DNA from: Escherichia coli
GTDB taxonomy: Bacteria; Pseudomonadota; Gammaproteobacteria; Enterobacterales; Enterobacteriaceae
NCBI RefSeq assembly: GCF_045037415.1
Contig: NZ_CP173438.1
Length of the DNA: 64,000 nt
Direction: 5' to 3' (one strand)
Shown here: in pieces, positions 1-64,000 of the stretch
Numbering within the stretch: the stretch's first letter is position 1
Layout: every line of letters begins with the position of its first letter
Position numbers and translations under genes: made by a program
Notes under the pieces: model-generated
The model's database searches: none
What the model was told of the DNA's origin: nothing
What the model saw: the letters and a program-made list of their open reading frames with translations, nothing else

Positions 1-419
1 ACCTGCCCCAACTGCTCTACACCGCGCAATCGTAGCTCCATAAAGAACTCAAATTCCGTCATGTTGGAGTTATTGAGTTTCGACCAGGCCAGCTCGCCGT
101 CTTCAATAATGACAACCGGCTTGCCTTCCAGAAGATCTTCCAGTTTTTCACTGTGCGCCATCAACCACATTACCAGGCGGTATAACAACGCCAGAGTAAT
201 AAAGACGATAAGTACCGGGACCATCGGCACATCATCATAAAACGCCACATCTCCCGCCGCTGAACCCAGTGTCAGAATGATTAACACTTCAAACAGCGAC
301 ATCTGCCGCACACCGCGTCTTCCGGTCATTTTGAGGAACAAAAAAACCAGTACAAAGGTATAAAGACTACGTAGTGCAACTTCGCCAAGGAAATCAAAAG
401 GCACTTTATCAAATGCCAT
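1..419 (-). CDS. ycaP: YcaP-like inner-membrane protein, N-terminal part; gene runs off the window start
   Basis: Minus-strand ATG at 419-417 gives MAFDKVPFDFLGEVALRSLYTFVLVFLFLKMTGRR..., hydrophobic; position next to ycaO matches the K-12 order as I recall it. Not in the ORF track because it is truncated. Confidence 0.6.
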   Translation of the reverse strand, partial: MAFDKVPFDFLGEVALRSLYTFVLVFLFLKMTGRRGVRQMSLFEVLIILTLGSAAGDVAFYDDVPMVPVLIVFITLALLYRLVMWLMAHSEKLEDLLEGKPVVIIEDGELAWSKLNNSNMTEFEFFMELRLRGVEQLGQ

Positions 420-572
420 ACGGTGGAGATCGAACGCCTTCATTTTTATGCTCTTATCGTGGTTTATCCGCTAAAAGCATAGCCAACAGTTCATCGGCAT
501 GGCGGCGGTGATAGCGCCTTTGAGATAAAACCCGTATTATTGCGCGCTTTCCGTACGACTAAAGTGATTTTC

Positions 573-2333
573 ATGACGCAAACATTTATCCCCGGCAAAG
601 ATGCCGCTCTGGAAGATTCCATCGCTCGCTTCCAGCAAAAACTTTCAGACCTCGGTTTTCAGATTGAAGAGGCCTCCTGGCTGAATCCCGTGCCTAATGT
701 CTGGTCTGTACATATTCGCGACAAAGAGTGCGCACTGTGTTTTACCAACGGTAAAGGCGCAACCAAAAAAGCGGCGCTGGCTTCTGCCCTCGGTGAATAT
801 TTCGAGCGTCTCTCAACCAACTACTTTTTTGCGGACTTCTGGCTGGGCGAAACCATCGCCAACGGCCCATTCGTGCATTATCCCAACGAAAAATGGTTCC
901 CACTGACCGAAAATGACGATGTACCAGAAGGGCTGCTCGATGACCGTCTGCGCGCATTTTACGATCCGGAGAATGAACTGACCGGTAGTATGCTGATTGA
1001 CCTGCAATCCGGTAACGAAGATCGTGGTATTTGCGGTCTACCGTTTACGCGCCAGTCCGACAATCAGACCATTTATATTCCGATGAATATCATTGGTAAC
1101 TTGTACGTTTCTAACGGTATGTCTGCTGGCAATACCCGTAACGAAGCACGCGTTCAGGGGTTATCCGAAGTTTTCGAACGTTACGTGAAAAACCGCATTA
1201 TTGCTGAAAGCATCAGCTTGCCGGAAATCCCGGCAGACGTGCTGGCACGTTATCCAGCAGTAGTTGAAGCGATCGAAACGCTGGAAGCGGAAGGTTTCCC
1301 GATCTTCGCTTATGACGGTTCGCTTGGCGGCCAGTATCCGGTGATTTGCGTGGTACTGTTCAATCCTGCTAACGGTACCTGCTTTGCCTCATTCGGTGCG
1401 CATCCTGATTTTGGCGTTGCACTGGAACGTACCGTGACCGAGTTGCTGCAAGGTCGTGGCCTGAAAGATCTGGATGTGTTTACTCCACCAACCTTCGATG
1501 ATGAAGAAGTCGCTGAACATACCAACCTCGAAACGCACTTTATCGATTCCAGCGGTTTAATCTCCTGGGACCTGTTCAAGCAGGATGCCGATTATCCGTT
1601 TGTTGACTGGAGCTTCTCCGGCACCACGGAAGAAGAGTTCGCCACGCTGATGGCTATCTTCAAAAAGGAAGATAAAGAAGTTTATATTGCCGATTACGAG
1701 CATCTGGGTGTCTACTCTTGCCGTATTATCGTACCTGGCATGTCCGATATTTATCCGGCTGAAGATCTGTGGTTGGCGAATAACAGTATGGGCAGCCATT
1801 TACGTGAAACGATTCTGTCACTGCCCGGTAGCGAGTGGGAAAAGGAAGATTACCTGAACCTCATCGAGCAACTGGATGAAGAAGGTTTTGATGACTTTAC
1901 CCGCGTGCGTGAACTGTTGGGCCTGGCGACCGGGTCGGATAACGGCTGGTACACTCTGCGTATCGGTGAATTAAAAGCCATGCTGGCGCTGGCTGGTGGC
2001 GATCTGGAACAGGCTCTGGTCTGGACCGAATGGACGATGGAGTTTAACTCATCAGTATTCAGCCCGGAACGCGCCAATTATTATCGCTGCCTGCAAACAT
2101 TGTTATTACTGGCGCAGGAAGAAGATCGCCAGCCGCTGCAATATCTGAATGCGTTTGTTCGCATGTACGGCGCAGATGCCGTGGAAGCCGCCAGTGCAGC
2201 AATGAGCGGCGAAGCGGCGTTTTATGGCTTGCAACCAGTAGATAGCGATCTGCACGCGTTTGCTGCACATCAGTCGTTGTTGAAGGCCTACGAAAAGCTG
2301 CAACGCGCCAAAGCAGCATTCTGGGCAAAATAA
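573..2333 (+). CDS. ycaO: YcaO, ribosomal protein S12 methylthiotransferase accessory factor
   Basis: ORF 540..2333; start moved to ATG 573 (MTQTFIPGKDAALEDSIARF...), matching the recalled 586-aa E. coli YcaO. Confidence 0.9.
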   Translation: MTQTFIPGKDAALEDSIARFQQKLSDLGFQIEEASWLNPVPNVWSVHIRDKECALCFTNGKGATKKAALASALGEYFERLSTNYFFADFWLGETIANGPFVHYPNEKWFPLTENDDVPEGLLDDRLRAFYDPENELTGSMLIDLQSGNEDRGICGLPFTRQSDNQTIYIPMNIIGNLYVSNGMSAGNTRNEARVQGLSEVFERYVKNRIIAESISLPEIPADVLARYPAVVEAIETLEAEGFPIFAYDGSLGGQYPVICVVLFNPANGTCFASFGAHPDFGVALERTVTELLQGRGLKDLDVFTPPTFDDEEVAEHTNLETHFIDSSGLISWDLFKQDADYPFVDWSFSGTTEEEFATLMAIFKKEDKEVYIADYEHLGVYSCRIIVPGMSDIYPAEDLWLANNSMGSHLRETILSLPGSEWEKEDYLNLIEQLDEEGFDDFTRVRELLGLATGSDNGWYTLRIGELKAMLALAGGDLEQALVWTEWTMEFNSSVFSPERANYYRCLQTLLLLAQEEDRQPLQYLNAFVRMYGADAVEAASAAMSGEAAFYGLQPVDSDLHAFAAHQSLLKAYEKLQRAKAAFWAK

Positions 2334-2664
2334 AATCAAATAGCCTACGCAATGTAGGCTTAATGATTCGTCTGAGTTATATTACGGGGCGTTTTTTTAA
2401 TGCCCCGCTTTACATATATTTGCATTAATAAAATAATTGTAATTATAAGGTTAAATATCGGTAATTCGTATTTAATAAATACGATCGATATTGTTACTTT
2501 ATTCGCCAGGTGCTCCCTTTTAATTAACTGTTTTAGCGGAGGATGCGGAAAAAATTCAACTCATTTGTTAATTTTTAAAATTTATTTTTATTTGGATAAT
2601 CAAATATTTACTCCGTATTTGCATAAAAACCATGCGAGTTACGGGCCTATAAGCCAGGCGAGAT

Positions 2665-2678
2665 ATGATCTATATCAA
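2665..2678. promoter_or_regulatory. FNR-type half-site pair (aTGAT-N4-ATCAA) in the focA-pflB promoter region
   Basis: Sequence atgatctatatcaa matches TTGAT-N4-ATCAA at 9 of 10 positions; a tataat hexamer lies at 2688..2693; the focA-pfl operon is known to be FNR-activated. Confidence 0.45.
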
Positions 2679-2738
2679 TTTCTCATCTATAATGCTTTGT
2701 TAGTATCTCGTCGCCGACTTAATAAAGAGAGAGTTAGT

Positions 2739-3596
2739 GTGAAAGCTGACAACCCTTTTGATCTTTTACTTCCTGCTGCAATGGCCAAAGTGGCCGAAGA
2801 GGCAGGTGTCTATAAAGCAACGAAACATCCGCTTAAGACTTTCTATCTGGCGATTACCGCCGGTGTTTTCATCTCAATCGCATTCGTCTTCTATATCACA
2901 GCAACCACTGGCACAGGTACAATGCCCTTCGGCATGGCAAAACTGATTGGCGGCATTTGCTTCTCTCTGGGGTTGATTCTTTGTGTTGTCTGCGGAGCCG
3001 ATCTCTTTACTTCCACAGTGTTGATTGTTGTTGCCAAGGCGAGTGGGCGCATCACCTGGGGTCAGTTGGCGAAAAACTGGCTAAATGTTTATTTTGGCAA
3101 CCTGGTCGGCGCACTGCTGTTTGTACTTTTAATGTGGCTTTCCGGCGAGTATATGACCGCAAATGGTCAATGGGGACTAAACGTCCTACAAACCGCCGAC
3201 CACAAAGTGCACCATACTTTTATTGAGGCCGTCTGTCTTGGTATCCTGGCAAACCTGATGGTATGTCTGGCAGTATGGATGAGTTATTCTGGCCGCAGCC
3301 TGATGGACAAAGCGTTCATTATGGTGCTGCCGGTCGCGATGTTTGTTGCCAGCGGTTTTGAGCACAGTATCGCAAACATGTTTATGATCCCGATGGGTAT
3401 TGTAATCCGCGACTTCGCATCTCCGGAATTCTGGACCGCTGTCGGTTCTGCACCGGAAAATTTTTCTCACCTGACCGTGATGAACTTCATCACTGATAAC
3501 CTGATTCCGGTTACGATCGGTAATATTATCGGCGGTGGTTTGTTGGTTGGGTTGACATACTGGGTCATTTACCTGCGTGAAAACGATCACCATTAA
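2739..3596 (+). CDS. focA: FocA formate channel
   Basis: ORF 2400..3596; in-frame GTG at 2739 gives MKADNPFDLLLPAAMAKVAEEAGVYKATKHPL..., the FocA N-terminus; polytopic membrane protein. Confidence 0.9.
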   Translation: MKADNPFDLLLPAAMAKVAEEAGVYKATKHPLKTFYLAITAGVFISIAFVFYITATTGTGTMPFGMAKLIGGICFSLGLILCVVCGADLFTSTVLIVVAKASGRITWGQLAKNWLNVYFGNLVGALLFVLLMWLSGEYMTANGQWGLNVLQTADHKVHHTFIEAVCLGILANLMVCLAVWMSYSGRSLMDKAFIMVLPVAMFVASGFEHSIANMFMIPMGIVIRDFASPEFWTAVGSAPENFSHLTVMNFITDNLIPVTIGNIIGGGLLVGLTYWVIYLRENDHH

Positions 3597-3650
3597 TGGT
3601 TGTCGAAGTACGCAGTAAATAAAAAATCCACTTAAGAAGGTAGGTGTTAC

Positions 3651-5933
3651 ATGTCCGAGCTTAATGAAAAGTTAGCCACAGCCTGGGAAGGTTTTACCAA
3701 AGGTGACTGGCAGAATGAAGTAAACGTCCGTGACTTCATTCAGAAAAACTACACTCCGTACGAGGGTGACGAGTCCTTCCTGGCTGGCGCTACTGAAGCG
3801 ACCACCACCCTGTGGGACAAAGTAATGGAAGGCGTTAAACTGGAAAACCGCACTCACGCGCCAGTTGACTTTGACACCGCTGTTGCTTCCACCATCACCT
3901 CTCACGACGCTGGTTACATCAACAAGCAGCTTGAGAAAATCGTTGGTCTGCAGACTGAAGCTCCGCTGAAACGTGCTCTTATCCCGTTCGGTGGTATCAA
4001 AATGATCGAAGGTTCCTGCAAAGCGTACAACCGCGAACTGGACCCGATGATCAAAAAAATCTTCACTGAATACCGTAAAACTCACAACCAGGGCGTGTTC
4101 GACGTTTACACTCCGGACATCCTGCGTTGCCGTAAATCCGGTGTTCTGACCGGTCTGCCAGATGCTTATGGCCGTGGTCGTATCATCGGTGACTACCGTC
4201 GCGTTGCACTGTACGGTATCGACTACCTGATGAAAGACAAACTTGCACAGTTCACCTCTCTGCAGGCTGATCTGGAAAACGGCGTAAACCTGGAACAGAC
4301 TATCCGTCTGCGCGAAGAAATCGCTGAACAGCACCGCGCTCTGGGTCAGATGAAAGAAATGGCTGCGAAATACGGCTACGACATCTCTGGTCCGGCTACT
4401 AACGCTCAGGAAGCTATCCAGTGGACTTACTTCGGCTACCTGGCTGCTGTTAAGTCTCAGAACGGTGCTGCAATGTCCTTCGGTCGTACCTCCACCTTCC
4501 TGGATGTGTACATCGAACGTGACCTGAAAGCTGGCAAGATCACCGAACAAGAAGCGCAGGAAATGGTTGACCACCTGGTCATGAAACTGCGTATGGTTCG
4601 CTTCCTGCGTACTCCGGAATACGATGAACTGTTCTCTGGCGACCCGATCTGGGCAACCGAATCTATCGGTGGTATGGGCCTCGACGGTCGTACCCTGGTT
4701 ACCAAAAACAGCTTCCGTTTCCTGAACACCCTGTACACCATGGGTCCGTCTCCGGAACCGAACATGACCATTCTGTGGTCTGAAAAACTGCCGCTGAACT
4801 TCAAGAAATTCGCCGCTAAAGTGTCCATCGACACCTCTTCTCTGCAGTATGAGAACGATGACCTGATGCGTCCGGACTTCAACAACGATGACTACGCTAT
4901 TGCTTGCTGCGTAAGCCCGATGATCGTTGGTAAACAAATGCAGTTCTTCGGTGCGCGTGCAAACCTGGCGAAAACCATGCTGTACGCAATCAACGGTGGC
5001 GTTGACGAAAAACTGAAAATGCAGGTTGGTCCGAAATCTGAGCCGATCAAAGGCGATGTCCTGAACTATGATGAAGTGATGGAGCGCATGGATCACTTCA
5101 TGGACTGGCTGGCTAAACAGTACATCACTGCACTGAACATCATCCACTACATGCACGACAAGTACAGCTACGAAGCCTCTCTGATGGCGCTGCACGACCG
5201 TGACGTTATCCGCACCATGGCGTGTGGTATCGCTGGTCTGTCCGTTGCTGCTGACTCCCTGTCTGCAATCAAATATGCGAAAGTTAAACCGATTCGTGAT
5301 GAAGACGGTCTGGCTATCGACTTCGAAATCGAAGGCGAATACCCGCAGTTTGGTAACAACGATCCGCGTGTAGATGACCTGGCTGTTGACCTGGTAGAAC
5401 GTTTCATGAAGAAAATTCAGAAACTGCACACCTACCGTGACGCTATCCCGACTCAGTCTGTTCTGACCATCACTTCTAACGTTGTGTATGGTAAGAAAAC
5501 TGGTAACACCCCAGACGGTCGTCGTGCTGGCGCGCCGTTCGGACCGGGTGCTAACCCGATGCACGGTCGTGACCAGAAAGGTGCTGTAGCGTCTCTGACT
5601 TCCGTTGCTAAACTGCCGTTTGCTTACGCTAAAGATGGTATCTCCTACACCTTCTCTATCGTTCCGAACGCACTGGGTAAAGACGACGAAGTTCGTAAGA
5701 CCAACCTGGCTGGTCTGATGGATGGTTACTTCCACCACGAAGCATCCATCGAAGGTGGTCAGCACCTGAACGTTAACGTGATGAACCGTGAAATGCTGCT
5801 CGACGCGATGGAAAACCCGGAAAAATATCCGCAGCTGACCATCCGTGTATCTGGCTACGCAGTACGTTTCAACTCGCTGACTAAAGAACAGCAGCAGGAC
5901 GTTATTACTCGTACCTTCACTCAATCTATGTAA
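3651..5933 (+). CDS. pflB: Pyruvate formate-lyase (formate C-acetyltransferase)
   Basis: 760-aa ORF; glycyl-radical region RVSGYAVRF near the C-terminus; RBS aagaaggtagg upstream. Confidence 0.95.
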
Positions 5934-5975
5934 TTAGATTTGACTGAAATCGTACAGTAAAAAGCGTACAATAAA

Positions 5976-6001
5976 GGCTCCACGAAAGTGGGGCCTTTTT
6001 T
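5976..6001 (+). terminator. Intrinsic terminator downstream of pflB
   Basis: ggctccac-gaaa-gtggggcc stem-loop followed by a T run. Confidence 0.55.
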
Positions 6002-6124
6002 AGCACGAGAGCCTTTTTTGTCAGCTATCTATACTTTAAGGTGACTGCCAAAACAGACTCGACGTAGCCTTCGAGCTGCGCACCAACACGGCCTCAGATG
6101 GGCCACATCTGGAGAAACACCGCA

Positions 6125-6865
6125 ATGTCAGTTATTGGTCGCATTCACTCCTTTGAATCCTGTGGAACCGTAGACGGCCCGGGTATTCGCTTTATCACCT
6201 TTTTCCAGGGCTGCCTGATGCGCTGCCTGTATTGTCATAACCGCGACACCTGGGATACGCATGGCGGTAAAGAAGTTACCGTTGAAGATTTGATGAAGGA
6301 AGTGGTGACCTATCGCCACTTTATGAACGCTTCCGGCGGCGGCGTTACCGCATCCGGCGGTGAGGCAATCCTACAAGCTGAGTTTGTTCGTGACTGGTTC
6401 CGCGCCTGCAAAAAAGAAGGCATTCATACCTGTCTGGACACCAACGGTTTTGTTCGTCGTTACGATCCGGTGATTGATGAACTGCTGGAGGTAACCGACC
6501 TGGTAATGCTCGATCTCAAACAGATGAACGACGAGATCCACCAAAATCTGGTTGGAGTTTCCAACCACCGCACGCTGGAGTTCGCTAAATATCTGGCGAA
6601 CAAAAATGTGAAGGTGTGGATCCGCTATGTTGTTGTCCCAGGCTGGTCTGACGATGACGATTCAGCGCATCGCCTTGGTGAATTTACCCGTGATATGGGC
6701 AACGTTGAGAAAATCGAGCTCCTCCCCTACCACGAACTGGGCAAACACAAATGGGTGGCAATGGGTGAAGAATACAAACTCGATGGTGTTAAACCACCGA
6801 AGAAAGAGACCATGGAACGCGTGAAAGGCATTCTTGAGCAGTACGGTCATAAGGTCATGTTCTAA
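6125..6865 (+). CDS. pflA: Pyruvate formate-lyase activating enzyme (radical SAM)
   Basis: ORF 6098..6865; start at ATG 6125 ([23 protein letters not shown]...); CxxxCxxC motif CLYCHNRD. Confidence 0.9.
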
Positions 6866-6877
6866 TTTCCCCGTAAA

Positions 6878-6907
6878 GCGGCAACTTTATTGAGTTGCCG
6901 CTTTTTT
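6878..6907 (+). terminator. Intrinsic terminator of pflA
   Basis: gcggcaact-ttattg-agttgccgc hairpin followed by tttttt. Confidence 0.6.
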
Positions 6908-6911
6908 GTGC

Positions 6912-6952
6912 ACAGAAAAGCAGAGTGTGAAACAGTAAGTTCACACTCTGCT
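6912..6952 (-). terminator. Hairpin terminator of ycaD, facing the pflA terminator
   Basis: 13-bp inverted repeat agcagagtgtgaa / ttcacactctgct with a T run on the minus strand. Confidence 0.5.
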
Positions 6953-6961
6953 TGAATTCAT

Positions 6962-8110
6962 TTACACGTGAGCCACGGGTTTCGGCGTATGGCCGGCGTT
7001 GCGAAGCAGCATCAGCAAATAGATAAACGATACGCTGGCGATCATGATAAACAATAAATTATCGGAGAAATTCTGCATTAGCATAGCGGTAAATGACGGG
7101 CCAAGCAGGCTTCCCACGGTATAGCTCAACAGTAAGGCCTGGTTCATCGCCACCAGTTGATGATGTTCAACTTTCTCACAAGCCCAGGCCATCGCCACCG
7201 GATATAGCGTAAAGCCAGCGGCACCGAGGATGAATAACGCTGGGGCCATCGCCGCCTGGCTAAGCATCGCAATACTGCCGAGAATGACGACAAAGACCTG
7301 AACACGCAACACCAGCAGTCGACCAAACTTATCCGCCAGACGTCCAATCGGCCATTGTCCGAGGATACCCGCACTGACCAGTACCGCCATCCAGAAACCA
7401 ATGCTGGCATTGCTCACCCCTTTGTGATTGAGGTACAGCGGCATCAGGCCATATAGAGATCCCAGCACGATTCCTGAGATAATGCAGCCATTCACGCCAA
7501 GCCGCGCCTGACGGAGTTTTAGCATTGACGTAATTGACGTCGAATCATGGTTTTCAGTCTGCTGATTCAGGACACGCGTAAACAACAGCGGTAAGATTCC
7601 TGCCAACGTCAAACCTGTAACCCACGGCAATACACTCATCAACTCGGTTGAGACTTTGCTGACCAGTAACTGGCCTAAAAACGTTCCGACGTAATAAACC
7701 ATCATATACGCAGCAAGCAACCGCCCGCGGTTACGCGACGTCCCACTGCACATCAGCGCACTCTCAACAACCACCCAAATCATGGCACAGCCGATGCCAG
7801 CGACAAAACGCCACGCCAACCAACTCCAGAATCCAATCATCAGGCCAAGGCCGGCACAGCCAGCGGCAAAAATGAAGGAGGCCAGATAATAGCTGCGGTT
7901 AAAGCCAATGCGTTTAATGACATACCCTGTCAGCAATGTACCGACAAGGTTGCCGGTAAAATAGGATGAGCTGACAACGCCTACCTGCCATGTAGACATG
8001 TGTTCCTGGGCGAGCCAAAGCGGCACGAGTGTATTTAACACCGCGATCGCCAGAGTCAACAAAAGCAGGCCAGACAGCAAAAGCATGACAGGCCGGGTAT
8101 ACGTGGACAT
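6962..8110 (-). CDS. ycaD: MFS transporter YcaD
   Basis: 382-aa polytopic membrane protein [37 protein letters not shown]..., matching recalled YcaD. Confidence 0.85.
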
Positions 8111-8423
8111 GAATTAAAACCGTGAGGAAGTTCAAATTTCATGCGCATCATGCCACCGCCAAAAACATTGTCAATGGGTGAAAATACGCGCATATCGCAG
8201 CGGCGGTATTATCGATTTATATTACTCATTCATAACGCTAATGCTGAAGAGACGATTAATCTCATCTGATTGTTTTTATTGATCTAACACAAATTTCATA
8301 CGCTTCGTTCAGTCGAAAAATTTCATGGTCACAGCAAACTCATATTTCCCGTCTATGCTTTCAGAGCAATGCATCGCGTCTGACCGATTTAGACGTACCA
8401 CTGACTCTCGAAAGGAGAAGAGG

Positions 8424-9050
8424 ATGACCAAACCGTATGTTCGTCTTGATAAAAATGATGCTGCCGTTTTGCTTGTTGATCACCAGGCTGGTTTACTTTC
8501 CCTTGTACGGGATATCGAACCCGATAAGTTTAAAAATAACGTGCTGGCGCTGGGTGACCTGGCTAAGTATTTCAACTTACCAACTATTCTTACCACCAGT
8601 TTTGAAACCGGTCCTAACGGCCCATTAGTTCCAGAACTGAAAGCACAATTCCCCGATGCACCTTACATTGCTCGCCCGGGAAATATTAACGCCTGGGATA
8701 ACGAAGATTTTGTAAAAGCTGTCAAAGCGACAGGTAAAAAACAGTTAATTATTGCCGGTGTGGTAACCGAAGTTTGCGTGGCATTCCCGGCGCTTTCAGC
8801 CATTGAAGAAGGGTTTGACGTCTTTGTCGTGACTGACGCGTCAGGGACCTTTAATGAAATTACCCGGCATTCGGCATGGGATCGCATGTCGCAAGCTGGT
8901 GCGCAATTGATGACATGGTTCGGCGTGGCGTGCGAGCTGCATCGCGACTGGCGTAATGATATTGAAGGACTGGCGACGTTGTTCTCTAACCACATTCCTG
9001 ATTATCGTAACTTGATGACCAGTTATGACACGTTAACGAAGCAGAAATAA
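8424..9050 (+). CDS. ycaC: YcaC isochorismatase-family hydrolase
   Basis: ORF 8325..9050; start at ATG 8424 with RBS aaaggagaagagg (MTKPYVRLDKNDAAVLLVDHQAGL...). Confidence 0.85.
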   Translation: MTKPYVRLDKNDAAVLLVDHQAGLLSLVRDIEPDKFKNNVLALGDLAKYFNLPTILTTSFETGPNGPLVPELKAQFPDAPYIARPGNINAWDNEDFVKAVKATGKKQLIIAGVVTEVCVAFPALSAIEEGFDVFVVTDASGTFNEITRHSAWDRMSQAGAQLMTWFGVACELHRDWRNDIEGLATLFSNHIPDYRNLMTSYDTLTKQK

Positions 9051-9085
9051 AAGCGAACCGGGGCCGAAACCCCGGTTGTTACTGA

Positions 9086-9949
9086 TTAATTTGCGACAGC
9101 CATCCCCACGGTCATATGCAAACCATAGAATACGCCACGACCGATTAATTCCCCTGCCAGAAGCAGAATGAATGATACAGAAAGTAGCGGAACCGCAGGC
9201 TGATAACCTTTTAGCTGTGGTGCAATCCACACGCACAGGGCAACGGCCAAAAGCACGATCCGCCAGGACATCAGCGCACCATAGTCCGGCACCAGCGCTG
9301 CGGCCTGCTGCACAGAGCTATGAATAGTCGCCAGCTCTGCGCCCTGCATCACTGACATCACGCCACTCACTACCAGTGCCAGAACAGAAATGGCTGGCAG
9401 CAGACGCATCGCCCAGCCATCGACGCCAGCCAGACTCAGCAACAGGTAACCCAGTAACGGGCCGCCCATAAACATCGTCAGGAAGAAGCCCATCGGTGTC
9501 CAGATGCTGTACCAGGTGGGTACTGTATCGATGCTGTTATACACACGCACCATCATCCAGACAAAGACTACGCCAAGAACCATCGTCACCACCAGCCAAA
9601 GCGTACGCAATGCCGGTGAAAGCTTTTTCAGCATTGCCAGCAACCAGCCGATGCCGCCTACAGCAAAAAAGATCGAACCGCTGGCGATTTCGTTACTGAG
9701 TGCTGAAGCCCCTACCCGATTGAGCGAGTTAAAAGCGCGCATCGGTGAACCAAGATGAAGCATAGAGGAGATAAAGCCAATGCCCATCAGCACCCATAAA
9801 CCCAACATGCAGGCGATAACACGCTGCTGGGCTTCTGCTCGCAGGTCGCCTTTGAGCAGCGCCAAAGCCAGAACGATAAAACCACCCGCGACACATTGCC
9901 CGAAGACCGTGAAGATCATCAGCGGCCATTCATGCCATCCACTTCCCAT
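9086..9949 (-). CDS. dmsC: DMSO reductase membrane anchor subunit
   Basis: ORF 9086..10012 trimmed to the MGSGWHEWPLMIFTVFGQ... start; polytopic membrane protein directly downstream of dmsB. Confidence 0.85.
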   Translation of the reverse strand: MGSGWHEWPLMIFTVFGQCVAGGFIVLALALLKGDLRAEAQQRVIACMLGLWVLMGIGFISSMLHLGSPMRAFNSLNRVGASALSNEIASGSIFFAVGGIGWLLAMLKKLSPALRTLWLVVTMVLGVVFVWMMVRVYNSIDTVPTWYSIWTPMGFFLTMFMGGPLLGYLLLSLAGVDGWAMRLLPAISVLALVVSGVMSVMQGAELATIHSSVQQAAALVPDYGALMSWRIVLLAVALCVWIAPQLKGYQPAVPLLSVSFILLLAGELIGRGVFYGLHMTVGMAVAN

Positions 9950-9950
9950 C

Positions 9951-10568
9951 TCACACCTCCTTCGGGTTTGCCAGATAGCCAGTGGTATCCCCGGTTGGGC
10001 GGCTGTTGGCATTGGGTTTGATCACAATATTCGGTTTGGTAAAGTGAGCTCGCGGCAACGGCGCAACGGCCGCCAGATCGCCATGTTTTTTACGCAGCTC
10101 GTCGATAGGGCCGAAATCCAGCGCCCGTAGCGGGCAGGACTCTACGCAGATCGGTTTTTTTCCCTCCGCAACACGGTCATAACAACCATCGCATTTGGTC
10201 ATATGGCCTTTCGTTTCGTTATATTGCGGTGCGCCATACGGGCAAGCCATATGACAGTAACGGCAGCCAATGCATACATCTTCATCGACCACAACAAAAC
10301 CATCTTCACGTTTATGCATCGCACCGCTCGGGCAGACTTTAGTACAAGCCGGATCTTCGCAGTGGTTACATGAAATCGACAGATAGTAGGCAAACACGTT
10401 CTGGTGCCAGACACCGTTATCTTCCTGCCAGTCGCCACCAGCATATTCATAAATGCGGCGGAAGCTGACTTCTGGCGTCAAATCTTTGTAGTCTTTACAA
10501 GCCAGCTCGCAGGTTTTGCAACCGGTGCAACGGCTGGAATCAATAAAAAATCCATACTGGGTTGTCAT
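9951..10568 (-). CDS. dmsB: DMSO reductase iron-sulfur subunit
   Basis: 205 aa with four ferredoxin-type Cys clusters (CTGCKTCELACK, CNHCEDPACTKVCP, CIGCRYCHMACP, CDGC...C). Confidence 0.9.
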   Translation of the reverse strand: MTTQYGFFIDSSRCTGCKTCELACKDYKDLTPEVSFRRIYEYAGGDWQEDNGVWHQNVFAYYLSISCNHCEDPACTKVCPSGAMHKREDGFVVVDEDVCIGCRYCHMACPYGAPQYNETKGHMTKCDGCYDRVAEGKKPICVESCPLRALDFGPIDELRKKHGDLAAVAPLPRAHFTKPNIVIKPNANSRPTGDTTGYLANPKEV

Positions 10569-10578
10569 CGGTTACTCC

Positions 10579-13023
10579 TTACACCTTTTCAACCTGAACA
10601 AGGTTTGTATGTGACGGATTCCCCTTAGCGAGAGGAGACGGACGTTGAGTGGTCAGTACGTTAATACAACCGCCCTTATCGACACGTTTTGTATCCGGGT
10701 CATACCAGGCACCTTCACCCAGTGCGACCACACCCGGCATCATTCGTGGCGTCACTTTCGCCTCAATATGAACCTCACCACGATCGTTAAAGATCCTGAC
10801 TTTATCGCCGTTGTTGATACCGCGTTTTTGCGCATCAAGCGGGTTGATCCACATTTCCTGACGGCAAGCTGCTTTCAGCACATCAACGTTGCCGTAAGTT
10901 GAGTGAACGCGAGATTTATAGTGGAAACCCGTAAGCTGCAGCGGATACTGTTTGTTCAGCGGATCCTGATAACTTTCAAAACCCGGCGTATAGATCGGCA
11001 GTGGATCGATCACATCACCTTCTGGCAATTCCCAGGTAGCGGCAATGTCAGCCAGCGCCTGCGAATAAATCTCAATTTTCCCCGATGGCGTGGTCAGTGG
11101 ATTTGCCTGCGGATCTTCACGGAAAGCTTTATAAGCAACGTGATGCCCTTGTGGGTCGCGCTTTTTAAAAATCCCCTGCTTACGGAACTCTTCAAACGTT
11201 GGCAGTTCAGGAATCGCTTCCCGCGACTGGGCATACAGATGCCGCATCCACTCTTCCTGGGTACGGCCCTCAGTAAACTGTTGCTCAACGCCAAGACGTT
11301 TTGCCAGTTCGCTGGTCATTTCATAGATGGTCTTACATTCAAAGCGCGGTTTAATCACCTGATCGTTGAAAATCACGTAAGACATATTCCCGCAGGATGC
11401 ATCCAGTGCAAAGTCCATCTGTTCTGAAGCGGTGCAGTCAGGCAGCAGGATGTCAGCATATTTCGCCGATGAGGTCATGTGGCAGTCGATAACCACAATC
11501 AGCTCGCACTTCTTATCATCCTGAAGGATTTCATGGGTACGGTTGATTTCAGAATGCTGGTTAATCAGGCAGTTACCGGCATAGTTCCAGATCATTTTGA
11601 TCGGCACATCCAGCTTATCTTTCCCGCGCACACCATCACGCAGCGCTGTCATTTCCGGGCCACGTTCAATGGCATCGGTCCACATAAACATCGAAATGCT
11701 GGTCTGGATCGGGTTTTCGAGGGTCGGCATACGGACAAACGGTAAGCTGTATGAACCTTCACGCGCGCCGCTGTTGCCTCCGTTAATACCAACGTTACCG
11801 GTCAGAATCGCCAGCATCGAGATAGCACGGGTTGCGATTTCACCGTTAGCGTGACGCTGCGGGCCCCATCCCTGGCTGATAAACGCCGGTTTGGTACTAC
11901 CGATTTCACGAGCCAATTTGATGATTTTGTCTGCCGGAACACCAGTGATTTGCGAGGCCCATTCCGGCGTTTTAGCCACGCCATCTGGCCCTTCACCCAG
12001 AATATAAGCTTTATAGTGACCATTTTTCGGCGCACTGGCTGGCAGTGTTTTCTCGTCGTAGCCAACGCAATATTTATCGAGGAATGCCTGATCCACCAGG
12101 TTTTCGGTGATCATGACATACGCCAGACCGTTAACCAGTGCGGCATCTGTTCCCGGACGAATAGGGATCCACTCATCTTCGCGCCCGGCACCGGTGTCGG
12201 TATAGCGCGGATCGATGATGATCATGCGAGCATTAGATTTCTGGCGCGCCTGTTCAAGATAGTAAGTCACCCCACCGCCACTCATTCGCGTTTCGCCAGG
12301 GTTATTACCAAACAGCACTACCAGTTTACTGTTTTCGATATCCGACGGGCTGTTACCATCTGCCCAGCCGCCGTAGGTATAGTTCAAACCTTCCGCAATT
12401 TGCGCGGAAGAGTAGTCACCGTAATGGTTCAGATAACCGCCGCAGCAGTTCATCAGGCGCGCGACCAGGGTATTTCCCGGCGGCCAGGAGCGGGTCATGG
12501 TGCCACCCAGCGTACCGGTGCCATAGTTCAGATAGATGGATTCGTTGCCGTACTCTTTGATCAGGCGCTGCATATTGGTCGCGATGATGTCGTAGGCTTC
12601 TTCCCAGCTAATGCGCTCGAATTTGCCTTCACCGCGCGCCCCGACTCGTTTCATCGGATATTTCAGGCGGTCGGGATTGTAAACGCGGCGACGCATGGAA
12701 CGACCACGCAGACAGGCGCGCACCTGGTGCAGGCCGTCATAGTTGTCATCGCCAGTATTATCCGTTTCAACATATTTGATTTCACCGTCCACGACGTGCA
12801 TACGTAGCGGGCAGCGACTACCACAGTTAACTGTACAGGCGCTCCAGATAACCTTTTCGTCTGATTTTGTTGGAATGGCGCTATCGACAGCGTGCGCAAT
12901 CCGACTAAAAGGTAATGTTAATGCGCTGCTGGCCATTGCCAGGCCGCCGATCGCTGTCGTTTTTACCAAACCACGGCGACTCACCTCAGCAGCCAATACC
13001 GCATCAGGGATTTTCGTTTTCAT
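10579..13023 (-). CDS. dmsA: DMSO reductase catalytic subunit (molybdopterin), Tat signal peptide
   Basis: 814 aa; N-terminal twin-arginine motif SRRGLVKT; molybdopterin oxidoreductase Cys motifs. Confidence 0.9.
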   Translation of the reverse strand: MKTKIPDAVLAAEVSRRGLVKTTAIGGLAMASSALTLPFSRIAHAVDSAIPTKSDEKVIWSACTVNCGSRCPLRMHVVDGEIKYVETDNTGDDNYDGLHQVRACLRGRSMRRRVYNPDRLKYPMKRVGARGEGKFERISWEEAYDIIATNMQRLIKEYGNESIYLNYGTGTLGGTMTRSWPPGNTLVARLMNCCGGYLNHYGDYSSAQIAEGLNYTYGGWADGNSPSDIENSKLVVLFGNNPGETRMSGGGVTYYLEQARQKSNARMIIIDPRYTDTGAGREDEWIPIRPGTDAALVNGLAYVMITENLVDQAFLDKYCVGYDEKTLPASAPKNGHYKAYILGEGPDGVAKTPEWASQITGVPADKIIKLAREIGSTKPAFISQGWGPQRHANGEIATRAISMLAILTGNVGINGGNSGAREGSYSLPFVRMPTLENPIQTSISMFMWTDAIERGPEMTALRDGVRGKDKLDVPIKMIWNYAGNCLINQHSEINRTHEILQDDKKCELIVVIDCHMTSSAKYADILLPDCTASEQMDFALDASCGNMSYVIFNDQVIKPRFECKTIYEMTSELAKRLGVEQQFTEGRTQEEWMRHLYAQSREAIPELPTFEEFRKQGIFKKRDPQGHHVAYKAFREDPQANPLTTPSGKIEIYSQALADIAATWELPEGDVIDPLPIYTPGFESYQDPLNKQYPLQLTGFHYKSRVHSTYGNVDVLKAACRQEMWINPLDAQKRGINNGDKVRIFNDRGEVHIEAKVTPRMMPGVVALGEGAWYDPDTKRVDKGGCINVLTTQRPSPLAKGNPSHTNLVQVEKV

Positions 13024-13193
13024 AATGGCTCACTCAAGCTTGCTCACGATTGATTCCAGTAACAAACCGTATTGTGTAATTATTTCTATAGCAGATCGCT
13101 ATATAGGCTTGTATACATCGAATAATTTGAAAATCAAAGAGATAGGTGGATTTTCACTCGAAAGTAGTATTACTTGTAAGTGAGGAGTAATTA

Positions 13194-13207
13194 TTGTTCG
13201 GTATCAA
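13194..13207. promoter_or_regulatory. FNR-type site (TTGtT-N4-ATCAA) upstream of dmsA
   Basis: ttgttcggtatcaa about 170 bp upstream of the dmsA start; dmsABC is a classical FNR-activated operon; the site lies 13 bp outside the prophage attL core. Confidence 0.45.
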
Positions 13208-13219
13208 AGGGAGACAAAA

Positions 13220-13239
13220 AAAGCGCCCGCAGGCGCTTT
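13220..13239. repeat. attL core (20-bp direct repeat aaagcgcccgcaggcgcttt)
   Basis: Exact copy of the sequence at 51877..51896; contains the gcgcccgcaggcgc terminator palindrome. Confidence 0.8.
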
Positions 13240-13322
13240 AACGTTTCTTGCCCCTCCTGATGATTTACTTATTTTTCAACGAATAAGCCAAAACAGGGGG
13301 AACAAATTAACACAAATTATAA

Positions 13323-14315
13323 CTAATCGATGGACAGTTTATGGACACTTTCAGCCAGCGGATTAAAGTTGATCGCGTCCAGTAAAAAGTCCGGCGAAAA
13401 ATGAGCGTACGTCATTGTTTGCTGAATCGTTGCGTGCCCCAGGATTCGTTGCAACGTAACAATATTTCCGCCATTCATCATAAAGTGTGTGGCAAATGTA
13501 TGACGCATGACATGCGTAGCCTGCCCCTTCGGCAAATCCGGTTTCACCTCCTGAAGAATCTCCCGGAACTTCAGATAATCAACCTGATACAATAACCCCG
13601 TTCGACGGGTTTTAATCAGAGGCACGACCGAATCCGCCACAGGAACCGAACGGGATTTTCCGTTTTTGGTGTTAAAGAACGTCACCCGGTTGCCAACGAT
13701 ATGCTCTCCACGTAGTTCCGATGCTTCACTCCATCGGGCACCAGTAGAAAGACACAGAATGGCAACACGACGCACATCACCCTCCAGTCGCTCAAGAAGC
13801 CGTTCAATCTCATCATCAGAAAGAAAGGCCATCTCTGTGTTCTGAACTTTCAGTTTTCGTATACCGCGTACAGGGTTCGCGTTGTGAAAGACCTCAGCTT
13901 CAATCAGCACCGTGAACATGGTAGACAGTACGCATAAGTCACGATTAATACTGGACGGCATTAATCCGGCCTGTAATTTCTCTGACCGATATTCAAGCAT
14001 AAATTTTCGCGTCATCTGACTGGCGCGAGGATCTCCCATTTCACGAACAACCTTCCCTAGCCTAACCCTGTAGCTATCCCCGTAAGCCTGATTACGCCCA
14101 TCAAGCATCCACCACGCATCAAGCAGCTCTGATAATCGCCGCTGATCAGCTGGCTTAGCCTGCCATGGCTTGTCATGAAAGTTCTGTAACACATACTTCT
14201 CAAACTCCTGAGCCTTTGATTTCAGGGCAAAGATTTTTCGAATCCGCTTTCCTTCCGCCCCCTGCGGTCTGACATCGACCTGATAACGTCCGTCTTTGAG
14301 TTGCTTAATCGACAT
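13323..14315 (-). CDS. int: P2-type tyrosine integrase
   Basis: ORF 13323..14330 trimmed to MSIKQLKDGRYQVDVRP...; closely parallels the recalled P2 Int (MAIKKLDDGRYEVDIRP...), with ILCLSTGARW, HVMRHTFATHF and LGHATIQQTMTYAHF catalytic motifs. Confidence 0.9.
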   Translation of the reverse strand: MSIKQLKDGRYQVDVRPQGAEGKRIRKIFALKSKAQEFEKYVLQNFHDKPWQAKPADQRRLSELLDAWWMLDGRNQAYGDSYRVRLGKVVREMGDPRASQMTRKFMLEYRSEKLQAGLMPSSINRDLCVLSTMFTVLIEAEVFHNANPVRGIRKLKVQNTEMAFLSDDEIERLLERLEGDVRRVAILCLSTGARWSEASELRGEHIVGNRVTFFNTKNGKSRSVPVADSVVPLIKTRRTGLLYQVDYLKFREILQEVKPDLPKGQATHVMRHTFATHFMMNGGNIVTLQRILGHATIQQTMTYAHFSPDFLLDAINFNPLAESVHKLSID

Positions 14316-14384
14316 GATTAGCCCCTCCAACGGATAAATTAACTAAACACTCCTTGCGATATGTAATTCGCTCAATGTGTAGAG

Positions 14385-14726
14385 TCAGCCAACATTGCGG
14401 CCTGATCGGGGTGATTTTTGGGTAATACCGATTGAAACCTGATCGCCCTCCGACTGAATAGATCCATCAAGAGAGAGAGCCGGAGCAATCTGCCCGGCGA
14501 CAGGTAGCGTCTTATCTTTTATTAGCCACAGCATGTATTTTTCAAAGCGATCGACTTGCAGAACCGCCTCAACGATTTTTGCTCTAGCGTTCTTTTGCCC
14601 CGATTCGTAATTCCTTATGGTTGCCAAAGACAACCCAGTAATATCCGCAAACTGCTTTTGTGTTAACCCTTCCGCCTTACGTATCTGACGTAACTTTTTT
14701 GCGTAGTCTATTGACAAGATAACCAT
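14385..14726 (-). CDS. P2 C-like immunity repressor (HTH)
   Basis: ORF 14385..14780 trimmed to MVILSIDYAKKLRQIRKAEGLTQKQFADITGLSLATIRNYESGQ...; C-terminal GQIAPALS motif resembles recalled P2 C; divergent from the early operon. Confidence 0.75.
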   Translation of the reverse strand: MVILSIDYAKKLRQIRKAEGLTQKQFADITGLSLATIRNYESGQKNARAKIVEAVLQVDRFEKYMLWLIKDKTLPVAGQIAPALSLDGSIQSEGDQVSIGITQKSPRSGRNVG

Positions 14727-14830
14727 TTGAGTATTAACCTCTCGCACAAAGATAACCTTTTGGTTATCTTTACAAGCCAAAACAAACCATCACAAGGCGC
14801 GACAAGCGCACCAACGCAAGAGGATAACAA

Positions 14831-15352
14831 ATGCGGGACTTCATTGCCGATAAAGAGTTATCTGACCACCAACCACTTCAGGAAAGTGACGCACTCAGCG
14901 GATCCATTGATGCCGCCAACGACGACGAGCACGAAGAAAACAAGAAAAAGCGTTCCTACAAAAAAGGAGCGACTTTGCGGCTGGATGGTCCGATCGCCGG
15001 GCTTTGCTCTCTGGAAAAAGGCGCGGCATATATTGGGCTAACAAAATCTGCACTGCGCGTAGCCATTCATCGCGGTCAAATGCCGGGACACAAGACGCGC
15101 ACAAACCCGGAAGATGAAAACTCAGACGGAGTATGGTGGTTTAACGCCAAAGAGTGGGACAAGTTGGCTGATGAGCTACCAGAGCACGAGCCCCCAGAAT
15201 GGCACAACTGGAAAAGTTACTGGACGTATGACCGCCAGAAAAGGAAGTTCTCTCCAGCTAATAAAGAAGACTGCCAGACCATTAACGGTAAGCGAGTTTA
15301 TACAGGCAGAAGCTCAAAACTGGACCAACTCAGAAACAACAGAGGCAACTAA
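14831..15352 (+). CDS. Early HTH protein, possible Cox/excisionase-like regulator; start uncertain
   Basis: Contains helix-turn-helix-like segment AYIGLTKSALRVAIHRGQMPG; first gene divergent from the repressor. Confidence 0.4.
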   Translation: MRDFIADKELSDHQPLQESDALSGSIDAANDDEHEENKKKRSYKKGATLRLDGPIAGLCSLEKGAAYIGLTKSALRVAIHRGQMPGHKTRTNPEDENSDGVWWFNAKEWDKLADELPEHEPPEWHNWKSYWTYDRQKRKFSPANKEDCQTINGKRVYTGRSSKLDQLRNNRGN

Positions 15353-15356
15353 TCGT

Positions 15357-15779
15357 ATGAAAACAAACACGTCAGATTTCACAATAACTATTTCAAAAAA
15401 TGACCAAGCATTAATTGATAACCTGAAATACCTTGCGGAAAAACATAATAACGGACGAATTGCAATTAATTTACGACACATCACAGGAGTAACAATTGTA
15501 ACCAGTTACTGGCATCTATATCTAATCGCTAAATCAGTACTTGAAAACAAAGATTCTGTTGTCAATGGAAGAGATATAGATACTCTTCCTGCACAAATCA
15601 AACCGATAGCCTATCAATTGCGTAATCGTTTTAAAAATGAAGGTGGGATTATATTTGACTTTCCCGCAGCTGTAGCCGTGAGCTTCTCTCGGGGGGATAT
15701 ACTTCACTCATTTCGTTTTGCTCTATCAGGTGACGAGACATTATGGCAGCTAGAAGATGCCGGGAGCAGCCCGGCATAA
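15357..15779 (+). CDS. Hypothetical protein, AT-rich cargo gene
   Basis: ATG at 15357 (MKTNTSDFTITISKNDQALIDNLKYLAEKH...), about 140 aa; visibly lower GC than neighbours; no motif recognised. Confidence 0.45.
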   Translation: MKTNTSDFTITISKNDQALIDNLKYLAEKHNNGRIAINLRHITGVTIVTSYWHLYLIAKSVLENKDSVVNGRDIDTLPAQIKPIAYQLRNRFKNEGGIIFDFPAAVAVSFSRGDILHSFRFALSGDETLWQLEDAGSSPA

Positions 15780-15785
15780 ATCAAA

Positions 15786-15977
15786 TTAAAAATCAACCAG
15801 TTGTGTGACAGGTGGGTATTTACGCTGAATTTTGTCAGTTACTAACGCCAGTAATATATGAATCTCTGTGTTTAATGCGTCTTTATCACCCGTCGTTTTT
15901 ACCCTGGGAGGGTTAATGTTATCCAGAGCAGCACTAAGTTCACTCAACAAATTAACAACTTTTTTATCTTCTGACAT
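15786..15977 (-). CDS. Hypothetical small protein (63 aa), convergent with the preceding gene
   Basis: ATG at 15977 preceded by RBS aagagg; MSEDKKVVNLLSELSAALDNINPPRVKTTGDKDAL... Confidence 0.4.
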   Translation of the reverse strand: MSEDKKVVNLLSELSAALDNINPPRVKTTGDKDALNTEIHILLALVTDKIQRKYPPVTQLVDF

Positions 15978-16114
15978 GAAAACCTCTTAACAATTTAATT
16001 AAACATAAGCCAGGACCTGAACCGGCCAGTCCAAGTCCTAGACACACAAAAAAAATACCACAAATCAATACAAGGTGACACGAGTACACCTTACCGAAGG
16101 TACAGAGTTTTAAT

Positions 16115-16465
16115 ATGAAACTACAGCGCAATTCTTCACAGCAGCGCTTCCGCAACGGTGCGGAACGCCATGCTAACCGTTTCGCTACCAGTGCATCACG
16201 TAGCAACTCTCGCTACAGCCTGAGCGAAACACACGCAACGCCGGATGGCTACCCAGTAAAACAAATTGGTGAACACACTTGGCTGATTGAAAAAGCAGGA
16301 ATCGTGGTTCACAGATGCCAGCGCAACCCATTTACCGGAAACCGCATTTTTGCACTGAGCAACGGCGACAATCAGTTCGGGCAGGATTTCACATTATACG
16401 AAGCACTTCGCACGGTTGATCGTCTGCTTCACGGGCAAAGTTTTATTAAACAGGCTGATTTATAA
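16115..16465 (+). CDS. Hypothetical phage early protein
   Basis: 116-aa ORF, first gene of a co-oriented early array running to gene A. Confidence 0.45.
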   Translation: MKLQRNSSQQRFRNGAERHANRFATSASRSNSRYSLSETHATPDGYPVKQIGEHTWLIEKAGIVVHRCQRNPFTGNRIFALSNGDNQFGQDFTLYEALRTVDRLLHGQSFIKQADL

Positions 16466-16475
16466 CAGGTGCTTT

Positions 16476-16754
16476 ATGACCAAAGAGCATGCACAAGGTG
16501 TATTTATCCGTTTTATTGATTTTCGCGGTGAACTGTTATTACGCGCATCAGCCATTGACGGAGTTGTTCCATCCGAAAAAAATGCAGCTACTTACGTTTA
16601 TCTGAACGGCACGCGCCTGACCGTAGAACTTCCGTACCAGACTGTACACGAAATCATTAGCGAAGCGGAAAAAGCACGTAAGACTAATGGCGATGAACCC
16701 TATATCGAAATTATTTGTATGGATTCAGAAGCAGAAATTCAGAAAGCAGATTAA
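16476..16754 (+). CDS. Hypothetical phage early protein
   Basis: ATG 16476 (MTKEHAQGVFIRFIDFRGELLLRASAIDGV...), 92 aa. Confidence 0.45.
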   Translation: MTKEHAQGVFIRFIDFRGELLLRASAIDGVVPSEKNAATYVYLNGTRLTVELPYQTVHEIISEAEKARKTNGDEPYIEIICMDSEAEIQKAD

Positions 16755-16765
16755 AGGGCGTTGCG

Positions 16766-17008
16766 ATGGGCAAAGAATATAAAACTCTCATTAACAAAGC
16801 ACTTGAGCGTTTTTATTTTCGCTTAAGTGCATCAGGCGCTCATGCTGAACGTGCAGCCCGTGACTCATTGACCAGGGCAATCCGGAGTCTGTATGACGTG
16901 GCTTTTTACGCTGATGATCTGGATGCACTTAACGAACTTTCCGAGCTGATCTGTGCCGCAGAATGCGGGGAACATATTGAACCGTATAAGCTGGGGAATA
17001 TCGCATGA
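16766..17008 (+). CDS. Hypothetical phage early protein
   Basis: ATG 16766 (MGKEYKTLINKALERFYFRLSASGAHAERAARD...), 80 aa. Confidence 0.4.
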   Translation: MGKEYKTLINKALERFYFRLSASGAHAERAARDSLTRAIRSLYDVAFYADDLDALNELSELICAAECGEHIEPYKLGNIA

Positions 17009-17118
17009 GTATATTTATGTCATGGATTGTTCTGATTATTTCAGTGGTCTGCGCAATTGGCATTGTGCGAATTATTCATTCAGTAAAAAAGATTGAACGT
17101 TTTTTCACTGGTGAATAA
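17005..17118 (+). CDS. Small hydrophobic peptide (37 aa, single TM)
   Basis: ATGA overlap with the preceding stop; MSIFMSWIVLIISVVCAIGIVRIIHSVKKIERFFTGE; below the ORF-track length cut-off. Confidence 0.3.
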   Translation: MSIFMSWIVLIISVVCAIGIVRIIHSVKKIERFFTGE

Positions 17119-17211
17119 CGATACAAATAAAACATCAAATTAAATAAGAAAACGTGAAAACCATCCGTATTAACGGAGGTATTCGCACACGCAAATAACG
17201 GAGATACAAAA

Positions 17212-17622
17212 ATGCACGCAAAAGAAGAAGGTATCATCAGAGCACTGAAAGAAATTTCAAAGACAGAAAACGAAGTAGCGAAAAAAGCCATAGCAAATAA
17301 TCATATGGACGTCGCAACCCACACACTGATAGTCGCAAGAGTCACGGCAGAAGCAGCCGAAATTATCGCAAAACAGGATGCTGAACTGGCGGTTCTCAGA
17401 ACACAACCAGTCACCGGACTGGATTTGTCTAACACCGGACGCCTTATTTACACAATTGGCTCGGAGCTACAGCGATACACCATTATCGCCGGGTTACAGG
17501 ATAAATACCTGATCACTCCTCACCCCATAAGGGAATCAGAAATTCTGACAAATCTCCGCCTGATAGAGCGCTCTCAAGTCGCATTCATTGATGACGCACA
17601 GTGCACCGTATTTAACGCATAG
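17212..17622 (+). CDS. Hypothetical phage early protein
   Basis: 136-aa ORF with upstream aacggaga RBS-like sequence. Confidence 0.45.
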   Translation: MHAKEEGIIRALKEISKTENEVAKKAIANNHMDVATHTLIVARVTAEAAEIIAKQDAELAVLRTQPVTGLDLSNTGRLIYTIGSELQRYTIIAGLQDKYLITPHPIRESEILTNLRLIERSQVAFIDDAQCTVFNA

Positions 17623-17645
17623 AGTTACTGGACAAAGGGGGCGCA

Positions 17646-17849
17646 ATGGCAATTAAGCATTTTCCCGTCGTTCGCTTTACCTCCAGAGGGCGCGAATACG
17701 AGGTCGACGAACGCCTGATTACCACTATCGACAAACATCGTTCGGAAAAGGATGCACACCACATCTACCTCACTGACGGCACTTACTTCTGCGCCACTAA
17801 TGTGGCGCGGGTAAACCTTATCCGACAGGTACAGGAGCCACGCAGATGA
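17646..17849 (+). CDS. Hypothetical phage early protein
   Basis: 67-aa ORF with upstream RBS aaaggggg; ATGA-coupled to the next gene. Confidence 0.4.
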   Translation: MAIKHFPVVRFTSRGREYEVDERLITTIDKHRSEKDAHHIYLTDGTYFCATNVARVNLIRQVQEPRR

Positions 17850-18112
17850 CCATTCTGGACTACATCGCTACTCATCCGGGGTGTAGCGGCGGAGAGATCG
17901 CCGCAGCACTGAATACTCCAACCACAGCCATTAATGCTGAGTTACGCCAACTTTGGCGCGGCGGCTTAGTCATCAGAACAAACCGCAGCACAGGTGGTCG
18001 CGCTCGCAAAACTGGAGGCCAGGCTTCTTACCACGTAAACCCGATGCCGTTCGGGTGTAGCAATCCACTTACTCACATGTTTAACCAGCTACTGAAGGAA
18101 GCCAGAACATGA
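17846..18112 (+). CDS. Winged-helix DNA-binding protein
   Basis: MTILDYIATHPGCSGGEIAAALNTPTTAINAELRQLWRGGLVIRTNRS... is a wHTH-like pattern; translationally coupled to its neighbours. Confidence 0.45.
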   Translation: MTILDYIATHPGCSGGEIAAALNTPTTAINAELRQLWRGGLVIRTNRSTGGRARKTGGQASYHVNPMPFGCSNPLTHMFNQLLKEART

Positions 18113-18408
18113 GCACCATCAACCACCAGAAGCTACGCGAACTGGCATTTGCCCTGCAACGAATGGCAACACCTCAAAAATTACTGGCATTTCGCGCAAT
18201 GCTCTCGCCGTCTGCTGCGCTGGCATTGCTGGATGAGCTGGAGCACGCCAGAACCACGGCTCCTGCCATTCGCCTGACGCTCCATCATGAAATCGCTGAT
18301 TTCTGCGCGACATTGGAGGTGCCAGGCGAACCGGAAACGCCGGAAGCAATACAGCAAGAGCTGCTGCAACGTATTGACAAGGTTTTTGATTTTTTTCTGA
18401 ACCAGTAA
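18109..18408 (+). CDS. Hypothetical phage early protein
   Basis: 99-aa ORF with ATGA overlap to the upstream gene. Confidence 0.4.
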   Translation: MSTINHQKLRELAFALQRMATPQKLLAFRAMLSPSAALALLDELEHARTTAPAIRLTLHHEIADFCATLEVPGEPETPEAIQQELLQRIDKVFDFFLNQ

Positions 18409-18730
18409 GAAACCAGAGCATGCACACACAAAAAAACCGCTTGCCATGCCGCAATCAGTCAGGTTACATTTCCGCTGCACCTCATAAAACGGGTGCCGGG
18501 TTTCGCAGCCTGCTGACTACACAAGCGCACAACCGCGCCAGCGGTTTTTTTGTGCGTACTGTATTGCCACGTTTTTTTCGCGTCAGAATTATGGCGGGGC
18601 GTACGGGGCCGACTTCGGTCGGGCCGGGTTCTTGTGTAGCCGGTACTGCGAACCTCGTACGTCTCGCCACCCACAGTTTCGCAGCTCTGGATGGTGAGTT
18701 TTCACAACTTACTACACAAGGGGCCACACC

Positions 18731-18961
18731 ATGGCAAACCGCAAACAGCACCGCGCTATCGCGGAGCGTCGTCACATCCAGACTGAAATCAACCGCAGAC
18801 TTTCCCGCGCATCACGCGTCGCGCAAATCATGCACATCAATATGCTGCATGAGCGCAGCCACGCACTATCAAACATTTATTCCGCCTCTGTTTTCAGCTA
18901 TCTGGCGGATGATCTGCACGAGCTTCAACAGCTCATCCAGCAGCAAAACAAACTCCATTAA
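18731..18961 (+). CDS. Hypothetical phage early protein
   Basis: 76-aa ORF after a 300-bp structured noncoding stretch. Confidence 0.35.
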   Translation: MANRKQHRAIAERRHIQTEINRRLSRASRVAQIMHINMLHERSHALSNIYSASVFSYLADDLHELQQLIQQQNKLH

Positions 18962-19033
18962 TTCCTGTTCCGGGCCTTTCCTGCACCTTGCGGCGGGAGG
19001 CCTTCGCACATCTGTAACAAGAGGATTGCCGCA

Positions 19034-19399
19034 ATGATTCTCGCCAACGACTTTCTTGAATACCTGCTCAATACAGAACGTGATCTTGCCGCTCGCGTGC
19101 GTGATCGTTATGACATGTACCTGAAATCCCTGCCTGTACCGCAGCTCGCTGACGGAAAGATTGTTATTGATGGTCGCTACATGATTGACAGCCACGAGGG
19201 AAATTACAGGCTTTACCGCATTGAAGGTGGCACCCCGTCCGTTATTGGCATTTACCAGCGCCCATCCTCTGCAATCGTCGATGTGATTGCCGACAGCATC
19301 CGCATCACACATCGCCATGCCGACACAGAAGACACCGTGCTGGAAATTCAGCGGCTGGCTACAGTCTGCCGCGACACCCTGAATGGCATGACGAAGTAA
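19034..19399 (+). CDS. Hypothetical phage early protein, immediately upstream of gene A
   Basis: 121-aa ORF; position is analogous to P2 B or the orf80-83 group. Confidence 0.4.
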   Translation: MILANDFLEYLLNTERDLAARVRDRYDMYLKSLPVPQLADGKIVIDGRYMIDSHEGNYRLYRIEGGTPSVIGIYQRPSSAIVDVIADSIRITHRHADTEDTVLEIQRLATVCRDTLNGMTK

Positions 19400-19405
19400 A
19401 TCACT

Positions 19406-22228
19406 ATGACGGCAGAGTACCTCAGGGACTGGCAACAACCGCGCCACGCAGTGGGGCGTGAAGGAACGGGGATCCCCGCTCCTGAATCCGCGCTTTCCTC
19501 CTGGCTGGATGCCTACCGGGCAGAGAACGAGCGCCGCCAGGAAATGGCTGATGCGGCGTTCTCAGCCACGCCGCTGGGCAACCTGATTAATAAAAGCCTG
19601 GACGCACAGGAAAAACAGGACAAAACCATCACACTGGCAGGAGACGCCAGAAAACAGGCACGTGGCGCGGTGGATGAAGCCATGGCCTCGCTGCGCCTGC
19701 TGCCGTCCTATCTGCGCGATCCGCTTATTCGCCACCTCTCCTTCCTGCGCAAAAAACAGGAAGCCGATCGCCGGAAAGGCAAAAAGAGCTGGCAGGCGGA
19801 ACGCTATGCACGCGGAACCCTGCGCAAAATATTCGAACGTCTGGATAGCACTGACGGACGCTGGCTGACACCGGGTTATCGCTCCCTTGCCGGACGCGAA
19901 CGCCTGGACGATTTGCTTTACCTGCCGCAGCTCAACAAACACCAGATACAGACGCTGGCCACCATGACGGCGGCGATGTTCAGCAGCACCTTCGAAAAAC
20001 TCTGCGATGGCTTTGGCGCGACCGATGGCGAGCTGACCATGGATGTAACCCTGAAGGCGTATCAGATGCTGGCCCGCATGGCGTTACACCTGCACGCCAT
20101 GCCTCCACATTATGACGCACTGACAACAGACAAAGACCGGAGGAACGAACCGGACACGGAGCTGCTGCCGGGCGCAATCCTTCGCCTGACCTGTGCGGAA
20201 TGGTGGAAACGCAAACTGTGGCTGTTACGTTGCGAGTGGAGAGAAGAACAACTCCGCGCCGCCTGTCTGGTTTCCAGAAAAACATCACCCTATCTGAGCC
20301 AGGACGCGTTAAGCGAGTTTCGCGCACAGCGCGAGAAAACACGCGATTTCCTGAAAAGTTTCATGCTGGAAAATGAAGACGGGTTCACGATTGATCTCGA
20401 GACAGTGTATTACGCGGGAGTAAGTAACCCGGTTCACCGTAAGGCAGAAATGATGGCCACCATGAAGGGACTGGAACTTCTGGCCGAAGCCCGTGGCGAC
20501 AAAGCGGTGTTTCTGACTGTCACCTGCCCGTCAAAATACCACGCCACAACGGAGAACGGTCATCCGAATCCCAAATGGAACGGGGCCACAATGCGCGACT
20601 CCAGCGATTACCTGGTTAACACGTTTTTTGCGGCGGTCCGCAAAAAACTGAACCGCGACGGCCTGCGCTGGTATGGCATCCGCACGGTGGAGCCTCATCA
20701 TGACGGCACCGTGCACTGGCATATGATGGTCTTTGCACATCCGGAAGAAATCGACACCATTGTGTCCCATACCCGCGATATTGCCATTCAGGAAGACCGC
20801 CACGAGCTGGGCAATGATATTACTCCGCGCTTTAAGGTGGAGTATGTCGACGGCTCAAAAGGCACGCCAACCAGCTACATCGCCACCTACATCGGAAAGA
20901 ACCTGGACAGCCGCGCCGTGGATGGCATCGACCCGAAAACGGGCAAGCCACGCGTGGACCACGAAACCGGAAAATCAATGGCCGAGAGCGTGGAGCGCGC
21001 CATCGGCTGGGCGCGCCTTCACCGGGTCCGTCAGTTCCAGTTCTTTGGCATCCCCTCCCGTCAGGTGTGGCGTGAACTGCGCCGCCTTGCCAGCCAGATG
21101 GCACGCAATCCGGAAGGCCCGCAACGGCTGAAAGATGATGCAATGGATGCGGTACTCGCTGCCGCCGATGCCGGGTGTTTTGCCACCTACATTGAAAAAC
21201 AGGGTGGCGTGCTTGTTCCACGCAAGGACTACCTGATTCGCACCGCCTACGACCTCGCAGATGAGCTGAACGATTACGGCGAACAGAGCGTACAGATTTA
21301 CGGGATCTGGTCACCACTCATCGGGGAATCCTCCCGTGTGTGCACGCATCCGGATAACTGGAAGCTGGTAAGACGTAAACCGGAAGCGGAAGACAGCGCC
21401 CGCGAAAATGGTTTTGACCTTCAGGGCGGCCCTGCCGCCCCTTGGACTCGTGGCAATAACTGTCCCCGTGTACAGGAAACGGACAACAACGGGACAGAAC
21501 AGCCGGAAGAACGGCCAGCACCGTGGCCGCAGCTCCCTGACGGCGTTGAAGTGAACGAATGGATGCGCTCACTGAAACGACACGAACGCCGGGCGCTGAT
21601 GCGTTCGCTTCGTGACAAACAGGCAAAAAACAGCAGCGATGAAATGCAGAGCTGGACACAGAGCCGCAAACAGCAGCGGCCTTTGCCTGATAACCACGAA
21701 TTACTCGCTAAAGAATGGCGGGAGTCTGCTGAATCTCTCGGCCTGCATATCGGTGAACAACAGATGCAGCACCTGTTACGGGGCGGCAGTCTGTACGTTG
21801 ACGGCAGCATCATTGCACCGCAGGGATTTGAAATTGTACGCAAACCGGATACCCGCCCGGACAGCCGAATCACGCAGCTCTGGCAGCGCCTGAGCCGTAA
21901 TCATGGCGTAAGCAGCACGGAGATCCGCCATAACCCGGTCGCCAGCTATCTGGCACAGCTGGGGGCATCAGACCCTGAAGCCGCCGCACGCCTGGCATCC
22001 ACACTTCAGCAGGGCCAGAACACCATGAAAACACCCGTTACCGTGCTTTCTGACATGCTGCGCGCCATCCGCGACGCAGAGCACGCACAGAGAATCAGTG
22101 AAACCACTGAACGCGCCAGCCGCAAAGCAGACCTGCTGCGGGGTGGCCTGACCAGTGGAAACAAAAAACAGACAGAAACGGGACTTACGAATCCCGTAAA
22201 TGAGCAAAAAACGCGCAGCGATATATGA
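19406..22228 (+). CDS. P2 gpA-type rolling-circle replication initiation endonuclease
   Basis: 940 aa; HxH metal motif in TVEPHHDGTVHWHMMVFAHPEE, typical of gpA/gene II Rep proteins; longer than P2 A as I recall it (about 760 aa). Confidence 0.8.
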   Translation: MTAEYLRDWQQPRHAVGREGTGIPAPESALSSWLDAYRAENERRQEMADAAFSATPLGNLINKSLDAQEKQDKTITLAGDARKQARGAVDEAMASLRLLPSYLRDPLIRHLSFLRKKQEADRRKGKKSWQAERYARGTLRKIFERLDSTDGRWLTPGYRSLAGRERLDDLLYLPQLNKHQIQTLATMTAAMFSSTFEKLCDGFGATDGELTMDVTLKAYQMLARMALHLHAMPPHYDALTTDKDRRNEPDTELLPGAILRLTCAEWWKRKLWLLRCEWREEQLRAACLVSRKTSPYLSQDALSEFRAQREKTRDFLKSFMLENEDGFTIDLETVYYAGVSNPVHRKAEMMATMKGLELLAEARGDKAVFLTVTCPSKYHATTENGHPNPKWNGATMRDSSDYLVNTFFAAVRKKLNRDGLRWYGIRTVEPHHDGTVHWHMMVFAHPEEIDTIVSHTRDIAIQEDRHELGNDITPRFKVEYVDGSKGTPTSYIATYIGKNLDSRAVDGIDPKTGKPRVDHETGKSMAESVERAIGWARLHRVRQFQFFGIPSRQVWRELRRLASQMARNPEGPQRLKDDAMDAVLAAADAGCFATYIEKQGGVLVPRKDYLIRTAYDLADELNDYGEQSVQIYGIWSPLIGESSRVCTHPDNWKLVRRKPEAEDSARENGFDLQGGPAAPWTRGNNCPRVQETDNNGTEQPEERPAPWPQLPDGVEVNEWMRSLKRHERRALMRSLRDKQAKNSSDEMQSWTQSRKQQRPLPDNHELLAKEWRESAESLGLHIGEQQMQHLLRGGSLYVDGSIIAPQGFEIVRKPDTRPDSRITQLWQRLSRNHGVSSTEIRHNPVASYLAQLGASDPEAAARLASTLQQGQNTMKTPVTVLSDMLRAIRDAEHAQRISETTERASRKADLLRGGLTSGNKKQTETGLTNPVNEQKTRSDI

Positions 22229-22270
22229 AGCGCGCACAAAACAGGCAAAAACGGGATTTCAGAATCCCGT
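22178..22270. repeat. Two 20-bp palindromic direct repeats (acgggaYttMMgaatcccgt) spanning the gene A stop, upstream of parM
   Basis: acgggacttacgaatcccgt at 22178..22197 and acgggatttcagaatcccgt at 22251..22270, each within a conserved ~27-bp context. Confidence 0.5.
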
Positions 22271-22304
22271 AAACGATTAATTAATCAACATAAGGAAAAG
22301 CGAC

Positions 22305-23264
22305 ATGAAAATTTGTATCGACGACGGCTCCACCAACATCAAGCTGGCATGGACTGAGAATGGCGAACGCCGCAACGCCATCAGCCCGAACAGCTTCAAG
22401 TCGGAATGGTCTGCGCCGTTCGGTGGCATGCAGCCCGCGAACTACATGCTTGATGGCGTGCGCTATGGTTTTGATCCGGTTAGCGATCGCTTTGTCCAGA
22501 CGACCGACACGCAATACCAGTACAGCGATGTGAATGTAATCGCCATTCATCACGCGCTGGTCAAATCAGGCATCACGCCACAGGAGGTGGATGTGGTTGT
22601 CACCCTGCCACTGAGCGAGTATTTCGACACAAACGCACAGCCGGACATGGCCAACATCAACCGCAAAAAAGCGAACGTTATGCGCCCGGTGGAATACCAG
22701 AACGGCGAAGCATTCACTATCCGTAACGTGCGGGTTATGCCTGAATCCATTCCGGCTGGCTTTAAAGCACTGGCTGACATGAGTCCGTTTGAATCCCTGC
22801 TGATTGTGGATTTAGGCGGAACCACGCTGGATGTGGCAAAGGTTCAAGGGCAACTGGCAGGTATCAGCCAGGTGTTTTGCGATCCACACGTAGGCGTTTC
22901 CCTGATGGCCGATGCCGTACTGTCGGTGATGGCCACTAACGGTATGCGCACCAGTCACCACATCGCCAATACCATTATCGAACATCGCCATGATGAAGCC
23001 TGGCTGCGCCAGCACATCCACAATGACGCGCATTACGCCAGCCTGATGGCGGTTATTCGTGAAAAGGAAGAAACACTGAAACAACGCGTGATCCGCTCGC
23101 TGGCGGTTTTTTCGGGTTACGGGCGGGTGATGGTTGTCGGTGGAGGGGCGGAGATTGTGGCACCCGCTATCCGCGAAGTCTGCGGAGTTAATGCGACTTT
23201 CATCGCGGACGGGGTGCCACAGTTTGCTCTGGTTAATGGGCTGTACGCAATGGACAAGGAGTAA
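22305..23264 (+). CDS. ParM/StbA-like actin-family partition ATPase
   Basis: MKICIDDGSTNIKLAW...ISPNSFKSEW...YSDVNVIAIHHAL...VVGGGAEI parallels recalled plasmid R1 ParM (MLVFIDDGSTNIKLQW...ISPNSFKREW...YSDVNVVAVHHAL...). Confidence 0.8.
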   Translation: MKICIDDGSTNIKLAWTENGERRNAISPNSFKSEWSAPFGGMQPANYMLDGVRYGFDPVSDRFVQTTDTQYQYSDVNVIAIHHALVKSGITPQEVDVVVTLPLSEYFDTNAQPDMANINRKKANVMRPVEYQNGEAFTIRNVRVMPESIPAGFKALADMSPFESLLIVDLGGTTLDVAKVQGQLAGISQVFCDPHVGVSLMADAVLSVMATNGMRTSHHIANTIIEHRHDEAWLRQHIHNDAHYASLMAVIREKEETLKQRVIRSLAVFSGYGRVMVVGGGAEIVAPAIREVCGVNATFIADGVPQFALVNGLYAMDKE

Positions 23265-23268
23265 ACCA

Positions 23269-23583
23269 ATGACGACACCAACCAGACGGATAAGTTTCTA
23301 TCTGAAGCCCGCCGCCGTCAAGAGTGAACAGGAGGCGTGCAATTACCTCGATAGCCTGCCAGCCTCCGAACGCAGCCGCGCGCAACGCGCGGCCTTTCTG
23401 GCTGGGCTAGCGCTCATAAAGCGCAACCCAGCATTTGCCTACTGGATGGCCGAATGGCCAGAGGACAACCTCCCCTTCAATACCGTTAGCATCAAGGAAA
23501 CATACCAGGATAATCAGCCTAGCGGAGTTGAATGCAATTTTTATAAAATAAAAAAGAATATTCAGACCTTATTCCCAGAATAA
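23269..23583 (+). CDS. ParR-like centromere-binding protein
   Basis: MTTPTRRISFYLKPAAV...LDSLPASERSRAQRAAFLAGLAL parallels recalled R1 ParR (RTIAFKLNPDV...LDSIPQGERSRLNRAALTAGLAL); directly follows the parM-like gene. Confidence 0.65.
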   Translation: MTTPTRRISFYLKPAAVKSEQEACNYLDSLPASERSRAQRAAFLAGLALIKRNPAFAYWMAEWPEDNLPFNTVSIKETYQDNQPSGVECNFYKIKKNIQTLFPE

Positions 23584-23666
23584 TCTGATAATTGTATGTG
23601 AACTAATAAAATACAGACCAACACATCATTCTGGCACCCTTGCTAACAGGGTGCCAATGTTTCAAA

Positions 23667-24509
23667 TCATGATGAAATTGCCGAAGTTTTTTTATCGTGC
23701 TGAAGTACCGCAAATGCCATTAAAACCTCAAGAGAATAGCGGCGATAATACTTAACAAAACCATAATAAAATACTCGGGATGCAGCAATACAAAACAAGA
23801 GAAGAAAACAAAAAGGTAACAGTCTGATATTTATATCTATTAAAAAGGATAGAAGGAGCAGGAACATAAGCAACCAGACTGAAGCGAGAAAAACAAATGT
23901 AATGTTTCTACAAAAACCATACAAAGCAACATAGTTTTGCATTTTCACCTGATGATTTTTAGAATGTTCATACACATAATGATAAGCAAGGCGAAAAAGA
24001 TCGCCCCTCAAGCCCTTACGTCGATATAGCGTAGATACAGAAAAAACATTTATATAACCATCTCGTATTTGCGGCCAAAAGACTTTAATAAGTATAGAAT
24101 GCAGTGTGGTTTTATGATGTTCTGCTTTATCAAAAGCTGATACAGGAAATAAAAAAACTCCACGAATAAAATTAACTATACTGAACTTAGTATTATGTCG
24201 TTTTATTTTCAGGGAGCTTCTTTTAGAAAACAGATAAATTGAAGGATACCCAAGTTTACTGTTCATGTATTTTTCAATTAAACAGGATGATAGAATAGAT
24301 ATGAAGTGACCTGAAATATATGATAGAACGATTAATACCACATATATAAATACACTTATTATTTCTTTATATTTCAGGATATGGTTAAGAATACCTTCTA
24401 TATAAACAGGGTTAATTTCAATAGAAAACAAAAAAAGGATAAACAGGAATAACCCACCTGGAATTAGATAGCCCAAAAAGTCATAAAATGAAAACGGATT
24501 CTGTGTCAC
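23667..24509 (-). CDS. Polytopic membrane protein (280 aa, at least 4 TM), unknown function; second gene of the AT-rich cargo operon
   Basis: GTG start with RBS aggggg; two N-terminal and two C-terminal hydrophobic helices around a basic ~130-aa loop; about 32 percent GC by eye. Confidence 0.6.
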   Translation of the reverse strand: MTQNPFSFYDFLGYLIPGGLFLFILFLFSIEINPVYIEGILNHILKYKEIISVFIYVVLIVLSYISGHFISILSSCLIEKYMNSKLGYPSIYLFSKRSSLKIKRHNTKFSIVNFIRGVFLFPVSAFDKAEHHKTTLHSILIKVFWPQIRDGYINVFSVSTLYRRKGLRGDLFRLAYHYVYEHSKNHQVKMQNYVALYGFCRNITFVFLASVWLLMFLLLLSFLIDINIRLLPFCFLLLFCIAASRVFYYGFVKYYRRYSLEVLMAFAVLQHDKKTSAISS

Positions 24510-24548
24510 ACTTCCCCCTGTGTTACTTGTAAATTAAAGGGTAAAACA

Positions 24549-25046
24549 TTATTTGTTTTTCCGTAAAGGATTAGCTTTCCATCTTCTTACTAACCATTCG
24601 AATTCTTGATATGTAGTATCCGAATTAATGCTTTCTCTGATTGCTTTAATTAATGGCTCGGCAATATCATATGTCTCTACAACTGTTGTGTAAGATGTTC
24701 TTTTTATCATTTTTTCATCATAAATACCTTCACGAATACTTACAGCAACTCGCTCGTAAAAATTTAAAATATATTGAAATTTTCGACGCTCGGCCATTTC
24801 TTCATCTGTTATTATGCAACCATCACAAGGAAAAACATAAGAACGAAATGATTTGCCTGAACGATGCACTTGTTTCAGGGTATGCAATGACTCTATATAT
24901 TGCATATCTTGCCGACTCTCAAAAAGAAAGTTGGCCGTTTGAGTTTTTTTTGCGGTACGCACATTGTAGATAATGGTTCCAATGGCAACCAAAACGCCAA
25001 GCAGAACAATAGCATTGCTGATGATTTGTAGTGTTATTGGGTTCAT
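24549..25046 (-). CDS. N-terminally membrane-anchored protein (165 aa), unknown function; first gene of the AT-rich cargo operon
   Basis: MNPITLQIISNAIVLLGVLVAIGTIIYNV (one TM) followed by a ~140-aa charged soluble domain; AT-rich. Confidence 0.6.
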   Translation of the reverse strand: MNPITLQIISNAIVLLGVLVAIGTIIYNVRTAKKTQTANFLFESRQDMQYIESLHTLKQVHRSGKSFRSYVFPCDGCIITDEEMAERRKFQYILNFYERVAVSIREGIYDEKMIKRTSYTTVVETYDIAEPLIKAIRESINSDTTYQEFEWLVRRWKANPLRKNK

Positions 25047-25057
25047 CCTATTTCATC

Positions 25058-25088
25058 CATAAAAAAGGCGGGGAGCAAATCCCCGCCT
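25058..25088 (-). terminator. Intrinsic terminator / candidate attenuator directly upstream of the 165-aa gene
   Basis: Minus strand reads ggcgggg-atttgct-ccccgcc then tttttt; the T run ends about 12 nt before the ATG at 25046. Confidence 0.55.
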
Positions 25089-25107
25089 CATTAGAGGTCA
25101 ACGTAGC

Positions 25108-25143
25108 TTAGAAACCATCAAATTCATCATACATTTTTTTCAT
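25108..25143 (-). CDS. Candidate leader peptide (11 aa, MKKMYDEFDGF)
   Basis: Strong SD gaggggg 5-6 nt upstream of the ATG; stop codon 18 nt before the terminator stem. Confidence 0.35.
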   Translation of the reverse strand: MKKMYDEFDGF

Positions 25144-25195
25144 ATCAACCCCCTCATAGAAATCATAACCACGTTTTGTGGTTTTTGTGACGTAT

Positions 25196-25224
25196 AAACT
25201 ACATCAAAGGCAAGCCACGGTCAA
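25196..25224 (-). promoter_or_regulatory. Candidate sigma-70 promoter for the leader and membrane-protein operon
   Basis: Minus strand: ttgacc, 17-bp spacer, tagttt; followed by the palindrome ccacaaaacgtgg before the leader RBS. Confidence 0.3.
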
Positions 25225-25769
25225 ATATATAGGCATGCTTACCTGCACAAAAGTGCACAAATTTGCACAATTTTTTTGAACGACTTTTTACCCTTCCGGC
25301 CCGCATGGCGGCTGGATCCGTCAAGGATCCGTGCGTGCACAAAAAAACGCGCTTTTTCTGCGCGCAGGTGACGGGGGAACAGCCCGCGTTTCAGGGGGTA
25401 AATAGCATTCCCTGAACGATGTCGCAGAGACACAACAGAATGGCCATATTTCTCACGCTGAGCATGAAAAAGGCGTGAGGGCTTTTGATTTGATGGGGTG
25501 AAAGGTAAGGCCGTCAAAATCGCACTGAGGCAGCGAGAACATGCAGTCAACGCGGTGGAATTGCGTAAGAGTCTGACCGTCGATGGTGGCGATAAACTGG
25601 AAGGCGTCGTGAAATTATCTGATTGATACAGGAGCTGGAGAGCCGGGGCATAAATTTTTTATGCCCCGGCGAAGCAGCAGACAAGCGAAGCGCGTCAGCG
25701 ATACGGCACCTTGCCGACCATACTTCATAAGTGCAAAATACGAGCAAAGAAATCAATGGAGGCTGTCTT

Positions 25770-26294
25770 ATGGTCATTAATTACAAGCAGTTAAGAGAAA
25801 AACGGGAGCAGGTAAAGGAGAGCTTTCGCCGCAATGAAGATCTGACCCCGCTTGTACGCCTTGCCCAGGGCATTGTTGATGCTTATGAAATCTCGCTGGA
25901 GCTGCCATCACAGACCTGGACAGATAGCGACGGTAATCGCCAGCATTACGTTTCATGCGGACTGGAAGCAGCCGAAGGATTTCGCAGAATGCCTTTATCC
26001 CAGATCCCTGCCGCTACCCCCAAAGCACGGGGCAGCAATGATGAGCGAAAACTGACTTTTAGTATTGAAACGGTGGTTGACGACACACCTGGCGAAGTCG
26101 CGTTCGTGCACACTCCTGTTTCGATCGCAATGTATAACGATGAAATACAGGTTCGCGTTAATAATAATATCGTGCCACTTAAAGAAGGTAATTCACCCTA
26201 CACCACCGTTTGTGAAGCCATTCAATATTACGTTCTCTCTGAAATTGATAATCTCAAGCCTGACGGCACCCAGAAAATGGTTCAACTCTGGTAA
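25770..26294 (+). CDS. Hypothetical protein (174 aa), convergent on the portal gene
   Basis: ATG 25770 with RBS ggagg; MVINYKQLREKREQVKESFRRNEDLTPLVRLAQGIVDAYE...; no motif recognised. Confidence 0.45.
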   Translation: MVINYKQLREKREQVKESFRRNEDLTPLVRLAQGIVDAYEISLELPSQTWTDSDGNRQHYVSCGLEAAEGFRRMPLSQIPAATPKARGSNDERKLTFSIETVVDDTPGEVAFVHTPVSIAMYNDEIQVRVNNNIVPLKEGNSPYTTVCEAIQYYVLSEIDNLKPDGTQKMVQLW

Positions 26295-26308
26295 AAAGGA
26301 CAGCCCCA

Positions 26309-27355
26309 TCACGGGGCTGTTTTTTCATCAAGAAGAGCATAAGAGTTAAAACGGATCACCTCTTCGCCAAGCCAGTCATTGATGTGCTTCATAGCCTCCA
26401 TAACGGGCATCAGCTCGTTAATTGCGTAAACCCGCGCTGCCTTCTCCACATCGCCAAACGCACTTTTTTCGCCCGGCATCGCCCCCATCAGTTGCGGCGG
26501 AACGCGGTGCGCAGCCAGCACATCATCACGGGATGCCGCCTTAACATTCATGAATTCATCTTTTGCGGTGATCTGCTGGAACGGCAAAATTTGCACCCCC
26601 TCTTTGCCCCCGTTGGGCGCATGAATGAGCACGTTTTTAAACGCACCACCACCACGTGCCCCCTGTAGCGTTTCTTTCAGGGAGTCCATGCTTTCGCGGT
26701 TTACCTGCGCTGCACCGATGTAGATGATGCACCCGGCGTGGGATCCGTTGTCGTAGTACAGTTTTCTGAACATGTCCGCCGAATGAGAAAGGCTGGCCGA
26801 GAGTAATGCGCCAAGATATTCCGGCATGCCGTAGATTTCCTGGTTAATATCCGGATTCATCAGGTGGCACACTTTGCCAGGACGAAACTGAAACGCGTCC
26901 TTGCCATCCTGCACATACCACCATGATTCAAGATCGCTTCCGCGTCGCATGTATTTCGCCAGGGCGTGCCGTAATTTAAGCGGTTCGCCGAGCATATTGC
27001 TTCGAAGCTCAAGGAATGCGTTACCGAACACAAACCAGTCCAGCGCCAGCGCCGAGAAATCCTGCCGGGAAAGCAGCGGGTGCGGGATGTAGCAACCGAG
27101 TAATACATTGCGCTTAAAGTAAAGCGCAGACTGATGCCAGGACGTTTGCCGGGCTGCTCTTGCCAGACCGTACCAGTCCACCGGGGTTTCATACCACCGC
27201 CCGTTATCAGCACAGTACATATTGTCCAGCAGGTCATGCCCGGTCAGGCGATAAGGACCATCAAATGTGAATGCACTGAGCGATGATTCTTTCCTGAGCG
27301 CATCAGCGAGATCAATGCGTGAACTCATGCGCACTTTTTTATTTTTTCTGCTCAT
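26309..27355 (-). CDS. Portal protein (P2 gpQ-like)
   Basis: 348 aa (P2 Q is about 344); ATGA-coupled downstream of the large terminase, as in the P2 QP operon. Confidence 0.85.
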   Translation of the reverse strand: MSRKNKKVRMSSRIDLADALRKESSLSAFTFDGPYRLTGHDLLDNMYCADNGRWYETPVDWYGLARAARQTSWHQSALYFKRNVLLGCYIPHPLLSRQDFSALALDWFVFGNAFLELRSNMLGEPLKLRHALAKYMRRGSDLESWWYVQDGKDAFQFRPGKVCHLMNPDINQEIYGMPEYLGALLSASLSHSADMFRKLYYDNGSHAGCIIYIGAAQVNRESMDSLKETLQGARGGGAFKNVLIHAPNGGKEGVQILPFQQITAKDEFMNVKAASRDDVLAAHRVPPQLMGAMPGEKSAFGDVEKAARVYAINELMPVMEAMKHINDWLGEEVIRFNSYALLDEKTAP

Positions 27356-29106
27356 CAGAACTCCATAACCATGAAACGCTCGTTTTCTCCTTCGCCGCCA
27401 ATTGGTTCGTTAATGACAGCAAGCATGGTTGCCCACGCAAGGTCGCCGTGGCTGATCCCCCTCGCGCGGTCCGTTTCGTAAGTGATAAAGCCGCCCGGTG
27501 TTTTCACCTTACGCACGGCGTTAAAGGCCGCGACCAGCTCGCGTTCGGCGCGATCGTATTCCCACCGCCCGGCACGCATTATTTGCAGCATTTTCAGTAC
27601 CAGCGACCGTTTTGATGACAGCGTGAAGGTGTACGGAATAGCAGCAGGGAAAAACCGCTTCACTATCTGATAAACAGCCTCCCCGTTCCCGCCCGTCACA
27701 TCAATGCCGATGTGTTCCACGTTGTAGCGACACGTGAACTCTTCAATGACTCTGGCCTGTTCTTCAAACTCCAGCCCCTGAACGCGTCGCGTCTCCACCG
27801 TTCGAAAACGGCCGCCAGGAACAGCCGGAGGAACCACCACGGACACAGCGCCGCTGTCGCCGTTGCCACTACTGCCGTTTGCGTCATACCCAATCCATAC
27901 CGGACGATTCCCCATCGGGCGGGGAGCAAAAGGTTTCCAGTCTTTCCAGTCGTCGTATCCGTCAACACCGCAGCCAATCAGGATATTCAGGTTAAATGCC
28001 GATTCCCCTTCGCGGACAAACTCACACATATAGAGATTGAGGAACTCGTCTTCGGTGTTTTCATCACGAATTTCGTCGATATCGGTGTGTTTCCAGCCGT
28101 GATTAACCACATCTTCCAGCGTGACAATTTGCCGCCACGTCCGGTCAGGGCAGATAAGCCCATTATGCAGCGTTTTCCAGTCCACAGAAAAACGCTGGCG
28201 TTTATGCGAGGCCTTTTTCTCGTTCCAGCGGTCGCCGTTCCAGTAGGCGTATGCCTCGTGCGTTTCGGTGGATGGCGTGGAGAAGTAGGTGCGCCGCAGT
28301 CCGCTGAGGGTTGCCATAGCGCCAGCCACCTTGCGCAGTTCAGCAAAGCGACTGACCCAGAAAAATTCATCAAAATAAAAATTGCCCGTATAGGACTGTG
28401 CCGACGCAGCAGAAGTGCCGAGAAAATGCAGCTCTGCGCCGTTGGAGAGGATGATTTTATCGCCCCCTTTCAGCTCCACATCAACTTCAGCCGCGGCCTT
28501 CTGAATAATGCTTTTAAACTGGAACGCCTGACGACGCGACGCAGACAAAAAAATCTGGTTACGCTGGTAAGGTTGCGCCACATCGTCACGCAGCGCCATC
28601 AGCAGTGCTTCCTGTGCAAAATACCAGGTCGCCCCAATCTGTCGGGATTTCAGGATCATCCTGTTACGTATCCCGGCTTCCCTGCAAAGGGTCAGGGAGT
28701 CAAACCAGCCCCGCTGATGCCACTCCAGCCTGCTGATGATTTTTTCCCGCAGTGCGGCAATCTGTTCCGGCGTGAAATGATTTTTGAGTTTTTTCGCCCG
28801 GCCTTTCTTTCCTGCGGCCATCACATCCGGCTGGCCATCATGCAGCTTTTTAAGCTGCCGGGTCAGCAGGTCTATTTCCTTAAAGTCACCGCCTGTTTTA
28901 TTCTGTTTTTCAGTAAGCTGGATGAGGCGCGCATCGATGGACTGCGTGACACGCTGCACGGGTGGCGTTTCATCCCACTGGTCACGTTTTTTCCACGCAT
29001 AAATCGTGTTCGGGTTTATTCCCATCAGACGTGATATTTCTGCGGGCGGATAACCCTGCCAGTAAAGTTGCCGCGCACGCTGGCGCACAAAAGCGTCCTG
29101 AATCAT
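27355..29106 (-). CDS. Terminase large (ATPase) subunit (P2 gpP-like)
   Basis: 583 aa; Walker-A-like KSRQIGATWY; divergent from the O-N-M-L operon. Confidence 0.85.
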   Translation of the reverse strand: MIQDAFVRQRARQLYWQGYPPAEISRLMGINPNTIYAWKKRDQWDETPPVQRVTQSIDARLIQLTEKQNKTGGDFKEIDLLTRQLKKLHDGQPDVMAAGKKGRAKKLKNHFTPEQIAALREKIISRLEWHQRGWFDSLTLCREAGIRNRMILKSRQIGATWYFAQEALLMALRDDVAQPYQRNQIFLSASRRQAFQFKSIIQKAAAEVDVELKGGDKIILSNGAELHFLGTSAASAQSYTGNFYFDEFFWVSRFAELRKVAGAMATLSGLRRTYFSTPSTETHEAYAYWNGDRWNEKKASHKRQRFSVDWKTLHNGLICPDRTWRQIVTLEDVVNHGWKHTDIDEIRDENTEDEFLNLYMCEFVREGESAFNLNILIGCGVDGYDDWKDWKPFAPRPMGNRPVWIGYDANGSSGNGDSGAVSVVVPPAVPGGRFRTVETRRVQGLEFEEQARVIEEFTCRYNVEHIGIDVTGGNGEAVYQIVKRFFPAAIPYTFTLSSKRSLVLKMLQIMRAGRWEYDRAERELVAAFNAVRKVKTPGGFITYETDRARGISHGDLAWATMLAVINEPIGGEGENERFMVMEF

Positions 29107-29260
29107 TGCTCCCCCTGAGTAATTACAGGAAGATTACCCGCGCGCGAAACTGTTCTCCTTAACCCTCTGTTCTGACTGTTTTCTTACAACAAAAGCCCTT
29201 TGTATCAGCCTGTTACGCTTTGCCATCATGACTGAAGAACCAGTCAGAGGGGCAAAAACT

Positions 29261-30097
29261 ATGGCTAATGAAAAAAAGACATCCCGCAAAAAGTTTCGCG
29301 TGGCTGTCTCCGGATCAACTGTTGATGGCCGTGAAATCAGTCCGGTGCATCTGCGTGAAGCCGCCGAGAACTTCAACCCGGATGTTTACGCTGCCCGCGT
29401 GAACGTTGAGCACTATCTCTCGCCATGTCCGTCAAGCGAATTTTCCGCAATGGGCGATGTCACCGCACTGAGTACGGAAGACATTACGGAAGGTCCGCTG
29501 GCCGGACGTACTGCGCTGTATGCAGAAATCGAACCGACCGAGCGCATGAAGCAGCTTGTCGCTGACGGCAAGAAAATCTATTCCAGTATCGAACTGCACC
29601 CGCAGTTCTCCGTTAACGGGCGCGCCTATCTGGTCGGGCTGGCGATGACCGACACCCCGGCAAGCCTGGGCACTGAGCGCCTGAAATTCACGGCACAGCA
29701 ACGTCAGGCGGTGATGACGTTCAACAGTATCCAGGGTGAAGCACCGCTTATCTCCGAAGCCATCGAGTCTGAAATCATCGAAATGGCAGAACAACGCCAG
29801 GAAGAAGGCACCCAGTGGTTTAACCGCGTAATGGGGATTATTGGTCGTGGCCGCAAAGCGGATGACGCCAGTTTCTCCCGAATTCAGGAAGCGGTGGAAG
29901 GCGTTGCAACGTCACAGGCCGACATTATCGACCGTTTTAATGTGCTGGAAACCCGCCATCAGCAGGACCGCCAGAAAATCACGTCACTGACCACAGAGCT
30001 GACAGCATTGAAGGAAAAACTGCGCACGCAGGACGGCGATCCGCAGAACCGCTTCACCGCAACGGGCGCAGCCTCCGACCAGCTGGCTGACTTCTGA
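29261..30097 (+). CDS. Capsid scaffolding protein (P2 gpO-like)
   Basis: ORF 29228..30097 trimmed to ATG 29261 with RBS agagggg (MANEKKTSRKKFRVAVSGSTVDGREISP...), similar to the recalled P2 gpO N-terminus. Confidence 0.8.
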   Translation: MANEKKTSRKKFRVAVSGSTVDGREISPVHLREAAENFNPDVYAARVNVEHYLSPCPSSEFSAMGDVTALSTEDITEGPLAGRTALYAEIEPTERMKQLVADGKKIYSSIELHPQFSVNGRAYLVGLAMTDTPASLGTERLKFTAQQRQAVMTFNSIQGEAPLISEAIESEIIEMAEQRQEEGTQWFNRVMGIIGRGRKADDASFSRIQEAVEGVATSQADIIDRFNVLETRHQQDRQKITSLTTELTALKEKLRTQDGDPQNRFTATGAASDQLADF

Positions 30098-30120
30098 TAA
30101 GACAAAGGAGCAAATTTTTT

Positions 30121-31173
30121 ATGAATCTGGTGATGTCAGATATTACCCGCAACAAGCTGGGTTGCTATATGGCGCAGCAGGCGTCGCTTAACAATATCCC
30201 GGTATCTGCACTGGTATCGCGATTTACCGTGGAACCCGCGGTGCAGCAGCGTTTTGAAAACGCCTCAAAGGAAAGTACCGAATTTACGAAAAGAATTAAC
30301 GTGATCGGCGTGACCGACCAGAAAGGCGAAAAAATCCTCCTGGACACCACCGGGCCAATTGCGCGCACGAATAGCAGTTATGACGGCATCAAACGCCGTA
30401 ACCCGAATAACGTGATCGATATGAAGTCTCGTCAGTACCAGTGCGAACAGGTGAACTACGATACCTTTATTTCGTACCCACAGCTTGATACCTGGGCGGC
30501 CCACAGCGATTTTCAGTCCCGTATCAGTACACAGATCGCCCGGCAGGTAGCGCTTGATCGCATCATGATTGGCTTTAACGGCACATCCCACGCCTACGAG
30601 TCTGATTTTCACACCAACAAGCTGCTTCAGGACGTTAACGTGGGCTGGCTGGAGCACATCAGAACCGATGCCAGCGAGCGCGTAATGAATGACGTGACGC
30701 TGACCTCCCGCAACATGGACAACACTGTGGCGCACGCGGGTAAGTATGCGAATGCCGATGCTCTGGTACAGGATGCGCGCTCATCCCTGCTGGATGAATG
30801 GCACAAGGAAGCTGACGACCTCGCGGTGATTATGGGGCGCAACCTGTTTAACTCGCTGCGTCTGCCCGTGCTGAACAGCATCAGCGGCCAGAATCCCAAT
30901 GCGGAATTACTTGCCGGGCAGCTCATCCTGTCATCGCGCACCATTGGCGGGCTGGGCGTGTTCCTTGCGCCGTTCTTCCCGGATGCAACGATGCTTATCA
31001 CCTCGTTCAACAACCTGTCGATTTACTGGCAGAAAGGTTCAATGCGTCGCCTGATGAAAGACGAGCCGGAATACAACCGCATCGCCACCTACCAGTCCAT
31101 CAATGACGCTTATGTCGTTGAAGACTATGGCAAGTGCGCGATGGTCACTGGCCTGAAGTTCGCCGACAGCTAA
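30121..31173 (+). CDS. Major capsid protein (P2 gpN-like)
   Basis: 350 aa with RBS aaaggag; follows the scaffold gene as in P2. Confidence 0.85.
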   Translation: MNLVMSDITRNKLGCYMAQQASLNNIPVSALVSRFTVEPAVQQRFENASKESTEFTKRINVIGVTDQKGEKILLDTTGPIARTNSSYDGIKRRNPNNVIDMKSRQYQCEQVNYDTFISYPQLDTWAAHSDFQSRISTQIARQVALDRIMIGFNGTSHAYESDFHTNKLLQDVNVGWLEHIRTDASERVMNDVTLTSRNMDNTVAHAGKYANADALVQDARSSLLDEWHKEADDLAVIMGRNLFNSLRLPVLNSISGQNPNAELLAGQLILSSRTIGGLGVFLAPFFPDATMLITSFNNLSIYWQKGSMRRLMKDEPEYNRIATYQSINDAYVVEDYGKCAMVTGLKFADS

Positions 31174-31218
31174 TCAACTCACGGCGGGCATCATGCCCGC
31201 CTGTAACGGAGAGAAAAA

Positions 31219-32019
31219 ATGATTACTCCTGCACAACAACACTGGCAGAACGTGATGGCACAGCGCGCAGGCCGGGCGAATGAAGGTGTGGACCACGCCG
31301 CGTGTACCGCGCATGAAGAGGTGCTGTATCGTCTGCGTCTGGCACAGGCCAGGCTAAAGGCCATACAGGCCAGAAGCGCGAAAGCCGCCATCAAAAAAGA
31401 GTTGTTGCCGGACTTTTCCGGCTGGATTGAGGGAACGCTGGAGGCTGACGGCGGGCAACAGGACGAAGTAATTGCCACGCTGATGGTGTGGGCGATTGAC
31501 TGCGGCGATCTTCCGCTGGCGCTGCGTATTGGTGCATATGTGGTCCGTCACAACCTCATCATGCCGGATAACTTTGGCCGTACTGCTGCCACGGTACTGA
31601 CCGAAGAAATCTGCAACCCGGTACTGACGCAGGCTGGGACGGATGCCGACGCGGATTTATCCGCCTTTATCGAACCACTGGACACACTTTGGGAAATTAT
31701 CGCCAACCAGGACATGCCGGACGAAGTGCGCGCCAAATTATGCAAGGCGTGTGCCTTTGCCCGTCGTGGCCTGACCGATGCAGACAACATGGCCTCATCA
31801 CTGAAGCTGCTGCGCGAAGCGATGCACCTGAACCCGAACGCAGGTGTGAAACGCGAGATTGCAACCCTTTCCCGCGCCCTGAAAAAAGCCGATTCCGCAG
31901 CCGAACCAGAAGACGCCAGCGCACAGCAGGCGCAGGACGAAAGCAGCAAAAGTAAAAAGACAACGCGGAAGCCTGCAACACGAAAAACCACCGCGACGCA
32001 GAAGGCAAAGCGCGGTTAA
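31219..32019 (+). CDS. Terminase small / endonuclease subunit (P2 gpM-like)
   Basis: 266 aa with a basic Lys/Thr-rich C-terminal tail; position after N. Confidence 0.8.
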   Translation: MITPAQQHWQNVMAQRAGRANEGVDHAACTAHEEVLYRLRLAQARLKAIQARSAKAAIKKELLPDFSGWIEGTLEADGGQQDEVIATLMVWAIDCGDLPLALRIGAYVVRHNLIMPDNFGRTAATVLTEEICNPVLTQAGTDADADLSAFIEPLDTLWEIIANQDMPDEVRAKLCKACAFARRGLTDADNMASSLKLLREAMHLNPNAGVKREIATLSRALKKADSAAEPEDASAQQAQDESSKSKKTTRKPATRKTTATQKAKRG

Positions 32020-32120
32020 CGACTGACCCCGTCAGCGGGCGGCGTGCGCGGTGTTCCGGTTTGACTCCGTGACCGTTTACACCGCGCACCCACCGCCCGA
32101 TTTTTTCAGGAGTGAACCCC

Positions 32121-32615
32121 ATGAGTATGGTTGCCAGAACTAACCCCGGCCCCGCAGAGGACGACATCACCGACACCGATGATGGCGATACCCGTATTTC
32201 AGCGGGTGCATTCTGGCCGGATATTGTGCTGCGCGAGCTGCGTCTGGCGGTACGACTGCCGGGCCGCGTGACCACCTCCCGCCTGCTGCATACCGCCACC
32301 GGGGCCATAGCACACGTTACCCGCGAGCTGGAAGCATGGCAGCAGGAACAACAGGCGGCTGGCTATCAGACGCTGGCCGATGTTCCGGCCCCTGTAATTA
32401 ACGGAGAAAGCGTCAATCTCTGGCACTGGCGCAATGCTGTTTATACCGCCACACGCGCCCTGATTCTGGAGCGTTACCGCGATGCGGACACAACGGACAA
32501 GGGCGACCGCCGGGCGGACGCACTGGATATACAGACATCGGATTTGTGGCGCGATGTGAGCTGGGCCATCTCTGACATTCTGGGACGACCGCGAATGTTT
32601 GCGGAGCTGTGCTGA
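32121..32615 (+). CDS. Head completion protein (P2 gpL-like)
   Basis: ORF 32112..32615; ATG 32121 with RBS caggag; position and size (about 165 aa) as for P2 L. Confidence 0.75.
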   Translation: MSMVARTNPGPAEDDITDTDDGDTRISAGAFWPDIVLRELRLAVRLPGRVTTSRLLHTATGAIAHVTRELEAWQQEQQAAGYQTLADVPAPVINGESVNLWHWRNAVYTATRALILERYRDADTTDKGDRRADALDIQTSDLWRDVSWAISDILGRPRMFAELC

Positions 32616-32815
32616 TGAAAGTGAAGGCACTGGAAGGCGACACCGTGGATTCGCTCTGTTTCCGGTACTACGGCACGACACAGGGCGTCACCGAAAAGGT
32701 GCTGGATGCCAACCCCGGACTCTGTCAGCAGGTATTTCTGGACGCCGGGCAGGAAGTGGAGATGCCGGAGCCGGAGAAGAAGAAACGAGAAATGATTCAG
32801 TTGTGGGGGGAGTAG
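32615..32815 (+). CDS. Tail protein X (P2 gpX-like)
   Basis: ATG 32615 overlapping the L stop; MKVKALEGDTVDSLCFRYYGTTQGVTEKVLDANPGL..., about 66 aa. Confidence 0.75.
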   Translation: MKVKALEGDTVDSLCFRYYGTTQGVTEKVLDANPGLCQQVFLDAGQEVEMPEPEKKKREMIQLWGE

Positions 32816-32817
32816 CA

Positions 32818-33141
32818 GTGAGCACCATTCAAACAGGGATCACAGAGCAGGTTATTGCGTGGCTCTTTGACCACCTGCCAACGGTGTATGCAGTAGGCGC
32901 GGCGGTCAGCATTTCCGCGCTGATGAGTCTTTATGACGGACGAACACTGGTTCAGACCGTAACGGGATCGCTGGCGTGCGGCGTTCTTGCCATGGCCGTG
33001 GCCGGGTCGCTGCGCTTCTTCGGGATCCCTGAGGATGCAGTGACGTTTTTTGGTGCCTCAATCGGTTTTATGGGCGCAGAGAAAGCACGCGACAAGGTTA
33101 TTGCAATATTTGATCGCAGGGTGAAGGAGAGGAACGAATGA
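32818..33141 (+). CDS. Holin
   Basis: GTG start after RBS ggggggag; about 107 aa with hydrophobic helices; directly upstream of the endolysin. Confidence 0.65.
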   Translation: MSTIQTGITEQVIAWLFDHLPTVYAVGAAVSISALMSLYDGRTLVQTVTGSLACGVLAMAVAGSLRFFGIPEDAVTFFGASIGFMGAEKARDKVIAIFDRRVKERNE

Positions 33142-33530
33142 GCAACACATTTAAATTCAGCAGCCGGAGCGAAAAGAATTTGCAGGGTGTAAATCCTGAT
33201 CTGGTGAAAGTGACCCGACGGGCGCTGGAAATCTCGGAAGTGGATTTTGGTATCACCGAAGGATTGCGCAGTCGTTATCGTCAGAAGCAGCTCGTGACCA
33301 CAGGCAAGAGCCAGACCATGAACAGTCGCCATCTCACAGGGCATGCCGTGGATGTTGTGGCTTATGTCGGCAACCAGGTGTCATGGGAATGGCCGCTGTA
33401 CGAAAAAATCGCAGCAGCATTCAGACAGGCCAGCCAGGAACTGAATATTCCGGTGGAATGGGGCGGCGACTGGAAGACCCTGAAAGACGGACCGCATTTT
33501 CAGTTACCACACGGAGCCTATCCGGCATGA
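33138..33530 (+). CDS. Endolysin, peptidase M15-type (L-alanyl-D-glutamate endopeptidase family)
   Basis: 130 aa; metal-binding pattern SRHLTGHAVDV is typical of M15 peptidases; ATGA-coupled to holin and Rz. Confidence 0.7.
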   Translation: MSNTFKFSSRSEKNLQGVNPDLVKVTRRALEISEVDFGITEGLRSRYRQKQLVTTGKSQTMNSRHLTGHAVDVVAYVGNQVSWEWPLYEKIAAAFRQASQELNIPVEWGGDWKTLKDGPHFQLPHGAYPA

Positions 33531-33922
33531 AGCTCTGGCCCACGCTTGGCGTCGCTTTCCTTCTGATTACATCCATGCGTCTGTCGTGGTCGCTGGGCCG
33601 GGAGAACGCCAGAAACGAAGCGCAGGCCAGCACCCTGAAAAGTACCGTCGACACACTGAATATCATCAGCGCCGGGGTACAGGATATGCAGCAGGTGCTG
33701 GCTCAGCTCCGCGCGGAAAATCAGCAACGCAATCAGGACGGAGAGGTAAGACGTGAACAGCTACGCAACGATATTGCAAAAGATGAATGCGCCCACGCTT
33801 TGCCTGACGCTCGTTTTACTGACAGGTTGCGCAGGCACGCAGAACGCGCCAGGGCCAGCGCCGTCAGTCCGGCTTATACCGCAGACGCTGACCATGCCGG
33901 TAACGCCTCCCCCCTTCCCTGA
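33527..33922 (+). CDS. Rz-like i-spanin (LysB-like)
   Basis: N-terminal TM (MKLWPTLGVAFLLITSMRL) followed by a coiled-coil-like region. Confidence 0.65.
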   Translation: MKLWPTLGVAFLLITSMRLSWSLGRENARNEAQASTLKSTVDTLNIISAGVQDMQQVLAQLRAENQQRNQDGEVRREQLRNDIAKDECAHALPDARFTDRLRRHAERARASAVSPAYTADADHAGNASPLP

Positions 33923-34064
33923 CCCACCCACATGGGGAAACCTCGGAATATGGGGCGACCGCCTTCTGGATGCACTGGAAACCTGTAACGCGGATAAACG
34001 GGCCATTGCTGAACTGGATAAGAGAATAGCCGAACTGACACACCAGACGGGAGTAACACAATGA
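33783..34064 (+). CDS. Rz1-like o-spanin lipoprotein (LysC-like), overlapping the Rz frame
   Basis: Lipobox LLTGC in MNAPTLCLTLVLLTGCAGT; Pro-rich mature part; begins inside Rz in another frame. Confidence 0.6.
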   Translation: MNAPTLCLTLVLLTGCAGTQNAPGPAPSVRLIPQTLTMPVTPPPFPDPPTWGNLGIWGDRLLDALETCNADKRAIAELDKRIAELTHQTGVTQ

Positions 34065-35938
34065 CCAGTAAGAACTTTGCACTGATTACAGCCATGACAC
34101 AGGCTGAACTGACTCAAAAGGTGAATGAACATCTTGCGAAAGGGTGGCATCTTCAGGGGGAGACGCGGGTTGCCTACGAACCCGGCACCCCGTGGTATCT
34201 AATGCAGGCAATGGTGGCCGATGGCACTACAGACATCTCACCTGATTCCCCCCAGCACGGCAGCGTGCCGGAGTGGTATTACGTGGTGGTACTTGCTGGT
34301 CAATCCAATGCCATGTCATATGGTGAGGGAATGCCGCTGCCGGATTCTTACGATGCGCCCCACCCACGCATTAAGCAACTGGCCCGTCGCAACACAGTGA
34401 CTCCCGGTGGTAAAGCATGCGCATTTAACGACATCATTCCGGCAGACCACTGCCTGCATGATGTTCAGGATATGAGCGCACTGAATCACCCGAATGCAGA
34501 CCTGAGCAAAGGGCAGTATGGCTGTGTCGGACAGGGCTTGCATATTGCCAAACGCCTGTTGCCTTACATTCCACAGAATGCCGGGATTTTACTGGTTCCA
34601 TGCTGTCGTGGTGGTTCGGCATTCACCCAGGGCGCGGAGGGGACATTCAGCGAGTCCACAGGAGCCAGTCAGGATTCGGCTCGCTGGGGTGTGGGTAAAC
34701 CTTTATATCAGGACCTGATTTTGCGCACGAAGGCCGCATTGCAGAAAAACCCAAAAAACATGCTGCTGGCCGTATGCTGGATGCAGGGCGAATTTGACAT
34801 GAGCGCCGCTACGTACTCACAGCAACCTCCGCTGTTTACGGCCATGCTGAAACAGTTTCGTGCGGACATTACCGAGTTTAACACGCAGTGTCATGGAGGC
34901 AGAGCGGCAAGTGTGCCATGGATTTGTGGTGACACGACGTATTACTGGAAAAACACCTACGGCACGCAGTACGACACCATTTACGGGGCGTACAAAAACA
35001 GGGAGAGCGACAACGTTTTCTTTGTGCCGTTCCTGACCGATGGTAGTGGCAACAATACCTCCACCAACGCACCAACGGAAGATCCGGATGCTGCAAGTGA
35101 GGGATATTACGGTTCGGCATCCCGAACGAACAAAAACTGGGTATCATCAAATCGCCAGACGCATTTCAGCTCATGGGCGCGTCGTGGCATTATTCCCGAT
35201 CGTATGGCAACCGCTATTCTGAACGTAGCCGGTCGCACCTTAGCCTTCATCAGTGGTAAGGCACCGGAAATCAAACCCTCGCCCGGCGGCGACACGCCAT
35301 CGGGGCCGTCTGAAGATGCATCCGTACGCACAATCTCCCTGTTGCCGACAGCCGGAGATGCTGCTGCGCAGGGCTGGAGCATTAAGAATGGCGGAATTCA
35401 GTTGTCAGAGGGTGTATTTAAGATCACCAAGCAGAGCAATAAAGCCTGGTCCCTGACGCGCCCGGTGGATGACGCAGTCTCCCTGCTGACACGGGGTGGC
35501 AGACTGAGCTGTAAGTTTCGACTGTCAGGCGCACTGACCAACAATCAGTTCGGTCTGGGAATTTATCTGTATACCGATGTAGCGTTACCTGACGTCGTGG
35601 CGATGACCGGGACTGGTAACCCGTTCCTGATGTCGTTCTTCACCCAGACCACAGACGGCAAACTGAATCTGATGCATCACAAGAAAGCAGGAAACACAAA
35701 GTTGGGCGAGTTCGGGAATTACAGTAACGACTGGCAGACGCTGGAGCTGGTGTTCACCGCCGGCAGTGCCACGGTTACTCCGAAACTGAATGGAGTGGCT
35801 GGCCCGGCATTCCAGGTCATAAAAGACAGTCTGACACTGGGGCTGAATGCGCTGACGTTAACTGATATCACTAAAAATGCCGCGTACGGCGTCGATATCG
35901 GCAGCCTGGTGCTGGAAATCAATAATCCCGCAGCATAA
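34061..35938 (+). CDS. NanS-p-like sialate O-acetylesterase (DUF1737 N-domain plus SGNH/SASA esterase domain)
   Basis: 625 aa; N-terminus MTSKNFALITAMTQAELTQKVNEHLAKGWHLQGE resembles the DUF1737 start of prophage NanS-p proteins; GQSNAMSYGEG is the esterase active-site block. Confidence 0.7.
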   Translation: MTSKNFALITAMTQAELTQKVNEHLAKGWHLQGETRVAYEPGTPWYLMQAMVADGTTDISPDSPQHGSVPEWYYVVVLAGQSNAMSYGEGMPLPDSYDAPHPRIKQLARRNTVTPGGKACAFNDIIPADHCLHDVQDMSALNHPNADLSKGQYGCVGQGLHIAKRLLPYIPQNAGILLVPCCRGGSAFTQGAEGTFSESTGASQDSARWGVGKPLYQDLILRTKAALQKNPKNMLLAVCWMQGEFDMSAATYSQQPPLFTAMLKQFRADITEFNTQCHGGRAASVPWICGDTTYYWKNTYGTQYDTIYGAYKNRESDNVFFVPFLTDGSGNNTSTNAPTEDPDAASEGYYGSASRTNKNWVSSNRQTHFSSWARRGIIPDRMATAILNVAGRTLAFISGKAPEIKPSPGGDTPSGPSEDASVRTISLLPTAGDAAAQGWSIKNGGIQLSEGVFKITKQSNKAWSLTRPVDDAVSLLTRGGRLSCKFRLSGALTNNQFGLGIYLYTDVALPDVVAMTGTGNPFLMSFFTQTTDGKLNLMHHKKAGNTKLGEFGNYSNDWQTLELVFTAGSATVTPKLNGVAGPAFQVIKDSLTLGLNALTLTDITKNAAYGVDIGSLVLEINNPAA

Positions 35939-35961
35939 GGAAGAGCAGGAGAGCAAAACAG

Positions 35962-36429
35962 ATGCTTAAGACAAACAGTCTGCGAGAGTCCATGCTTCAT
36001 GGGTGTCGGTGGTGCCAGGCTAATCCCGAGAAATTCACCATTTTCGTGGAGAGCGGCAACATTGAAACGACCGGAGAAGCGCCCTCGTTTGTTTACCGCT
36101 ATCAGATGGTGATGTTTGTCATGGATTACGCCGGAGAGCTGGACGACCTCACGCTGCCGCTGCTGGCGTGGTTATCCGAAAATCAGCCACAGTTGTTGCT
36201 CAATCCGGAGCGTAATCAGGACATCAAATTTTCTGCCGTTATCAATGACGATGACAGCGCCGATCTCCTGTTTACGCTCCCCCTGCGGGAACGCGTTCGC
36301 ATCACGCGCAACAGTCAGGGCACACCGCAGGCAGAACACCTGCCGGAGCCAAAACCCCGTCTGCCTTCTTCCGAAGGCGACTGGTCGCATGTATTCCAGG
36401 ATGTGACGTGGGGTGAAAGCGATGGATAA
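35962..36429 (+). CDS. Tail completion protein (P2 gpR-like)
   Basis: 155 aa, same as P2 R; position before S-V-W-J-I. Confidence 0.75.
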   Translation: MLKTNSLRESMLHGCRWCQANPEKFTIFVESGNIETTGEAPSFVYRYQMVMFVMDYAGELDDLTLPLLAWLSENQPQLLLNPERNQDIKFSAVINDDDSADLLFTLPLRERVRITRNSQGTPQAEHLPEPKPRLPSSEGDWSHVFQDVTWGESDG

Positions 36430-37057
36430 GGCATTCACCCGCGTGGATGAAACCTTTGAGGCTATCCGCGACAGCCTGAATCAGCAGGCCATCAATAACA
36501 TCGCCAGAAAGCTGGCACAGGATTTACGTCGCGCCCAGCAGGCACGTATCCGGTCACAAAAAGCGCCGGACGGGACCGAATGGACACCACGCAGACGCCG
36601 CGTAACCCGGATACAGGAGCGCATTCGCTTTATCTGGAATAACGAAGCACGCACGCTGAAAAACTGGCATCACGACACAGGGAAATACGGGCGAACCATT
36701 ACCGGGTGGGATGAGGATAAAAACAATATCCGCACGTTTTACCGGGATGACATCGACCGTTTTCTGGAAATACGCACCCGGCGCATCAACCAGGACAGCA
36801 CAAAGCGCGTCCCCATGTTCGTAAAACTGCGCACCGCCCGCTACCTGAAAGCCCGTGCAGATGCCTCCGGTGTGACGGTGGGTTACAGCGGCGTGGCCGC
36901 ACGTATTGCACGCGTTCATCAGTTCGGTGAGCGCGATCAGGTTGCGCCGGGCATTTTCACCGATTACCCGGTACGTGAGCTGTTGGGTATCAGCCAGGCA
37001 GATGAGCGCCTGATTTATAACACGGTGCTGGGCCGGATTGCGGAGGCTGTACGGTGA
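36413..37057 (+). CDS. Tail completion / virion morphogenesis protein (P2 gpS-like)
   Basis: 214 aa; follows R and overlaps its end. Confidence 0.7.
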   Translation: MKAMDKAFTRVDETFEAIRDSLNQQAINNIARKLAQDLRRAQQARIRSQKAPDGTEWTPRRRRVTRIQERIRFIWNNEARTLKNWHHDTGKYGRTITGWDEDKNNIRTFYRDDIDRFLEIRTRRINQDSTKRVPMFVKLRTARYLKARADASGVTVGYSGVAARIARVHQFGERDQVAPGIFTDYPVRELLGISQADERLIYNTVLGRIAEAVR

Positions 37058-37635
37058 GCGCAGAACTCATGCGACTGCTGAGCAACATCATCCGCACCGG
37101 GATCATCTCTGAAGTTGATGAGAAGTCCTGGCGCGTGCGCGTTCGCAGCGGCGAACTGGAAACAGGCTGGTTGCGCTGGAACACCACGCGCGCGGGAGCC
37201 TTCAATGTGTGGCTGCCGCCATCACCAGGCGAACAGGTGGTAATTGCCTGCATTGGCGGCAACCCGGAAACCGCCATGATAATTGGCAGCCTGTGGAGTG
37301 ATGCCAGTCCGGCCCCCGGCAAAAGCCTGAAAGAAATCGTGGTCAGCGCGCCGGATGGCGCGGTGTTCCGCTACGACGCAGACGCTGGCGCACTGAGCGC
37401 CAGCGGCATGAAAACAGCCACCCTGCAGGCATCCGTCAGCGTGACACTGGATACGCCCGTCGTGGAATGCACAAACCTTCTGAGAACGGCGACGCTTGAC
37501 GTCACAAAAGAGGGAAAGATGAGCGGCAATATCACGCACAGCGGCGGCAATTTCACCTCAAACGGCATTACCGTGCATACGCATAAGCACGGTGGCGTTA
37601 AAGGTGGCAGCGATTCGACAGGAGGCCCGCAGTGA
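37054..37635 (+). CDS. Baseplate assembly protein V (spike, P2 gpV-like)
   Basis: 193 aa; GTG start after RBS ggagg; synteny. Confidence 0.8.
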   Translation: MSAELMRLLSNIIRTGIISEVDEKSWRVRVRSGELETGWLRWNTTRAGAFNVWLPPSPGEQVVIACIGGNPETAMIIGSLWSDASPAPGKSLKEIVVSAPDGAVFRYDADAGALSASGMKTATLQASVSVTLDTPVVECTNLLRTATLDVTKEGKMSGNITHSGGNFTSNGITVHTHKHGGVKGGSDSTGGPQ

Positions 37636-37982
37636 CAACCCGCTACACAGGAATGAACCCGGACGGGACGGGAAACCTGAACGATATGGAGCACCTGAAA
37701 CAGTCAGTCAGGGACATCCTGATCACCCCGCTGGCAAGCCGGGTTATGCGACGGGAATATGGCAGCCTTGTGCCTGATTTGATTGACGAACCCATGAATA
37801 ACACCACGCGTCTGCAATGCATGAGTGCTGCCGTGATTGCGCTGACACGATGGGAACCCCGCATTGCCCTGGACGCCATCGACGTTGTCTGGAAGGCAGG
37901 AGGCCGCGCCGGGGTGACGCTGTCGGGCACTGTCATGCAGACCATGCAGAATGTTGAATTAACCATCACGCTGAGAGAGTAA
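37632..37982 (+). CDS. Baseplate protein W (gp25-like)
   Basis: 116 aa (P2 W is 115); synteny. Confidence 0.8.
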   Translation: MTTRYTGMNPDGTGNLNDMEHLKQSVRDILITPLASRVMRREYGSLVPDLIDEPMNNTTRLQCMSAAVIALTRWEPRIALDAIDVVWKAGGRAGVTLSGTVMQTMQNVELTITLRE

Positions 37983-37985
37983 ATC

Positions 37986-38882
37986 ATGCCTGCTGTTGAT
38001 CTTTCCCAGTTACCGGAACCCGCCATCATCGCGGAGCCTGATTTTGAGGCAATTCTGGCTGACACAAAGGCCATGATGATTGCGTCCTATCCTGCCGAAC
38101 AGCGTGAAGCCGTCTCCGCCGCGCTGGAGCTGGAATCAGAACCCCTGAACGTTATCGCTCAAACCATGTCGTTTCGTGAAATGCTGTTACGCCAGCGGGT
38201 TAACGAGGGCGCACGCGCCTGCATGTTAAGCCACGGTTCAGGGACAAACCTGGACAACCTCGCGGGCAATATGAACACAAAGCGCCTGGTTATCACTCCG
38301 GCAACGGATACCACCGACGCGGTGATGGAGAGCGACACCTCGCTGAGACTGCGGGCGCAGCGGGCGTATGACGGCCTGAGTGTTGCTGGCCCGTCAGGTG
38401 CATACGAGTATTTTGCACGCAGCGCCAGCGGTCTGGTGCGTGATGCGCGGGCCATCAGCCCGTCTCCGGCCTGTGTGACGGTTTCCATTCTGTCCACTGA
38501 AGGCGACGGCACAGCAACGGAGGCGTTGCTTAATACCGTTCGCGCCGTTCTGAATGCAGAGGATACCCGCCCGGTGGCCGACCGACTGACCGTACAGAGC
38601 GCCAGCATCGTGACATGGCGGCTGAATGCAAAACTGTACTTTTACCCCGGCCCGGAATCCGAACCTATTCTGGCTGCGGCTGAATCGTCGTTCAGGAAGT
38701 GGCTGGCTGAGCAGGGGCTTATTGGTCAGGACGTGGCGTTGTCAGCCATTGCTGCCGCACTTCATGTGCACGGCGTGCAACGCGTGGAGATAATCGAACC
38801 CACACAGAATATGGCCATCAGCGACATACAGGCGGCGCGCTGTGAGTCATTCACCATCAGCGAAGGTGGGCGTAATGAGTAA
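37986..38882 (+). CDS. Baseplate protein J
   Basis: 298 aa (P2 J is about 302); synteny. Confidence 0.8.
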   Translation: MPAVDLSQLPEPAIIAEPDFEAILADTKAMMIASYPAEQREAVSAALELESEPLNVIAQTMSFREMLLRQRVNEGARACMLSHGSGTNLDNLAGNMNTKRLVITPATDTTDAVMESDTSLRLRAQRAYDGLSVAGPSGAYEYFARSASGLVRDARAISPSPACVTVSILSTEGDGTATEALLNTVRAVLNAEDTRPVADRLTVQSASIVTWRLNAKLYFYPGPESEPILAAAESSFRKWLAEQGLIGQDVALSAIAAALHVHGVQRVEIIEPTQNMAISDIQAARCESFTISEGGRNE

Positions 38883-39405
38883 TTCACTGTTACCGCCATC
38901 AGCCAGCAATTTCATGCGTTGCGCCGAAGCTGTCGGAGCGCGCATTACAGACATCCCGGTAGACCTCAACACGCTGTGGTCACCGGACACCTGCCCGGTG
39001 CATCTGCTGCCTTATCTCGCCTGGGCATTTTCCGTTGACCGCTGGGATCGCAACTGGCCGGAAGAGACAAAGCGACAGGTGATTCGTGATGCATGGCTGA
39101 TACACCGACACAAAGGGACCATCAGCGCACTGCGCCGGGCCATTGAGCCGCTGGGATACCTCATTCGCGTGTCTGAGTGGTGGGAGTTCGGCGGAGAACC
39201 GGGAACATTTACCGTTGAAGTCGGCACGCTGGACAGTGGCGTGACGGAGGAAATGTATCTGGAAATGGAGCGGTTGATTGCTGATGCCCGCCCGGTCAGC
39301 CGCCACATGACAGGGCTGAATATCATTCAGGAGATTCAGGGAGATATTTTCGCGGCGGCAGCAACTTACGACGGCGAAGTCATTACCATTTATCCGGACG
39401 ATTAA
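38875..39405 (+). CDS. Baseplate / tail protein I
   Basis: ATG 38875 overlapping the J stop; 176 aa as for P2 I. Confidence 0.8.
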   Translation: MSNSLLPPSASNFMRCAEAVGARITDIPVDLNTLWSPDTCPVHLLPYLAWAFSVDRWDRNWPEETKRQVIRDAWLIHRHKGTISALRRAIEPLGYLIRVSEWWEFGGEPGTFTVEVGTLDSGVTEEMYLEMERLIADARPVSRHMTGLNIIQEIQGDIFAAAATYDGEVITIYPDD

Positions 39406-39407
39406 GC

Positions 39408-41393
39408 ATGAGTACCACAACACGTAAATTTAAAACCGTTATCACCGATACGGGTGCCAAAAAATTAGCTCAGGCAGCCGCGCCAGATGGTAAGCCTGTC
39501 CGCCTGACTCATATGGCCGTGGGCGACGGTGGCGGCACGTTGCCCACACCAGACAGTAAGCAGACCCGTCTGGTGCATGAGGTGTGGCGACATACTGTTA
39601 ATCGCGTCATCCTGGACGCAACACATCAGAACCGCATTATTGCGGAGCTGGTTATTCCTCCTGAAACGGGCGGATTCTGGATCCGGGAAATTGGTGTATT
39701 TGATGAGCACGGCGATTTAATCGCGGTGGGCAATACTGCCGAAAGTTACAAGCCAGCCGTTGCCGAAGGGTCCGGTCGTGCACAAACATTTCGCACCATT
39801 CTGACCGTATCCAGCACTGCCACCGTGGTGCTTACCGTGGATAACACCATGGTGATGGCCACAGTGGATTACGTGGATGACAAACTGAAAGAGCATGAAC
39901 AGTCACGACGTCACCCGGACGCCTCGCTGACCGCAAAAGGCTTTGTTCAACTCAGTAGCGCCACTAACAGCGTGTCTGAAACGCAGGCTGCAACGCCGAA
40001 AGCAGTAAAGGCCGCGTATGACCTTGCTAACGGTAAATATACTGCGCAGGATGCCAGCACGACGCGAAAAGGCCTTGTCCAGCTCAGTAGCGCCACCAAC
40101 AGCACGTCTGAAACGCAGGCTGCAACGCCGAAAGCAGTAAAGGCCGCGTATGACCTTGCTAACGCAAAATATACCGCTCAGGACGCCACGACGGCACAAA
40201 AAGGGATAGTCCAGCTCAGTAGTGCCACCAACAGCACGTCTGAAACACTGGCCGCGACATCGAAAGCTGTTAAGGCGGTAATGGATGAAACGAACAAGAA
40301 AGCGCCCTTAAATAGTCCTGCACTGACCGGAACGCCAACAACACCAACTGCGCGACAGGGAACGAATAATACCCAAATCGCAAGCACGGCTTTCGTTATG
40401 GCTGCGATTGCCGCCCTTGTAGATTCGTCACCTGATGCACTGAACACGCTGAACGAGCTGGCTGCGGCGCTGGGCAACGACCCGAATTTTGCGACCACCA
40501 TGACTAACGCGCTTGCGGGTAAGCAACCGAAAGATGCCACCCTGACGGCGCTGGCCGGACTTACTACTGCGGCAGGCAAGTTTCCGTATTTTACGGGGAA
40601 TGATGTCGCCAGCCTGGCAACCCTGACAAAAGTCGGGCGGGATATTCTTGCGAAATCGACCGTTGCTGCCGTTATCGAATACCTCGGTTTACGAGAACTC
40701 GGCACAAGCGGGGAGAAAATACCGTTACTCAGTACAGCGAATACCTGGACCAATCGACAAACATTCAGCGGTGGCCTTTCTGGGGAACTGTCCGGCAATG
40801 CCGCTACTGCAACAAAGCTGAAAACAGCACGAAAAATTGCTGGAGTTGGTTTTGATGGTTCTAGCGATATTTCAATTAGTGCCAAAAATGTCAATGCATT
40901 TGCACTCCGACAAACAGGTAATACTGTTAATGGTGATACATCCGTTGGATGGAATTGGGATAGTGGTGCATATAACGCCATGATTGGTGGTGCATCTGCA
41001 TTAATTCTTCACTTTAATATAAATGCTGGTAGCTGTCCTGCCGTACAATTCCGTGTGAATTATAAAAATGGTGGCATTTCCTACAGGTCGGCTCGTGATG
41101 GTTATGGGTTTGAATTAGGTTGGTCAGATTTCTATACCACGACACGAAAACCTTCAGCGGGAGATGTTGGTGCATATACGCGGACAGAATGTAACTCAAG
41201 GTTTATTACAGGTATTCGCCTTGGCGGTCTGTCATCTGTTCAGACATGGAATGGTCCCGGCTGGTCTGACAGGTCAGGTTATGTCGTTACGGGTTCAGTT
41301 AACGGAAACCGTGATGAATTAATTGATACAACACAGGCAAGGCCAATTCAGTATTGCATTAATGGGACGTGGTATAACGCGGGGAGTATTTAA
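39408..41393 (+). CDS. Tail fibre protein (P2 gpH-like); C-terminal third lies inside the invertible segment
   Basis: 661 aa; internal 44-aa tandem repeats; the gix-like crossover site at 40672..40697 lies inside the gene. Confidence 0.85.
   Translation: MSTTTRKFKTVITDTGAKKLAQAAAPDGKPVRLTHMAVGDGGGTLPTPDSKQTRLVHEVWRHTVNRVILDATHQNRIIAELVIPPETGGFWIREIGVFDEHGDLIAVGNTAESYKPAVAEGSGRAQTFRTILTVSSTATVVLTVDNTMVMATVDYVDDKLKEHEQSRRHPDASLTAKGFVQLSSATNSVSETQAATPKAVKAAYDLANGKYTAQDASTTRKGLVQLSSATNSTSETQAATPKAVKAAYDLANAKYTAQDATTAQKGIVQLSSATNSTSETLAATSKAVKAVMDETNKKAPLNSPALTGTPTTPTARQGTNNTQIASTAFVMAAIAALVDSSPDALNTLNELAAALGNDPNFATTMTNALAGKQPKDATLTALAGLTTAAGKFPYFTGNDVASLATLTKVGRDILAKSTVAAVIEYLGLRELGTSGEKIPLLSTANTWTNRQTFSGGLSGELSGNAATATKLKTARKIAGVGFDGSSDISISAKNVNAFALRQTGNTVNGDTSVGWNWDSGAYNAMIGGASALILHFNINAGSCPAVQFRVNYKNGGISYRSARDGYGFELGWSDFYTTTRKPSAGDVGAYTRTECNSRFITGIRLGGLSSVQTWNGPGWSDRSGYVVTGSVNGNRDELIDTTQARPIQYCINGTWYNAGSI
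39937..40290 (+). repeat. Three tandem 132-bp (44-codon) repeats within the tail-fibre gene
   Basis: Units begin at about 39937, 40069 and 40201, each encoding KG-VQLSSATNS-SETQAATPKAVKAAYDLAN-KYTAQDA; the third is diverged. Confidence 0.75.
40672..40697. promoter_or_regulatory. gix/cix-like invertase crossover site (left)
   Basis: ttatcgaatacctcggtttacgagaa, compared with recalled Mu gixL TTATCCAAAACCTCGGTTTACAGGAA; in inverted orientation to the site at 43420..43445. Confidence 0.7.
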
Positions 41394-41395
41394 CG

Positions 41396-41929
41396 ATGAT
41401 GCACTTAAAAAACATTACTGCTGGCAACCCTAAAACAAAAGAGCAATACCAGCTAACAAAGCAATTTAACATCAAATGGCTTTATTCAGCTGATGGAAAA
41501 AACTGGTATGAGGAACAAAAGAATTTCCAGCCAGACACTTTGAAAATGGTCTATGACCATAACGGCGTTATTATTTGTATTGAAAAGGATGTTTCAGCAA
41601 TTAATCCGGAAGGCGCAAGCGTCGTTGAATTACCTGATATTACAGCAAATCGCCGGGCTGATATTTCGGGGAAATGGATGTTCAAAGATGGCGTAGTGGT
41701 AAAGCGAACTTATACCGAGGAAGAGCAGAGGCAACAAGCGGAAAATGAAAAGCAGAGCCTGTTGCAACTTGTCAGGGATAAAACTCAGCTATGGGACTCA
41801 CAGCTACGGCTGGGCATCATTTCCGACGAGAATAAACAAAAATTAACCGAGTGGATGCTCTATGCGCAGAAAGTCGAATCCACAGACACCTCCAGCCTGC
41901 CAGTAACATTTCCCGAACAACCTGAATGA
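41396..41929 (+). CDS. Tail fibre assembly chaperone (P2 gpG-like), variant 1
   Basis: 177 aa, [40 protein letters not shown]... Confidence 0.8.
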   Translation: MMHLKNITAGNPKTKEQYQLTKQFNIKWLYSADGKNWYEEQKNFQPDTLKMVYDHNGVIICIEKDVSAINPEGASVVELPDITANRRADISGKWMFKDGVVVKRTYTEEEQRQQAENEKQSLLQLVRDKTQLWDSQLRLGIISDENKQKLTEWMLYAQKVESTDTSSLPVTFPEQPE

Positions 41930-41957
41930 GACAAGGCCCGATAACGGGCCTTAATTT

Positions 41958-42485
41958 TTATTCAGGCTTTTGTGGCCATTCAGGATTTGCCGTATCCACA
42001 CGGTTGACCAGAACACTGTAGCGTTCCCATGCTTCCAGTCGTGTGCGTTCCTCGTCTGTTGCCATATTCAGCCTGACAGCGCGTTCCAGCGGCTGGATGA
42101 CTGATTCAGCTTCGGAAAGCAATGCGGCCTTTTGTGATTCGGCCTGTTGTTGCTGTTCGTCAGCCGTATAAATCCGTTTAACCACAGCTCCGTCCTTAAA
42201 CATCCACTTACCGGAATCATCGGTCCGACGATTGGCCGTTATATCGGGAACCTCGACGACGCTAAAACCTTCGGGATTAAGCGTGGAGGCATCTCTGGTG
42301 ATGGCGACAATAATATTATTTTCATCGTAAACAATCTTTATGGTGTCTGGCTGAAAGTTTTTCACTTCCTCATACCAGTTTTTTCCGTCCTCAGAGTAAA
42401 GCCAGATAACTCCGTGTTTCTTTGTTAACTCATACTGTTCCAGTGTTTTAGCATTACCCGCTTTTATGTTCTTTAAGTGCATCAT
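41958..42485 (-). CDS. Tail fibre assembly chaperone, variant 2 (alternative cassette)
   Basis: 175 aa, [40 protein letters not shown]...; a paralogue of the + strand G gene inside the invertible segment. Confidence 0.8.
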
Positions 42486-42486
42486 A

Positions 42487-43419
42487 TTAAACGCTCGCTA
42501 CATTATACCAGGTGCCATTTATATACTTTTGAACGGGTCTGTAATAAACACCCGCTATATTATCGGCAGAGTTAGACCCTGTATCCTGAACATTAATACC
42601 AGACAATACATGACCTGAAGGGCACTGGAAATTCCATGTTCGCCAGTTGTTCACTCCATAATATTGCTGTGAACCAAGTCGAACATCTTTCACATAACGG
42701 GAATCAAAGTTACCGTAATCCGAGGGATTAACACGCCCCGTAATATTTATGGTCTTATTACTTTGAATGCTTCCGGGAACAAAGCGCATAACATGGACGT
42801 AATTAGCATAAACATCCAGATTACCATCGCCATTTTGTTTAAAGCCCGTGTCATTATCACCCAATACAATCGAATTACCGCCAAGAGCACTGGATGTTCC
42901 GATACCCAGTGCACCATTCAGTTGACCACCAGATAACGGCAGTGCACCAACATCTCCTGCTGAAGGTTTTCTGGTGGTGGTGTAAAATTCGGACCAGTCG
43001 GCTTCAAAACCATAACCATCACGGGCTGAACGATAAAAAATACCGCCATTTTTATAATTAATCCGAAACTGAGCTGCAGGACAACTTCCGTCTCCCATAT
43101 AAAAATGAATAATTAACGTTGATGCACCACCAATATTTGCGTTATAGGCTCCGCTACTCCAGTTCCATCCAACTGCTTTATCATTCGCAACGGTGCTTCC
43201 TGTTTTCCCTAAGGCAAACGCACCAACATGACTTGCTTTTAATGTGATATCGGAGGAACCATCAAAAGCCACATTGCTTATTTTCCTGGCAGTTTTTAAT
43301 TTTGCAGCTGTAGAAGCATTGCCGGATAGTTCACCAGAAAGGCCACCGCTGAATGTTTGTCGATTAGTCCAGGTATTCGCTGTACTGAGTAACGGTATTT
43401 TCTCCCCGCTTGTGCCGAG
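42487..43419 (-). other. Promoterless alternative tail-fibre C-terminal cassette
   Basis: ORF 42487..43272 is the in-frame part; the reverse complement of 43300..43420 nearly repeats H codons at about 40700..40800; expressed only after inversion. Confidence 0.65.
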
Positions 43420-43445
43420 TTCTCGTAAACCGAGGTTTTAAATAA
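43420..43445. promoter_or_regulatory. gix/cix-like invertase crossover site (right)
   Basis: ttctcgtaaaccgaggttttaaataa, compared with recalled Mu gixR TTCCTGTAAACCGAGGTTTTGGATAA. Confidence 0.7.
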
Positions 43446-43499
43446 TGGCCGTTTCTGGCCTGCATGGCATGATTTGCGCTTTTGGACGGGAGATTCAGT

Positions 43500-44099
43500 G
43501 TGCTGATTGGCTATGTAAGGGTATCAACAAATGACCAGAATACAGACCTGCAACGAAACGCTCTTGTTTGTGCAGGATGTGAACAAATATTTGAAGATAA
43601 ATTAAGCGGGACAAAGACAGACCGACCGGGATTAAAACGCGCTTTAAAGCGCCTTCAAAAAGGTGACACGCTGGTTGTCTGGAAACTGGATCGCCTCGGG
43701 CGAAGCATGAAACATCTGATTTCTCTCGTCGGGGAACTACGGGAGCGAGGGATTAATTTTCGCAGTCTGACCGACAGCATAGACACATCTTCTCCAATGG
43801 GGCGTTTTTTCTTCCACGTGATGGGTGCCCTGGCTGAAATGGAACGTGAATTAATTGTTGAACGTACACTGGCCGGGCTGGCGGCAGCGCGCGCAAGGGG
43901 GCGCACAGGCGGACGTCGACCGAAGCTGACAAAAGAACAGCATGAGCAAATAGCAAGGCTAATCAAAAACGGGCACGACAGAAAACAACTGGCAATAATT
44001 TACGGCATTGGCACATCGACGATTTATCGTTATCACCCTGTAGGCGATATACAGACTGAAGAAACAACCGGGCAGACTCAGGAAAATGAAAACCGCTAA
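43500..44099 (+). CDS. Serine DNA invertase (Gin/Pin/Cin/Hin family)
   Basis: GTG start gives MLIGYVRVSTNDQNTDLQRNALVCAGCEQIFEDKLSG..., close to recalled Gin/Pin; catalytic Ser in VRVSTNDQ. Confidence 0.85.
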   Translation: MLIGYVRVSTNDQNTDLQRNALVCAGCEQIFEDKLSGTKTDRPGLKRALKRLQKGDTLVVWKLDRLGRSMKHLISLVGELRERGINFRSLTDSIDTSSPMGRFFFHVMGALAEMERELIVERTLAGLAAARARGRTGGRRPKLTKEQHEQIARLIKNGHDRKQLAIIYGIGTSTIYRYHPVGDIQTEETTGQTQENENR

Positions 44100-44120
44100 T
44101 CTGACCATTAGCGGTTTTTG
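44090..44120. terminator. Bidirectional terminator between the invertase and gpU
   Basis: ccgctaat-ctgacc-attagcgg hairpin with an A run on one side and a T run on the other. Confidence 0.5.
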
Positions 44121-44127
44121 TGTTAAA

Positions 44128-44622
44128 TCAGAACAGCCCTTTAACTGAACTGGCCGCGCTGTTAAGAGATGATGTCACCTTATCTTTGAAGCCGGACAGC
44201 ATATCACTGAACGATGAGGATTGCAGGCGCTCCCGCAAATCCTCATCACAGCGTTCAAGAGTCAGTGAAAATTCTATCTTTTTCGCCTTACCGTAGCGAT
44301 CAAACTCGGAGCGGGTCGTATTCGTTTCAGTCAGGACATACATGCCGTAAATCTGCCCGACGCCATCAATCAAAGGCCAGGGTCGTCCTGTATACGCCTG
44401 CGTGGTCAGCAGCGACAGCGACACTTCGCCACCTGTAATTTCAGGATAAAGCACACCAGAAAGAACGATGCGATCATCACCTGCACCGATATACTGCCAG
44501 CTTGCTGAACGGTTAACGCGTTCATTTTTCACATGCCGCCAGCTTTTGTTTTGCTGTAACTGCTGATGCGGCAGCGTGCGCAGCTCAAAAACAAACATGC
44601 CGTAGATCATCATCATGGCCAT
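44128..44622 (-). CDS. Tail protein U (P2 gpU-like)
   Basis: 164 aa; ...QQLQQNKSWRHVKNERVNRSASWQYIGAGDD... parallels recalled P2 gpU. Confidence 0.8.
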   Translation of the reverse strand: MAMMMIYGMFVFELRTLPHQQLQQNKSWRHVKNERVNRSASWQYIGAGDDRIVLSGVLYPEITGGEVSLSLLTTQAYTGRPWPLIDGVGQIYGMYVLTETNTTRSEFDRYGKAKKIEFSLTLERCDEDLRERLQSSSFSDMLSGFKDKVTSSLNSAASSVKGLF

Positions 44623-44628
44623 GACTCC

Positions 44629-47472
44629 TCAATCTTTATCGTAAAAACTGCCACGCCCGGCACGGGCGCGCCGTTCCATTTCTGCCCTGACCATTTCACC
44701 GACCAGTTTCGCCAGTTCGCGGGGATTCTGCGTAACAACGTTATGCAGATGAACATGAATTTCACCACCAAATCCGGAGGCAACAGGCTCCCGGTTACGG
44801 GAAGTTACAGGAACTGATGCCACTGGAGATCGTATAGCCTCCGCCACCGGGCGGGAGCTGGCCGCAACAACAGGGACCAGCGCCGGAGGCAGCGGAGCCG
44901 GGACCACGGGTGTGATATTAATTGCGGGGGCAGGCTTACTGACCTGCGCAATCTTCCGCTCCTGCCACTCCCCACGAACAGCAAGTGCTCGGGGCAGGTT
45001 TTTAAAGACAATATCGCCGGGGCCAATGCGTTTTTTCGTCTCCTCAACCAGCTTACCTGTGTTATCAGCAATTTTGCTGAGTCTGCGCAGCGTACCGGTA
45101 TTGCTGTCTGTGAGCGGTTTATTGTCTTTGGGGTTATCACCTCCGGTGCCATTGCCATTTTCCACAGGCTTCGGCGGATTGATTTTCGCCAGGTCCCCCT
45201 GAAGCAAGGCAACCTTGTCCTGAAGAATGGCCGCACGCTGTGCGTCTTCGATTTTCTTGCGCGCCCTTTCCGCTTCATCCGGAAGCACACCAAGCTTTTC
45301 AAGTATCCACGCCAGCGTATCCAGCAACATTTTTGCAGGTGTCAGAACAAGTTGTAACGCACCGCCAAGAACGTTACCGAATATCTCGCCAGCACTGGTA
45401 CATTTATCCAGAGTTTCCTTGCTGGACTCCATCGGAGACAGCAGCGATTTAAACCAGTTAAACACCTGGCTGATCCCACTCCCGATTGCGTCAAAAACAG
45501 GACCAAACCGTTCAAAGGTTTCGCGCAACGGGGTCAGCCTTTCCATAATCCCGCTGAACACCCCGGCAAAAAATGCCCTGATGGGATCCCAGTATTTCCA
45601 GATGAGAACGGCAGCTCCGGCAAGCGCAGCCACGATAAGGCCGACCGGACTGAACAACGCCCCGATAGCGCCCCCCAGTAACGAAACGGAACCCGTCACC
45701 ATTCCCCATAGTGCTGGCAGGAGTCTGACAGCATTCATTGAACCGGTCAGGAGGGAAAAGCCAAGACGCAGTTTTGCCAGCGGGCCAGCAAGCACACCAA
45801 TAGCCAGCGACAACGAGCCAACCGTTGCAGTCATTGCCAGCAACGCACCGCCTGCTATCAGTAGCTGGCGCGTCAGTACCGGATGGGCCTGCGCCAGCGA
45901 GGTGATTTTTTCAAGCACCCGCGTGAGCCACTGCGTGACAGAACGCAGCGGACCGTCAACCAGATCACTGATGCGAATACGAAGACCTTCCCATGCGCTG
46001 TCGAGATTTTTCAGGTCCCCATCAAGATTATCGGCCATTACTTTTGCAACGCGATCGGCCTCTCCCCTTGCCCCCTGCAATTCTCTGGTCAGTTTTTGCA
46101 GCTCTCCTGAACCAGCCGCCGCAACAAGCGTCTGCAAACCAACGAACGCCTCTTCTCCGGCGATGTCCTTGAAGAAGGAAACCTGGTCCACCTGTCCGTA
46201 TTTTTGTGTCGCCTTATAGAGATCAAGCAGCACATCCTCCATCGGGCGCATTTTGCCTCTGGCGTCAGCAACTGACACCCCCAGCTCTTTCAGCGCATCA
46301 GCCGCAGCTTTTGGCGGTGATGCAAGGCGGGACAGACTTGCGCGCATGGCCGTACCAGCATCGCTTCCACGAAGACCATTATTGGCAAGCATCCCGGCCA
46401 TGGCTGCCGCTTCTTCAAGACTGATACCAAGTTTTGCGGCAACCGGACCGGTATACTTCATGGTTTCGCCCAGCGCGCGTAAATCAGTATTGGTCCGGGT
46501 GAATGCCGCTGTCAGCGTATCGCCAACCCGGTCCATTTGATCGGCTGTCAGGTTGAACTGTGTGAGGATATTGGAGCCTATATCAGCCGTCTCGCCGAGT
46601 TCGACGCCACCTGCCAGCGCCATATTAAGAACACCGGGCAATGCGGCCTGAATGGCCTGCGGAGTAAAACCAGCCATTGCCAGAAAGCTCTGCCCACTGG
46701 CGGCATCACTCGCAGTAAACTGTGTTTCAGAGCCAAGTTTTAACGCCTGCTCACGCAGCGCCTTAAACTGCGGGCTGTTTTTGTCGATTCGCGTCAGCGC
46801 CTGAACGCGGGACATCTCTTTGCCGAACCCGATCGCGGGCTGCAAAAAACGCCCGGCAGCATAGCCGCCCGCCGCTGCCGCACCAATTGCCAGCGCACCA
46901 CCTGTTTTCAGTTTTCCCGCGGTTTCCTGCGCGCGCGAATACCGCTCACGAGCCTGCGTTACACGCGCAAGCGCCTGCCGTTCGCGTTCAAGCTGGTTGT
47001 TGTATTGTTCGGTGCGTCTGATGGCCTGCTGGATGGTGTTATCGCTGCCTGTCAGGGAAATGCCGTGGCGTTTCAGTTCTCCGCCAAGCTCCCGCATTTT
47101 CTGAATTTCCCGTGTGCGCGATTCATTCAGGCGTTCAAGCCGGGTGCTTAACTGCTGCATCAGCTTTTGTTGTTTTTCGCTGAGCACTGTACCCGTGCGT
47201 TGTAACTGATTAAGGGCGTTAAGCTGGCGTCGTGCTTTCACGATACCCGCATCCGCTTTACTGACAGCGTCGCGGGCGCGCTCAAATGAACGCGCCTGAC
47301 GCTCGAGATTTTTGATCGCCCCCTGCGTTCGCTGAATGGAGTCACCAAACTGCCCCATCAGGCGGCGGGCGTTTTCGGCAGGCCGGGTCAGCCTGTCAAC
47401 GGCGCTGAAAGCGACCCGGATGTCAAGAGTCTTCATTATCTGCATTCCCGCTGCGAAGTGCCGCCCGCTCAC
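44629..47472 (-). CDS. Tail tape measure protein (P2 gpT-like)
   Basis: 947 aa, Ala/Gly-rich with coiled-coil N-terminal region and hydrophobic centre; downstream of E/E'. Confidence 0.85.
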   Translation of the reverse strand: MSGRHFAAGMQIMKTLDIRVAFSAVDRLTRPAENARRLMGQFGDSIQRTQGAIKNLERQARSFERARDAVSKADAGIVKARRQLNALNQLQRTGTVLSEKQQKLMQQLSTRLERLNESRTREIQKMRELGGELKRHGISLTGSDNTIQQAIRRTEQYNNQLERERQALARVTQARERYSRAQETAGKLKTGGALAIGAAAAGGYAAGRFLQPAIGFGKEMSRVQALTRIDKNSPQFKALREQALKLGSETQFTASDAASGQSFLAMAGFTPQAIQAALPGVLNMALAGGVELGETADIGSNILTQFNLTADQMDRVGDTLTAAFTRTNTDLRALGETMKYTGPVAAKLGISLEEAAAMAGMLANNGLRGSDAGTAMRASLSRLASPPKAAADALKELGVSVADARGKMRPMEDVLLDLYKATQKYGQVDQVSFFKDIAGEEAFVGLQTLVAAAGSGELQKLTRELQGARGEADRVAKVMADNLDGDLKNLDSAWEGLRIRISDLVDGPLRSVTQWLTRVLEKITSLAQAHPVLTRQLLIAGGALLAMTATVGSLSLAIGVLAGPLAKLRLGFSLLTGSMNAVRLLPALWGMVTGSVSLLGGAIGALFSPVGLIVAALAGAAVLIWKYWDPIRAFFAGVFSGIMERLTPLRETFERFGPVFDAIGSGISQVFNWFKSLLSPMESSKETLDKCTSAGEIFGNVLGGALQLVLTPAKMLLDTLAWILEKLGVLPDEAERARKKIEDAQRAAILQDKVALLQGDLAKINPPKPVENGNGTGGDNPKDNKPLTDSNTGTLRRLSKIADNTGKLVEETKKRIGPGDIVFKNLPRALAVRGEWQERKIAQVSKPAPAINITPVVPAPLPPALVPVVAASSRPVAEAIRSPVASVPVTSRNREPVASGFGGEIHVHLHNVVTQNPRELAKLVGEMVRAEMERRARAGRGSFYDKD

Positions 47473-47586
47473 GCCAGCTAACCACTTCGCCGGGCGTCAT
47501 CATGAAGATTTCGGCGGGCGACCAGTTGAAAATGGCGGCAATATCCGCCACCAGATCTTCGATGTGCTCAAAGCACACCAGGGTGA

Positions 47587-47961
47587 TTACGCTGCCGTCT
47601 CCTGCACGCTCTTCGCGCCAGAGTCTGGCTCGCTCATAAAATTTACAGCCACAGCGCACAACTGAATAAAATCGCGTGACGACATTTTTTTAATCATCAC
47701 TTCATCCAGTCGTGGCGAGGTCACGCGAGGCAACAGCGTGAACATGGTATCCGCTTTCAGATTCAGCACATCAGACAGCGACAGACCACGCAGGGATCCC
47801 GCCTGCTCAATAGCCCCGGTGATCTCCACATATGTGATTTTTTCGGCACCACGCTCAATTGGCCGGGAAAGTTTTACACCACGTTCGACAGCCATATCCT
47901 CACCTGACGTCACATCATCCGCTACGGTGTTATTCCGGGTTTCAGTATCGATATCTTTCAT
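47587..47961 (-). CDS. Tail assembly chaperone E (P2 gpE-like) with overlapping -1 frame E' extension (47423..47659)
   Basis: 124-aa ORF whose 3' end overlaps a -1 frame ORF running into T; A7 run at about 47685..47691 near the start of the shared window. Confidence 0.7.
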   Translation of the reverse strand: MKDIDTETRNNTVADDVTSGEDMAVERGVKLSRPIERGAEKITYVEITGAIEQAGSLRGLSLSDVLNLKADTMFTLLPRVTSPRLDEVMIKKMSSRDFIQLCAVAVNFMSEPDSGAKSVQETAA

Positions 47962-48016
47962 CAGTTGTCTCCTTTTCAGTCAGAGGCGACGCACTGCGCC
48001 GCCTGCATATTACTTA

Positions 48017-48529
48017 TCAGCCAAGCCCAAGCGCGGAACGAATGCGGTCAGGCACAATGTCCTTGCCGTCCTTCCGGTAGATGTGGTTCAACAGGTCGAT
48101 TTCCCACAGCGGGCGATCGTTAACGCTCAGCTTGTAGTAGGTGTTTTTGACAGCGTAAGTGTGTGATGTGGCTTCGCCCTGTTTGGCCTCCCCCATATCA
48201 ATTTCCGTCACACGCCCGCGCATCTCGATTTCATACAGATCGCTTTCTGCATCGGTGTAATATTCACCCGCAAAACGCAGCAGCGTGCCGTCAATCGTGC
48301 CGCCATACTTAAGGAACAGTGCACGAACAGCTCCCCCCATGACAAAGCTCGCATCAAGCGCGGAGTCGTCCAGACCGAGATCAATACTTACTGCTCCCAT
48401 CATGCCACCACCACGATAGCTGTCGGTTTTGCGCGTCAGTTTGGGCGGCGTGACGGATGTCACTTTACCCACTTCGTTTTCACCATCCACAAACAACGTA
48501 AAAAAGCGAAGATGTTTTGGTACAGCCAT
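48017..48529 (-). CDS. Tail tube protein (P2 gpFII-like)
   Basis: 170 aa (P2 FII is 172); position between sheath and E. Confidence 0.85.
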   Translation of the reverse strand: MAVPKHLRFFTLFVDGENEVGKVTSVTPPKLTRKTDSYRGGGMMGAVSIDLGLDDSALDASFVMGGAVRALFLKYGGTIDGTLLRFAGEYYTDAESDLYEIEMRGRVTEIDMGEAKQGEATSHTYAVKNTYYKLSVNDRPLWEIDLLNHIYRKDGKDIVPDRIRSALGLG

Positions 48530-49713
48530 CAGGCACCTCCCAGCACCGCAAATGCGGGACCAAAGAATTCATCAGTAAACGTCTGGTAAAGCTCCATGTC
48601 TTCCAGCGGGGGAACGGGCGTATATTTGTAGCGAATACGCACACGCCCCTGACGTAAATCCGTGGTGCCGTTATCCACCACGTCATACCAGCACTCCGCG
48701 CCAATCAGTTTCCCGGCAGTAACCAGCGAATCCAATTTTGCCCTGATGGCACTGATAACATCCTTCACGTTCGCAGGCGTCAGTGGACTGTCGATGGTTT
48801 CAAACTGCGCTTCCGCAATTGAATCAGCCAGCACCTGTGCGGTTCGGGTATACACCTCAAAGATGTAGGCGTTCGTTTCCGGTGTGCGGTTGCCCCAGAA
48901 GCGGAACCCGTTACGACGAATAATGGTCGTGATTTCTTTGTTGTTGAGGCTGTTGGCATCACTGTCTTCGGCCTGTAACGACCAGAACACATGCCTCGAC
49001 ATCCCCAGCACATTTTTAACCGGAACGTTGGACAGCGATTTGTGCCAGCCCTGCTCATGGTCAATGTACGCACGAAGGCCGCACGCATAAGCAGGCGCGG
49101 GGAACGTTTCGTTTTTGCCACTTTTCGGGTTGTAGGCGATGAAGTCAGGCCATAAGAGCATCACCTCACGTTCGTTGAATTTCTGGCGGTAGGTAATCGC
49201 CTCAGCCATCGTGTTACAACCATGACATGTGGCATACACAAACGCGCGCAGTTTACCCGCAATCACGCACAGGGATTTTGTCACCGCCTCCGTGTCCAGC
49301 TCCGGCGCGGCCAGAATACGCGGACGGTATCCGATGCTTTCATCCTGCTCTGCAACAAGCAGCGCATACATCCCCGTATAGCTGCCGTCAGATTCAGAAC
49401 CACCGATAACCAGTTGATCCTGCGTCCTACCGCCTTCTTCTTTGTGTTCAGCCACGCGAACGACGATCACTTTTGTGCTCACCTGGTCTGCGATAGCCTT
49501 AAGCGCACGATAAAGCGTCCCCGTAGTCCCGCATTTTCCCAGCACGTCATTGACGCGGGTCAGCAGTGTGGGCTTGTTCAGCGGGAACAGCTCCGCATCC
49601 GCATCATCCGCCGTTGCCACGATACCGATAACGCTGGAATCAACATCATTAATCGCTGTTACCAGGTCGGTACTTTCCGTGACACGGGCACCATGAAAAC
49701 GAGTTTCACTCAT
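48529..49713 (-). CDS. Tail sheath protein (P2 gpFI-like)
   Basis: 394 aa (P2 FI is 396); ATGA-coupled to FII. Confidence 0.85.
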   Translation of the reverse strand: MSETRFHGARVTESTDLVTAINDVDSSVIGIVATADDADAELFPLNKPTLLTRVNDVLGKCGTTGTLYRALKAIADQVSTKVIVVRVAEHKEEGGRTQDQLVIGGSESDGSYTGMYALLVAEQDESIGYRPRILAAPELDTEAVTKSLCVIAGKLRAFVYATCHGCNTMAEAITYRQKFNEREVMLLWPDFIAYNPKSGKNETFPAPAYACGLRAYIDHEQGWHKSLSNVPVKNVLGMSRHVFWSLQAEDSDANSLNNKEITTIIRRNGFRFWGNRTPETNAYIFEVYTRTAQVLADSIAEAQFETIDSPLTPANVKDVISAIRAKLDSLVTAGKLIGAECWYDVVDNGTTDLRQGRVRIRYKYTPVPPLEDMELYQTFTDEFFGPAFAVLGGA

Positions 49714-49870
49714 AGCTTCAGCCCCTTGTATCCGTTAAATGATTCGGCAACAATCATCACCCACCACGCGCGTAATCTCACCCCTGCGCCGTTCTCCCGC
49801 CACGGCGACAACAAAAAGCAGTAACCCCCTCCGCACGCACATGCGACCATGCCGCACAGGGAGGGAGCAG

Positions 49871-50980
49871 ATGACCGACACCACCATGCAATTGCTCAGT
49901 CAGGGCACAGACCCCGTGAAAATGCCGGATTTTGATATTCTCGCGGAGGGTAAAACGCTGTCAGGCGTGGCAGAGCGCCTGATGAGCCTGTCACTGACCG
50001 ACAACCGGGGATTTGAGGCGGACCAGCTCACCATCACGCTGGATGATGCGGATGGTCAGTTGCAGCTACCGCCACGGGGCGCGCGCCTGACGGTTCTCAT
50101 TGGCTGGAAAGGAGAACCGCTGACAGAAAAAGGCACTTACATTGTTGATGAAATCGCTCACGAAGGACCGCCGGACAGGCTGACTGTTTCAGCCAGAAGC
50201 GCAGATTTTCGGGATGAATTTAACGTTAAACGTGAGGTGTCCTGGCATGATGTGACCGTTGAGCGTGTGGTATCCGCCATCGCTCATCGGTATGGTCTGA
50301 AACCGCAAATCAGCGAAATGCTGATGGATATCGAAATCGACCACGCCGACCAGACCGAAGAAAGCGACATGTCCTTCCTTACGCGCATGGCGGAAATGCT
50401 GGGCGCAATCACCACGGTAAAAAGCGGTAATCTGTTATTCATCATGCCCGGCGGTGGCGTGAACGCACAGGGCCAGCCGTTGCCATCGTTTGCCATCACA
50501 CGCAGCAGCGGCGATCGCCATCAGTTCCGCATTGCTGACCGCGAAGCGTATACGGGGGTACGCGCTTACTGGCTTGATCTTAATTACGGGAAAAAGAAAA
50601 AAGTCAGCGTGAAACGCCGTAAACCGCCAAAACCCAAAAAGGAGAAAAGCAGCAGCCGCGAAGGTGATTATATGGAAGGCGCGGAAGGCAATGTGTTTGT
50701 GTTACGCAAGACTTATCAGAACGAGCAGGCAGCAAGACGCGCAGCGGCGGCAAAGTGGCAGCAACTACAACGCGGAGCCGCATCATTCTCCATCACGCTG
50801 GCGCGTGGACGTGCAGAACTCTACCCCGAAATGCATGGCACGGTAACAGGATTTAAAAGCGAGATTGATAATCAGGACTGGATCATTGCAAAAGCCGAGC
50901 ACACCATTGATAACAGCGGTTTTACCACGCAGCTTGAGCTTGAGGCAAAAATCCCGGAATGGATAGCGGAAACAGAGTGA
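49871..50980 (+). CDS. Tail protein D (P2 gpD-like, late control gene D)
   Basis: ORF 49739..50980 trimmed to ATG 49871 with RBS gggaggg; about 370 aa; assigned by size and position next to ogr. Confidence 0.7.
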   Translation: MTDTTMQLLSQGTDPVKMPDFDILAEGKTLSGVAERLMSLSLTDNRGFEADQLTITLDDADGQLQLPPRGARLTVLIGWKGEPLTEKGTYIVDEIAHEGPPDRLTVSARSADFRDEFNVKREVSWHDVTVERVVSAIAHRYGLKPQISEMLMDIEIDHADQTEESDMSFLTRMAEMLGAITTVKSGNLLFIMPGGGVNAQGQPLPSFAITRSSGDRHQFRIADREAYTGVRAYWLDLNYGKKKKVSVKRRKPPKPKKEKSSSREGDYMEGAEGNVFVLRKTYQNEQAARRAAAAKWQQLQRGAASFSITLARGRAELYPEMHGTVTGFKSEIDNQDWIIAKAEHTIDNSGFTTQLELEAKIPEWIAETE

Positions 50981-51020
50981 GCAACTTAGAATAGGCAGCA
51001 CCACGTTAAGGGAGGTCGCT

Positions 51021-51281
51021 ATGTTCCGTTGTCCGCTTTGTGGCGCATCTGCCCGTATCCGCACCAGTCGTCCGGAAAATGATTCAAACACCGTGCGGCA
51101 AAAGTATTACCAGTGTAACAATCTGGAATGCGGCGTATGCTTCTCAACACTGGAAGCTTTCCATAAATTCACATCAAAACACGCCTCCGGCGTTCACTCT
51201 TCAGAAGGTATCCCGTGGCATGATCTGCCAGCTTCACACAGGGGAAACAATCAGATGAGTTTGCCTTTATCTCAGAATTAA
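51021..51281 (+). CDS. ogr: Ogr/Delta-type zinc-finger late transcription activator
   Basis: MFRCPLCGASARIRTSR...YYQCNNLECGVCF has the CxxC...CxxxxC pattern and parallels recalled P2 Ogr. Confidence 0.8.
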   Translation: MFRCPLCGASARIRTSRPENDSNTVRQKYYQCNNLECGVCFSTLEAFHKFTSKHASGVHSSEGIPWHDLPASHRGNNQMSLPLSQN

Positions 51282-51472
51282 CAGGCAGAATTGCCGGAGT
51301 AACAAAAAAGCGATAGATTACGTGCGGGTGCCTTTCGGCTGATGGTCGGAGGGAATACCCGAAGGCCAGATGTGGAAAGGCCCCGAGTCAACTTTAACGT
51401 TAACCCGAGGCCCTAACCATCTACCCTCAGCAAGTGATAGGTTAGCGCCTCCCCGAAAAAGGAGCAAGCGCT

Positions 51473-51613
51473 ATGTCGCAAAAATCGCTTACGGCCATCA
51501 CATTCTGCGTGACGGCAATCCTCATCATCTGGATGCTGCACGGTTCGCTGTGTGAAATACGGATGAGTTTCTGGGGAGCGGAGTTTGCGGCGTTCTTACA
51601 GTGTAAGCAGTAA
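51473..51613 (+). CDS. Hok/Gef-family type I toxin (46 aa), with overlapping mok-like frame 51370..51555
   Basis: MSQKSLTAITFCVTAILIIWMLHGSLCEIRMSFWGAEFAAFLQCKQ: N-terminal TM then the SLCEIR signature and an E-AAF block as in Hok; RBS aggag. Confidence 0.6.
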   Translation: MSQKSLTAITFCVTAILIIWMLHGSLCEIRMSFWGAEFAAFLQCKQ

Positions 51614-51707
51614 GGAAACCGCGACGGGGAAGGCAACTTCCCCGTCAATCGGTTGCCAGGGTAAAGGTCGAAAAGGCACCCTATTTCCAGTTGACGTGAA
51701 CAACAAG

Positions 51708-51739
51708 CCCGCAGCGTAAAAACTGCGGGTTTTCTTTTT
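51708..51739 (+). terminator. Intrinsic terminator downstream of the hok-like gene
   Basis: cccgcag-cgtaaaaa-ctgcggg followed by ttttcttttt. Confidence 0.6.
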
Positions 51740-51772
51740 GGTTCCCTCACTCATGAGGACACCAAAAAACAA

Positions 51773-51803
51773 AGCCCACAGCATAGAAGCTGTGGGCTTT
51801 TTG
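51773..51803 (+). terminator. Second intrinsic terminator
   Basis: agcccacagc-atagaa-gctgtgggct followed by ttttt. Confidence 0.55.
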
Positions 51804-51876
51804 CATTCAAAGATGGACGTTATATGGACACTTAAAAATAAAATCCATTTATTTTCAAATGATTAAACCTCTACTT

Positions 51877-51896
51877 AAAGCGCCCGCAGGCGCTTT
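51877..51896. repeat. attR core (20-bp direct repeat), also the serS terminator
   Basis: Exact copy of 13220..13239; lies about 22 bp downstream of the serS stop. Confidence 0.8.
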
Positions 51897-51918
51897 TTAG
51901 ATTCAGAAAAATTGGGTA

Positions 51919-53232
<1,314 letters not shown>

Positions 53233-53301
53233 TTAAATGGGAGATGTGGCCACAGCCTGCGACCACAGGGATACATTAACAACATTACCGCAACGATAAC
53301 A

Positions 53302-54645
53302 TTAACGGTAGCGTTTTATGGGGCTATTTTGATCCTGTTCAGCCAGCCAGGCGAGCTTTTCGCCAATCTTGCCTTCAAGGCCCCTGTTTGTCGGGAAATA
53401 ATAGCGTGTTTGTGCTATTTCCGGCGGGAAGTAAACCTCACCGGCAGCATAAGCGTTTGCTTCATCATGAGCGTAACGATATTCCTGCCCGTAGCCCATT
53501 TCCTTCATTAATTTCGTCGGCGCATTACGCAAATGAACCGGCACGTCATAATCCGGACGTTCGCGAGCATCGGCCAGCGCGGCTTTAAACGCAGTGTAGA
53601 CAGCGTTGCTTTTTGGCGCGCAGGCCAGGTAAACAATCGCCTGAGCAATGGCGCGTTCACCTTCCGCCGGGCCAACGCGAGTAAAGCAATCCCAGGCCGC
53701 AATTGCCACCTGCATCGCCCGTGGGTCGGCATTGCCGACATCTTCGGAAGCAATTGCCAGGCAACGACGCGCAACATATAACGGATCGCCACCGGCGGTA
53801 ATAATTCGCGCATACCAGTAGAGCGCCGCATCGGGTGCGCTACCACGTACCGACTTATGCAATGCGGAAATCAGATCGTAAAAGCGATCGCCTTTGTTAT
53901 CAAAGCGGGCGCTACGTTCACCGGCGATTTCGGTCAGTAATTCAGGCTTCAGGACCCGCTTACCGCTATCATCGACTTCGGCCATATCCGCCATCATTTC
54001 CAGCGTATTTAACGCCCGGCGCGCGTCGCCATTCACCAGTTCAGCAATGGCGCGTCGTGTTTCATCTGGCAGAACAATATCCTGACCACCATAGCCACGG
54101 GTTTTGTCTTCCATCGCCTGAGTTAGTACTTGCTCAATATCCTCTGTACTCAGGGATTTCAACAGATAGACACGGGCACGGGAAAGCAGTGCCGAATTAA
54201 GCTCAAACGACGGGTTTTCAGTGGTTGCGCCAATAAAAGTGATGGTGCCGTCTTCAATATGTGGCAGAAATGCATCCTGCTGGCTTTTGTTGAAACGGTG
54301 AACTTCGTCAACAAAAAGAATAGTGCGGCGACCTGCATTGCGGTTTTGCCGAGCGCGTTCGATCGCCTCGCGAATCTCTTTCACGCCAGAGGTGACGGCA
54401 GAAATACGTTCCACATCAGCGTTCGCATAGCGGGCAATCACTTCAGCGAGGGTTGTTTTGCCGGTACCCGGCGGCCCCCAGAGGATCATAGAATGCAGAT
54501 GCCCGGCTTCGATAGCGCGCGGCAACGGCTTCCCCACAGCCAGCAAATGTTGCTGGCCGATATACTGTGCTAAATTTTCTGGCCGCATACGCGCGGCCAG
54601 GGGTTGAAAAGTATTATCCGAAAAATCGAGCGACAGATTGCTCAC
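53302..54645 (-). CDS. rarA: Replication-associated recombination protein A (AAA+ ATPase)
   Basis: 447 aa; Walker [10 protein letters not shown]. Confidence 0.9.
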
Positions 54646-54655
54646 TCAGGTGCCT

Positions 54656-55267
54656 CTACTTACGTTGATCATCTACCGTGACGCCTTGCGGCGGGGTGAA
54701 GGTAAATTTCGCTGCATCCACAGCCCCATTTTGCTGGGATTTCAGCTGATAACTGCTGCGCTGATCGTCCTGCTCCACCGCGCTAAACTGATGGATTGTG
54801 CCATCACGTCCCACGTTAATGGTGAACTGCTTCAGATTGCCATTGCTGGCTTTCGGCGTCAGAACAAAGTCATCGCCATTCTGTTTGATATTGTACTGCT
54901 GCCAGTCGCTGGACTGGTTGCGGGCAATCAGCATAAACGGCGTATTACCGGTGGCATCTTTCAGCCAGGTTGCCGTAGCTTGCTCAACGAACGGGTTATA
55001 GAACCACAGTGTTTTACCGTCAGAAACCAGAATGCTTTCATCAGGTTGAGTCATATGCCAGTTGAATAAGTTTGGACGTTTCACCCACAGATCGCCCTGA
55101 CCTTCCTGCACCGCCGCGCCGCTACCGTCAGTCACTTTTTGTGTGAAGCTGGCGTGGAAGCTGCTGACTTTATCCAGGCGGCTTTTCAGATCGCTTGCGG
55201 CATCAGCCCAAACGCTGCTTGCTACTAAGCTTGAGAGTAATGCACAGGTGATGGCAATTTTTTTCAT
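54656..55267 (-). CDS. lolA: Outer-membrane lipoprotein carrier protein LolA
   Basis: Signal peptide [21 protein letters not shown]; about 203 aa. Confidence 0.9.
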
Positions 55268-55425
55268 CATTATTCCTCAAATTACGTCACTCCCGACCGG
55301 GAGCTCCCTCTACTCTCTATTCCAGGCTAATAATCAGCTTGAGGAAAGAAGAAAATACTGAATTTTCAGTTACCAGATTGCCGGATGCGACGCTACCGCG
55401 CCTTATCCGGCCTACGATGCATTAA

Positions 55426-58400
55426 TTAGTCAAACGGCGGTGGGGCCAGCACTTCACGATTACCGTTGTGCCCCTGTTCGCTGACAATCCCCTGCGCTTC
55501 CATCTGTTCGATAATACGCGCTGCACGGTTATAACCAATGCGGAACTGACGCTGTACGCCAGAAATTGATGCTTTGCGTTTTTCAGTGACAAACTGCACC
55601 GCCTGATCGAACAACGGATCCAGCTCTTCAGCGCCATCGAAACCGCCCGCGCCACCTTCGCTTTCGCTGTCGGAGGTGATGCCATCAACATACTGTGGGC
55701 GACCACGCGCTTTCCAGTCCTGCACCACGGCATGAACTTCTTGATCGCGAACAAAAGCACCATGGACACGTACCGGCAAAGTGGAGTTCGGCCCAGAGTA
55801 GAGCATATCCCCCATACCCAGCAGTGATTCCGCACCAGCCTGATCAAGAATGGTACGTGAGTCAATCTTACTGGATACGGTAAAGGCGATACGGGTCGGA
55901 ATATTCGCTTTAATCAGACCAGTAATAACATCAACCGATGGACGCTGCGTTGCCAGTACGAGGTGGATACCCGCGGCACGAGCTTTTTGCGCCAGACGTG
56001 CTATCAGCTCTTCCACTTTTTTACCTACCGTCATCATCAGGTCGGCAAATTCGTCCACCAACACCACTATGTACGGTTCTTTTTTCAGCACCGGATGCTG
56101 CGCATCCATACTATCACCCGGCTTCCAGTACGGGTCTGGAATCGGACGCATCATGCGATCGGCTTCAGCAATTTTTTCGTTATAACCCGCCAGATTACGC
56201 ACACCCAGCGCAGACATCAGTTTATAACGACGCTCCATCTCGTTAACACACCAGCGCAGCGCGTTGGCGGCATCTTTCATATCAGTAACAACTTCCGTTA
56301 ACAGGTGCGGAATGCCTTCATAAACCGAAAGCTCCAGCATTTTCGGGTCGATCATGATGAAACGCACATCTTCTGGCTGTGCTTTATAAAGCATGCTCAG
56401 GATCATCGCGTTCACCCCGACAGACTTACCGGAACCGGTAGTCCCCGCAACCAACAAGTGCGGCATTTTCGCCAGATCGGCAACCACCGGCTCACCGGCG
56501 ATATCTTTACCCAGCACCACGGTTAATGGCGACGGATTATCGCGGAATTTGGCGTTATCCAAAACCTCGCGCAGATAAACGGTTTGTCGTTTTTTATTCG
56601 GTAACTCCAGACCTACATAGGGTTTGCCAGGAATAACTTCAACGACACGCACCGCCACCGTCGAAAGTGAACGGGCAAGGTCACGTGACAAGTTAGAAAT
56701 GCGCGCCGCTTTTACGCCCGGTGCCAGGTTCAATTCAAAGCGAGTGATAACTGGCCCCGGAGAGTAATTGACAACATCGGCTTTAATACGGAAATCAGCC
56801 AGACGCGCTTCTACCAGGCGCGCCATTTGTTCAAGCGCAAAGGTATCTACCGGCTCCACTTCGCTCGGCGGCGGTGTCAGCAAATCCAGAGAAGGCAGTG
56901 GCGTCGTCGGTTTATGCAACGGACGGCTGTCGCCATTACGCATCAACAGCGGATGAAGCAGGGTATCCTGCGGCTGTGGCGCAACTGGCTGTTGCGGCTG
57001 CTGATATTGCGGCTGTGGTACAACCGGCTGCTGCGGCTGCTGATACTGCGGCTGCTGTGTAACCGGCTGTTGTGGCTGCTGATACTGCGGCTGCTGTGCA
57101 ACCGGTTGTTGTGGCTGCTGATATTGCTGCTGCGGTGCAACCGGTTGTTGCGGCTGCTGATACTGCGGCTGCGGTGCAACCGGTTGTTGCGGCTGCTGAT
57201 ATTGCTGCTGCGGTGCTACCGGTTGTTGCGGCTGCTGTACAGGTTCAACAATTGGCGTAAACAGCGGTTCGTGTGGACCATCATCCAGCAACGCTTTCAT
57301 TGGCGAAAATTCAAAATCATCCAGCGAGAACGGATTCGCCCCAGCCGGTTGTTCGCCGGAATAACGTTGTTGTTGAGTTTGAGCAAACTGACGAGCCAGT
57401 TCTGCCTCTGCCGCAGCATCTGCATCTTCTGTGTTCACGGGCACATCATGTTGATACTGTTCGCCATAGCGTTGCTGCTGCGTCTGGGCGAACTGACGTG
57501 CCAGTTCATCCTGCTGCATCGCATCGATTTCATCATCGTTGTACTGATCGCCAGAATCGTACTGATTACGCTGGGCTTCACGGGCTTTTTCTTCTGCCGC
57601 ACGCTGTGAGGGCAGCTTAATACCGTAAGACGCCAGTTCACGACGAGTTGGCACGCGGATGCGTTTCGGTCGTGGCAACTGCGGGCCAATCCCCTCTTTG
57701 ACCTGCGGACGCGGTCCACCGCTATTTGCCAGACTGAAGACTGGCGCGGCAACGGTTGCGGCAGCCCCCGTCGCCAGTGTCGCTTTTTTCACGCCAGATG
57801 CCAGCGGAGAAACGGCGGCAGCGGCTTCCACTGGAGGTACTGCTGCAACAGAAGGTGCTTTTAGCGAAGATTTGATCGGTTCTGGTTCTTTAACAGGTTC
57901 TGGAATCGGTTGATACCAGGCCGCAAGTTGTTCGCGTTCACGGGCTCGCTTCTCTTCCACTTCTTCAAAGTAGTAAAGCGGCGGACGCGTGGGTTTTGTC
58001 TCTTCTACAACGGGTTCAGGCTCCACAACAGGCTGCTGTTCAACAGGTTGCGGCTGTTGGTACAACGGTTCCTGAGCGGCTGGCTGCTGATAAGTTTGCT
58101 CAGTCTGGTATGTAGACTGTGGAGCAAAAGTGGATTGCTGCTCTTCGGCTTGCCAGGCGTTACCTGCCACCGCTTGTTCTGGCGCAGGGGCGTAATACGG
58201 CTGTTGCGCAGGCTGTTCCGCCGCAGTTGCGTAATACGGTTGCTGAACAGGTTGTTCCGCCGCAGGAGCGTAGTAAGGTTGTTGCGCAGGTTGTTCAGCT
58301 GCAGGTGCATAATACGGCTGCTGTGGCTGTACTGGTTGTTGCAGCGGCTCATTATATTGCACTGCAGGCTGCGCATATTGTGGCTGCTGTGGGTAACCTT

Positions 58401-59532
58401 CCGGTGCAGGAGCAATAACCGGTTCTCCCGTTTGCGGCCCCGGTACAGGCTGCCAGGCTACTGTAGATTGCGCAGGTGGAACATCAACAGAGGCAACTGG
58501 CGGCGTCTGAGTCACAGGTTCAACCGGTGCAGCCCAGCTTTGTGTCGCCGTGGTAGCAGCAGCTGCTACAGCAACAGGTTCGGTAATTGGCGCACCGTTT
58601 AATAATGGATCGTACTCGTCATATTCTGGCTGCGTTGCACGATTGCCCGAAAAGAGGACGTCGTCAGGGTCGGCAGCCACACCGCGTGCAGTGTAGGTAA
58701 TCTCTTCGTCATCATCCATCCGCTTACCGGAGAACAACGCAGCGTCTGTTTGCCGCCCCATCGGATTAATGAATTTTTCCGCCAACCGTTTACGACGCGC
58801 TAGCGCGCCGCGAAGAATACGGGCACGGCGTGATTCATGCTGTTTGCCGTGATTTTCATCTTCATACTCTTCGTCGTCTTCATACTCATCTTCATCGACC
58901 CAGGTATCATCGCGACGGGTACGATTACTGGCGAAGGTAAGAATATTTAAAATCCAGCCGCCGAGTTTTTCAGCAATGGTCACCCATGACCAACCGGTGA
59001 ACAGCGTCAGGCCCGCTGCCCAAACGCAGAGCAGCGCAATAGTTCCCCCGCTACTGTGTAGCAGTGGTTGTAGCGTAGTGCTTAGTAAGCTGCCAATGAC
59101 GCCACCGGAGGCAAAATACCAGATATCGTCAGCGTTGATTGCCGCCAGACCACAGGAGGTAAGGATGAGCGCCAAAACGCCAATGATGCGTAGCGAAACG
59201 GCAAAATAATCAATGTATTCGTCGCTGGACTGATGACGCCAGGCAAACCAACAACCGCCGACAATAATGACGGGAATGGTGTAAGCCATCACGCCAAAAA
59301 TAAAGAACAGCGTATCTGCCAGCCACGCACCGGGCATCCCACCTAAATTATGGATAGGTTCATGCCAGGCCGTTTGCGACCAGCTGGGGTCCGAAGGGTT
59401 AAAGCTTAGTAAGGCAGCCATCAACCAGACGGCAAACAGGACAATAAGGATCAGCAACGCCTCCAGAAGGCGGCGGCCGCTACTTAACTTTGTCAATGTG
59501 ACTTCTTTGTCTTCAGTGTATTCCTGGCTCAA
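55426..59532 (-). CDS. ftsK: DNA translocase FtsK
   Basis: 1368 aa; N-terminal TM domain, long PQ-rich linker, C-terminal motor with Walker A GTTGSGKS. Confidence 0.9.
56986..57240. repeat. Tandem ~39-bp repeats encoding the PQ-rich FtsK linker
   Basis: Repeated ggctgctgatactgcggctgctgtgcaaccggttgttgc-type units encoding [13 protein letters not shown] iterations. Confidence 0.7.
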
Positions 59533-59666
59533 GAAAGGCTCTCCAGGTTACAGGCTTTTCCTGCCCGATGCTAAAACGGACAACAGTACCAGGTTACCCC
59601 AGTACTGTTGCTGTATGGATTAACAGGAGTGTAATCAAAATACGCCGATTTTGCACCTGTTCCGTG

Positions 59667-60161
59667 TTAGCGCGTCTTAATAACCAGACGATTACTCTGC
59701 TTGACTTCTTCCATAACAACGTATGTCCGTGTGTCATTGACGCCAGGCAGACGCAGCAGGGTTTCCCCCAGTAACTTACGGTAAGCAGACATATCCGGCA
59801 CGCGTGTTTTCAACAGGTAGTCGAAATCACCGGATACTAAATGACACTCCTGAATTTCTTCAAGTTTTTGTACAGCGGTATTGAATTGTTCAAACACATC
59901 CGGTGCGCCACGATTCAGAGTAATCTCAACGAATACCAGAAGTGATGCATCCAGATAATGGGGGTTCAGCAGCGCCGTATAGCCCTGAATAAACCCTTGT
60001 CTTTCCAGCCGACGCACACGCTCAAGGCACGGCGTTGGGGAAAGTCCCACACGTTTAGAAAGCTCGACGTTAGAAATACGCCCATCCTTTTGCAACTCAT
60101 TAAGAATGTTACGATCGATACGGTCGAGATCTTTGCCAGGGCGCTTCTTGCTATCTACCAT
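59667..60161 (-). CDS. lrp: Leucine-responsive regulatory protein
   Basis: ORF 59667..60215 trimmed to MVDSKKRPGKDLDRIDRNILNELQKDGRISNVELSKRVGLSPTPCLERVRRLE..., 164 aa. Confidence 0.9.
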   Translation of the reverse strand: MVDSKKRPGKDLDRIDRNILNELQKDGRISNVELSKRVGLSPTPCLERVRRLERQGFIQGYTALLNPHYLDASLLVFVEITLNRGAPDVFEQFNTAVQKLEEIQECHLVSGDFDYLLKTRVPDMSAYRKLLGETLLRLPGVNDTRTYVVMEEVKQSNRLVIKTR

Positions 60162-60575
60162 TATTATTGTCTCTCTGTATTCCTTCCCTACTCCTGTCTG
60201 ACCCTGAAACATCACTGTTCAGAGTCGCTACCCGTCACGATAGACCGAAATCATGAAGATTCACGGCGCGCAATGCCTGGGTCTACGGTGAGAAGACCGT
60301 TGCCTTGTGGCAGCTATCGACATCACGAATGGCGTCTGTCCACGCCATACGTAGATTTCACTAGCACGGTAAACATGGTATTTACATGCATGGTTATGCG
60401 CATATAAGAATACTGTTTTTTTTCTTCCTCGAATGTTTTCGCAAAACACCAGGGGATTGTCAAAGCAAAACATCGATTTTTAGTACAACATGCCAGATAT
60501 TCATTAACAGGGGCGTTTATTCATCATTTAATCGGCTTATAAAGCGGGAAATTTAAGTAGCAGAGGTGATAATGA

Positions 60576-61670
<1,095 letters not shown>

Positions 61671-61792
61671 TTTTACAAATCAGTAACAAAAGTAAAGAAG
61701 GCGACACCATGCGACTATGGGTCGCCTTTATTTTTTCCCCGTTGTAACATTGCTCTGCAAATAATTCTGATAACTCACCTGCTAAGCGTGCA

Positions 61793-63559
61793 ATGAATAA
61801 ATCCCGTCAAAAAGAATTAACCCGCTGGTTAAAACAGCAAAGCGTCATCTCCCAACGTTGGCTGAATATTTCTCGTCTGCTGGGCTTTGTGAGCGGCATA
61901 TTGATCATTGCCCAGGCCTGGTTCATGGCGCGAATTCTGCAACATATGATTATGGAGAATATTCCCCGTGAAGCCCTGCTGCTTCCCTTTACGTTACTGT
62001 TTCTGACCTTTGTACTGCGCGCATGGGTGGTCTGGTTACGCGAACGGGTGGGTTATCACGCCGGGCAGCATATCCGCTTTGCCATCCGCCGTCAGGTTCT
62101 CGACCGTCTGCAACAAGCAGGGCCAGCGTGGATTCAGGGTAAACCTGCGGGGAGCTGGGCGACGCTGGTACTCGAGCAAATTGACGATATGCATGATTAC
62201 TATGCACGCTACCTGCCGCAAATGGCGCTGGCAGTGTCGGTGCCGCTGCTGATTGTGGTGGCTATCTTCCCCTCTAACTGGGCCGCGGCGCTCATTCTGC
62301 TGGGCACTGCACCGCTAATTCCGTTATTTATGGCGCTGGTTGGAATGGGGGCTGCCGATGCTAACCGACGTAACTTTCTCGCTCTTGCTCGCTTAAGTGG
62401 GCATTTCCTCGATCGCCTGCGCGGCATGGAAACATTGCGTATTTTTGGTCGTGGTGAAGCTGAAATTGAAAGTATTCGTTCTGCTTCGGAAGATTTCCGC
62501 CAACGGACAATGGAAGTGCTACGGCTGGCGTTTTTATCCTCCGGCATTCTCGAATTTTTTACCTCGCTGTCGATTGCTCTGGTGGCGGTCTACTTTGGTT
62601 TTTCCTACCTCGGCGAGCTGGATTTTGGTCACTACGATACTGGCGTGACGCTGGCTGCGGGTTTTCTGGCCCTGATCCTTGCGCCAGAGTTTTTCCAGCC
62701 ATTACGCGATCTCGGTACGTTTTATCATGCTAAAGCCCAGGCTGTTGGTGCAGCTGACAGTTTGAAAACGTTTATGGAAACCCCGCTAGCCCATCCGCAG
62801 CGCGGTGAAGCGGAATTAGCATCGACCGATCCGGTGACCATTGAAGCCGAGGATCTGTTTATCACGTCGCCGGAAGGTAAAACGCTGGCCGGACCGCTGA
62901 ATTTTACTTTGCCAGCAGGCCAACGAGCAGTGTTGGTTGGTCGCAGCGGTTCAGGTAAAAGTTCACTGTTGAACGCGCTTTCTGGTTTTCTCTCATATCA
63001 GGGATCGCTACGAATCAACGGGATAGAATTACGCGATTTATCACCGGAATCATGGCGTAAACATCTCTCCTGGGTTGGGCAAAACCCACAATTACCGGCA
63101 GCAACATTACGGGATAACGTACTACTGGCGCGACCTGATGCCAGCGAACAAGAGTTACAAACAGCGCTGGATAACGCCTGGGTCAGTGAGTTTCTACCGC
63201 TCCTGCCACAAGGCGTTGATACGCCTGTTGGCGACCAGGCTGCCCGCCTTTCCGTGGGGCAGGCGCAGCGCGTGGCGGTGGCCCGTGCGTTACTAAATCC
63301 CTGTTCGCTATTACTGTTGGATGAACCCGCTGCCAGCCTTGATGCTCACAGTGAACAGCGCGTAATGGAGGCGCTGAATGCCGCCTCTCTGCGCCAGACA
63401 ACGTTAATGGTCACCCACCAGTTAGAAGATCTTGCTGACTGGGATGTCATTTGGGTAATGCAGGATGGTCAGATTATTGAGCAAGGACGTTACGCGGAAT
63501 TAAGTGTGGCTGGTGGCCCATTCGCCACATTACTGGCCCATCGTCAGGAGGAGATTTAA
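61793..63559 (+). CDS. cydD: ABC transporter CydD (cysteine/glutathione export for cytochrome bd assembly)
   Basis: 588 aa; N-terminal TM domain and C-terminal ABC domain (GRSGSGKSS, LSVGQAQRVAVARAL). Confidence 0.9.
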   Translation: MNKSRQKELTRWLKQQSVISQRWLNISRLLGFVSGILIIAQAWFMARILQHMIMENIPREALLLPFTLLFLTFVLRAWVVWLRERVGYHAGQHIRFAIRRQVLDRLQQAGPAWIQGKPAGSWATLVLEQIDDMHDYYARYLPQMALAVSVPLLIVVAIFPSNWAAALILLGTAPLIPLFMALVGMGAADANRRNFLALARLSGHFLDRLRGMETLRIFGRGEAEIESIRSASEDFRQRTMEVLRLAFLSSGILEFFTSLSIALVAVYFGFSYLGELDFGHYDTGVTLAAGFLALILAPEFFQPLRDLGTFYHAKAQAVGAADSLKTFMETPLAHPQRGEAELASTDPVTIEAEDLFITSPEGKTLAGPLNFTLPAGQRAVLVGRSGSGKSSLLNALSGFLSYQGSLRINGIELRDLSPESWRKHLSWVGQNPQLPAATLRDNVLLARPDASEQELQTALDNAWVSEFLPLLPQGVDTPVGDQAARLSVGQAQRVAVARALLNPCSLLLLDEPAASLDAHSEQRVMEALNAASLRQTTLMVTHQLEDLADWDVIWVMQDGQIIEQGRYAELSVAGGPFATLLAHRQEEI

Positions 63560-64000
63560 ATGCGCGCTTTGCTACCCTATCTGGCACTGTATAAACGTCA
63601 TAAATGGATGTTAAGTCTTGGTATCGTGCTGGCAATTGTCACGCTGCTCGCCAGTATCGGTCTGTTGACACTTTCGGGCTGGTTCCTCTCCGCCTCAGCG
63701 GTTGCGGGGGTTGCCGGACTGTACAGCTTCAACTATATGCTACCCGCTGCGGGCGTGCGTGGCGCAGCAATCACCCGTACTGCCGGGCGCTATTTTGAAC
63801 GCCTGGTAAGTCACGATGCGACTTTCCGCGTGTTGCAGCATCTGCGCATTTACACCTTCAGCAAATTACTGCCCCTCTCCCCTGCAGGACTGGCGCGCTA
63901 TCGTCAGGGCGAATTACTCAACCGCGTGGTGGCGGATGTTGATACGCTCGATCATCTTTACCTGCGCGTTATCTCGCCGCTGGTAGGCGCTTTTGTGGTG
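63560..64000 (+). CDS. cydC: ABC transporter CydC, N-terminal part; gene runs off the window end
   Basis: ATG 63560 overlapping the cydD stop; MRALLPYLALYKRHKWMLSLGIVLAIVTLLASIGLLTLSGWFL... Confidence 0.8.
   Translation, partial: MRALLPYLALYKRHKWMLSLGIVLAIVTLLASIGLLTLSGWFLSASAVAGVAGLYSFNYMLPAAGVRGAAITRTAGRYFERLVSHDATFRVLQHLRIYTFSKLLPLSPAGLARYRQGELLNRVVADVDTLDHLYLRVISPLVGAFVV

Follow-up and report, generated by a model that had tools for sequence, protein, structure and literature searches.

The c4 RNAs of phages P1 and P7 are the founding members of the Rfam C4 family. Mature RNAs of the C4 type are processed from longer transcripts, and in P1/P7 and P4 the 5' end is cleaved by RNase P. In the immI region of P1/P7 (c4 - icd - ant), the antisense elements a' and b' pair with a1/b1 and with a2/b2; b2 covers the ribosome-binding site (RBS) of the first downstream gene, and the anti-repressor is encoded downstream. 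The immunity region of P4 has the order P_LE - seqA - CI RNA/seqB - seqC - kil/eta - epsilon - alpha. The target of P4 epsilon is C, which is inactivated by epsilon (PMC8628076). The Salmonella prophage Gifsy-1 carries isrK, 'orf45'/STnc1160 and anrP in this order. Experiments on Gifsy-1 have demonstrated the isrK promoter (P_isrK), Hfq binding of IsrK, partial read-through of its terminator, a stable processed RNA from the C4 region (STnc1160) and a translationally silent anti-repressor (PMC4825925). Over-expression of IsrK favours induction of Gifsy-1. In the experimental study, the C4 region of Gifsy-1 was read as a 45-codon ORF with structure (PMC4825925).

We analysed a window of 64,000 nucleotides of Escherichia coli DNA (contig NZ_CP173438.1) and identified a stretch that is very probably an RNA immunity cassette of the P1 c4 / P4 CI / Gifsy-1 IsrK type in the early operon of a P88-like prophage (Table 1). 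Most likely, two catalogued phage regulatory RNAs act here to keep the anti-repressor gene of a P2-like prophage off. The stretch is real and well organised, and it adds a new member, so far without annotation, to a known type of RNA-immunity system. Its function is deduced, and the functional steps proposed below are based on homology with the characterised systems. The cassette is located 5' of replication gene A of the prophage (Xuanwuvirus, P2 family), and the gene order is promoter-like site, IsrK-like RNA, C4, epsilon-like gene, a 121-aa ORF and replication gene A.

Table 1. Features of the candidate immunity cassette and its surroundings (positions in the window)
Feature	Position	Strand	Remarks
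Through-ORF, 205 aa	18420-19037	+	Spans promoter, IsrK, C4 and a2/b2; epsilon-like gene out of frame
Sigma-70-type promoter (predicted)	18441-18470	+	Consensus scan; -35 TTGCCA 18441-18446, 18-nt spacer, -10 TACATT 18465-18470
IsrK / P4 seqA-like leader RNA	18477-18551	+	Rfam isrK RF01394, full-length
Leader hairpin 1	18477-18496	+	Part of IsrK-like RNA
Leader hairpin 2	18497-18512	+	Loop carries a1; followed by single-stranded linker with b1, then terminator
a1 target	18502-18508	+	UUCGCAG, exact complement of a' (script)
b1 target	18517-18525	+	CUACACAAG, exact complement of b'
Intrinsic terminator of IsrK-like RNA	18531-18551	+	AACCGC-GCCA-GCGGUU (stem 18531-18546) and U run; terminator scan
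C4 / P4 CI-type antisense RNA	18587-18674	+	Rfam C4 RF01695
C4 closing stem	18592-18608 with 18653-18669	+	Encloses both inner hairpins
C4 UUCG hairpin (helix 2)	18609-18622	+	CCGAC-UUCG-GUCGG
C4 hairpin 3	18623-18644	+	GCCGG/CCGGU stem, 12-nt loop
b' antisense element	18631-18639	+	CUUGUGUAG, in loop of hairpin 3
a' antisense element	18646-18652	+	CUGCGAA, single-stranded linker
a2 target	18678-18684	+	UUCGCAG, just 3' of C4, exact complement of a'
b2 target	18712-18720 (with SD, to 18723)	+	CUACACAAG, complement of b'; overlaps Shine-Dalgarno AAGGGG 18718-18723
Epsilon-like (derepression / anti-repressor) gene, 76 aa	18731-18961	+	Pfam PF25738 Derepression, 32.7 bits (cut-off 27)
121-aa ORF	19034-19399		No Pfam family above cut-off; sub-threshold DUF5405 match only

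P4-like satellites are helper-dependent and carry an alpha primase-helicase, whereas the element in the window is a complete P2-like myovirus. It is not a satellite because its replication gene A is of the P2 gpA type (PF05840, 437 bits) and not an alpha primase, because isolated myovirus genomes, which measure 33-37 kb, contain an identical region, and because the prophage encodes a P2 C-type repressor (35% identity) together with Cox. Three phage records match the region with 100% identity, and P88 does so with 88%. The same cassette is found in the same place in P88 and other Xuanwuvirus records (P884B11, vB_EcoM-569R5/705R2, PhiR44_2 and Citrobacter phiSM), and both the isrK and the C4 family match P88. 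The RNAs are annotated in none of these records, and no account of IsrK/C4 was found in the literature on P88-like phages. An Rfam search of the early region of phage P2 gave no match at E values up to 0.1, and the cassette is therefore not a general P2 feature. A search of the local ORFs against NCBIfam returned nothing. The 121-aa ORF was considered as a relative of P4 ORF151 or P2 Orf83, and has similarity to neither.

The C4 match is full-length (model positions 1-87 of 87, E = 7e-15), and the minimum-energy fold of the RNA is the family structure (-47.7 kcal/mol; z = -4.85 for the 80-nt core, 0 of 200 shuffles). In an alignment of 49 sequences, 85.5% of the cells were paired, both sides had changed in 19 of the 27 pairs and none of 500 shuffles was as good; helix 3 and the tetraloop were set by the search pattern and are uninformative for covariation. 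The RNA also has a conserved AAUUAUGG leader on the 5' side and a CCACC tail on the 3' side. Assignment to the C4 family is based on the score, the three-helix fold, the two antisense elements with upstream and downstream targets, and the overlap with an RBS.

The initial annotation of this DNA had described a structured stretch with a terminator-like and a UUCG-type hairpin. Both hairpins are present (ACCGC-GCCA-GCGGT at 18532-18545 with seven T at 18545-18551, found independently by the terminator scan, and the helix 2 of Table 1), and the 337 nt as a whole are more structured than chance (z = -5.0, 0 of 100 shuffles). A small regulatory RNA or an attenuator had been suggested, which was right in kind: the covariance-model scan proposed at that time found an IsrK/seqA-like terminated leader (65.2 bits, cut-off 50) and a C4/CI-type antisense RNA (83.2 bits, cut-off 45), and among related phages the hairpins are conserved while the antisense targets covary. 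What had been overlooked were the families, the division of the hairpins between two RNAs and the link of the a/b elements to the next RBS. Nothing supports the protein-binding site that had been offered as another choice. The stretch might also be a simple intra-operon terminator or attenuator with chance hairpins and no trans-acting RNA, as a terminator is present and the P2 early operon also has a putative internal terminator. We give this explanation almost no credence in view of the two covariance-model matches (E = 1e-11 to 1e-15), the structural covariation and the co-variation of the targets.

The leader RNA resembles IsrK in several respects. Its predicted start, at about 18477, is the first base of the isrK match, and the terminator hairpin is the 3' helix of the isrK model. 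The promoter-like site aligns with those of P4 (P_LE region), Gifsy-1 (P_isrK) and six other loci, which share a TTGACA/TTGCCT -35 and a TAnnnT -10; promoter and terminator in the window are consensus-level matches. The isrK family is found directly 5' of C4 in P4, P88, Gifsy-1 and 6 of 13 sampled IMG/VR loci, and isrK or c4-a1b1 occupies this place in 7 of the 13. Membership is indicated by the score, by the RNA's own upstream promoter-like site and 3' terminator, and by the adjoining C4 with its a1/b1 targets. The IsrK part alone is thermodynamically unexceptional (z = -1.0), which is a point against the cassette; the support for this part comes from the covariance-model match and not from the fold energy. 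The c4-a1b1 family (RF03163) scored 20.5 bits at 18464-18516, below its cut-off of 46.7, which likewise counts against the cassette. The a1/b1 sequences are still present in this stretch, which is covered by the isrK match. A second promoter-like site, TTGCCA-17-AATTAT (18564-18592), is unlikely to drive C4 directly because its -10 is the conserved AAUUAUGG leader of C4, because the start would lie inside the closing stem and because the -35 in P88 is TCGCCA.

With Gifsy-1 the window shares tandem isrK and C4 matches followed by an anti-repressor-type gene, as well as a promoter and a terminator; read-through is a feature of Gifsy-1 (PMC4825925). The two differ in that Gifsy-1 encodes the Rha/Ant-like AnrP in a lambdoid prophage, whereas the window has an epsilon-like gene in a P2-like phage, and the link to AntQ toxicity belongs to Gifsy-1 only. 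From the Gifsy-1 work it might be proposed that the IsrK-like RNA is the main trans regulator, which turns on translation of the downstream gene by remodelling an inactive read-through transcript, and that the C4 region acts in cis only, as a part of this inactive structure. Reporter assays demonstrated this mode for Gifsy-1, whose layout is the same, and IsrK supplied in trans gave more than 100-fold activation (PMC4825925); in the window, the isrK match is likewise full-length and is accompanied by a promoter-like site and a terminator. However, a stable processed C4-region RNA (STnc1160) exists in Gifsy-1 itself, and an element acting purely in cis would hardly account for a deeply conserved, covarying C4 fold and for duplicated targets, and we regard this proposal as rather unlikely. 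The two models are compatible if IsrK titrates C4.

All complements of the a/b elements are exact, over 9 nt for b'/b1/b2 and over 7 nt for a'/a1/a2. Of 108 unique related loci, 106 have an exact complement (7 nt or longer) of their own a' upstream (a1 type), against 8% in the permuted control, and 105 have one downstream (a2 type), against 5%. The corresponding counts were 73 for the b1 type (control, 6%) and 87 for the b2 type (control, 5%), and in many cases b2 extends into a Shine-Dalgarno of the form GGA/GGAG. The same loci contain 47 distinct b' loops, and their targets vary in step with the loops. The specificity of P88 is another one (b' CUGUAGUUG, a' GUGGAAA), and its targets agree with it: 21 of its 34 differences from the window in the 254-nt RNA region fall inside the six a/b sites, which occupy 60 nt with margins, and the change in the stem at 18595/18666 is compensatory. 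At least seven a/b specificity combinations are present within the P88-like group. The duplex energies, calculated for the window alone, were moderately better than those of shuffles (7 to 106 of 1000 were as good), which speaks against the cassette.

The geometry of the window is the same as that established for P1/P7 immI. The differences are the IsrK-like terminated leader of the window and its epsilon-like gene, which stands in place of icd and ant; neither of these has a homologue here. P4, too, resembles the window in several respects. The C4 family matches CI with 74.9 bits and the isrK family matches the seqA leader with 60.8 bits; the promoters align, the antisense elements are two-part with upstream and downstream targets, an epsilon homologue is present and a replication gene follows further on. 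Unlike P4, the locus has no Kil homologue and no nested eta/kil ORFs in frame over the RNA region, where kil would start at the b2/seqC RBS, and b2 lies on the RBS of the epsilon-like gene itself, whereas in P4 isrK-C4 is followed by kil and then by epsilon. The window also differs from P4 in its A-type replication gene, its C/Cox protein switch and its a/b sequences. Since the module is homologous to the P4 immunity region, it could be asked whether the cassette chiefly defends a helper-type phage against P4-like satellites, with C4 cross-pairing to silence the epsilon and alpha genes of the satellite, an idea raised speculatively in PMC3632133. This role is very unlikely: no combination among the 58 (b', a') pairs sampled occurs both in P88-like loci (epsilon class) and in P4-like loci (Kil class), and the two classes have only one a' element in common.

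The gene that b2 would control is related to P4 epsilon. The two proteins share 29% identity (E = 4e-9), and P4 epsilon itself scores 168 bits on PF25738. Among the relatives, the first gene 3' of b2 is typically of an anti-repressor type (epsilon-like, Rha, AntA or Bro-N). The epsilon-like gene differs between the window and P88 at 3 of 231 nt. The proteins are 97% identical and the C repressors only 38% identical, and the supposed binding of the epsilon-like protein to this phage's C repressor is a further point that counts against the cassette.

On the basis of the characterised systems, the cassette would act as follows. In the lysogen, the C repressor would silence the early promoter while the internal promoter stays active. 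The terminator would end most transcripts from the latter, giving the IsrK-like RNA, and the read-through transcripts would be processed to a stable C4 RNA. C4 might then pair with a2/b2 of read-through transcripts or of transcripts from a superinfecting phage. This pairing would block translation of the epsilon-like gene and cause polarity or premature termination before gene A. Immunity would thereby gain a second layer, which is sequence-specific. The IsrK-like RNA, through its a1/b1 sites, may compete for C4; a rise of IsrK relative to C4 would therefore free the anti-repressor and favour induction. Because the early operon is interrupted midway by a terminator and an antisense block, lytic growth would need a bypass, and this counts against the cassette.

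A P4-style mode of action is an alternative. C4 would mainly provoke premature (Rho-dependent) termination through a1/b1 (seqA) and a2/b2 (seqC) and not occlude an RBS, and ribosomes on the through-ORF 18420-19037 of early-promoter transcripts would override it in the lytic cycle, as with eta in P4. Among characterised homologues, P4 CI, seqA and epsilon come closest, and read-through of eta/kil in P4 is translation-dependent (summary in PMC10111431). Around the C4 core, 82 of 107 unique related loci have kept the frame of the through-ORF open, compared with 18 and 14 for the other frames. The ORF terminates at an ATGA that contains the start codon of the next gene in 27 of 29 P88-like loci, which is weak evidence since these loci are closely related. 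Since its ATG (18420) precedes the internal promoter, the ORF would be translatable from early-operon transcripts only. On the other hand, the overlap of b2 with the Shine-Dalgarno of the epsilon-like gene is just as compatible with translational repression, no Kil homologue is present, and the through-ORF and the downstream gene are in different frames in epsilon-class loci (26 of 26; 0 in frame), unlike in P4-type and Rha-type loci. In addition, an open frame over the epsilon-like gene is only borderline unusual, as it was retained in 5.9% of the synonymous recodings of that gene. We regard the P4-style mode as less likely than not.

The initial annotation had also stated that the stretch contains no convincing ORF. 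This was correct insofar as 18420-19037 resembles translated RNA, but the dismissal may have been too quick in view of the conserved open frame. The through-ORF matches Pfam Phage_ASH with 26.0 bits, exactly the cut-off, over residues 16-108, and the P4 eta ORF, which spans seqA-CI-seqC, matches the same family with 82 bits. The through-ORF was rejected as a homologue of P4 Eta: no significant BLASTP similarity was found, and Phage_ASH, the only link, tracks the RNA region. The through-ORF may be an eta-like regulatory ORF, and the RNA region may be translated as in P4 eta (summary in PMC10111431). It is a different matter to propose that the product is a functional Ash/Eta-family protein and that the RNA structures are incidental. 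Besides the match at the cut-off and the conserved frame, the PGAP label for the region ('similar to ash family protein') would agree with such a protein. However, the isrK-C4-a2/b2 segment is precisely what the Pfam match spans, covariation keeps base pairs and not amino acids, the hypervariable a/b elements vary together at three places, and the ORF shares its sequence with a bona fide gene in another frame. The classical 'cI protein' ORF of P4 is likewise now regarded as an RNA (PMC3632133, PMC10111431). A functional protein with incidental RNA structures is thus extremely unlikely.

The cassette opens no new class of mechanism. Rather, it provides a testable function for a stretch that in RefSeq/GenBank is blank, annotated as a hypothetical protein or marked as a remnant of the "ash family", and it shows that RNA immunity logic of the P4/P1 type operates, or at least is encoded, in P2-family phages, with a gene homologous to the P4 anti-repressor next to it. 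The a/b elements offer naturally orthogonal antisense/target pairs and also a heteroimmunity marker that is missed by protein-based phage typing. We suggest, tentatively and with more doubt than confidence, that a whole helper-class genus (P88-like, Xuanwuvirus) carries the hallmark module of P4 satellites, namely RNA immunity with an epsilon anti-repressor. Should the epsilon-like protein inactivate C repressors of the P2 type, a two-layer switch may follow, in which C/Cox is gated by a programmable antisense RNA; such a switch could explain why P88 is inducible and classical P2 is not. Alternatively, the epsilon-like protein may awaken heteroimmune P2-like prophages. In that event, the module would also be a candidate evolutionary source of the helper-derepression machinery of P4, and the conserved ORF that crosses the two RNAs and the epsilon-like gene would serve, by being translated, as an anti-termination device. 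The stretch is common in the species: a 352-nt query had a match in 1282 of 5426 complete E. coli genomes, about a quarter.

The DNA between the stop codon at 18408 and the ATG at 18731 encodes members of two known RNA families. The initial annotation had described this stretch as structured and noncoding, with a terminator-like and a UUCG-type hairpin. Both hairpins are present between these two codons (see table), and the first was also picked up independently by a terminator scan. The predicted fold of the 337-nt region is much more stable than folds of its shuffled versions (z = -5.0, 0/100 shuffles). An 80-nt element at 18591-18670 is the main source of this signal (-47.7 kcal/mol, z = -4.85), and the fold of the upstream 75 nt alone is unexceptional (z = -1.0). 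When Rfam was scanned with the whole window using the curated cut-offs, as had been proposed as a check, full-length isrK and C4 antisense RNA matches were obtained within the stretch; the c4-a1b1 model was sub-threshold at 18464-18516 (20.5 bits vs 46.7). Since these are two separate full-length matches, the two hairpins are parts of different RNAs: the hairpin with the T run terminates an IsrK-like RNA, and the one with the UUCG loop forms helix 2 of C4. The element has all of the testable defining features of both families. Existing Rfam models detect it, and comparable observations exist for other prophages. We found no literature describing isrK or C4 in P88-like phages.

Features of the isrK-C4 stretch and the gene that follows it
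Feature	Coordinates	Strand	Evidence or location
Sigma-70-type promoter-like site, TTGCCA, 18-nt spacer, TACATT	18441-18470	+	consensus scan
isrK (RF01394)	18477-18551	+	65.2 bits vs cut-off 50, full-length
a1	18502-18508	+	exact a' complement; loop of second hairpin of IsrK-like RNA
b1	18517-18525	+	exact b' complement; IsrK-like RNA linker ahead of terminator
Hairpin ACCGC-GCCA-GCGGT + seven T	18532-18545	+	sequence; terminator scan
Second promoter-like site, TTGCCA-17-AATTAT	18564-18592	+	between IsrK terminator and C4
C4 antisense RNA (RF01695)	18587-18674	+	83.2 bits vs cut-off 45, full-length
Hairpin CCGAC-UUCG-GUCGG	18609-18622	+	sequence
b' CUUGUGUAG	18631-18639	+	within 12-nt loop of C4 third hairpin
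a' CUGCGAA	18646-18652	+	linker 3' of C4 third hairpin
a2	18678-18684	+	exact a' complement, downstream of C4
b2	18712-18720	+	exact b' complement, downstream of C4
Epsilon-like gene	18731-18961	+	PF25738 (Derepression), 32.7 bits vs 27

The complementarities between the antisense elements of C4 (a' and b') and their targets were confirmed by script, and the ORF starting at 18731 has a Shine-Dalgarno sequence, AAGGGG (18718-18723), that is partly covered by b2. Transcription from the upstream promoter-like site is predicted to begin near 18477, where the isrK match starts. Its -35 (TTGACA, TTGCCA or TTGCCT) and -10 (TAnnnT) hexamers align in the window, P88, P4, Gifsy-1 and six metagenomic relatives, and experiments on the Gifsy-1 counterpart showed that isrK and the genes downstream are expressed from it (PMC4825925). 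Judging from sequence, the second promoter-like site is probably no promoter: its -35 is TCGCCA in P88, and its -10 is the conserved AAUUAUGG leader of C4.

To examine the antisense model across the family, IMG/VR was searched with a pattern of the conserved C4 core, which gave at least 120 viral contigs. The matches listed include at least 108 unique loci with adequate flanks and at least 47 distinct b' loops; these counts are not independent events, since the pattern fixes part of C4 and many loci are related. Among the matches listed, 106 of 108 loci had at least 7 nt upstream that are exactly complementary to their own a', and 105 had such a complement downstream; for b' the corresponding numbers were 73 and 87. 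The positions of the complements were consistent between loci, and swapping loops between loci as a control gave only 5-8%. Conservation of the hairpins among relatives, another check proposed initially, was borne out for C4: in an alignment of 49 sequences, 85.5% of cells were paired and 19 of 27 pairs changed on both sides. The covariation score of the family structure was equalled by none of 500 shuffles and all slid controls were lower, helix 3 and the tetraloop being uninformative because the search pattern fixes them. Between the window and P88, 34 differences were found in the 254-nt RNA region, including one compensatory stem change (18595/18666), and 21 of them lie within the six a/b sites, where about 8 would be expected by length alone (60 nt with margins); the 231-nt epsilon-like gene has 3. 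At the level of sequence, this concentration in the a/b sites is the signature of a putative immunity-specificity swap. The epsilon class alone contains at least seven (b', a') combinations.

The arrangement resembles known systems. In P4, the C4 model matches the CI RNA (74.9 bits) and the isrK model the seqA leader (60.8 bits), and downstream come the seqC sites GUGAGAA and UUCACAGG, ahead of the start codon of kil, and then epsilon. In Gifsy-1, the order is isrK (79 bits), C4 (69 bits) immediately after it, and anrP; the C4-match region has been treated as "orf45" and a processed stable RNA, STnc1160 (PMC4825925). Earlier papers (PMC3632133, PMC10111431) report that P4 seqA and CI are picked up by the isrK and C4 models of Rfam and that isrK/C4-like pairs occur in lambdoid prophages and PICIs. 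Among 13 diverse IMG/VR loci, C4 was above cut-off in all 13, with isrK or c4-a1b1 above cut-off directly upstream in seven. Two metagenomic viral contigs carry matches to the type II hammerhead ribozyme (RF02276, 52-69 bits vs 37) within a few kb of their isrK-C4 pair (L004 3532-3594; L022 2177-2269 and 4771-4835). Unlike a P4-like satellite, however, the host element has neither kil/eta nesting nor an alpha primase and is a complete P2-like phage, and it is without the icd and ant of P1. Because the features of both RNA families are present and those of the satellite and of icd/ant are absent, the element represents RNA immunity of the P4, P1 and Gifsy-1 kind in a different genomic setting. 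It is a member of their RNA families and, by analogy, would work like their immunity systems.

The host phage is P2-like. The region is 100% identical in three records (vB_EcoM-569R5, vB_EcoM-705R2 and a P88-like ST131 prophage) and 88% identical in phage P88 (P2-like, Xuanwuvirus). According to the records' annotation, an integrase, a C-type repressor, cox and small early genes precede the stretch, and a "derepression protein", a 121-aa ORF, replication endonuclease A and ParM/partition genes follow. The repressor shares 35% identity with P2 C (E = 2e-23), Cox is matched by PF10743 and gene A by PF05840 (437 bits); an Rfam search of the P2 early region gave no such RNA. The ParM and plasmid partition/stability genes after gene A (window about 22305-23580; 9926-11204 in PV468777, from whose annotation they are taken) hint at a plasmid-like maintenance option, reminiscent of the P4 plasmid state.

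The epsilon-like protein shares 29% identity (E = 4e-9) with P4 epsilon, which scores 168 bits on PF25738 and, according to PMC8628076, inactivates the helper phage repressor. Among sequenced phages, it occurs in nine Xuanwuvirus-type records only. The window phage and P88 share it at 97% identity, whereas their C repressors (14385-14726, - strand, in the window) are only 38% identical. Both repressors have a C-terminal AGQ(I/V)xPAL...SGxxxG motif in common with P2 C; if the epsilon-like protein targets C, a conserved C feature must be recognised. In the related loci listed, the ORF that comes first after b2 is epsilon-like in 30 (the window included), P4 Kil-like (57-64 aa) in 24 and Rha (PF09669) in 18, and in the remainder AntA, Bro-N, Tad2-like or another small protein. 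These are mostly anti-repressor-type or toxic early functions, which fits C4-type RNAs as a brake on such genes. The Tad2-like gene (PF11195, Thoeris anti-defence 2-like) takes the place of an anti-repressor directly after C4/b2, where it would be under their control, in four IMG/VR contigs (L005, L008, L009 and L042); the L005 protein scores 29.5 bits vs 25, and the others were grouped with it by BLAST.

While this anatomy is observed in the sequence, the most likely mechanism is inferred from characterised homologues. In the lysogen, the early promoter would be silenced by the C repressor and the internal promoter would stay on. The majority of its transcripts would end at the terminator as IsrK-like RNA, and C4 would be made by processing of read-through transcripts. 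Pairing of b' and a' with a2/b2 would mask the Shine-Dalgarno of the epsilon-like gene and would cause polarity or premature termination ahead of the 121-aa ORF and gene A; the route of repression may be translational, in P1/P7 style, or by termination, in P4 style. A superinfecting phage of the same a/b type would be hit in trans by the same pairing. The competing a1/b1 sites of the IsrK-like RNA would titrate C4, and therefore the threshold at which the anti-repressor is released would depend on the IsrK:C4 ratio. In Gifsy-1, IsrK drives activation and induction, which is consistent with this ratio model (PMC4825925). On a tentative reading, the RNA-gated module with the epsilon anti-repressor, associated with the satellite, would belong to helper-class phages of the P2 family themselves; such a module might serve self-induction, P88 being inducible with mitomycin C, or act on heteroimmune P2-like prophages.

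The ORF at 18420-19037 (+), which spans the stretch and is out of frame over the epsilon-like gene, had been dismissed as unconvincing, perhaps too quickly. Its match to Pfam PF10554 (Phage_ASH; 26 bits, exactly the cut-off) covers residues 16-108, the isrK-C4-a2/b2 segment, and the P4 eta ORF (8171-8812, -) matches the same family with 82 bits over seqA-CI-seqC; the family is therefore in effect a translated RNA region. P4 epsilon matches PF25738 only and not PF10554, so the PF10554 'epsilon' marker of a P4-like satellite survey (PMC8628076) tracks the RNA immunity region instead. The dismissal is weakened by the frame itself: of the 107 unique loci listed, 82 have it open from -100 to +100 around the C4 core (other frames, 18 and 14). 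Among the loci listed, it is in frame with the downstream gene in 18 of 23 Kil-type and 13 of 14 Rha-type loci, matching the nested P4 eta/kil arrangement described in PMC10111431. In none of 26 P88-like loci does it share the frame of the epsilon-like gene; it crosses this gene and ends in ATGA on the next start (19034) in 27/29, these loci being close relatives. When the epsilon-like gene is recoded synonymously, the frame stays open by chance in 5.9% of cases. The open frame, the downstream framing and the ATGA ends suggest that the frame matters. Given the close relationship of the P88-like loci and the chance level, translation of the ORF is nevertheless considered rather unlikely. The ORF could be an eta-like translated regulatory ORF or a case of dual coding, and its translation would let early-promoter transcripts override the terminator and C4.

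Of 5426 complete E. coli genomes, 1282 contain a match to the 352-nt query. The stretch carries no annotation in RefSeq, the phage records examined have no RNA annotation of it, and one tags it "similar to ash family protein" (PGAP). In the P88 record (KP063541), a hypothetical CDS (5033-5221, -) lies exactly over the isrK and C4 RNAs and is most likely a spurious gene call. At the prophage/chromosome junction, between the dmsA 5' end (13023) and the integrase gene (13323-14330, -), the window also has an STnc130 match (RF02084; 13114-13248, +; 137 bits vs cut-off 55).

Follow-up and report, generated by a model that had tools for sequence, protein, structure and literature searches.

A ParM/ParR partition cassette preceded by conserved palindromes in P88-like prophages of Escherichia coli

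Partition genes downstream from phage gene A

We analyzed a 64-kb stretch of Escherichia coli DNA (the window) that carries a prophage integrated in the chromosome between dmsA and serS. Two genes, parM and parR, follow the phage replication gene A, and two copies of a repeat precede parM (Table 1).

Table 1. Features of the partition locus and its prophage (positions in the window)
Feature	Position	Strand	Description
integrase gene	13323..14330		
gene A, replication endonuclease	19406..22228	+	940 aa; stop codon 22226-22228; directly 5' of parMR; matches phrog_91 'nicking at origin of replication' (9.5e-275)
repeat unit 1	22162..22203	+	A-rich flank and 20-bp palindrome ACGGGACTTACGAATCCCGT (22178-22197); inside the 3' end of gene A; putative distal parC-like ParR site
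repeat unit 2	22235..22276	+	A-rich flank and perfect 8+4+8 palindrome ACGGGATTTCAGAATCCCGT (22251-22270); putative proximal ParR operator/centromere
parM	22305..23264	+	319 aa; actin-fold partition ATPase; Pfam, PDB-sequence, StbA and phrog matches
parR	23269..23583	+	104 aa; ribbon-helix-helix adaptor, StbB family; PF10784 and pB171 ParR profile matches

The parM product carries every motif that the original prediction had quoted for a ParM-like protein (DDGSTNIKL, ISPNSFKSEW, YSDVNVIAIHHAL, and VGGGAE), and it matches R1 ParM over its full length. Pfam searches recovered StbA_N (PF06406, 3.7e-82) and the ParM C-domain (PF21523, 2.1e-68), phmmer aligned residues 2–316 with the R1 ParM structure 1mwk (E = 8e-93), and the PHROG match was phrog_691, 'partition protein'. 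The alignment with R100-type StbA also runs end to end, at 47% identity. In these alignments, R1 ParM matches DDGSTNIK, MPESIPAG, DLGGTTLD, and GGGAE exactly or almost exactly; we take these motifs to be phosphate 1, the catalytic Glu region, phosphate 2, and the adenosine loop. Against the NCBIfam model NF010498 (PRK13917, the 'plasmid segregation protein ParM' equivalog) the protein scored 17.8 bits, short of the curated cut-off of 417, and RefSeq names it ParM despite this shortfall. Judged by its matches, the protein is outside the NF010498 model yet is placed in ParM by Pfam, by the PDB sequences, and by its RefSeq name. The searches put the ATPase in the ParM/StbA family and not among the sugar kinases or Hsp70-like proteins, the alternatives raised at the outset, and they put the small protein in ParR/StbB.

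The parR start codon (ATG 23269) lies 4 nt past the parM stop, with an AAGGAG ribosome-binding site in front of it; a longer, TTG-started frame at 23134 was rejected as the parR start because it is an artefact of the ORF lister. The prediction that this gene encodes a ParR-like protein held: PF10784 matched residues 6–75 (9.4e-29), and a profile of 33 ParR homologues matched the ribbon-helix-helix domain of pB171 par2 ParR (StbB, 2jd3) over residues 4–76 (E = 5e-7). This is the sole solved structure that sequence recovered for ParR, and its pairwise similarity to the phage protein is low (E = 0.012), with the linker and the C-terminus unaligned. The N-terminal domain is 36–41% identical to that of IncF ParR, including the helix LDSxPxxERSRxxRAAxxAGLAL, and LDSLPASERSRAQRAAFLAGLAL of the phage protein aligns with LDSIPQGERSRLNRAALTAGLAL of an IncF StbB. 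A KKN...L motif near the C-terminus is common to the IncFII and phage proteins.

In ParR, a hypervariable linker (about residues 66–93) separates the N-terminal DNA-binding domain from a conserved C-terminal helix (NIxxxFPE). Its AlphaFold model has helices at residues 14–29, 32–52, 54–61, and 90–101 and a low-confidence linker at 76–87. When 64 alleles were aligned, the beta-strand RRISFYLKP was invariant and the remainder of the protein highly polymorphic, with most of the variability in the linker, which is predicted to be disordered. The C-terminal motif (K/A)xNIxxxFPE was kept across the 64 alleles and aligns loosely with KKNAMKLIN of IncF StbB.

Both reading frames were intact in every locus inspected. 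parM is under strong purifying selection, with dN/dS values of 0.04–0.12 at synonymous divergences of up to 0.9.

The surroundings bear out the claim that the cassette resides in an integrated P2-like prophage: chromosomal genes flank it on the dmsABC and serS sides, the prophage has an integrase gene, and a 20-bp att direct repeat (AAAGCGCCCGCAGGCGCTTT) stands at 13220 and again at 51877. By gene order and sequence, the prophage is a member of the P88-like phages (Xuanwuvirus, Peduoviridae), a branch of the P2-like phages. The order gpA-parM-parR-cargo-portal holds in all related loci, and the 14 P88-like phage records (96–99.9% nucleotide identity) share the P88 order A-parM-parR-Q. Between gene A and parM we detected neither a promoter-like site nor a plus-strand terminator-like site, and parMR is probably co-transcribed with gene A.

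Palindromic repeats upstream of parM

Two 20-bp palindromes had been described just upstream of parM, one of them inside the 3' end of gene A, and both are present. With up to three mismatches allowed, they are the only such palindromes in the window, giving 4 strand-matches against 0.12 expected, a count reached by none of 100 shuffles. The second, ACGGGATTTCAGAATCCCGT, sits within the 76-nt spacer between gene A and parM, 35 nt 5' of the parM start. Each palindrome is embedded in a 42-nt direct repeat whose copies are 83% identical and 73 nt apart. The A-tracts are phased at about 10.25 bp, a value reached by 14 of 500 shuffles.

The core GGGAYT-N4-AATCCC is conserved across diverged loci. 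For palindrome 1 this conservation is not due to coding constraint, because the position of the gpA stop relative to the core differs between these loci. Among lineages with 88–99% ParM identity, the arms do not vary, the 4-nt spacer is unconstrained, and the palindromes keep a constant 73-bp spacing. It is plausible from these features that the palindromes form a ParR-bound, parC-like centromere. The conserved arms, the free spacer, the fixed spacing, and the invariant ParR beta-strand strengthen this reading. In a P88-like prophage that lacks parMR, repeat 2 has gone with the two genes (breakpoint 22233/22234), which also speaks for it.

The palindromes could instead be minus-strand intrinsic terminators or insulators that stop transcripts from running leftward out of hotspot cargo or late genes into gene A, the ParR site lying elsewhere or being an operator only. 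Both match the minus-strand terminator pattern (an 8-bp stem and a 4-nt loop with TTTTTGCC or TTCTGTCT behind it), their folding energy is about -10 kcal/mol whichever strand is folded, and the old-tin cargo of P2 is transcribed leftward, towards gene A. Moreover, repeat 1 was kept in the prophage that lacks parMR, and no compensatory changes tell a protein site from a hairpin. However, where an outer base of the stem has changed (A to G in the left arm, G to A in the right), its partner does not compensate, conservation runs about 16 nt past the stem into the 42-nt unit, and the exact 73-bp spacing seen in all lineages is not needed by a pair of terminators. P2 itself is without such an element, and palindromes 5' of parM would not shield parMR from antisense transcription. 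We regard the terminator explanation as unlikely.

The persistence of repeat 1 without parMR and the fit to the terminator pattern nonetheless count against the centromere reading.

Distribution and known relatives

We found the cassette in 1302 of 5426 complete E. coli genomes, about a quarter, with O157:H7, O145, O111, and ST131 strains among the hosts. It is nearly always chromosomal (1440 of the 1442 places), so a stable plasmid state is at best rare. parM at a coverage of at least 80% occurred in 1278 genomes, versus 1354 genomes with a P88-type gpA 3' end. Among phages, parM was present in 14 of 14 P88-like records; elsewhere in a collection of 50,697 phage records its only homologue was in the phage-plasmid D6 (48% identity). 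The survey proposed for the module thus places it as a near-core, long-standing component of P88-like phages. We rejected assignment of this prophage to the phage-plasmid class (P1/D6/N15/SSU5-type) on its dmsA/serS flanks, its att duplication, its integrase, and the chromosomal places.

No true plasmid encoded a ParM more than 53% identical to phage ParM. Because even the nearest plasmid ParM is this distant, the acquisition must be ancient and the genes kept since; the suggestion of a plasmid-prophage ancestry finds no support as a recent event.

It was too strong to call a segregation system unexpected on an integrated phage. The cassette is near-core in P88-like phages, analogues exist on other integrated elements (PMC4489591, PMC4446434), and Rousset et al. 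(2022) noted a putative partitioning system in about a fourth of P2-like phages and raised the idea of plasmid maintenance (PMC9122126). Both genes are already named in RefSeq and GenBank. The cassette is thus real but already known, and it adds little as a genome-scan finding because public annotation gives its genes the right names and the puzzle is in print. The literature that we searched contained no experimental work on the phage cassette.

Plasmid R1 provides the closest well-known comparison. In its parC, about ten direct iterons of 11 bp, rich in A/C, lie on either side of a promoter. Like the ParMRC (StbA/StbB/parC) of R1/R100 IncFII plasmids, the phage cassette has the order repeats, parM, parR. 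Unlike them, it resides in a P2-like phage that integrates, its parM has no detected promoter of its own, and its upstream region consists of the 76-nt spacer and the end of gene A, with two palindromes 73 bp apart in place of iterons. The iteron region that we inspected in an R100-type plasmid looks unrelated to the phage palindromes. Relative to R1 parC, a two-site palindromic arrangement is atypical for a centromere and counts against the explanation proposed below.

The phage-plasmid D6 is maintained as a plasmid. A P1-like phage of 91 kb, it is annotated as encoding a plasmid stability protein of the StbA type, which is 48% identical to our ParM over 316 residues; the phage studied here, by contrast, integrates.

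Two experimentally studied systems on integrated elements resemble the cassette in logic. SrpMRC of the SXT/R391 ICEs is a type II partition system on a normally chromosomal element; its expression is confined to the time around excision and replication, and it stabilizes the excised circle, as tested experimentally (PMC4489591). It differs from the phage cassette in being ICE-borne, in that SrpM is distant from R1 ParM, and in that SrpR has no recognizable ParR domain (PMC4489591). AlpAC/alpS of the integrated Corynebacterium prophage CGP3 is switched on early, and efficient replication of the phage DNA depends on it (PMC4446434). Like the phage cassette, it pairs an actin-like filament former with a DNA-binding adaptor on an integrated prophage, and its adaptor binds upstream repeats (PMC4446434); it belongs to another actin-like family and another host, has the adaptor gene first, and shows no sequence relationship. 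Both systems are precedents for the role proposed here (PMC4489591, PMC4446434).

A possible role on extrachromosomal phage DNA

The analysis establishes what the two proteins are, that their genes are intact, that parM is under selection, that the repeats are conserved, and that the phage is integrated. The locus is a genuine, intact plasmid-type ParM/ParR cassette. We consider it probable that it is a complete type II (ParMRC-type) segregation cassette of the R1/StbAB kind that belongs to the P88-like phages and serves extrachromosomal phage circles. The most likely role would be to move or segregate circular phage DNA after infection or excision.

In such a mechanism, ParR dimers would bind the two upstream palindromes through the ribbon-helix-helix beta-strand RRISFYLKP. 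The C-terminal helix of ParR would then catch the ends of ATP-dependent ParM filaments, whose growth would push the ParR-bound DNAs apart. Because no promoter and no plus-strand terminator were detected between gene A and parM, expression of parMR most likely accompanies that of the early lytic/replication operon, and parMR would be silent in the repressed lysogen. The target would be the circular extrachromosomal phage genome, present after infection or excision; replicating circles could be distributed or positioned to both daughter cells, or to replication and packaging sites. If the cassette acts on such circles, lysogenization efficiency, prophage stability, and curing would be affected, possibly along with carrier states, in a very common prophage family, and R1 parC could be compared with a compact two-site centromere.

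A more specific version of this role is possible, and we hold it only tentatively: a phage-adapted ParMRC with a minimal two-palindrome centromere, switched on with rolling-circle replication, that acts in a plasmid-like carrier phase or in the spatial replication and packaging of monomeric circles. An R1-type actin system would then be a working part of the life cycle of a temperate phage and not of a plasmid.

Alternatively, ParMR may let P88-like phages persist as low-copy plasmid prophages, for example when the att site is absent or occupied, as Rousset et al. (2022) already proposed (PMC9122126). The record NZ_CP148288.1, deposited as a 34.4-kb circular 'plasmid', contains an entire P88-like genome, a 100% identical phage sits in the chromosome of a sister strain from the same study series, and the sole other phage with a ParM homologue in our collection is the phage-plasmid D6. 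Yet the lone circular record could just as well be a replicating phage that had been excised. The integrase and the att sites are retained in the phage, and we saw no plasmid-type copy-controlled replicon in the prophage, just the rolling-circle initiator gpA. Given also the chromosomal location of nearly all cassettes, we assign facultative plasmid maintenance a low probability.

Much less probable still is that the cassette is anti-competitor cargo, exerting incompatibility against IncF-type plasmids or other ParMR phages or acting as an unrecognized anti-phage system. The gpA-gpQ region is a described defence hotspot (PMC9122126), low-GC cargo adjoins the cassette, and ParR is highly polymorphic beyond its beta-strand. 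Against this, the cassette is near-core and not variable, and its GC content (50–57%) is near that of the flanking phage genes (about 50–61%) and not that of the adjoining cargo (28–36%). PADLOC-DB defence models gave no family at E <= 0.01 for ParM or ParR, the variability of ParR is concentrated in the predicted disordered linker, and both the modest identity to IncF ParR and the unrelated look of the IncF iterons speak against incompatibility.

Finally, a decaying, functionless relic of a plasmid ancestor is barely credible: a chromosomally integrated element needs no partition, but the selection analysis contradicts this reading, as do the intact frames, the conserved catalytic motifs, and the retention of the genes since an ancient acquisition.

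ParM and ParR in a P88-like prophage

Gene A, which encodes the P2-like replication endonuclease gpA, is followed on the same strand by parM and parR. The start of parR lies 4 nt past the parM stop codon, with an AAGGAG ribosome-binding site ahead. The original prediction assigned the larger protein to the ParM family, and every peptide motif that it quoted for the two ORFs is found in the sequence. Residues 1-316 are covered by Pfam StbA_N (3.7e-82) together with the C-terminal ParM domain (2.1e-68), solved R1 ParM structures align end to end with the protein (E 8e-93), and the nucleotide-binding motifs are conserved. The protein is 47% identical to StbA of an R100-type IncF plasmid. By its sequence, then, the large protein is a ParM. 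A different actin-fold family, named beforehand as the outcome that would speak against this reading, did not emerge from the HMM and structure-sequence searches and, given the family matches and the R1 alignment, does not apply. PHROGs labels ParM and ParR alike 'partition protein'. The ParM score was far under the cut-off of the NCBIfam equivalog NF010498, a failure that counts for NF010498 alone; the NCBIfam search gave sub-threshold matches only, with no family for ParR or gpA, and the PADLOC search had no match for ParM or ParR.

Pfam Plasmid_stab_B matches the product of the next gene (9.4e-29), which had been called ParR-like. A profile built from 33 homologues finds the pB171 ParR structure 2jd3 (E 5e-7, residues 4-76), and the N-terminal 63–73 residues are 36–41% identical to IncF StbB. 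These matches identify the small protein as a ParR/StbB adaptor. We compared 64 full-length ParR alleles. The segment RRISFYLKP, the expected ribbon strand, is invariant, the helix-helix region occurs in two main versions, residues from about 66 to 93 are hypervariable, and a C-terminal (K/A)xNIxxxFPE motif is conserved. In R1 ParR, a flexible linker joins the DNA-binding domain to the tail that binds ParM. The AlphaFold model of the window protein (mean pLDDT 69.8), with predicted helices at 14-29, 32-52, 54-61 and, C-terminally, 90-101 and a low-confidence linker at 76-87, fits this layout. A Foldseek search of the PDB with the monomer model gave no meaningful match, as expected because the ribbon-helix-helix domain, an obligate dimer, was modelled alone.

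Chromosomal genes on both sides, an integrase gene and a 20-bp direct repeat at the ends bear out the predicted integrated P2-like prophage, which spans ~38.7 kb from serS to dmsA. To its left lies dmsABC; to its right are genes that we take to be serS, rarA, lolA and ftsK from ORF lengths and the gene order known in E. coli. A G+C-rich 20-bp palindrome forms the attachment core; judging from where it sits, immediately downstream of the presumed serS (a 430-aa ORF), it may be the serS terminator hairpin. Phage P88 and 13 further records of Peduoviridae, several of them classed as Xuanwuvirus, are 96–99.9% identical to the region, and all share the order A-parM-parR-variable genes-portal Q. The original observation is real, and its interpretation correct and biologically reasonable.

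Positions of the features discussed in the text
Feature	Position	Strand	Remark
20-bp direct repeat AAAGCGCCCGCAGGCGCTTT	13220-13239 and 51877-51896		attachment core
Integrase gene	13323..14330		
Gene A	19406..22228	+	ORF list and sequence
Palindrome 1 (repeat 1)	22178-22197		inside last codons of gene A
Palindrome 2 (repeat 2)	22251-22270		
parM, 319-aa ORF	22305..23264	+	ORF list and sequence
parR, 104-aa ORF	23269..23583	+	ORF list and sequence
Two-gene cassette, 28–36% GC	23667..25046	-	directly after parR, gpA-gpQ hotspot
187-aa ORF, phrog_5091, function not assigned	25731..26294	+	beside portal gene, same variable region
625-aa DUF6645 protein, phrog_143	34061..35938	+	between lysis genes and tail genes

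The paired palindromes upstream of parM

Both palindromes described in the original prediction are present, one of them inside the gene A 3' end. A degenerate pattern with 3 mismatches allowed picks out the two palindromes and nothing else in the 64-kb window (0.12 matches expected), and a 42-nt direct repeat encloses each palindrome, the units lying 73 nt apart. A scan of species-representative genomes with ParM returned three near-identical loci only, with no intermediate relatives; diverged loci for comparison were reached through ParR alleles. Both palindromes are kept in loci with ParM 88–95% identical and different gene A ends. Across diverged loci the core CGGGAYT-N4-AATCCC is invariant, the 4-nt spacer is free to vary, and the two starts are always exactly 73 nt apart. 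In the related locus L011 the gpA stop codon falls within the repeat 1 spacer, whereas in the window gpA continues 31 nt beyond repeat 1; coding constraint is therefore no explanation for the conservation.

This comparative evidence makes it plausible that the palindromes are a putative ParR site, bound as protein-recognition elements. They might instead serve as a minus-strand terminator or insulator, since both match the minus-strand terminator pattern and fold at about -10 kcal/mol. We consider this less likely, though a serious alternative: the outermost stem positions carry uncompensated changes, conservation reaches into the A-rich flank, and the spacing of 73 nt is exact, all of which count for a protein-binding site. 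A covariation test of hairpin versus protein site was uninformative, as the 6-bp core never varies and only the uncompensated outer changes were seen. A further point for protein binding is the phasing of A-tracts at about 10.25 bp, a value reached in 14 of 500 shuffles. That the palindromes form part of the gpA origin is unlikely because repeat 2 is lost together with parMR and the P2 genome has no such palindromic element; the window contains no match to the P2 ori nick sequence GCGCCTCGGAGTCCTGTCAA.

The loss was seen in L003, a P88-like prophage without parMR, which keeps repeat 1 and lacks repeat 2 (breakpoint 22233/22234). At 5001-5740 of this locus (NZ_CP115358.1), a frameshifted ead/Ea22-like gene replaces parMR 5 nt past the gpA stop codon, and the recombination breakpoint lies between the two palindromes. 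The phage region bearing the putative ParR site is much shorter than the iterons and surrounding region of an R100-type plasmid, and differently built.

Distribution, selection and expression

We found parM with repeat 2 in 1302 of 5426 complete E. coli genomes, and 1440 of the 1442 places were on chromosomes. At a coverage of at least 80%, the P88-type gene A 3' end occurs in 1354 genomes and parM in 1278; this makes the cassette nearly a core feature of the P88-like lineage, not variable cargo. Among 50,697 phage records, ParM homologues were confined to P88-like phages and the phage-plasmid D6 (48% identity). None of 72,556 plasmid records holds a ParM at 60%–95% identity: the nearest true-plasmid ParM is 53% identical, and those more than 95% identical are P88-like copies. 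Pairwise dN/dS of parM is 0.04–0.12, pairs with dS of 0.6–0.9 included. The cassette thus represents an old branch of the R1-type family, one that is specific to phage and selectively maintained. Its GC content (50–57%) is close to the roughly 50–61% of flanking phage genes, and falls to 28–36% in the genes just downstream. A 98%-identical parM also sits on a 3.7-kb contig (JAIJJM010000298.1) assigned to a Collinsella MAG; the contig is almost certainly enterobacterial prophage DNA misplaced in binning.

Neither a sigma-70-like site, in a promoter scan, nor a plus-strand terminator-like site was found between gene A and parM, and we infer that parMR would be co-transcribed with the early replication operon; a promoter of its own, repressed by ParR, would be the alternative. 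Such co-transcription would make the system active while the phage genome is extrachromosomal and replicating. The PLSDB record NZ_CP148288.1, deposited as a circular 'plasmid' from a cat isolate, is a whole P88-like genome of 34.4 kb including the integrase; a phage 100% identical to it over 12 kb sits integrated in the chromosome of a second strain from that series, isolated from a human (NZ_CP148378.1). The pair is compatible with a plasmid phase or an excised replicating phage.

The cassette is already annotated and commented on in print. RefSeq names the proteins 'plasmid segregation protein ParM' and 'plasmid partitioning/stability family protein', Rousset et al. remark on a putative partitioning system in about a quarter of P2-like phages (PMC9122126), and in the paper on Citrobacter phiSM the gene is counted among 'fitness' factors from annotation alone (PMC6456863). 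Our literature search for functional work turned up only annotation-level mentions and the remark of Rousset et al., and nothing experimental on the P88-type cassette. Among integrated elements, SXT/R391 ICEs with SrpMRC (PMC4489591) and prophage CGP3 with AlpAC (PMC4446434) provide functional precedents for a partition-like actin system. The present analysis adds comparative support for a putative ParR site of two palindromes, and shows that the cassette is near-core, that parM is under strong purifying selection and that close plasmid relatives are lacking.

Neighbouring cargo

A hairpin, GGCACCCT-TGCTAAC-AGGGTGCC, lies at 23633-23655 between the convergent parR and low-GC cargo gene and may be a shared transcription stop; the terminator scan did not flag it because it has no T-run. 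The two-gene cassette beyond encodes a 280-aa hydrophobic protein, probably a membrane protein (phrog_12528; weak PADLOC Csx27 match, 1.1e-5), and a 165-aa DUF4760 protein (phrog_2284). This cassette is candidate anti-phage cargo and matched no known defence system. The 187-aa ORF beside the portal gene had no NCBIfam or PADLOC match, and the DUF6645 gene occupies a second accessory slot in the prophage. Another P88-like locus (L013/L014, 3338-5842) carries different cargo after parR, including TumE-like, HVO_A0114-like and YafO-toxin-domain genes, which illustrates that the variable hotspot starts right after parR.

Follow-up and report, generated by a model that had tools for sequence, protein, structure and literature searches.

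Prophage genes for membrane exclusion or abortive infection include rexAB of lambda, sieA and sieB of P22, and the lactococcal Sie2009-type genes; RexB has four transmembrane (TM) helices, and the Sie2009-type proteins consist of about 160 residues with one N-terminal TM helix. Leader-peptide attenuators and arrest peptides, with which a leader described below is compared, are represented by tnaC, mgtL, and toiL-topAI. In P2-like phages, the hotspot between gpA and gpQ carries anti-phage systems (Rousset et al. 2022, Cell Host Microbe 30:740; PMC9122126), and 3 of 8 additional systems cloned from it protected against an 8-phage panel; non-defence cargo, such as parMR and the cytolethal distending toxin, is also found there (PMC9122126). 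Table S5B of that study lists a gene pair as system 3 'DUF4760', described as '1 TM in protein 1, 4 TM in protein 2', with 1102 occurrences as the third most frequent cargo of the hotspot (PMC9122126). The pair analysed here is identical to that entry, its sequences being present in Tables S5A and S5B, and is absent from Tables S2A and S2B of validated or additionally tested systems. Thus, the module that an initial annotation of this DNA had put forward as undescribed was already catalogued; the catalogue entry treats the pair as one system, with no mention of the micro-ORF or the terminator reported below. In the literature searched, we found no later paper that names DUF4760 in the context of the P2 hotspot and no later test of membrane systems from this hotspot. 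Among the anti-phage hotspots of E. coli prophages, this one is the best studied; the pair ranks among its commonest cargo sets and reaches the pandemic lineage ST131.

The window, a stretch of 64,000 nucleotides from the Escherichia coli contig NZ_CP173438.1 (assembly GCF_045037415.1), contains a P88-type prophage of the P2 family, in which a low-GC island of 1.66 kb lies between gpA/parMR and the portal gene. The features of this region are as follows.

19406..22228, left flank: replication endonuclease gpA
22305..23264, left flank: ParM
ending at 23583, left flank: ParR-like protein
23584..25243, no strand: variable cargo island of the gpA-portal hotspot, delimited by its GC content of 0.34 and by homology edges
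23633..23655, no strand: 8-bp hairpin read from the sequence, GGCACCCT / AGGGTGCC, in the gap where the 4-TM and parR genes converge
23667..24509, minus strand: four-TM inner-membrane protein (hereafter designated the 4-TM protein), predicted, 280 residues, GTG start, Shine-Dalgarno sequence GGGGGA
24549..25046, minus strand: DUF4760 protein, 165 residues, ATG start, with a predicted N-terminal membrane anchor and cytoplasmic all-helical domain
25061..25089, minus strand: intrinsic terminator, GAGGCGGGG-loop-CCCCGCC followed by T6, from the terminator scan
25108..25143, minus strand: micro-ORF MKKMYDEFDGF-stop, 11 codons, with the strong Shine-Dalgarno sequence GAGGGGG, in the conserved leader
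25162..25191, minus strand: promoter-like site before the micro-ORF, GTCACA-18-TATGAT, a weak hit of the consensus scan
25731..26294, right flank: ORF of unknown function, phrog_5091
26309..27355, right flank: portal
27355..29106, right flank: terminase

The positions and lengths of the two minus-strand reading frames, and the flanking gene A, parMR, and portal genes, are all as the initial annotation had given them. The slot that it recognized as the P2 cargo site is the gpA-gpQ hotspot of P2-like phages, for which anti-phage cargo is on record (PMC9122126), and the low GC content that it estimated by eye is real, at 34% for the island against 53–58% for the flanks (DUF4760, 0.349; 4-TM, 0.317; gpA, 0.577; parM, 0.547; portal, 0.529; whole window, 0.515). 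Homology to phages of the same P88-type backbone drops out on the left at about 23414–23465 and returns on the right at 25243/25244, and, as judged by these alignments, the edges of the island are genuine recombination edges. Other cargo occupies the slot on an otherwise identical backbone that retains parMR; because the island is swapped on such a backbone, it is tied neither to parMR nor to core phage functions, and a functional tie of the cargo to parMR was ruled out. A reading of both genes as lysis genes was likewise rejected, since they lie outside the late operon and match no holin, endolysin, or spanin PHROG. The hairpin between the convergent 4-TM and parR genes might possibly stop transcription in both directions; it has no T-run, and the terminator scan gave no call there.

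The upstream protein had been assigned to no known family, which proved wrong, because it matches Pfam DUF4760 (PF15956) over its full length (E 2.1e-34; residues 12–156 on model positions 2–141 of 141); the Pfam scan gave nothing besides this family, and RefSeq names the protein a DUF4760 domain-containing protein. A single hydrophobic helix (residues 8–26) is followed by RTAKK, in agreement with the topology of one N-terminal TM helix plus a soluble domain that had been claimed, and the charge distribution predicts an N-out/C-in orientation, with the soluble domain in the cytoplasm. The only likeness found for the predicted DUF4760 model is to the EP domain of the plant EDS1 family (EDS1, PAD4, and SAG101), whose helical fold is present in the model, in a superposition that takes in the membrane helix. 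Sequence identity to the EP domain is 7–10% (about 9%), and a search of the DUF4760 profile against PDB sequences returned no EDS1-family chain up to E 10. The predicted likeness is thus to be taken as a fold resemblance that does not imply common descent. EDS1-family EP domains occur in the PDB with TIR-derived ligands, that is, pRib-ADP in 7xey and 8zf0, and ATP-APDR in 7xjp (ADPr-ATP in 8yn0). In the literature searched, no report of an EP domain outside plants was found; an EP-like fold, if confirmed, would tie a bacterial protein family to a domain otherwise reported from plants.

The 4-TM protein belongs to a large family that has no Pfam entry. Its GTG start fits the homologues, as its N-terminus MTQNPFS aligns with their start MNQNPFS. 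Hydropathy places helices at about 12–30, 50–73, 206–224, and 229–250, with which the AF2 helices concur, and the loop of residues 78–193 contains 20 K/R against 6 D/E, so that the claimed arrangement of four helices around a basic loop was borne out; all the conserved polar residues lie on the predicted cytoplasmic face. This protein, too, had been said to have no known family, against which stands a match to the PADLOC Csx27 model PDLC01605 (E 1.1e-5, 23.9 bits, residues 6–244), strongest in the N-terminal segment NPFSxYDFLGYxIPG. Ten diverse relatives were compared with the same model, of which 7 match (E 1.3e-8 to 1.8e-5); 3 also match a second type VI-B model, 'tm_4'. Because the match is weak and lies between hydrophobic proteins, the 4-TM protein may be regarded only as a remote, though repeatable, relative of Csx27. 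Makarova and colleagues are said to have proposed in 2019 a DNA-channel role for the Csx27 family at large. No cas13b, CRISPR array, or other cas gene was found near the 4-TM gene or its homologues in the contexts examined.

Neither protein matched a validated defence model in PADLOC. Besides Csx27, PADLOC-DB v2.0.0 gave only PDC-S35 for the DUF4760 protein (E 0.014) and PprPIWI for the 4-TM protein (E 0.056); no NCBIfam model was matched by either protein, and PADLOC, NCBIfam, PHROGs, and Pfam together yielded only DUF4760, PHROGs of unknown function, and the weak Csx27 match. The profiles of both families, when compared by sequence with all PDB chains, returned nothing below E 1. Kinship of DUF4760 to the 1-TM protein of phage AC1 and to the RT-nitrilase-associated 1-TM protein was also considered and rejected, with hhalign probabilities of 0.4% and 0.7%, respectively.

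Tentatively, and at somewhat less than even confidence, we favour the reading that the island consists of two independent single-gene morons that came to lie side by side within a single E. coli lineage of P88-type prophages, with a terminator-gated leader, and that each gene probably protects the lysogen at the inner membrane. The first cassette would comprise a promoter, the micro-ORF, the intrinsic terminator, and the DUF4760 gene. Because the space from the terminator to the DUF4760 start is too short for a promoter, the synthesis of both DUF4760 and the 4-TM protein would depend on transcripts that continue past the terminator, and expression would therefore probably be kept low and released conditionally; the terminator could also merely end a separate micro-gene and leak. 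The DUF4760 protein would be held in the inner membrane by its N-terminal helix, with the EP-like helical bundle facing the cytoplasm, and the 4-TM protein, as a putative membrane protein of the Csx27 superfamily, would turn its conserved polar residues toward the cytoplasm. Each gene, acting alone, would shield the lysogen from other phages by conditional membrane perturbation or infection exclusion. The context makes an anti-phage role plausible, as it combines an anti-phage hotspot, swapped cargo, AT-rich mobile genes, and a CRISPR-associated relative of the 4-TM protein. If the genes do protect against phages, each would stand for a new family of single-gene membrane defence, and one of the two families would have a CRISPR accessory protein as a relative. 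The micro-ORF with its terminator offers a testable handle on how prophages silence potentially harmful cargo.

That the cargo is not anti-phage is somewhat unlikely. It would then serve the host or the prophage, for example, in ST131-type envelope or stress physiology, in the timing of induction or lysis, or in maintenance together with parMR. Such a role would agree with the presence of non-defence cargo in the hotspot, with the lack of defence-model matches, and with the envelope morons and lipoproteins of unknown role that stand beside solitary DUF4760 genes. Moreover, the island occurs in 296 of 5426 complete E. coli genomes (5.5%), including ST131, always on the chromosome, and is nearly clonal (at least 99% identical in 275 of the 296), a distribution that could reflect hitch-hiking with a successful prophage. 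However, both genes shift among unrelated prophage types and slots, which is the pattern typical of accessory competition genes.

The pair had been proposed as a two-gene module, and in its strict form, with both genes acting as one sensor-plus-effector membrane system of abortive infection or superinfection exclusion and mutually required, this explanation is improbable. The genes are indeed co-oriented, with the 4-TM start 39 nt past the DUF4760 stop and no terminator between them, their junction is kept down to about 87% protein identity (locus L125), and Rousset et al. list them as a single system. The partner survey, in which HMMs of both families were applied to 124 loci and the partner was sought within 6 kb, speaks against such mutual dependence. 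Both genes were found together only in copies of at least 96% identity and in L125 (~87%), so that the co-occurrence of the pair is limited to the near-identical E. coli island and this one locus. On viral contigs, the DUF4760 partner was absent within 6 kb from all 51 diverged 4-TM loci and the 4-TM partner from all 45 diverged DUF4760 loci (96 of 96 in all), and the partner was also absent from the genome loci L002–L013 and from distant genomic contexts. DUF4760 by itself fills the same hotspot in other genera; in further P2-like phages of Enterobacterales (L008, L080–L093), it is alone as cargo in the interval from cos/portal to gpA. Elsewhere, it adjoins an integrase (L012) or tail-fibre genes (L009). 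Solitary 4-TM homologues, whose neighbours include integrase and NinB, lie just upstream of an integrase gene, within the nin region in lambdoid prophages, or in an integron-like array, and more distant homologues stand alone amid unrelated chromosomal surroundings. Furthermore, where the DNA is homologous to the solitary DUF4760 cassettes, the match begins at the ATG of the micro-ORF and breaks off at the stop codon of DUF4760. Collectively, at the level of gene content and homology boundaries, these comparisons demonstrate that the two genes are independent single-gene cassettes, each of which is a solitary prophage moron elsewhere. Independent cassettes call for a different test design, in which each gene is examined separately and with the leader present or removed.

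The homology to the distant cassettes L094, L008, and L096 begins exactly at the micro-ORF ATG, and, as judged by these limits, the mobile unit is the micro-ORF, the intrinsic terminator, and DUF4760. The micro-ORF and terminator that head DUF4760 seem to be previously undescribed. The 'native upstream region' to which the initial annotation referred contains both of them, directly before the DUF4760 start codon. Upstream of the promoter-like site, whose class was no more numerous in the scan than in shuffled sequences, a TTGACC −35-like hexamer is found at a slightly greater distance, and the aligned position of the solitary cassettes shows TTGACT-N16-TAATTT with an ATTACC-N5-GGTAAT palindrome. 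The micro-ORF precedes DUF4760 in 55 loci with 30 distinct leader sequences, among which its last six codons vary almost solely at synonymous positions (E, 13 GAA and 17 GAG; F, 20 TTT and 10 TTC; D, GAT/GAC; G, GGC/GGT/GGA). From this substitution pattern, the micro-ORF can be concluded to be translated.

The terminator ends 14 nt short of the DUF4760 ATG, and the distance from T-run to start is 10–25 nt across variants. Every leader variant has a hairpin and a T-run, and the stems differ in sequence, namely, GGCGGGG/CCCCGCC, GCGGAGCC/GGCTCCGC, CGGGGCC/GGCCCCG, and TCGGAGGC/GCCTCCGA. Compensatory changes were counted at 3 of 5 consensus pairs, a formal covariation count that is modest because the MAFFT alignment of the terminator is poor. 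The terminator follows the micro-ORF stop by 21–60 nt in DUF4760 leaders, and the interval from stop to hairpin ranges from 0 to ~60 nt across contexts. In MFE folds of the P2-hotspot clade, the leader Shine-Dalgarno sequence pairs with a conserved ACCTCT just 5' of the terminator, a motif that is absent from other clades; no convincing or strong competitor of the terminator stem appeared in the leader folds. Rfam gave nothing at the gathering score for the leader or within 23500–25800. The geometry of classical attenuation found no clear support, as no convincing antiterminator was seen and the spacing is variable. Identity of the terminator stem with the P2 cos site was rejected, as cos (GGCGAGGCGGGGAAAGCAC) is absent from the window with up to 3 mismatches allowed and the likeness is partial.

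The DEFDGF motif recurs well beyond DUF4760. In many phage contexts that lack DUF4760, micro-ORFs ending in DEFDGF-stop and followed by hairpins head other phage genes, and in nearly all the unrelated contexts a hairpin follows the DEFDGF stop codon, sometimes abutting it. The motif also occurs in tandem (MKDEFEWCDEFDGF and MFDEFDGFDEFDGF), at the C-terminus of a longer ORF (L313, 179 codons), and near the N-terminus in L160. The recurrence of this peptide motif in many unrelated phages suggests a general mechanism, which would have been overlooked because the micro-ORF is too short for annotation; nothing relevant on DEFDGF was found in the literature searched, and tblastn with a 21-residue micro-peptide, a query that is too short or is filtered, gave no match. 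A wider proposal, which we consider rather doubtful as a whole, is that the DEFDGF-COOH micro-ORF and hairpin constitute a widespread, undescribed device of enterobacterial phages that heads accessory cassettes, either as a nascent-peptide switch that lets polymerase past the terminator only upon a disturbance of translation, such as phage infection, or as a mimic, acting in trans, of the acidic tail of a protein; in that case, DUF4760 would be the bacterial, membrane-anchored counterpart of the EDS1-family EP receptor domain, turning a cytoplasmic signal into membrane-level abortive infection.

Alternatively, the micro-peptide itself, acidic and aromatic with a Phe-COOH end, might be the active product, with a protein of the host or of a phage as its target in trans, the hairpin as a mere terminator and DUF4760 arising from leakage. 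The occurrence of the motif without DUF4760, in tandem, and at either end of other proteins would fit a short linear binding motif, and the probability of this alternative is nevertheless low, because the whole stretch between the ATG of the micro-ORF and the stop codon of DUF4760 travels as one cassette, the DUF4760 start lies closely behind the T-run in every variant, and the hairpin after the stop in nearly all unrelated contexts suits a cis-acting role.

A counter-defence function, in which DUF4760, through its EP-like domain, would sequester an immune signal of nucleotide type, or in which a host immune effector would be damped by the Csx27-like protein, in either case for the protection of the prophage or its progeny, is highly improbable: it could draw on repression of Cas13b interference, the only known activity of Csx27 (bioRxiv 10.1101/092577), and on the TIR-derived ligands held by EDS1-family EP domains in PDB complexes, but no cas13b, TIR, or cyclase gene is present in the island or its neighbours, a membrane anchor and terminator gating would be unusual for signal sponges, and the similarities are remote.

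Returning to two independent cassettes, probably protective and headed by a terminator-gated leader, we compared the locus with the known systems. Like RexAB, SieA/SieB, and the Sie2009-type proteins, the products are small, predicted inner-membrane proteins encoded by accessory genes at prophage moron positions. The likeness to RexAB is one of architecture only. The PADLOC scan showed no sequence similarity to any of these exclusion proteins, and neither protein matched RexA or RexB in it, although the release may not cover RexAB. We know of no counterpart in RexAB or the Sie-type systems of the micro-ORF and terminator of DUF4760. The 4-TM protein shares about four predicted TM helices with Csx27, the membrane accessory protein of type VI-B1 CRISPR-Cas13b, but is ~80 residues longer and has a ~110-residue cytoplasmic loop. 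In contrast to the EDS1 family, whose members have a lipase-like domain and form a heterodimer that binds a TIR-made nucleotide, DUF4760 is a protein of 165 residues with a TM helix in place of the lipase-like domain and with no known partner or ligand. The 2TM + 1TM + TIR system of the P2-like phage AC1 occupies the same hotspot and has small 1-TM and 2-TM proteins that are thought to be membrane effectors (Rousset et al. 2022), whereas the island contains no TIR gene. Unlike the leader-peptide attenuators, the leader of DUF4760 has no antiterminator pairing that we could find, a variable distance to the hairpin, no Rfam match, and a motif that is used also in tandem and at protein C-termini. 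In common with tnaC, mgtL, and toiL-topAI, it has a short translated ORF, preceded by a strong Shine-Dalgarno sequence and followed by a terminator that polymerase has to pass before the downstream gene is expressed, and, as in the leader-peptide attenuators, the peptide sequence itself, beyond its codons, is conserved to the stop.

In the best-supported reading, the cargo island (23584..25243) consists of two independent accessory cassettes, one for the DUF4760 protein (protein 1) and one for the 4-TM protein (protein 2), which are stacked in a slot prone to cargo swaps and are transcribed together downstream of a micro-ORF and a terminator. As the initial annotation had described, two minus-strand ORFs of 165 and 280 aa lie between gpA/parMR and the portal gene, and the flanking features confirm this position.

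Features of the island, its leader, and its flanks
19406..22228, P2-family replication endonuclease gpA
22305..23264, ParM
ending at 23583, ParR-like gene
23667..24509, minus strand, protein 2 ORF (280 aa, GTG start)
24549..25046, minus strand, protein 1 ORF (165 aa)
25046, minus strand, ATG start codon of DUF4760
25089..25061, minus strand, intrinsic terminator, GAGGCGGGG-loop-CCCCGCC-T6
25143..25108, minus strand, micro-ORF MKKMYDEFDGF-stop
just upstream of 25143, minus strand, Shine-Dalgarno GAGGGGG
25731..26294, phrog_5091 ORF, function not known
26309..27355, portal gene
27355..29106, terminase

The GC content, put at about 32% by eye, drops to 0.28–0.36 over 23500–25000 and averages 0.34 in the island, against 0.577 for gpA, 0.547 for parM, and 0.529 for the portal gene. 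Hydropathy and AlphaFold models also supported the proposed topology, with a single N-terminal TM helix in protein 1 and, in protein 2, four TM helices (at least four had been claimed), a pair at each end of a basic loop (20 K/R versus 6 D/E). The region is 100% identical to that of E. coli P88-type (Xuanwuvirus-like) phages and prophages, and was carried by 296 of 5426 complete E. coli genomes, ST131 among them, always on the chromosome. Between gpA and the slot lies a ParM/ParR-type partition pair (22305..23583), which occurs in about one-quarter of P2-like phages (Rousset et al., PMC9122126) and hints at plasmid-like maintenance. The 4-TM gene and parR converge on a perfect 8-bp hairpin lacking a T-run, GGCACCCT / AGGGTGCC, at 23633..23655. 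The conserved backbone at the right-hand end of the variable slot (~25245–25285, minus strand) bears AAAAAAATTGTGCAAATTTGTGCAC(T/A)TTTGTGCAG, made up of three TTGTGCA-type repeats; P2-like phages of several genera keep this element independently of the cargo, and it could serve as a binding site for a protein where the hotspot ends.

To analyze the co-occurrence of the two genes, we built HMMs for both families and ran them over every locus that either protein had retrieved from viral contigs and genomes. The pair was limited to the near-identical E. coli island and one metagenomic copy (4-TM protein identity, 87%; DNA identity, 93.7%) retaining the 39-nt spacing. Among the viral-contig loci, DUF4760 was missing within 6 kb in all 51 with 4-TM homologues of at most 47% identity, and the 4-TM gene was missing in all 45 with DUF4760 homologues of at most 90% identity. 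The pair is not conserved as a system, the two-gene module proposed initially is not supported, and the two genes are very probably independent of each other. Solitary DUF4760 genes (76–90% identity) were the sole portal/cos–gpA cargo in Pectobacterium, Klebsiella, Kosakonia, and other P2-like prophages, and also adjoined an integrase at a prophage end; DNA homology between the window and solitary DUF4760 cassettes stops at the DUF4760 stop codon (24550–24568), and that with more distant cassettes starts exactly at 25143. In Serratia-type prophages, DUF4760 has a Bro-N gene on one side and tail-fibre genes on the other. Downstream of it, next to the tail genes (L009, 5585–6696; L102, 6529–8033; L107, 6543–7503), come either arrays of two or three further 1-TM ORFs, paralogous and of ~160 aa (phrog_36918), or paired lipoprotein genes (phrog_890), a neighbourhood that is a cluster of envelope morons.

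Solitary 4-TM homologues (GC, 0.22–0.40) were located directly 5′ of integrase genes or in the lambdoid nin region, and more distant ones were lone genes flanked by unrelated operons, members of an integron-like array of small cassettes, or neighbours of an integrase. Locus L131 (5187–12659) contains a 34%-identical homologue among ~15 small co-oriented genes, including those for NADAR, RraB, a nucleotidyltransferase, and acetyltransferases, and its intergenic sequences, which contain GTTAG/GTTAT motifs, resemble integron attC sites, suggesting that the 4-TM gene may also travel as an integron cassette. Where a solitary 4-TM gene precedes an integrase gene (L002, L021, L031, L032, L036, L044, L048, L050, and L052), the 45 nt that follow its stop codon hold a conserved element, CC(C/G)GGGTGCAGCC(G/A)GG-(N)-AATGGAGAA, positioned just 5′ of the next start codon even with differing flanking genes; this element may form a hairpin that regulates the integrase/excisionase region.

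The layout of Shine-Dalgarno sequence, micro-ORF, terminator, and DUF4760 was kept in every context examined, down to ~40% protein identity. Across 30 distinct leaders, (D/E)EF(D/E)(G/W)(F/V) is preserved in the final six codons with synonymous variation (GAA in 13 and GAG in 17; TTT in 20 and TTC in 10; GAT/GAC; GGC/GGT/GGA), so the micro-ORF is translated and selection acts on its peptide. The terminator hairpin is likewise retained with at least five differing stem sequences. Since there is no space for a promoter between the T-run and the DUF4760 start codon, DUF4760 and, here, also the 4-TM gene need read-through, and we consider that the terminator probably gates the downstream genes. 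No convincing antiterminator was found in the leaders and no Rfam family matched them; in the P2-hotspot clade, the leader Shine-Dalgarno sequence has a potential pairing partner in a conserved ACCTCT immediately 5′ of the terminator. In solitary cassettes (L080–L099), a promoter-like TTGACT-N16-TAATTT occurs ~100–130 nt 5′ of the micro-ORF, its hexamers enclosing an operator-like palindrome, ATTACC-N5-GGTAAT, which is degenerate in the window (~25195–25225). In two contigs and in two orientations, a 1.35-kb insertion sequence (L018, 4070–5443, also fetched as L078 and L190; L197, from ~6056), with a 374-codon ORF and terminal repeats CATAAGCGCTAACTTAAGGGTT, has entered the terminator stem GGGGATTTGCTCCCC, duplicating the stem target and splitting the micro-ORF from DUF4760. 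This element resembles IS186, which favours G4-N-C4 targets.

Micro-ORFs of this kind were not confined to DUF4760. When IMG/VR was scanned for DEFDGF-stop coding sequences, at least 120 stretches came up, against a rough chance expectation of ~10 based on a guessed collection size. Among the 80 loci examined (L134–L213), 44 matches were scored as ORFs of at most 20 codons, some of the others being the same micro-ORFs read from an upstream GTG/TTG, and DUF4760 lay downstream in ~20. The majority were not beside DUF4760; they were spread across enterobacterial phages and prophages, fell into several unrelated sequence classes, and in nearly all cases had a GC-rich hairpin 0–25 nt 3′ of the stop codon. 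In some loci the motif is tandem (MKDEFEWCDEFDGF, MFDEFDGFDEFDGF).

Classes of DEFDGF-stop sequences
MKDEFDGF-stop, then palindrome GTGACATGTCAC and a terminator
MKKKRMNDEFDGF-stop, then a hairpin and an ORF of 98–175 aa
MFSLRKFDAEDVDVFDEFDGF-stop, in T4-like phages of about 170 kb
tandem forms such as MKDEFEWCDEFDGF-stop, many copies in Xenorhabdus genomes
DEFDGF motif at the C-terminus of longer ORFs

One class adjoins gene 47 of T4-like Enterobacter phages. Another occupies the same hotspot in the same P88-type backbone, parMR included (L167, 8232–9957; L157; L205; corresponding to window 23465..25243), where the cargo, oriented opposite to the window's cassette, consists of a small ClpX-zinc-finger-like ORF, an overlapping MKKKRMNDEFDGF-stop micro-ORF, a hairpin, and a soluble protein of 174 aa to which neither a PHROG nor a family was assigned. 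Scanning a single genome for each prokaryotic species gave 60 matches (L254–L313) versus ~35 expected by chance; the ATG-initiated micro-ORFs were almost only from Enterobacterales, in particular Xenorhabdus (multi-copy), with one further copy on a contig labelled Nitratidesulfovibrio (L298). The product may be a nascent peptide acting in cis to control the hairpin, or an acidic peptide with a terminal Phe acting in trans, which would resemble the C-terminal tails of SSB-type proteins.

The initial annotation recognised no known family in either protein, but protein 1 belongs to Pfam DUF4760 as a full-length member (E = 2e-34; also phrog_2284). Its confident AlphaFold model (pLDDT 93) had EDS1 as the top Foldseek match (probability 0.99, TM-score 0.58); three further EDS1 chains scored 0.54–0.56, and all remaining matches at most 0.31. 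The match has to lie in the helical EP domain, which sits in complexes with TIR-derived nucleotides in several of these PDB entries. Because Pfam and PDB-chain profile searches gave no sequence similarity to EDS1, and because the superposition takes in the membrane helix, we regard the EP-like predicted fold of DUF4760 as a resemblance in fold and a lead; our literature search found no report of bacterial EP-like domains.

Protein 2 and 94 relatives matched no Pfam family, and its model (pLDDT 89.6) had no specific match among solved structures. The family is large (1113 cluster representatives at E ≤ 1e-3) and occurs across many bacterial phyla, its members being annotated as hypothetical throughout. 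Its invariant or near-invariant polar residues (D10, H68, S74, E79, H177, E181, H186, K189, N192, R201, K253, and E261) flank the helices before TM1, after TM2, before TM3, and after TM4, on one face that is predicted to be cytoplasmic from the charge distribution. The PADLOC model for Csx27, a membrane accessory protein of type VI-B1 CRISPR systems, matched protein 2 over nearly its full length (E = 1e-5) and also 7 of 10 diverse relatives (E = 1e-8 to 2e-5), and we therefore accept that the two are, by these profile matches, remotely related.

The gpA–gpQ region of P2-like phages is an anti-phage hotspot (Rousset et al. 2022, PMC9122126), as the initial annotation had stated for this slot. 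Four features agree with an anti-phage role: the location in this slot, the mobility of the genes, their AT-richness, and their remote Csx27 link. Against it, cargo of other types is also housed in the slot, and most of the cloned hotspot systems were not positive in Rousset's panel (PMC9122126). We advance the whole explanation including this role tentatively, as falling somewhat short of an even chance. The initial observation is confirmed and its interpretation supported in part: the island is real and abundant cargo, yet not undescribed as had been suggested, since both proteins are identical to those of system 3 in Table S5B (1102 occurrences; '1 TM in protein 1, 4 TM in protein 2'; PMC9122126). 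The pair is absent from the table of validated or additionally tested systems in that study, and a literature search found no paper on DUF4760 in the P2-hotspot setting. The present analysis adds the split of the pair into two independent cassettes, the family assignments of both proteins, the leader micro-ORF and terminator with a motif recurrent across phages, and the EP-like fold predicted for DUF4760.

Follow-up and report, generated by a model that had tools for sequence, protein, structure and literature searches.

In ToxIN, a type III toxin–antitoxin and abortive infection system, the ratio of antitoxin to toxin is set by a Rho-independent terminator that lies between them, and phages escape via antitoxin mimics. 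In type II toxin–antitoxin systems, a small and more highly expressed partner lies upstream of the effector, and T4 Dmd is a phage antitoxin mimic against RnlA/LsoA. Leaders of the trp/his/pyrBI and erm/vmlR types consist of a short ORF led by a Shine–Dalgarno (SD) sequence and an intrinsic terminator followed by the structural gene, so that read-through is needed; arrest-peptide leaders (erm, tnaC, and speFL) typically have a conserved peptide sequence. In P2-like phages, the replication–portal interval adjoining cos is an antiviral hotspot (Rousset et al. 2022, PMC9122126).

The locus described here lies in such an interval of an Escherichia coli prophage. An 11-codon ORF, MKKMYDEFDGF, is followed by an intrinsic terminator and then by the gene for a membrane protein of the DUF4760 family. 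That this leader peptide is a conserved micro-gene, which precedes every intact DUF4760 gene examined and has spread alone in phages and plasmids, is well supported. The finding of a terminator with read-through is fairly ordinary, but the micro-peptide family that it exposed is not. Literature searches on DEFDGF and DUF4760, on phage micropeptides, and on bacterial homologues of the EP domain gave no earlier description within the collection of papers covered.

The layout should be compared with that of the described systems. As in the ToxIN type, there is one promoter, the small unit comes first, a terminator precedes the downstream gene, and the unit is located in phages and plasmids. The terminator between the small unit and DUF4760 is present and conserved as in ToxIN, and its effect on the ratio would be similar. 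However, the upstream unit is an 11-codon ORF, very likely translated, and not a set of tandem RNA repeats; the leader sequence contains no tandem repeats and is conserved in the manner of a coding sequence. Downstream, the product is a membrane-anchored helical protein of the DUF4760 family and not an endoribonuclease, and its toxicity and neutralisation are proposals here. The small upstream partner is shared with type II systems, and copies of the peptide gene alone in lytic phages would parallel Dmd. Contrarily, the partner here has only 8–22 residues and lacks a DNA-binding domain for autoregulation, and co-folding gives binding no support.

Setting and promoter of the module

The window (the whole 64,000-nucleotide stretch analysed) holds a P88-like (Xuanwuvirus, P2-related) E. 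coli prophage. The features of the prophage around the module are as follows.

19406-22228, plus strand: replication endonuclease
22305-23264, plus strand: ParM
plus strand of the prophage: ParR-like gene
23667..24509, minus strand: 280-aa multi-pass membrane protein, GTG start, own SD
25347..25365, minus strand: upstream intrinsic terminator from the terminator scan, GCGCGCAGAAAAAGCGCGT followed by T7, inside the conserved backbone segment 25244-25698
26320-26300, minus strand: portal-operon terminator from the terminator scan, upstream of the module
27355-26309, minus strand: portal gene
29106-27355, minus strand: large terminase

The module itself, read on the minus strand from its promoter, consists of the following elements.

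25196..25224, minus strand: putative sigma-70 promoter, with −35 TTGACC (25224-25219), a 17-nt spacer, and a weak −10 TAGTTT (25201-25196)
25183-25167, minus strand: inverted repeat AACCAC-AAAAC-GTGGTT, just 3′ of the predicted transcription start
25149..25155, minus strand: SD GAGGGGG, 5 nt before the micro-ORF ATG
ATG 25143 to TAA 25108, minus strand: micro-ORF MKKMYDEFDGF, 11 codons plus stop
25090..25107, minus strand: 18-nt spacer from the micro-ORF stop to the stem, containing UUGACCUCU
25061..25089, minus strand: intrinsic terminator, 10-bp stem GAGGCGGGGA/TCCCCGCCTT, 5-nt loop TTTGC, T6 run; hairpin 25089-25065, T-run end 25061
24549..25046, minus strand: DUF4760 protein, 165 aa, N-terminal transmembrane helix and cytoplasmic all-helical domain

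BLAST comparison with phage genomes places the conserved P88-like backbone at 25698 to 25244, where it ends. From 25243 downwards, the sequence, including the micro-ORF/terminator/DUF4760 module, is variable cargo, and this cargo differs between phages that are otherwise ~93% identical. The module sits in a cos-proximal position with the replication gene on one side and the portal gene on the other. The position and the variable cargo are thus like those of the P2-like hotspot (PMC9122126), whereas the micro-ORF and DUF4760 cargo matches no PADLOC model, and no mention of it was found in the main text of that paper. The identical module is found in 288 of 5,426 complete E. coli genomes, and the micro-ORF is without annotation in all of the ~300 RefSeq E. 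coli genomes carrying it.

The upstream terminator at 25347..25365, which is also found in L003, L004, and L005, insulates the module from transcription on the portal side. With this terminator and the portal-operon terminator both upstream of it on the minus strand, the module depends on a promoter of its own. The letters of the sigma-70 promoter proposed in an earlier note made from the sequence alone (ttgacc, 17 nt, tagttt) are present as described, and the arrangement TTGAC[CTA]-17-TA[GA][TC]TT is kept in the relatives L002, L043, L075, L107, and L125. The promoter is nevertheless putative and below the threshold of the consensus scan, which does not list it because the −10 element fits the consensus at only three of six positions. 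Transcription is predicted to start near 25189, giving a terminated transcript of ~129 nt. The palindrome that had been described as operator-like is also present, and its pairing is kept with other letters in relatives (CCACA/TGTGG in L002, TTCAC/GTGAA in L075 and L107, and CACC/GGTG in L018). The operator role is one of two readings, however, as the repeat could be either an operator or a 5′ stem-loop of the short transcript.

Two cases at the edges of the module should be noted. IS421 is inserted into the module's hairpin in some strains, and the apparent boundary within the hairpin in H41 is such an insertion and not a natural module boundary. L003 was rejected as an independent stand-alone leader; it is a decaying remnant, in which the ATG has changed to ATA, one nucleotide is deleted, the hairpin has decayed, and a deletion has removed the start of DUF4760.

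The micro-ORF and its linkage to DUF4760

Both the 11-codon ORF and the strong SD that had been pointed out on the minus strand are present at the positions given above, and there is no in-frame start upstream of the ATG at 25143. MKKMYDEFDGF belongs to a conserved family of acidic-aromatic micro-peptides, whose core in Enterobacterales is DE[FY]D[GW]F followed by a stop. The relative on plasmid L002 is MKKRYDEFDGF, with two synonymous changes, and that in Citrobacter phage Shae_phiSM (L004) is MKKVFDEFDGF, both in diverged DNA. Viral contigs were scanned with a codon-degenerate pattern for DEFDGF-stop, which gave at least 120 loci, while the scrambled control FDGDEF-stop, which has the same degeneracy, gave 2. 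Among the matches listed, almost all DEFDGF-stop sequences are the 3′ ends of ORFs of 8–21 codons.

The pattern used in the viral scan fixes the peptide, so that synonymous diversity among its matches is circular as evidence. DUF4760 loci were therefore fetched by protein similarity alone. Among 10 enterobacterial loci obtained in this way, the third positions vary in five of the six core codons, and the first and the second positions vary in one of six each. All three stop codons are used in these loci, and their flanks are unalignable. This codon-position result from the 10 loci is the only unbiased evidence of selection. Judged from its sequence, the micro-ORF is a coding gene under selection and is very likely translated. 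The peptide is conserved, also occurs on its own in plasmids and phages that are unrelated, and is a gene product rather than just a device for positioning ribosomes.

The same observations bear on the reading that the conserved element is a small RNA or a structured leader in which the ORF is incidental. The short transcript would form a discrete unit of ~129 nt with a 5′ hairpin and a terminator, and the fold of the whole leader has z = −2.4, both of which fit an RNA element. However, the sequence outside the ORF and the terminator is not conserved, while variation in the ORF is concentrated at third codon positions with all three stops in use. A GGAGG-like SD is found in nearly all of the 23 DUF4760-linked micro-ORFs listed, being weaker in L002, L078, and L132. 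An Rfam search at a permissive E-value gave only a weak match to SorX (19.3 bits versus a gathering score of 46.6), aligned mainly to the terminator hairpin. We regard an RNA element as very improbable.

The 165-aa protein encoded downstream is a member of PF15956/DUF4760 by the Pfam HMM (E 2.1e-34; residues 12-156 align with model positions 2-141 of 141), a family of 2,027 clusters at 50% identity. The linkage of the micro-ORF to this family extends beyond Enterobacterales, where the linked cores are DEFDGF, DEYDGF, and DEYDWF. In Halomonadaceae, the linked ORFs end in DENDGY or DENDGL. In Pasteurellaceae, the peptide is MKGLNEGWDGF, and its stop overlaps the DUF4760 ATG as TAATG. The linked micro-ORFs are MNHYFSDTWDD in Nitrotoga and MSIRDEWEDR in Marinomonas. 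All six sampled metagenomic relatives, at ~25–35% identity, also have a micro-ORF (MKKDAWDE, MKFKDSWEDR, MFREIDEGF, MGHNKYLDGFDW, MNLFSTNEHLKDGYPGW, and MRDTDGGL).

A uniform strict rule was applied to quantify this linkage. An acidic-aromatic micro-ORF was found upstream of 17 of 25 DUF4760 genes and of none of 101 control genes, the controls being other genes at these loci (Fisher p about 2e-15). The remaining eight DUF4760 genes all have a short acidic ORF as well, which falls just short of the rule. The motif shifts with the DUF4760 clade (DEFDGF, DEYDWF, DENDGY, EGWDGF, DEWEDR, and DAWDE), and the C-terminal aromatic residue is lost in some clades (DEWEDR, DAWDE, and DTWDD). Such clade-wise divergence fits a co-evolving pair and fits a universal target, such as the ribosome or the SSB partners, less well.

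The 'membrane-protein operon' of the earlier note is a unit only in part. The 280-aa second gene accompanies the E. coli variant of the module alone and is missing from all other DUF4760 loci, which places it outside the conserved core as a lineage-specific addition. Its product is phrog_12528, with function not assigned, and gives a weak PADLOC match to Csx27 (E 1e-5). DUF4760 itself has no match in PADLOC (PADLOC-DB v2) or NCBIfam and is of 'unknown function' in PHROGs; it thus matches no known defence or toxin model in these three collections. In the structural model, the protein has a membrane anchor and a helical domain that resembles the EP domains of plant EDS1/PAD4. To our knowledge, the EP domain has so far been discussed only in plant immunity, and the EP-like fold seen in DUF4760 suggests that it may have a relative in bacteria.

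Terminator, read-through, and the question of attenuation

The canonical terminator reported 18 nt after the leader stop is found there. Its hairpin has a folding energy of −19.4 kcal/mol (z = −3.8; none of 200 shuffles folds as well) and is the top terminator call of the region in the terminator scan. A hairpin with a T-run lies between the micro-ORF and DUF4760 in all 23 enterobacterial and Halomonadaceae members examined, with energies of −11 to −19 kcal/mol. The stems are unrelated across lineages (e.g. L021, L137, and the Halomonadaceae loci) while their position is the same, and compensatory changes from G-C to A-U occur within lineages, in L004 and L078. More than 20 diverged loci share the layout of promoter, micro-ORF, and terminator. 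These data give good support to the hairpin as a genuine intrinsic terminator under selection. The stem sequence GAGGCGGGGA resembles the P2 cos end; a role of the hairpin as part of a cos site was ruled out, since it lies in the variable cargo past the backbone end at 25244, and since equivalent hairpins precede DUF4760 in non-P2 contexts.

The T-run ends close upstream of the DUF4760 ATG, as had been noted, though at 14 nt and not at about 12 nt. Since this gap leaves no room for a promoter after the hairpin, the downstream genes must be expressed by read-through of the terminator, as was originally claimed. The need for read-through in DUF4760 expression is well supported.

The interpretation placed on this arrangement was a possible leader-peptide attenuator giving inducible control. 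According to this reading, translation of the micro-ORF, or stalling within it, would decide whether the terminator forms, and DUF4760 would be induced under some condition. The order of promoter, SD, short ORF, terminator, and gene, with no internal promoter, is that expected of an attenuator, and the terminator is kept throughout the 23 close and intermediate relatives. A conserved peptide is typical also of arrest peptides, such as those of the erm, tnaC, and speFL leaders. In the lambdoid family of solo copies, moreover, the hairpin begins 5 nt after the stop, inside the footprint of a ribosome.

However, the structural elements of such a switch are missing. Folding of the 153-nt leader, which had been suggested as a check for an anti-terminator alternative, gave none; the terminator is retained in both the minimum free energy (MFE) and the centroid fold. 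In the RNAalifold consensus of 19 relatives, the terminator is the sole structure, and in none of these folds does an anti-terminator or alternative hairpin overlap the ORF. The region of the micro-ORF is A/U-rich and unstructured. The sole alternative pairing in the leader MFE is that of the SD region with the post-ORF spacer (GGGGGUUGAU : GUUGACCUCU). As a regulatory switch this pairing was rejected, being significant only in a close subgroup and not in the consensus fold of the 19 relatives; its absence in distant members makes its function doubtful.

The peptide and its geometry also differ from those of an attenuator. MKKMYDEFDGF has neither a run of regulatory codons nor repeated ones. 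The micro-ORF stop is 18 nt ahead of the stem, outside the footprint of a terminating ribosome, and the distance from stop to stem ranges from ~14 to 48 nt among relatives, so that there is no fixed spacing between stop and hairpin. No terminator is found in the Pasteurellaceae, Nitrotoga, and Marinomonas loci or in three of the six metagenomic loci, although they all retain the micro-ORF. In such distant members the micro-ORF lies directly against DUF4760 or overlaps it, in some as TAATG or TAAGTG. In plasmids, the cassette has no evident regulated gene downstream. The locus is thus like the trp/his/pyrBI and erm/vmlR-type leaders in its order of elements and in its need for read-through but unlike them in lacking an anti-terminator, regulatory codons, and a fixed geometry of ORF and hairpin, and its peptide is conserved as a product even where the terminator or the downstream gene is absent. 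For the arrest leaders (erm, tnaC, speFL, and vmlR), the conserved peptide is compatible, while the lack of a structure switched by stalling argues against them. A sensing attenuator is not supported, and we consider conditional attenuation quite unlikely. A leaky terminator that holds the ratio constant, and senses no signal, is the simplest reading and is moderately supported.

Solo copies and a proposed partner model

The micro-ORF also occurs apart from DUF4760. Six of 56 related E. coli plasmids of ~48 kb carry a cassette of ~170 bp at TTTTTT|ATGG, consisting of the promoter, micro-ORF, and terminator, whereas in the other plasmids the T-run of the resident terminator and ATGG are contiguous (e.g. 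L002 with the cassette versus L173). The cassette is autonomous. It is like the phage morons of Hendrix and colleagues in being a unit of this size with its own promoter and terminator, placed between a resident terminator and the next sequence, and in being present or absent between otherwise collinear plasmids (L002 versus L173). It is unlike them in that its 11 codons are far under the coding capacity of described morons.

In phages, the solo copies take several positions. T4-like phages of the JS98/VR5 type have three tandem unannotated mini-ORFs, MKDEHPDF, MNDEYEKV, and MNDEFDGF, between a-gt.3 and a-gt.2. In lambdoid and Stx-type phages, MHDEFDGF with a terminator lies directly 5′ of the small terminase gene, and solo DEFDGF micro-ORFs are also found ahead of gp47-like, primase-like, and function-unassigned genes. 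Many solo micro-ORFs closely precede a gene in the same orientation, and a hairpin is often present; a hairpin and T-run follow the ORF in about 30 of 69 distinct viral contexts.

We propose a model in which the module is a self-promoted two-part unit, the terminator is a fixed ratio-setter, and the peptide is the cognate partner of DUF4760, and we give this model about an even chance of being correct. One promoter would drive the translated micro-gene MKKMYDEFDGF, which ends at an efficient intrinsic terminator, and DUF4760, together with the 280-aa gene of this lineage, would be covered by read-through transcripts only. The terminator would thereby yield many short peptide mRNAs and few DUF4760 mRNAs, and in this way may set the ratio of the two products. 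The membrane-anchored DUF4760 protein would have the peptide as its cognate, co-evolving partner, which most likely is a labile inhibitor supplied in excess, like an antitoxin. If the supply of the peptide were lost, for example by phage-induced shut-off of host transcription, DUF4760 would be freed, and phages or plasmids carrying the peptide gene alone would supply the antidote. It is the linkage that suggests the peptide as an antidote of DUF4760; its action in trans on the protein and the inhibitory direction of that action are presumed, as is a defence role of the module.

The cognate partnership is favored because the adjacency persists to ~25% identity, because the motif diverges in step with the DUF4760 clade with loss of the C-terminal aromatic residue in some, and because of the expression logic, in which a strong SD and the first position in the operon are followed by a terminator. 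Structure prediction did not add to this. With AlphaFold2, the monomer of DUF4760 with the peptide tethered through 30 Gly residues has a domain pLDDT of 94–98 and an undocked peptide at ~41, the paired alignment being shallow. In the tethered tandem dimer, one possible oligomeric state, the peptide is also undocked (pLDDT ~30). These models give direct binding no support and, for a shallow alignment and a membrane-anchored protein, are not read as evidence that binding is absent.

The undocked peptide would also be expected if the micro-ORF were an independent micro-gene of the moron kind, with a host or phage target unrelated to DUF4760 and an adjacency due to co-transfer. An example would be a mimic of an acidic tail ending in Phe, like the C-terminal tip of SSB or the tail of T7 gp2.5; the composition of MKKMYDEFDGF presumably resembles that of known acidic C-terminal tails. 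In line with this reading, the cassette carries a promoter and a terminator of its own and moves alone into plasmids, and T4-like and lambdoid phages lacking DUF4760 commonly have a solo copy. However, co-transfer accounts poorly for an adjacency that holds at such low identity across several bacterial orders and is found at none of the 101 controls, and the clade-wise change of the motif with aromatic loss (DEWEDR, DAWDE, and DTWDD) misfits a conserved host pocket such as the SSB-tip sites. We hold an independent target to be rather unlikely.

The solo copies would fit a counter-defence role in which they supply the antidote, and they could also be portable leaders that regulate in cis, or encode a peptide directed at another target. 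Since they fit these alternatives too, our confidence in the partner model is only moderate.

The wider reading of the family is a tentative one, which we consider possible but not probable. Peptides of 8–11 residues ending in DEFDGF, with their clade variants, would be widespread unannotated phage and prophage genes. In prophages they would act as the labile antidote of an abortive-infection effector, DUF4760, and the solo copies, sometimes in tandem arrays of variants, in T4-like and lambdoid phages and phage-plasmids would serve in counter-defence. If this reading is true, few functional genes known from phage–host conflict would be smaller. If the peptide is the partner of DUF4760, a gene of 27–36 nt, invisible to annotation pipelines, would be under purifying selection in T4-like, lambdoid/Stx, and P2-like phages and in phage-plasmids, the terminator would be a protein-coding analogue of the ratio-setting layout of ToxIN, a family of ~2,000 clusters of no known function would gain an overlooked second component, and every DUF4760 annotation would miss a gene.

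Junctions and insertions at the terminator

Of 56 related non-mobilizable E. coli plasmids of ~48 kb, 6 carry the promoter, micro-ORF and terminator as a discrete inserted cassette of ~170 bp. A ParA locus adjoins the cassette site. The junction was read from a plasmid carrying the cassette (L002) and a related one lacking it (L173).

L002 3990-4165 versus L173 690-712: plasmid cassette comparison, insertion junction TTTTTT/ATGG

The TTTTTTATGG junction is common to the plasmid cassette and the prophage module. In the module it stands directly 3′ of the terminator, and the shared sequence suggests recombination at terminator T-runs.

In several E. coli strains, IS421 (IS4 family) interrupts the terminator hairpin within its loop and 3′ arm (window ~25071-25083) and splits the promoter and micro-ORF from the DUF4760 gene.

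L001 (E. coli MSI001) ~1718-2830: IS421 in the hairpin; also in comparison loci L091 and L103 and database matches H105/H106

Either the hairpin is a target for insertion, or uncoupling of the micro-ORF from DUF4760 is tolerated or selected.

Other genes of the prophage

Three further features of the prophage should be noted.

22305-23583, plus: annotated ParM/ParR-type plasmid segregation pair in the integrated P2-related prophage
23667-24509, minus: 280-aa multi-pass membrane protein, phrog_12528, function unknown
25731-26294, plus: 187-aa ORF, phrog_5091, function unknown, with the portal gene on one side and the conserved cos-side backbone on the other

The 280-aa protein is found alongside DUF4760 in the present E. 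coli lineage only. Its residues 6-244 give a weak PADLOC match (E 1.1e-5) to Csx27, the type VI-B CRISPR-associated membrane protein. The ParM/ParR-type pair is conserved in P88, Shae_phiSM and relatives, and the ParM models of NCBIfam match the prophage gene only weakly; a partition function, or a stage at which the prophage is plasmid-like, is hinted at by the presence of the pair. The 187-aa ORF lies on the strand opposite to its two neighbors. P88-like phages differ at this gene: P88 lacks it, and in L003, a P88-like comparison locus, it is replaced. Its position is therefore a second small cargo slot.

Candidate protein-binding motifs

TTGTGCA occurs as three exact direct repeats with 10-bp phasing (window 25244-25270), in the final bases of the conserved P88-like backbone, abutting the variable cargo.

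25270-25264: TTGTGCA, first repeat
25260-25254: TTGTGCA, second repeat
25250-25244: TTGTGCA, third repeat

The triple repeat is kept in comparison loci L003, L004, L005, L043, L107, L125 and L143, and is a candidate protein-binding site for the boundary of the cos-side hotspot.

ATTACC-N4-6-GGTAAT palindromes recur close to DEFDGF micro-ORFs of different families. They are placed in the promoter spacer in P88-like relatives (promoter regions of L018, L043, L075, L092, L107 and L125) and 3′ of the terminator, in the downstream regions, in lambdoid phages; the module promoter in the window carries no such palindrome. They could be a shared operator.

Relatives and variants of the micro-peptide

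An unannotated MHDEFDGF-stop frame lies directly 5′ of the small terminase gene in L010, L013, L019 and ~40 more contigs of lambdoid size, whereas the phage TL-2011b version reads MHDEFDVF-stop.

L129 (phage TL-2011b) 1206-1328: MHDEFDVF-stop micro-ORF and surroundings

The lambdoid MHDEFDGF micro-ORF is preceded by the palindrome GTGACATGTCAC. The first base of its terminator, GCCGCCAACTATGGCGGC plus a T-run, is 5 nt past the stop, and ATTACC..GGTAA repeats come after this terminator.

In JS98/VR5-type T4-like phages, the interval between a-gt.3 and a-gt.2 holds three tandem unannotated mini-ORFs, none with a hairpin on its 3′ side.

L128 (phage JS98) 1155-1255: MKDEHPDF, MNDEYEKV and MNDEFDGF, each followed by a stop; also in T4-like contigs L009, L015 and L033-L037

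This array might cover several variants of one acidic-aromatic micro-peptide.

Longer acidic open frames containing EDWGV[YF], such as ..NADEDWGVYEEDRGLLKIDENDGY-stop, have DENDGY or DEFDGF as their last residues before the stop, and directly adjoin small-terminase-like genes on the upstream side.

L163 ~170-191 and L164 ~3965-3985: longer EDWGV[YF] acidic frames; also in L007 and L065

Possibly these frames are precursors of the micro-peptides, or else their larger relatives. In L133 (Enterobacter/Franconibacter pulveris), the micro-ORF upstream of the DUF4760 gene at 2486 has lost its usual stop and reads MKKAFDEFDGFYIMK-stop, and the C-terminal Phe of the micro-peptide is now internal. This stop-loss variant is a natural test of the importance of a free carboxy-terminus in the micro-peptide.
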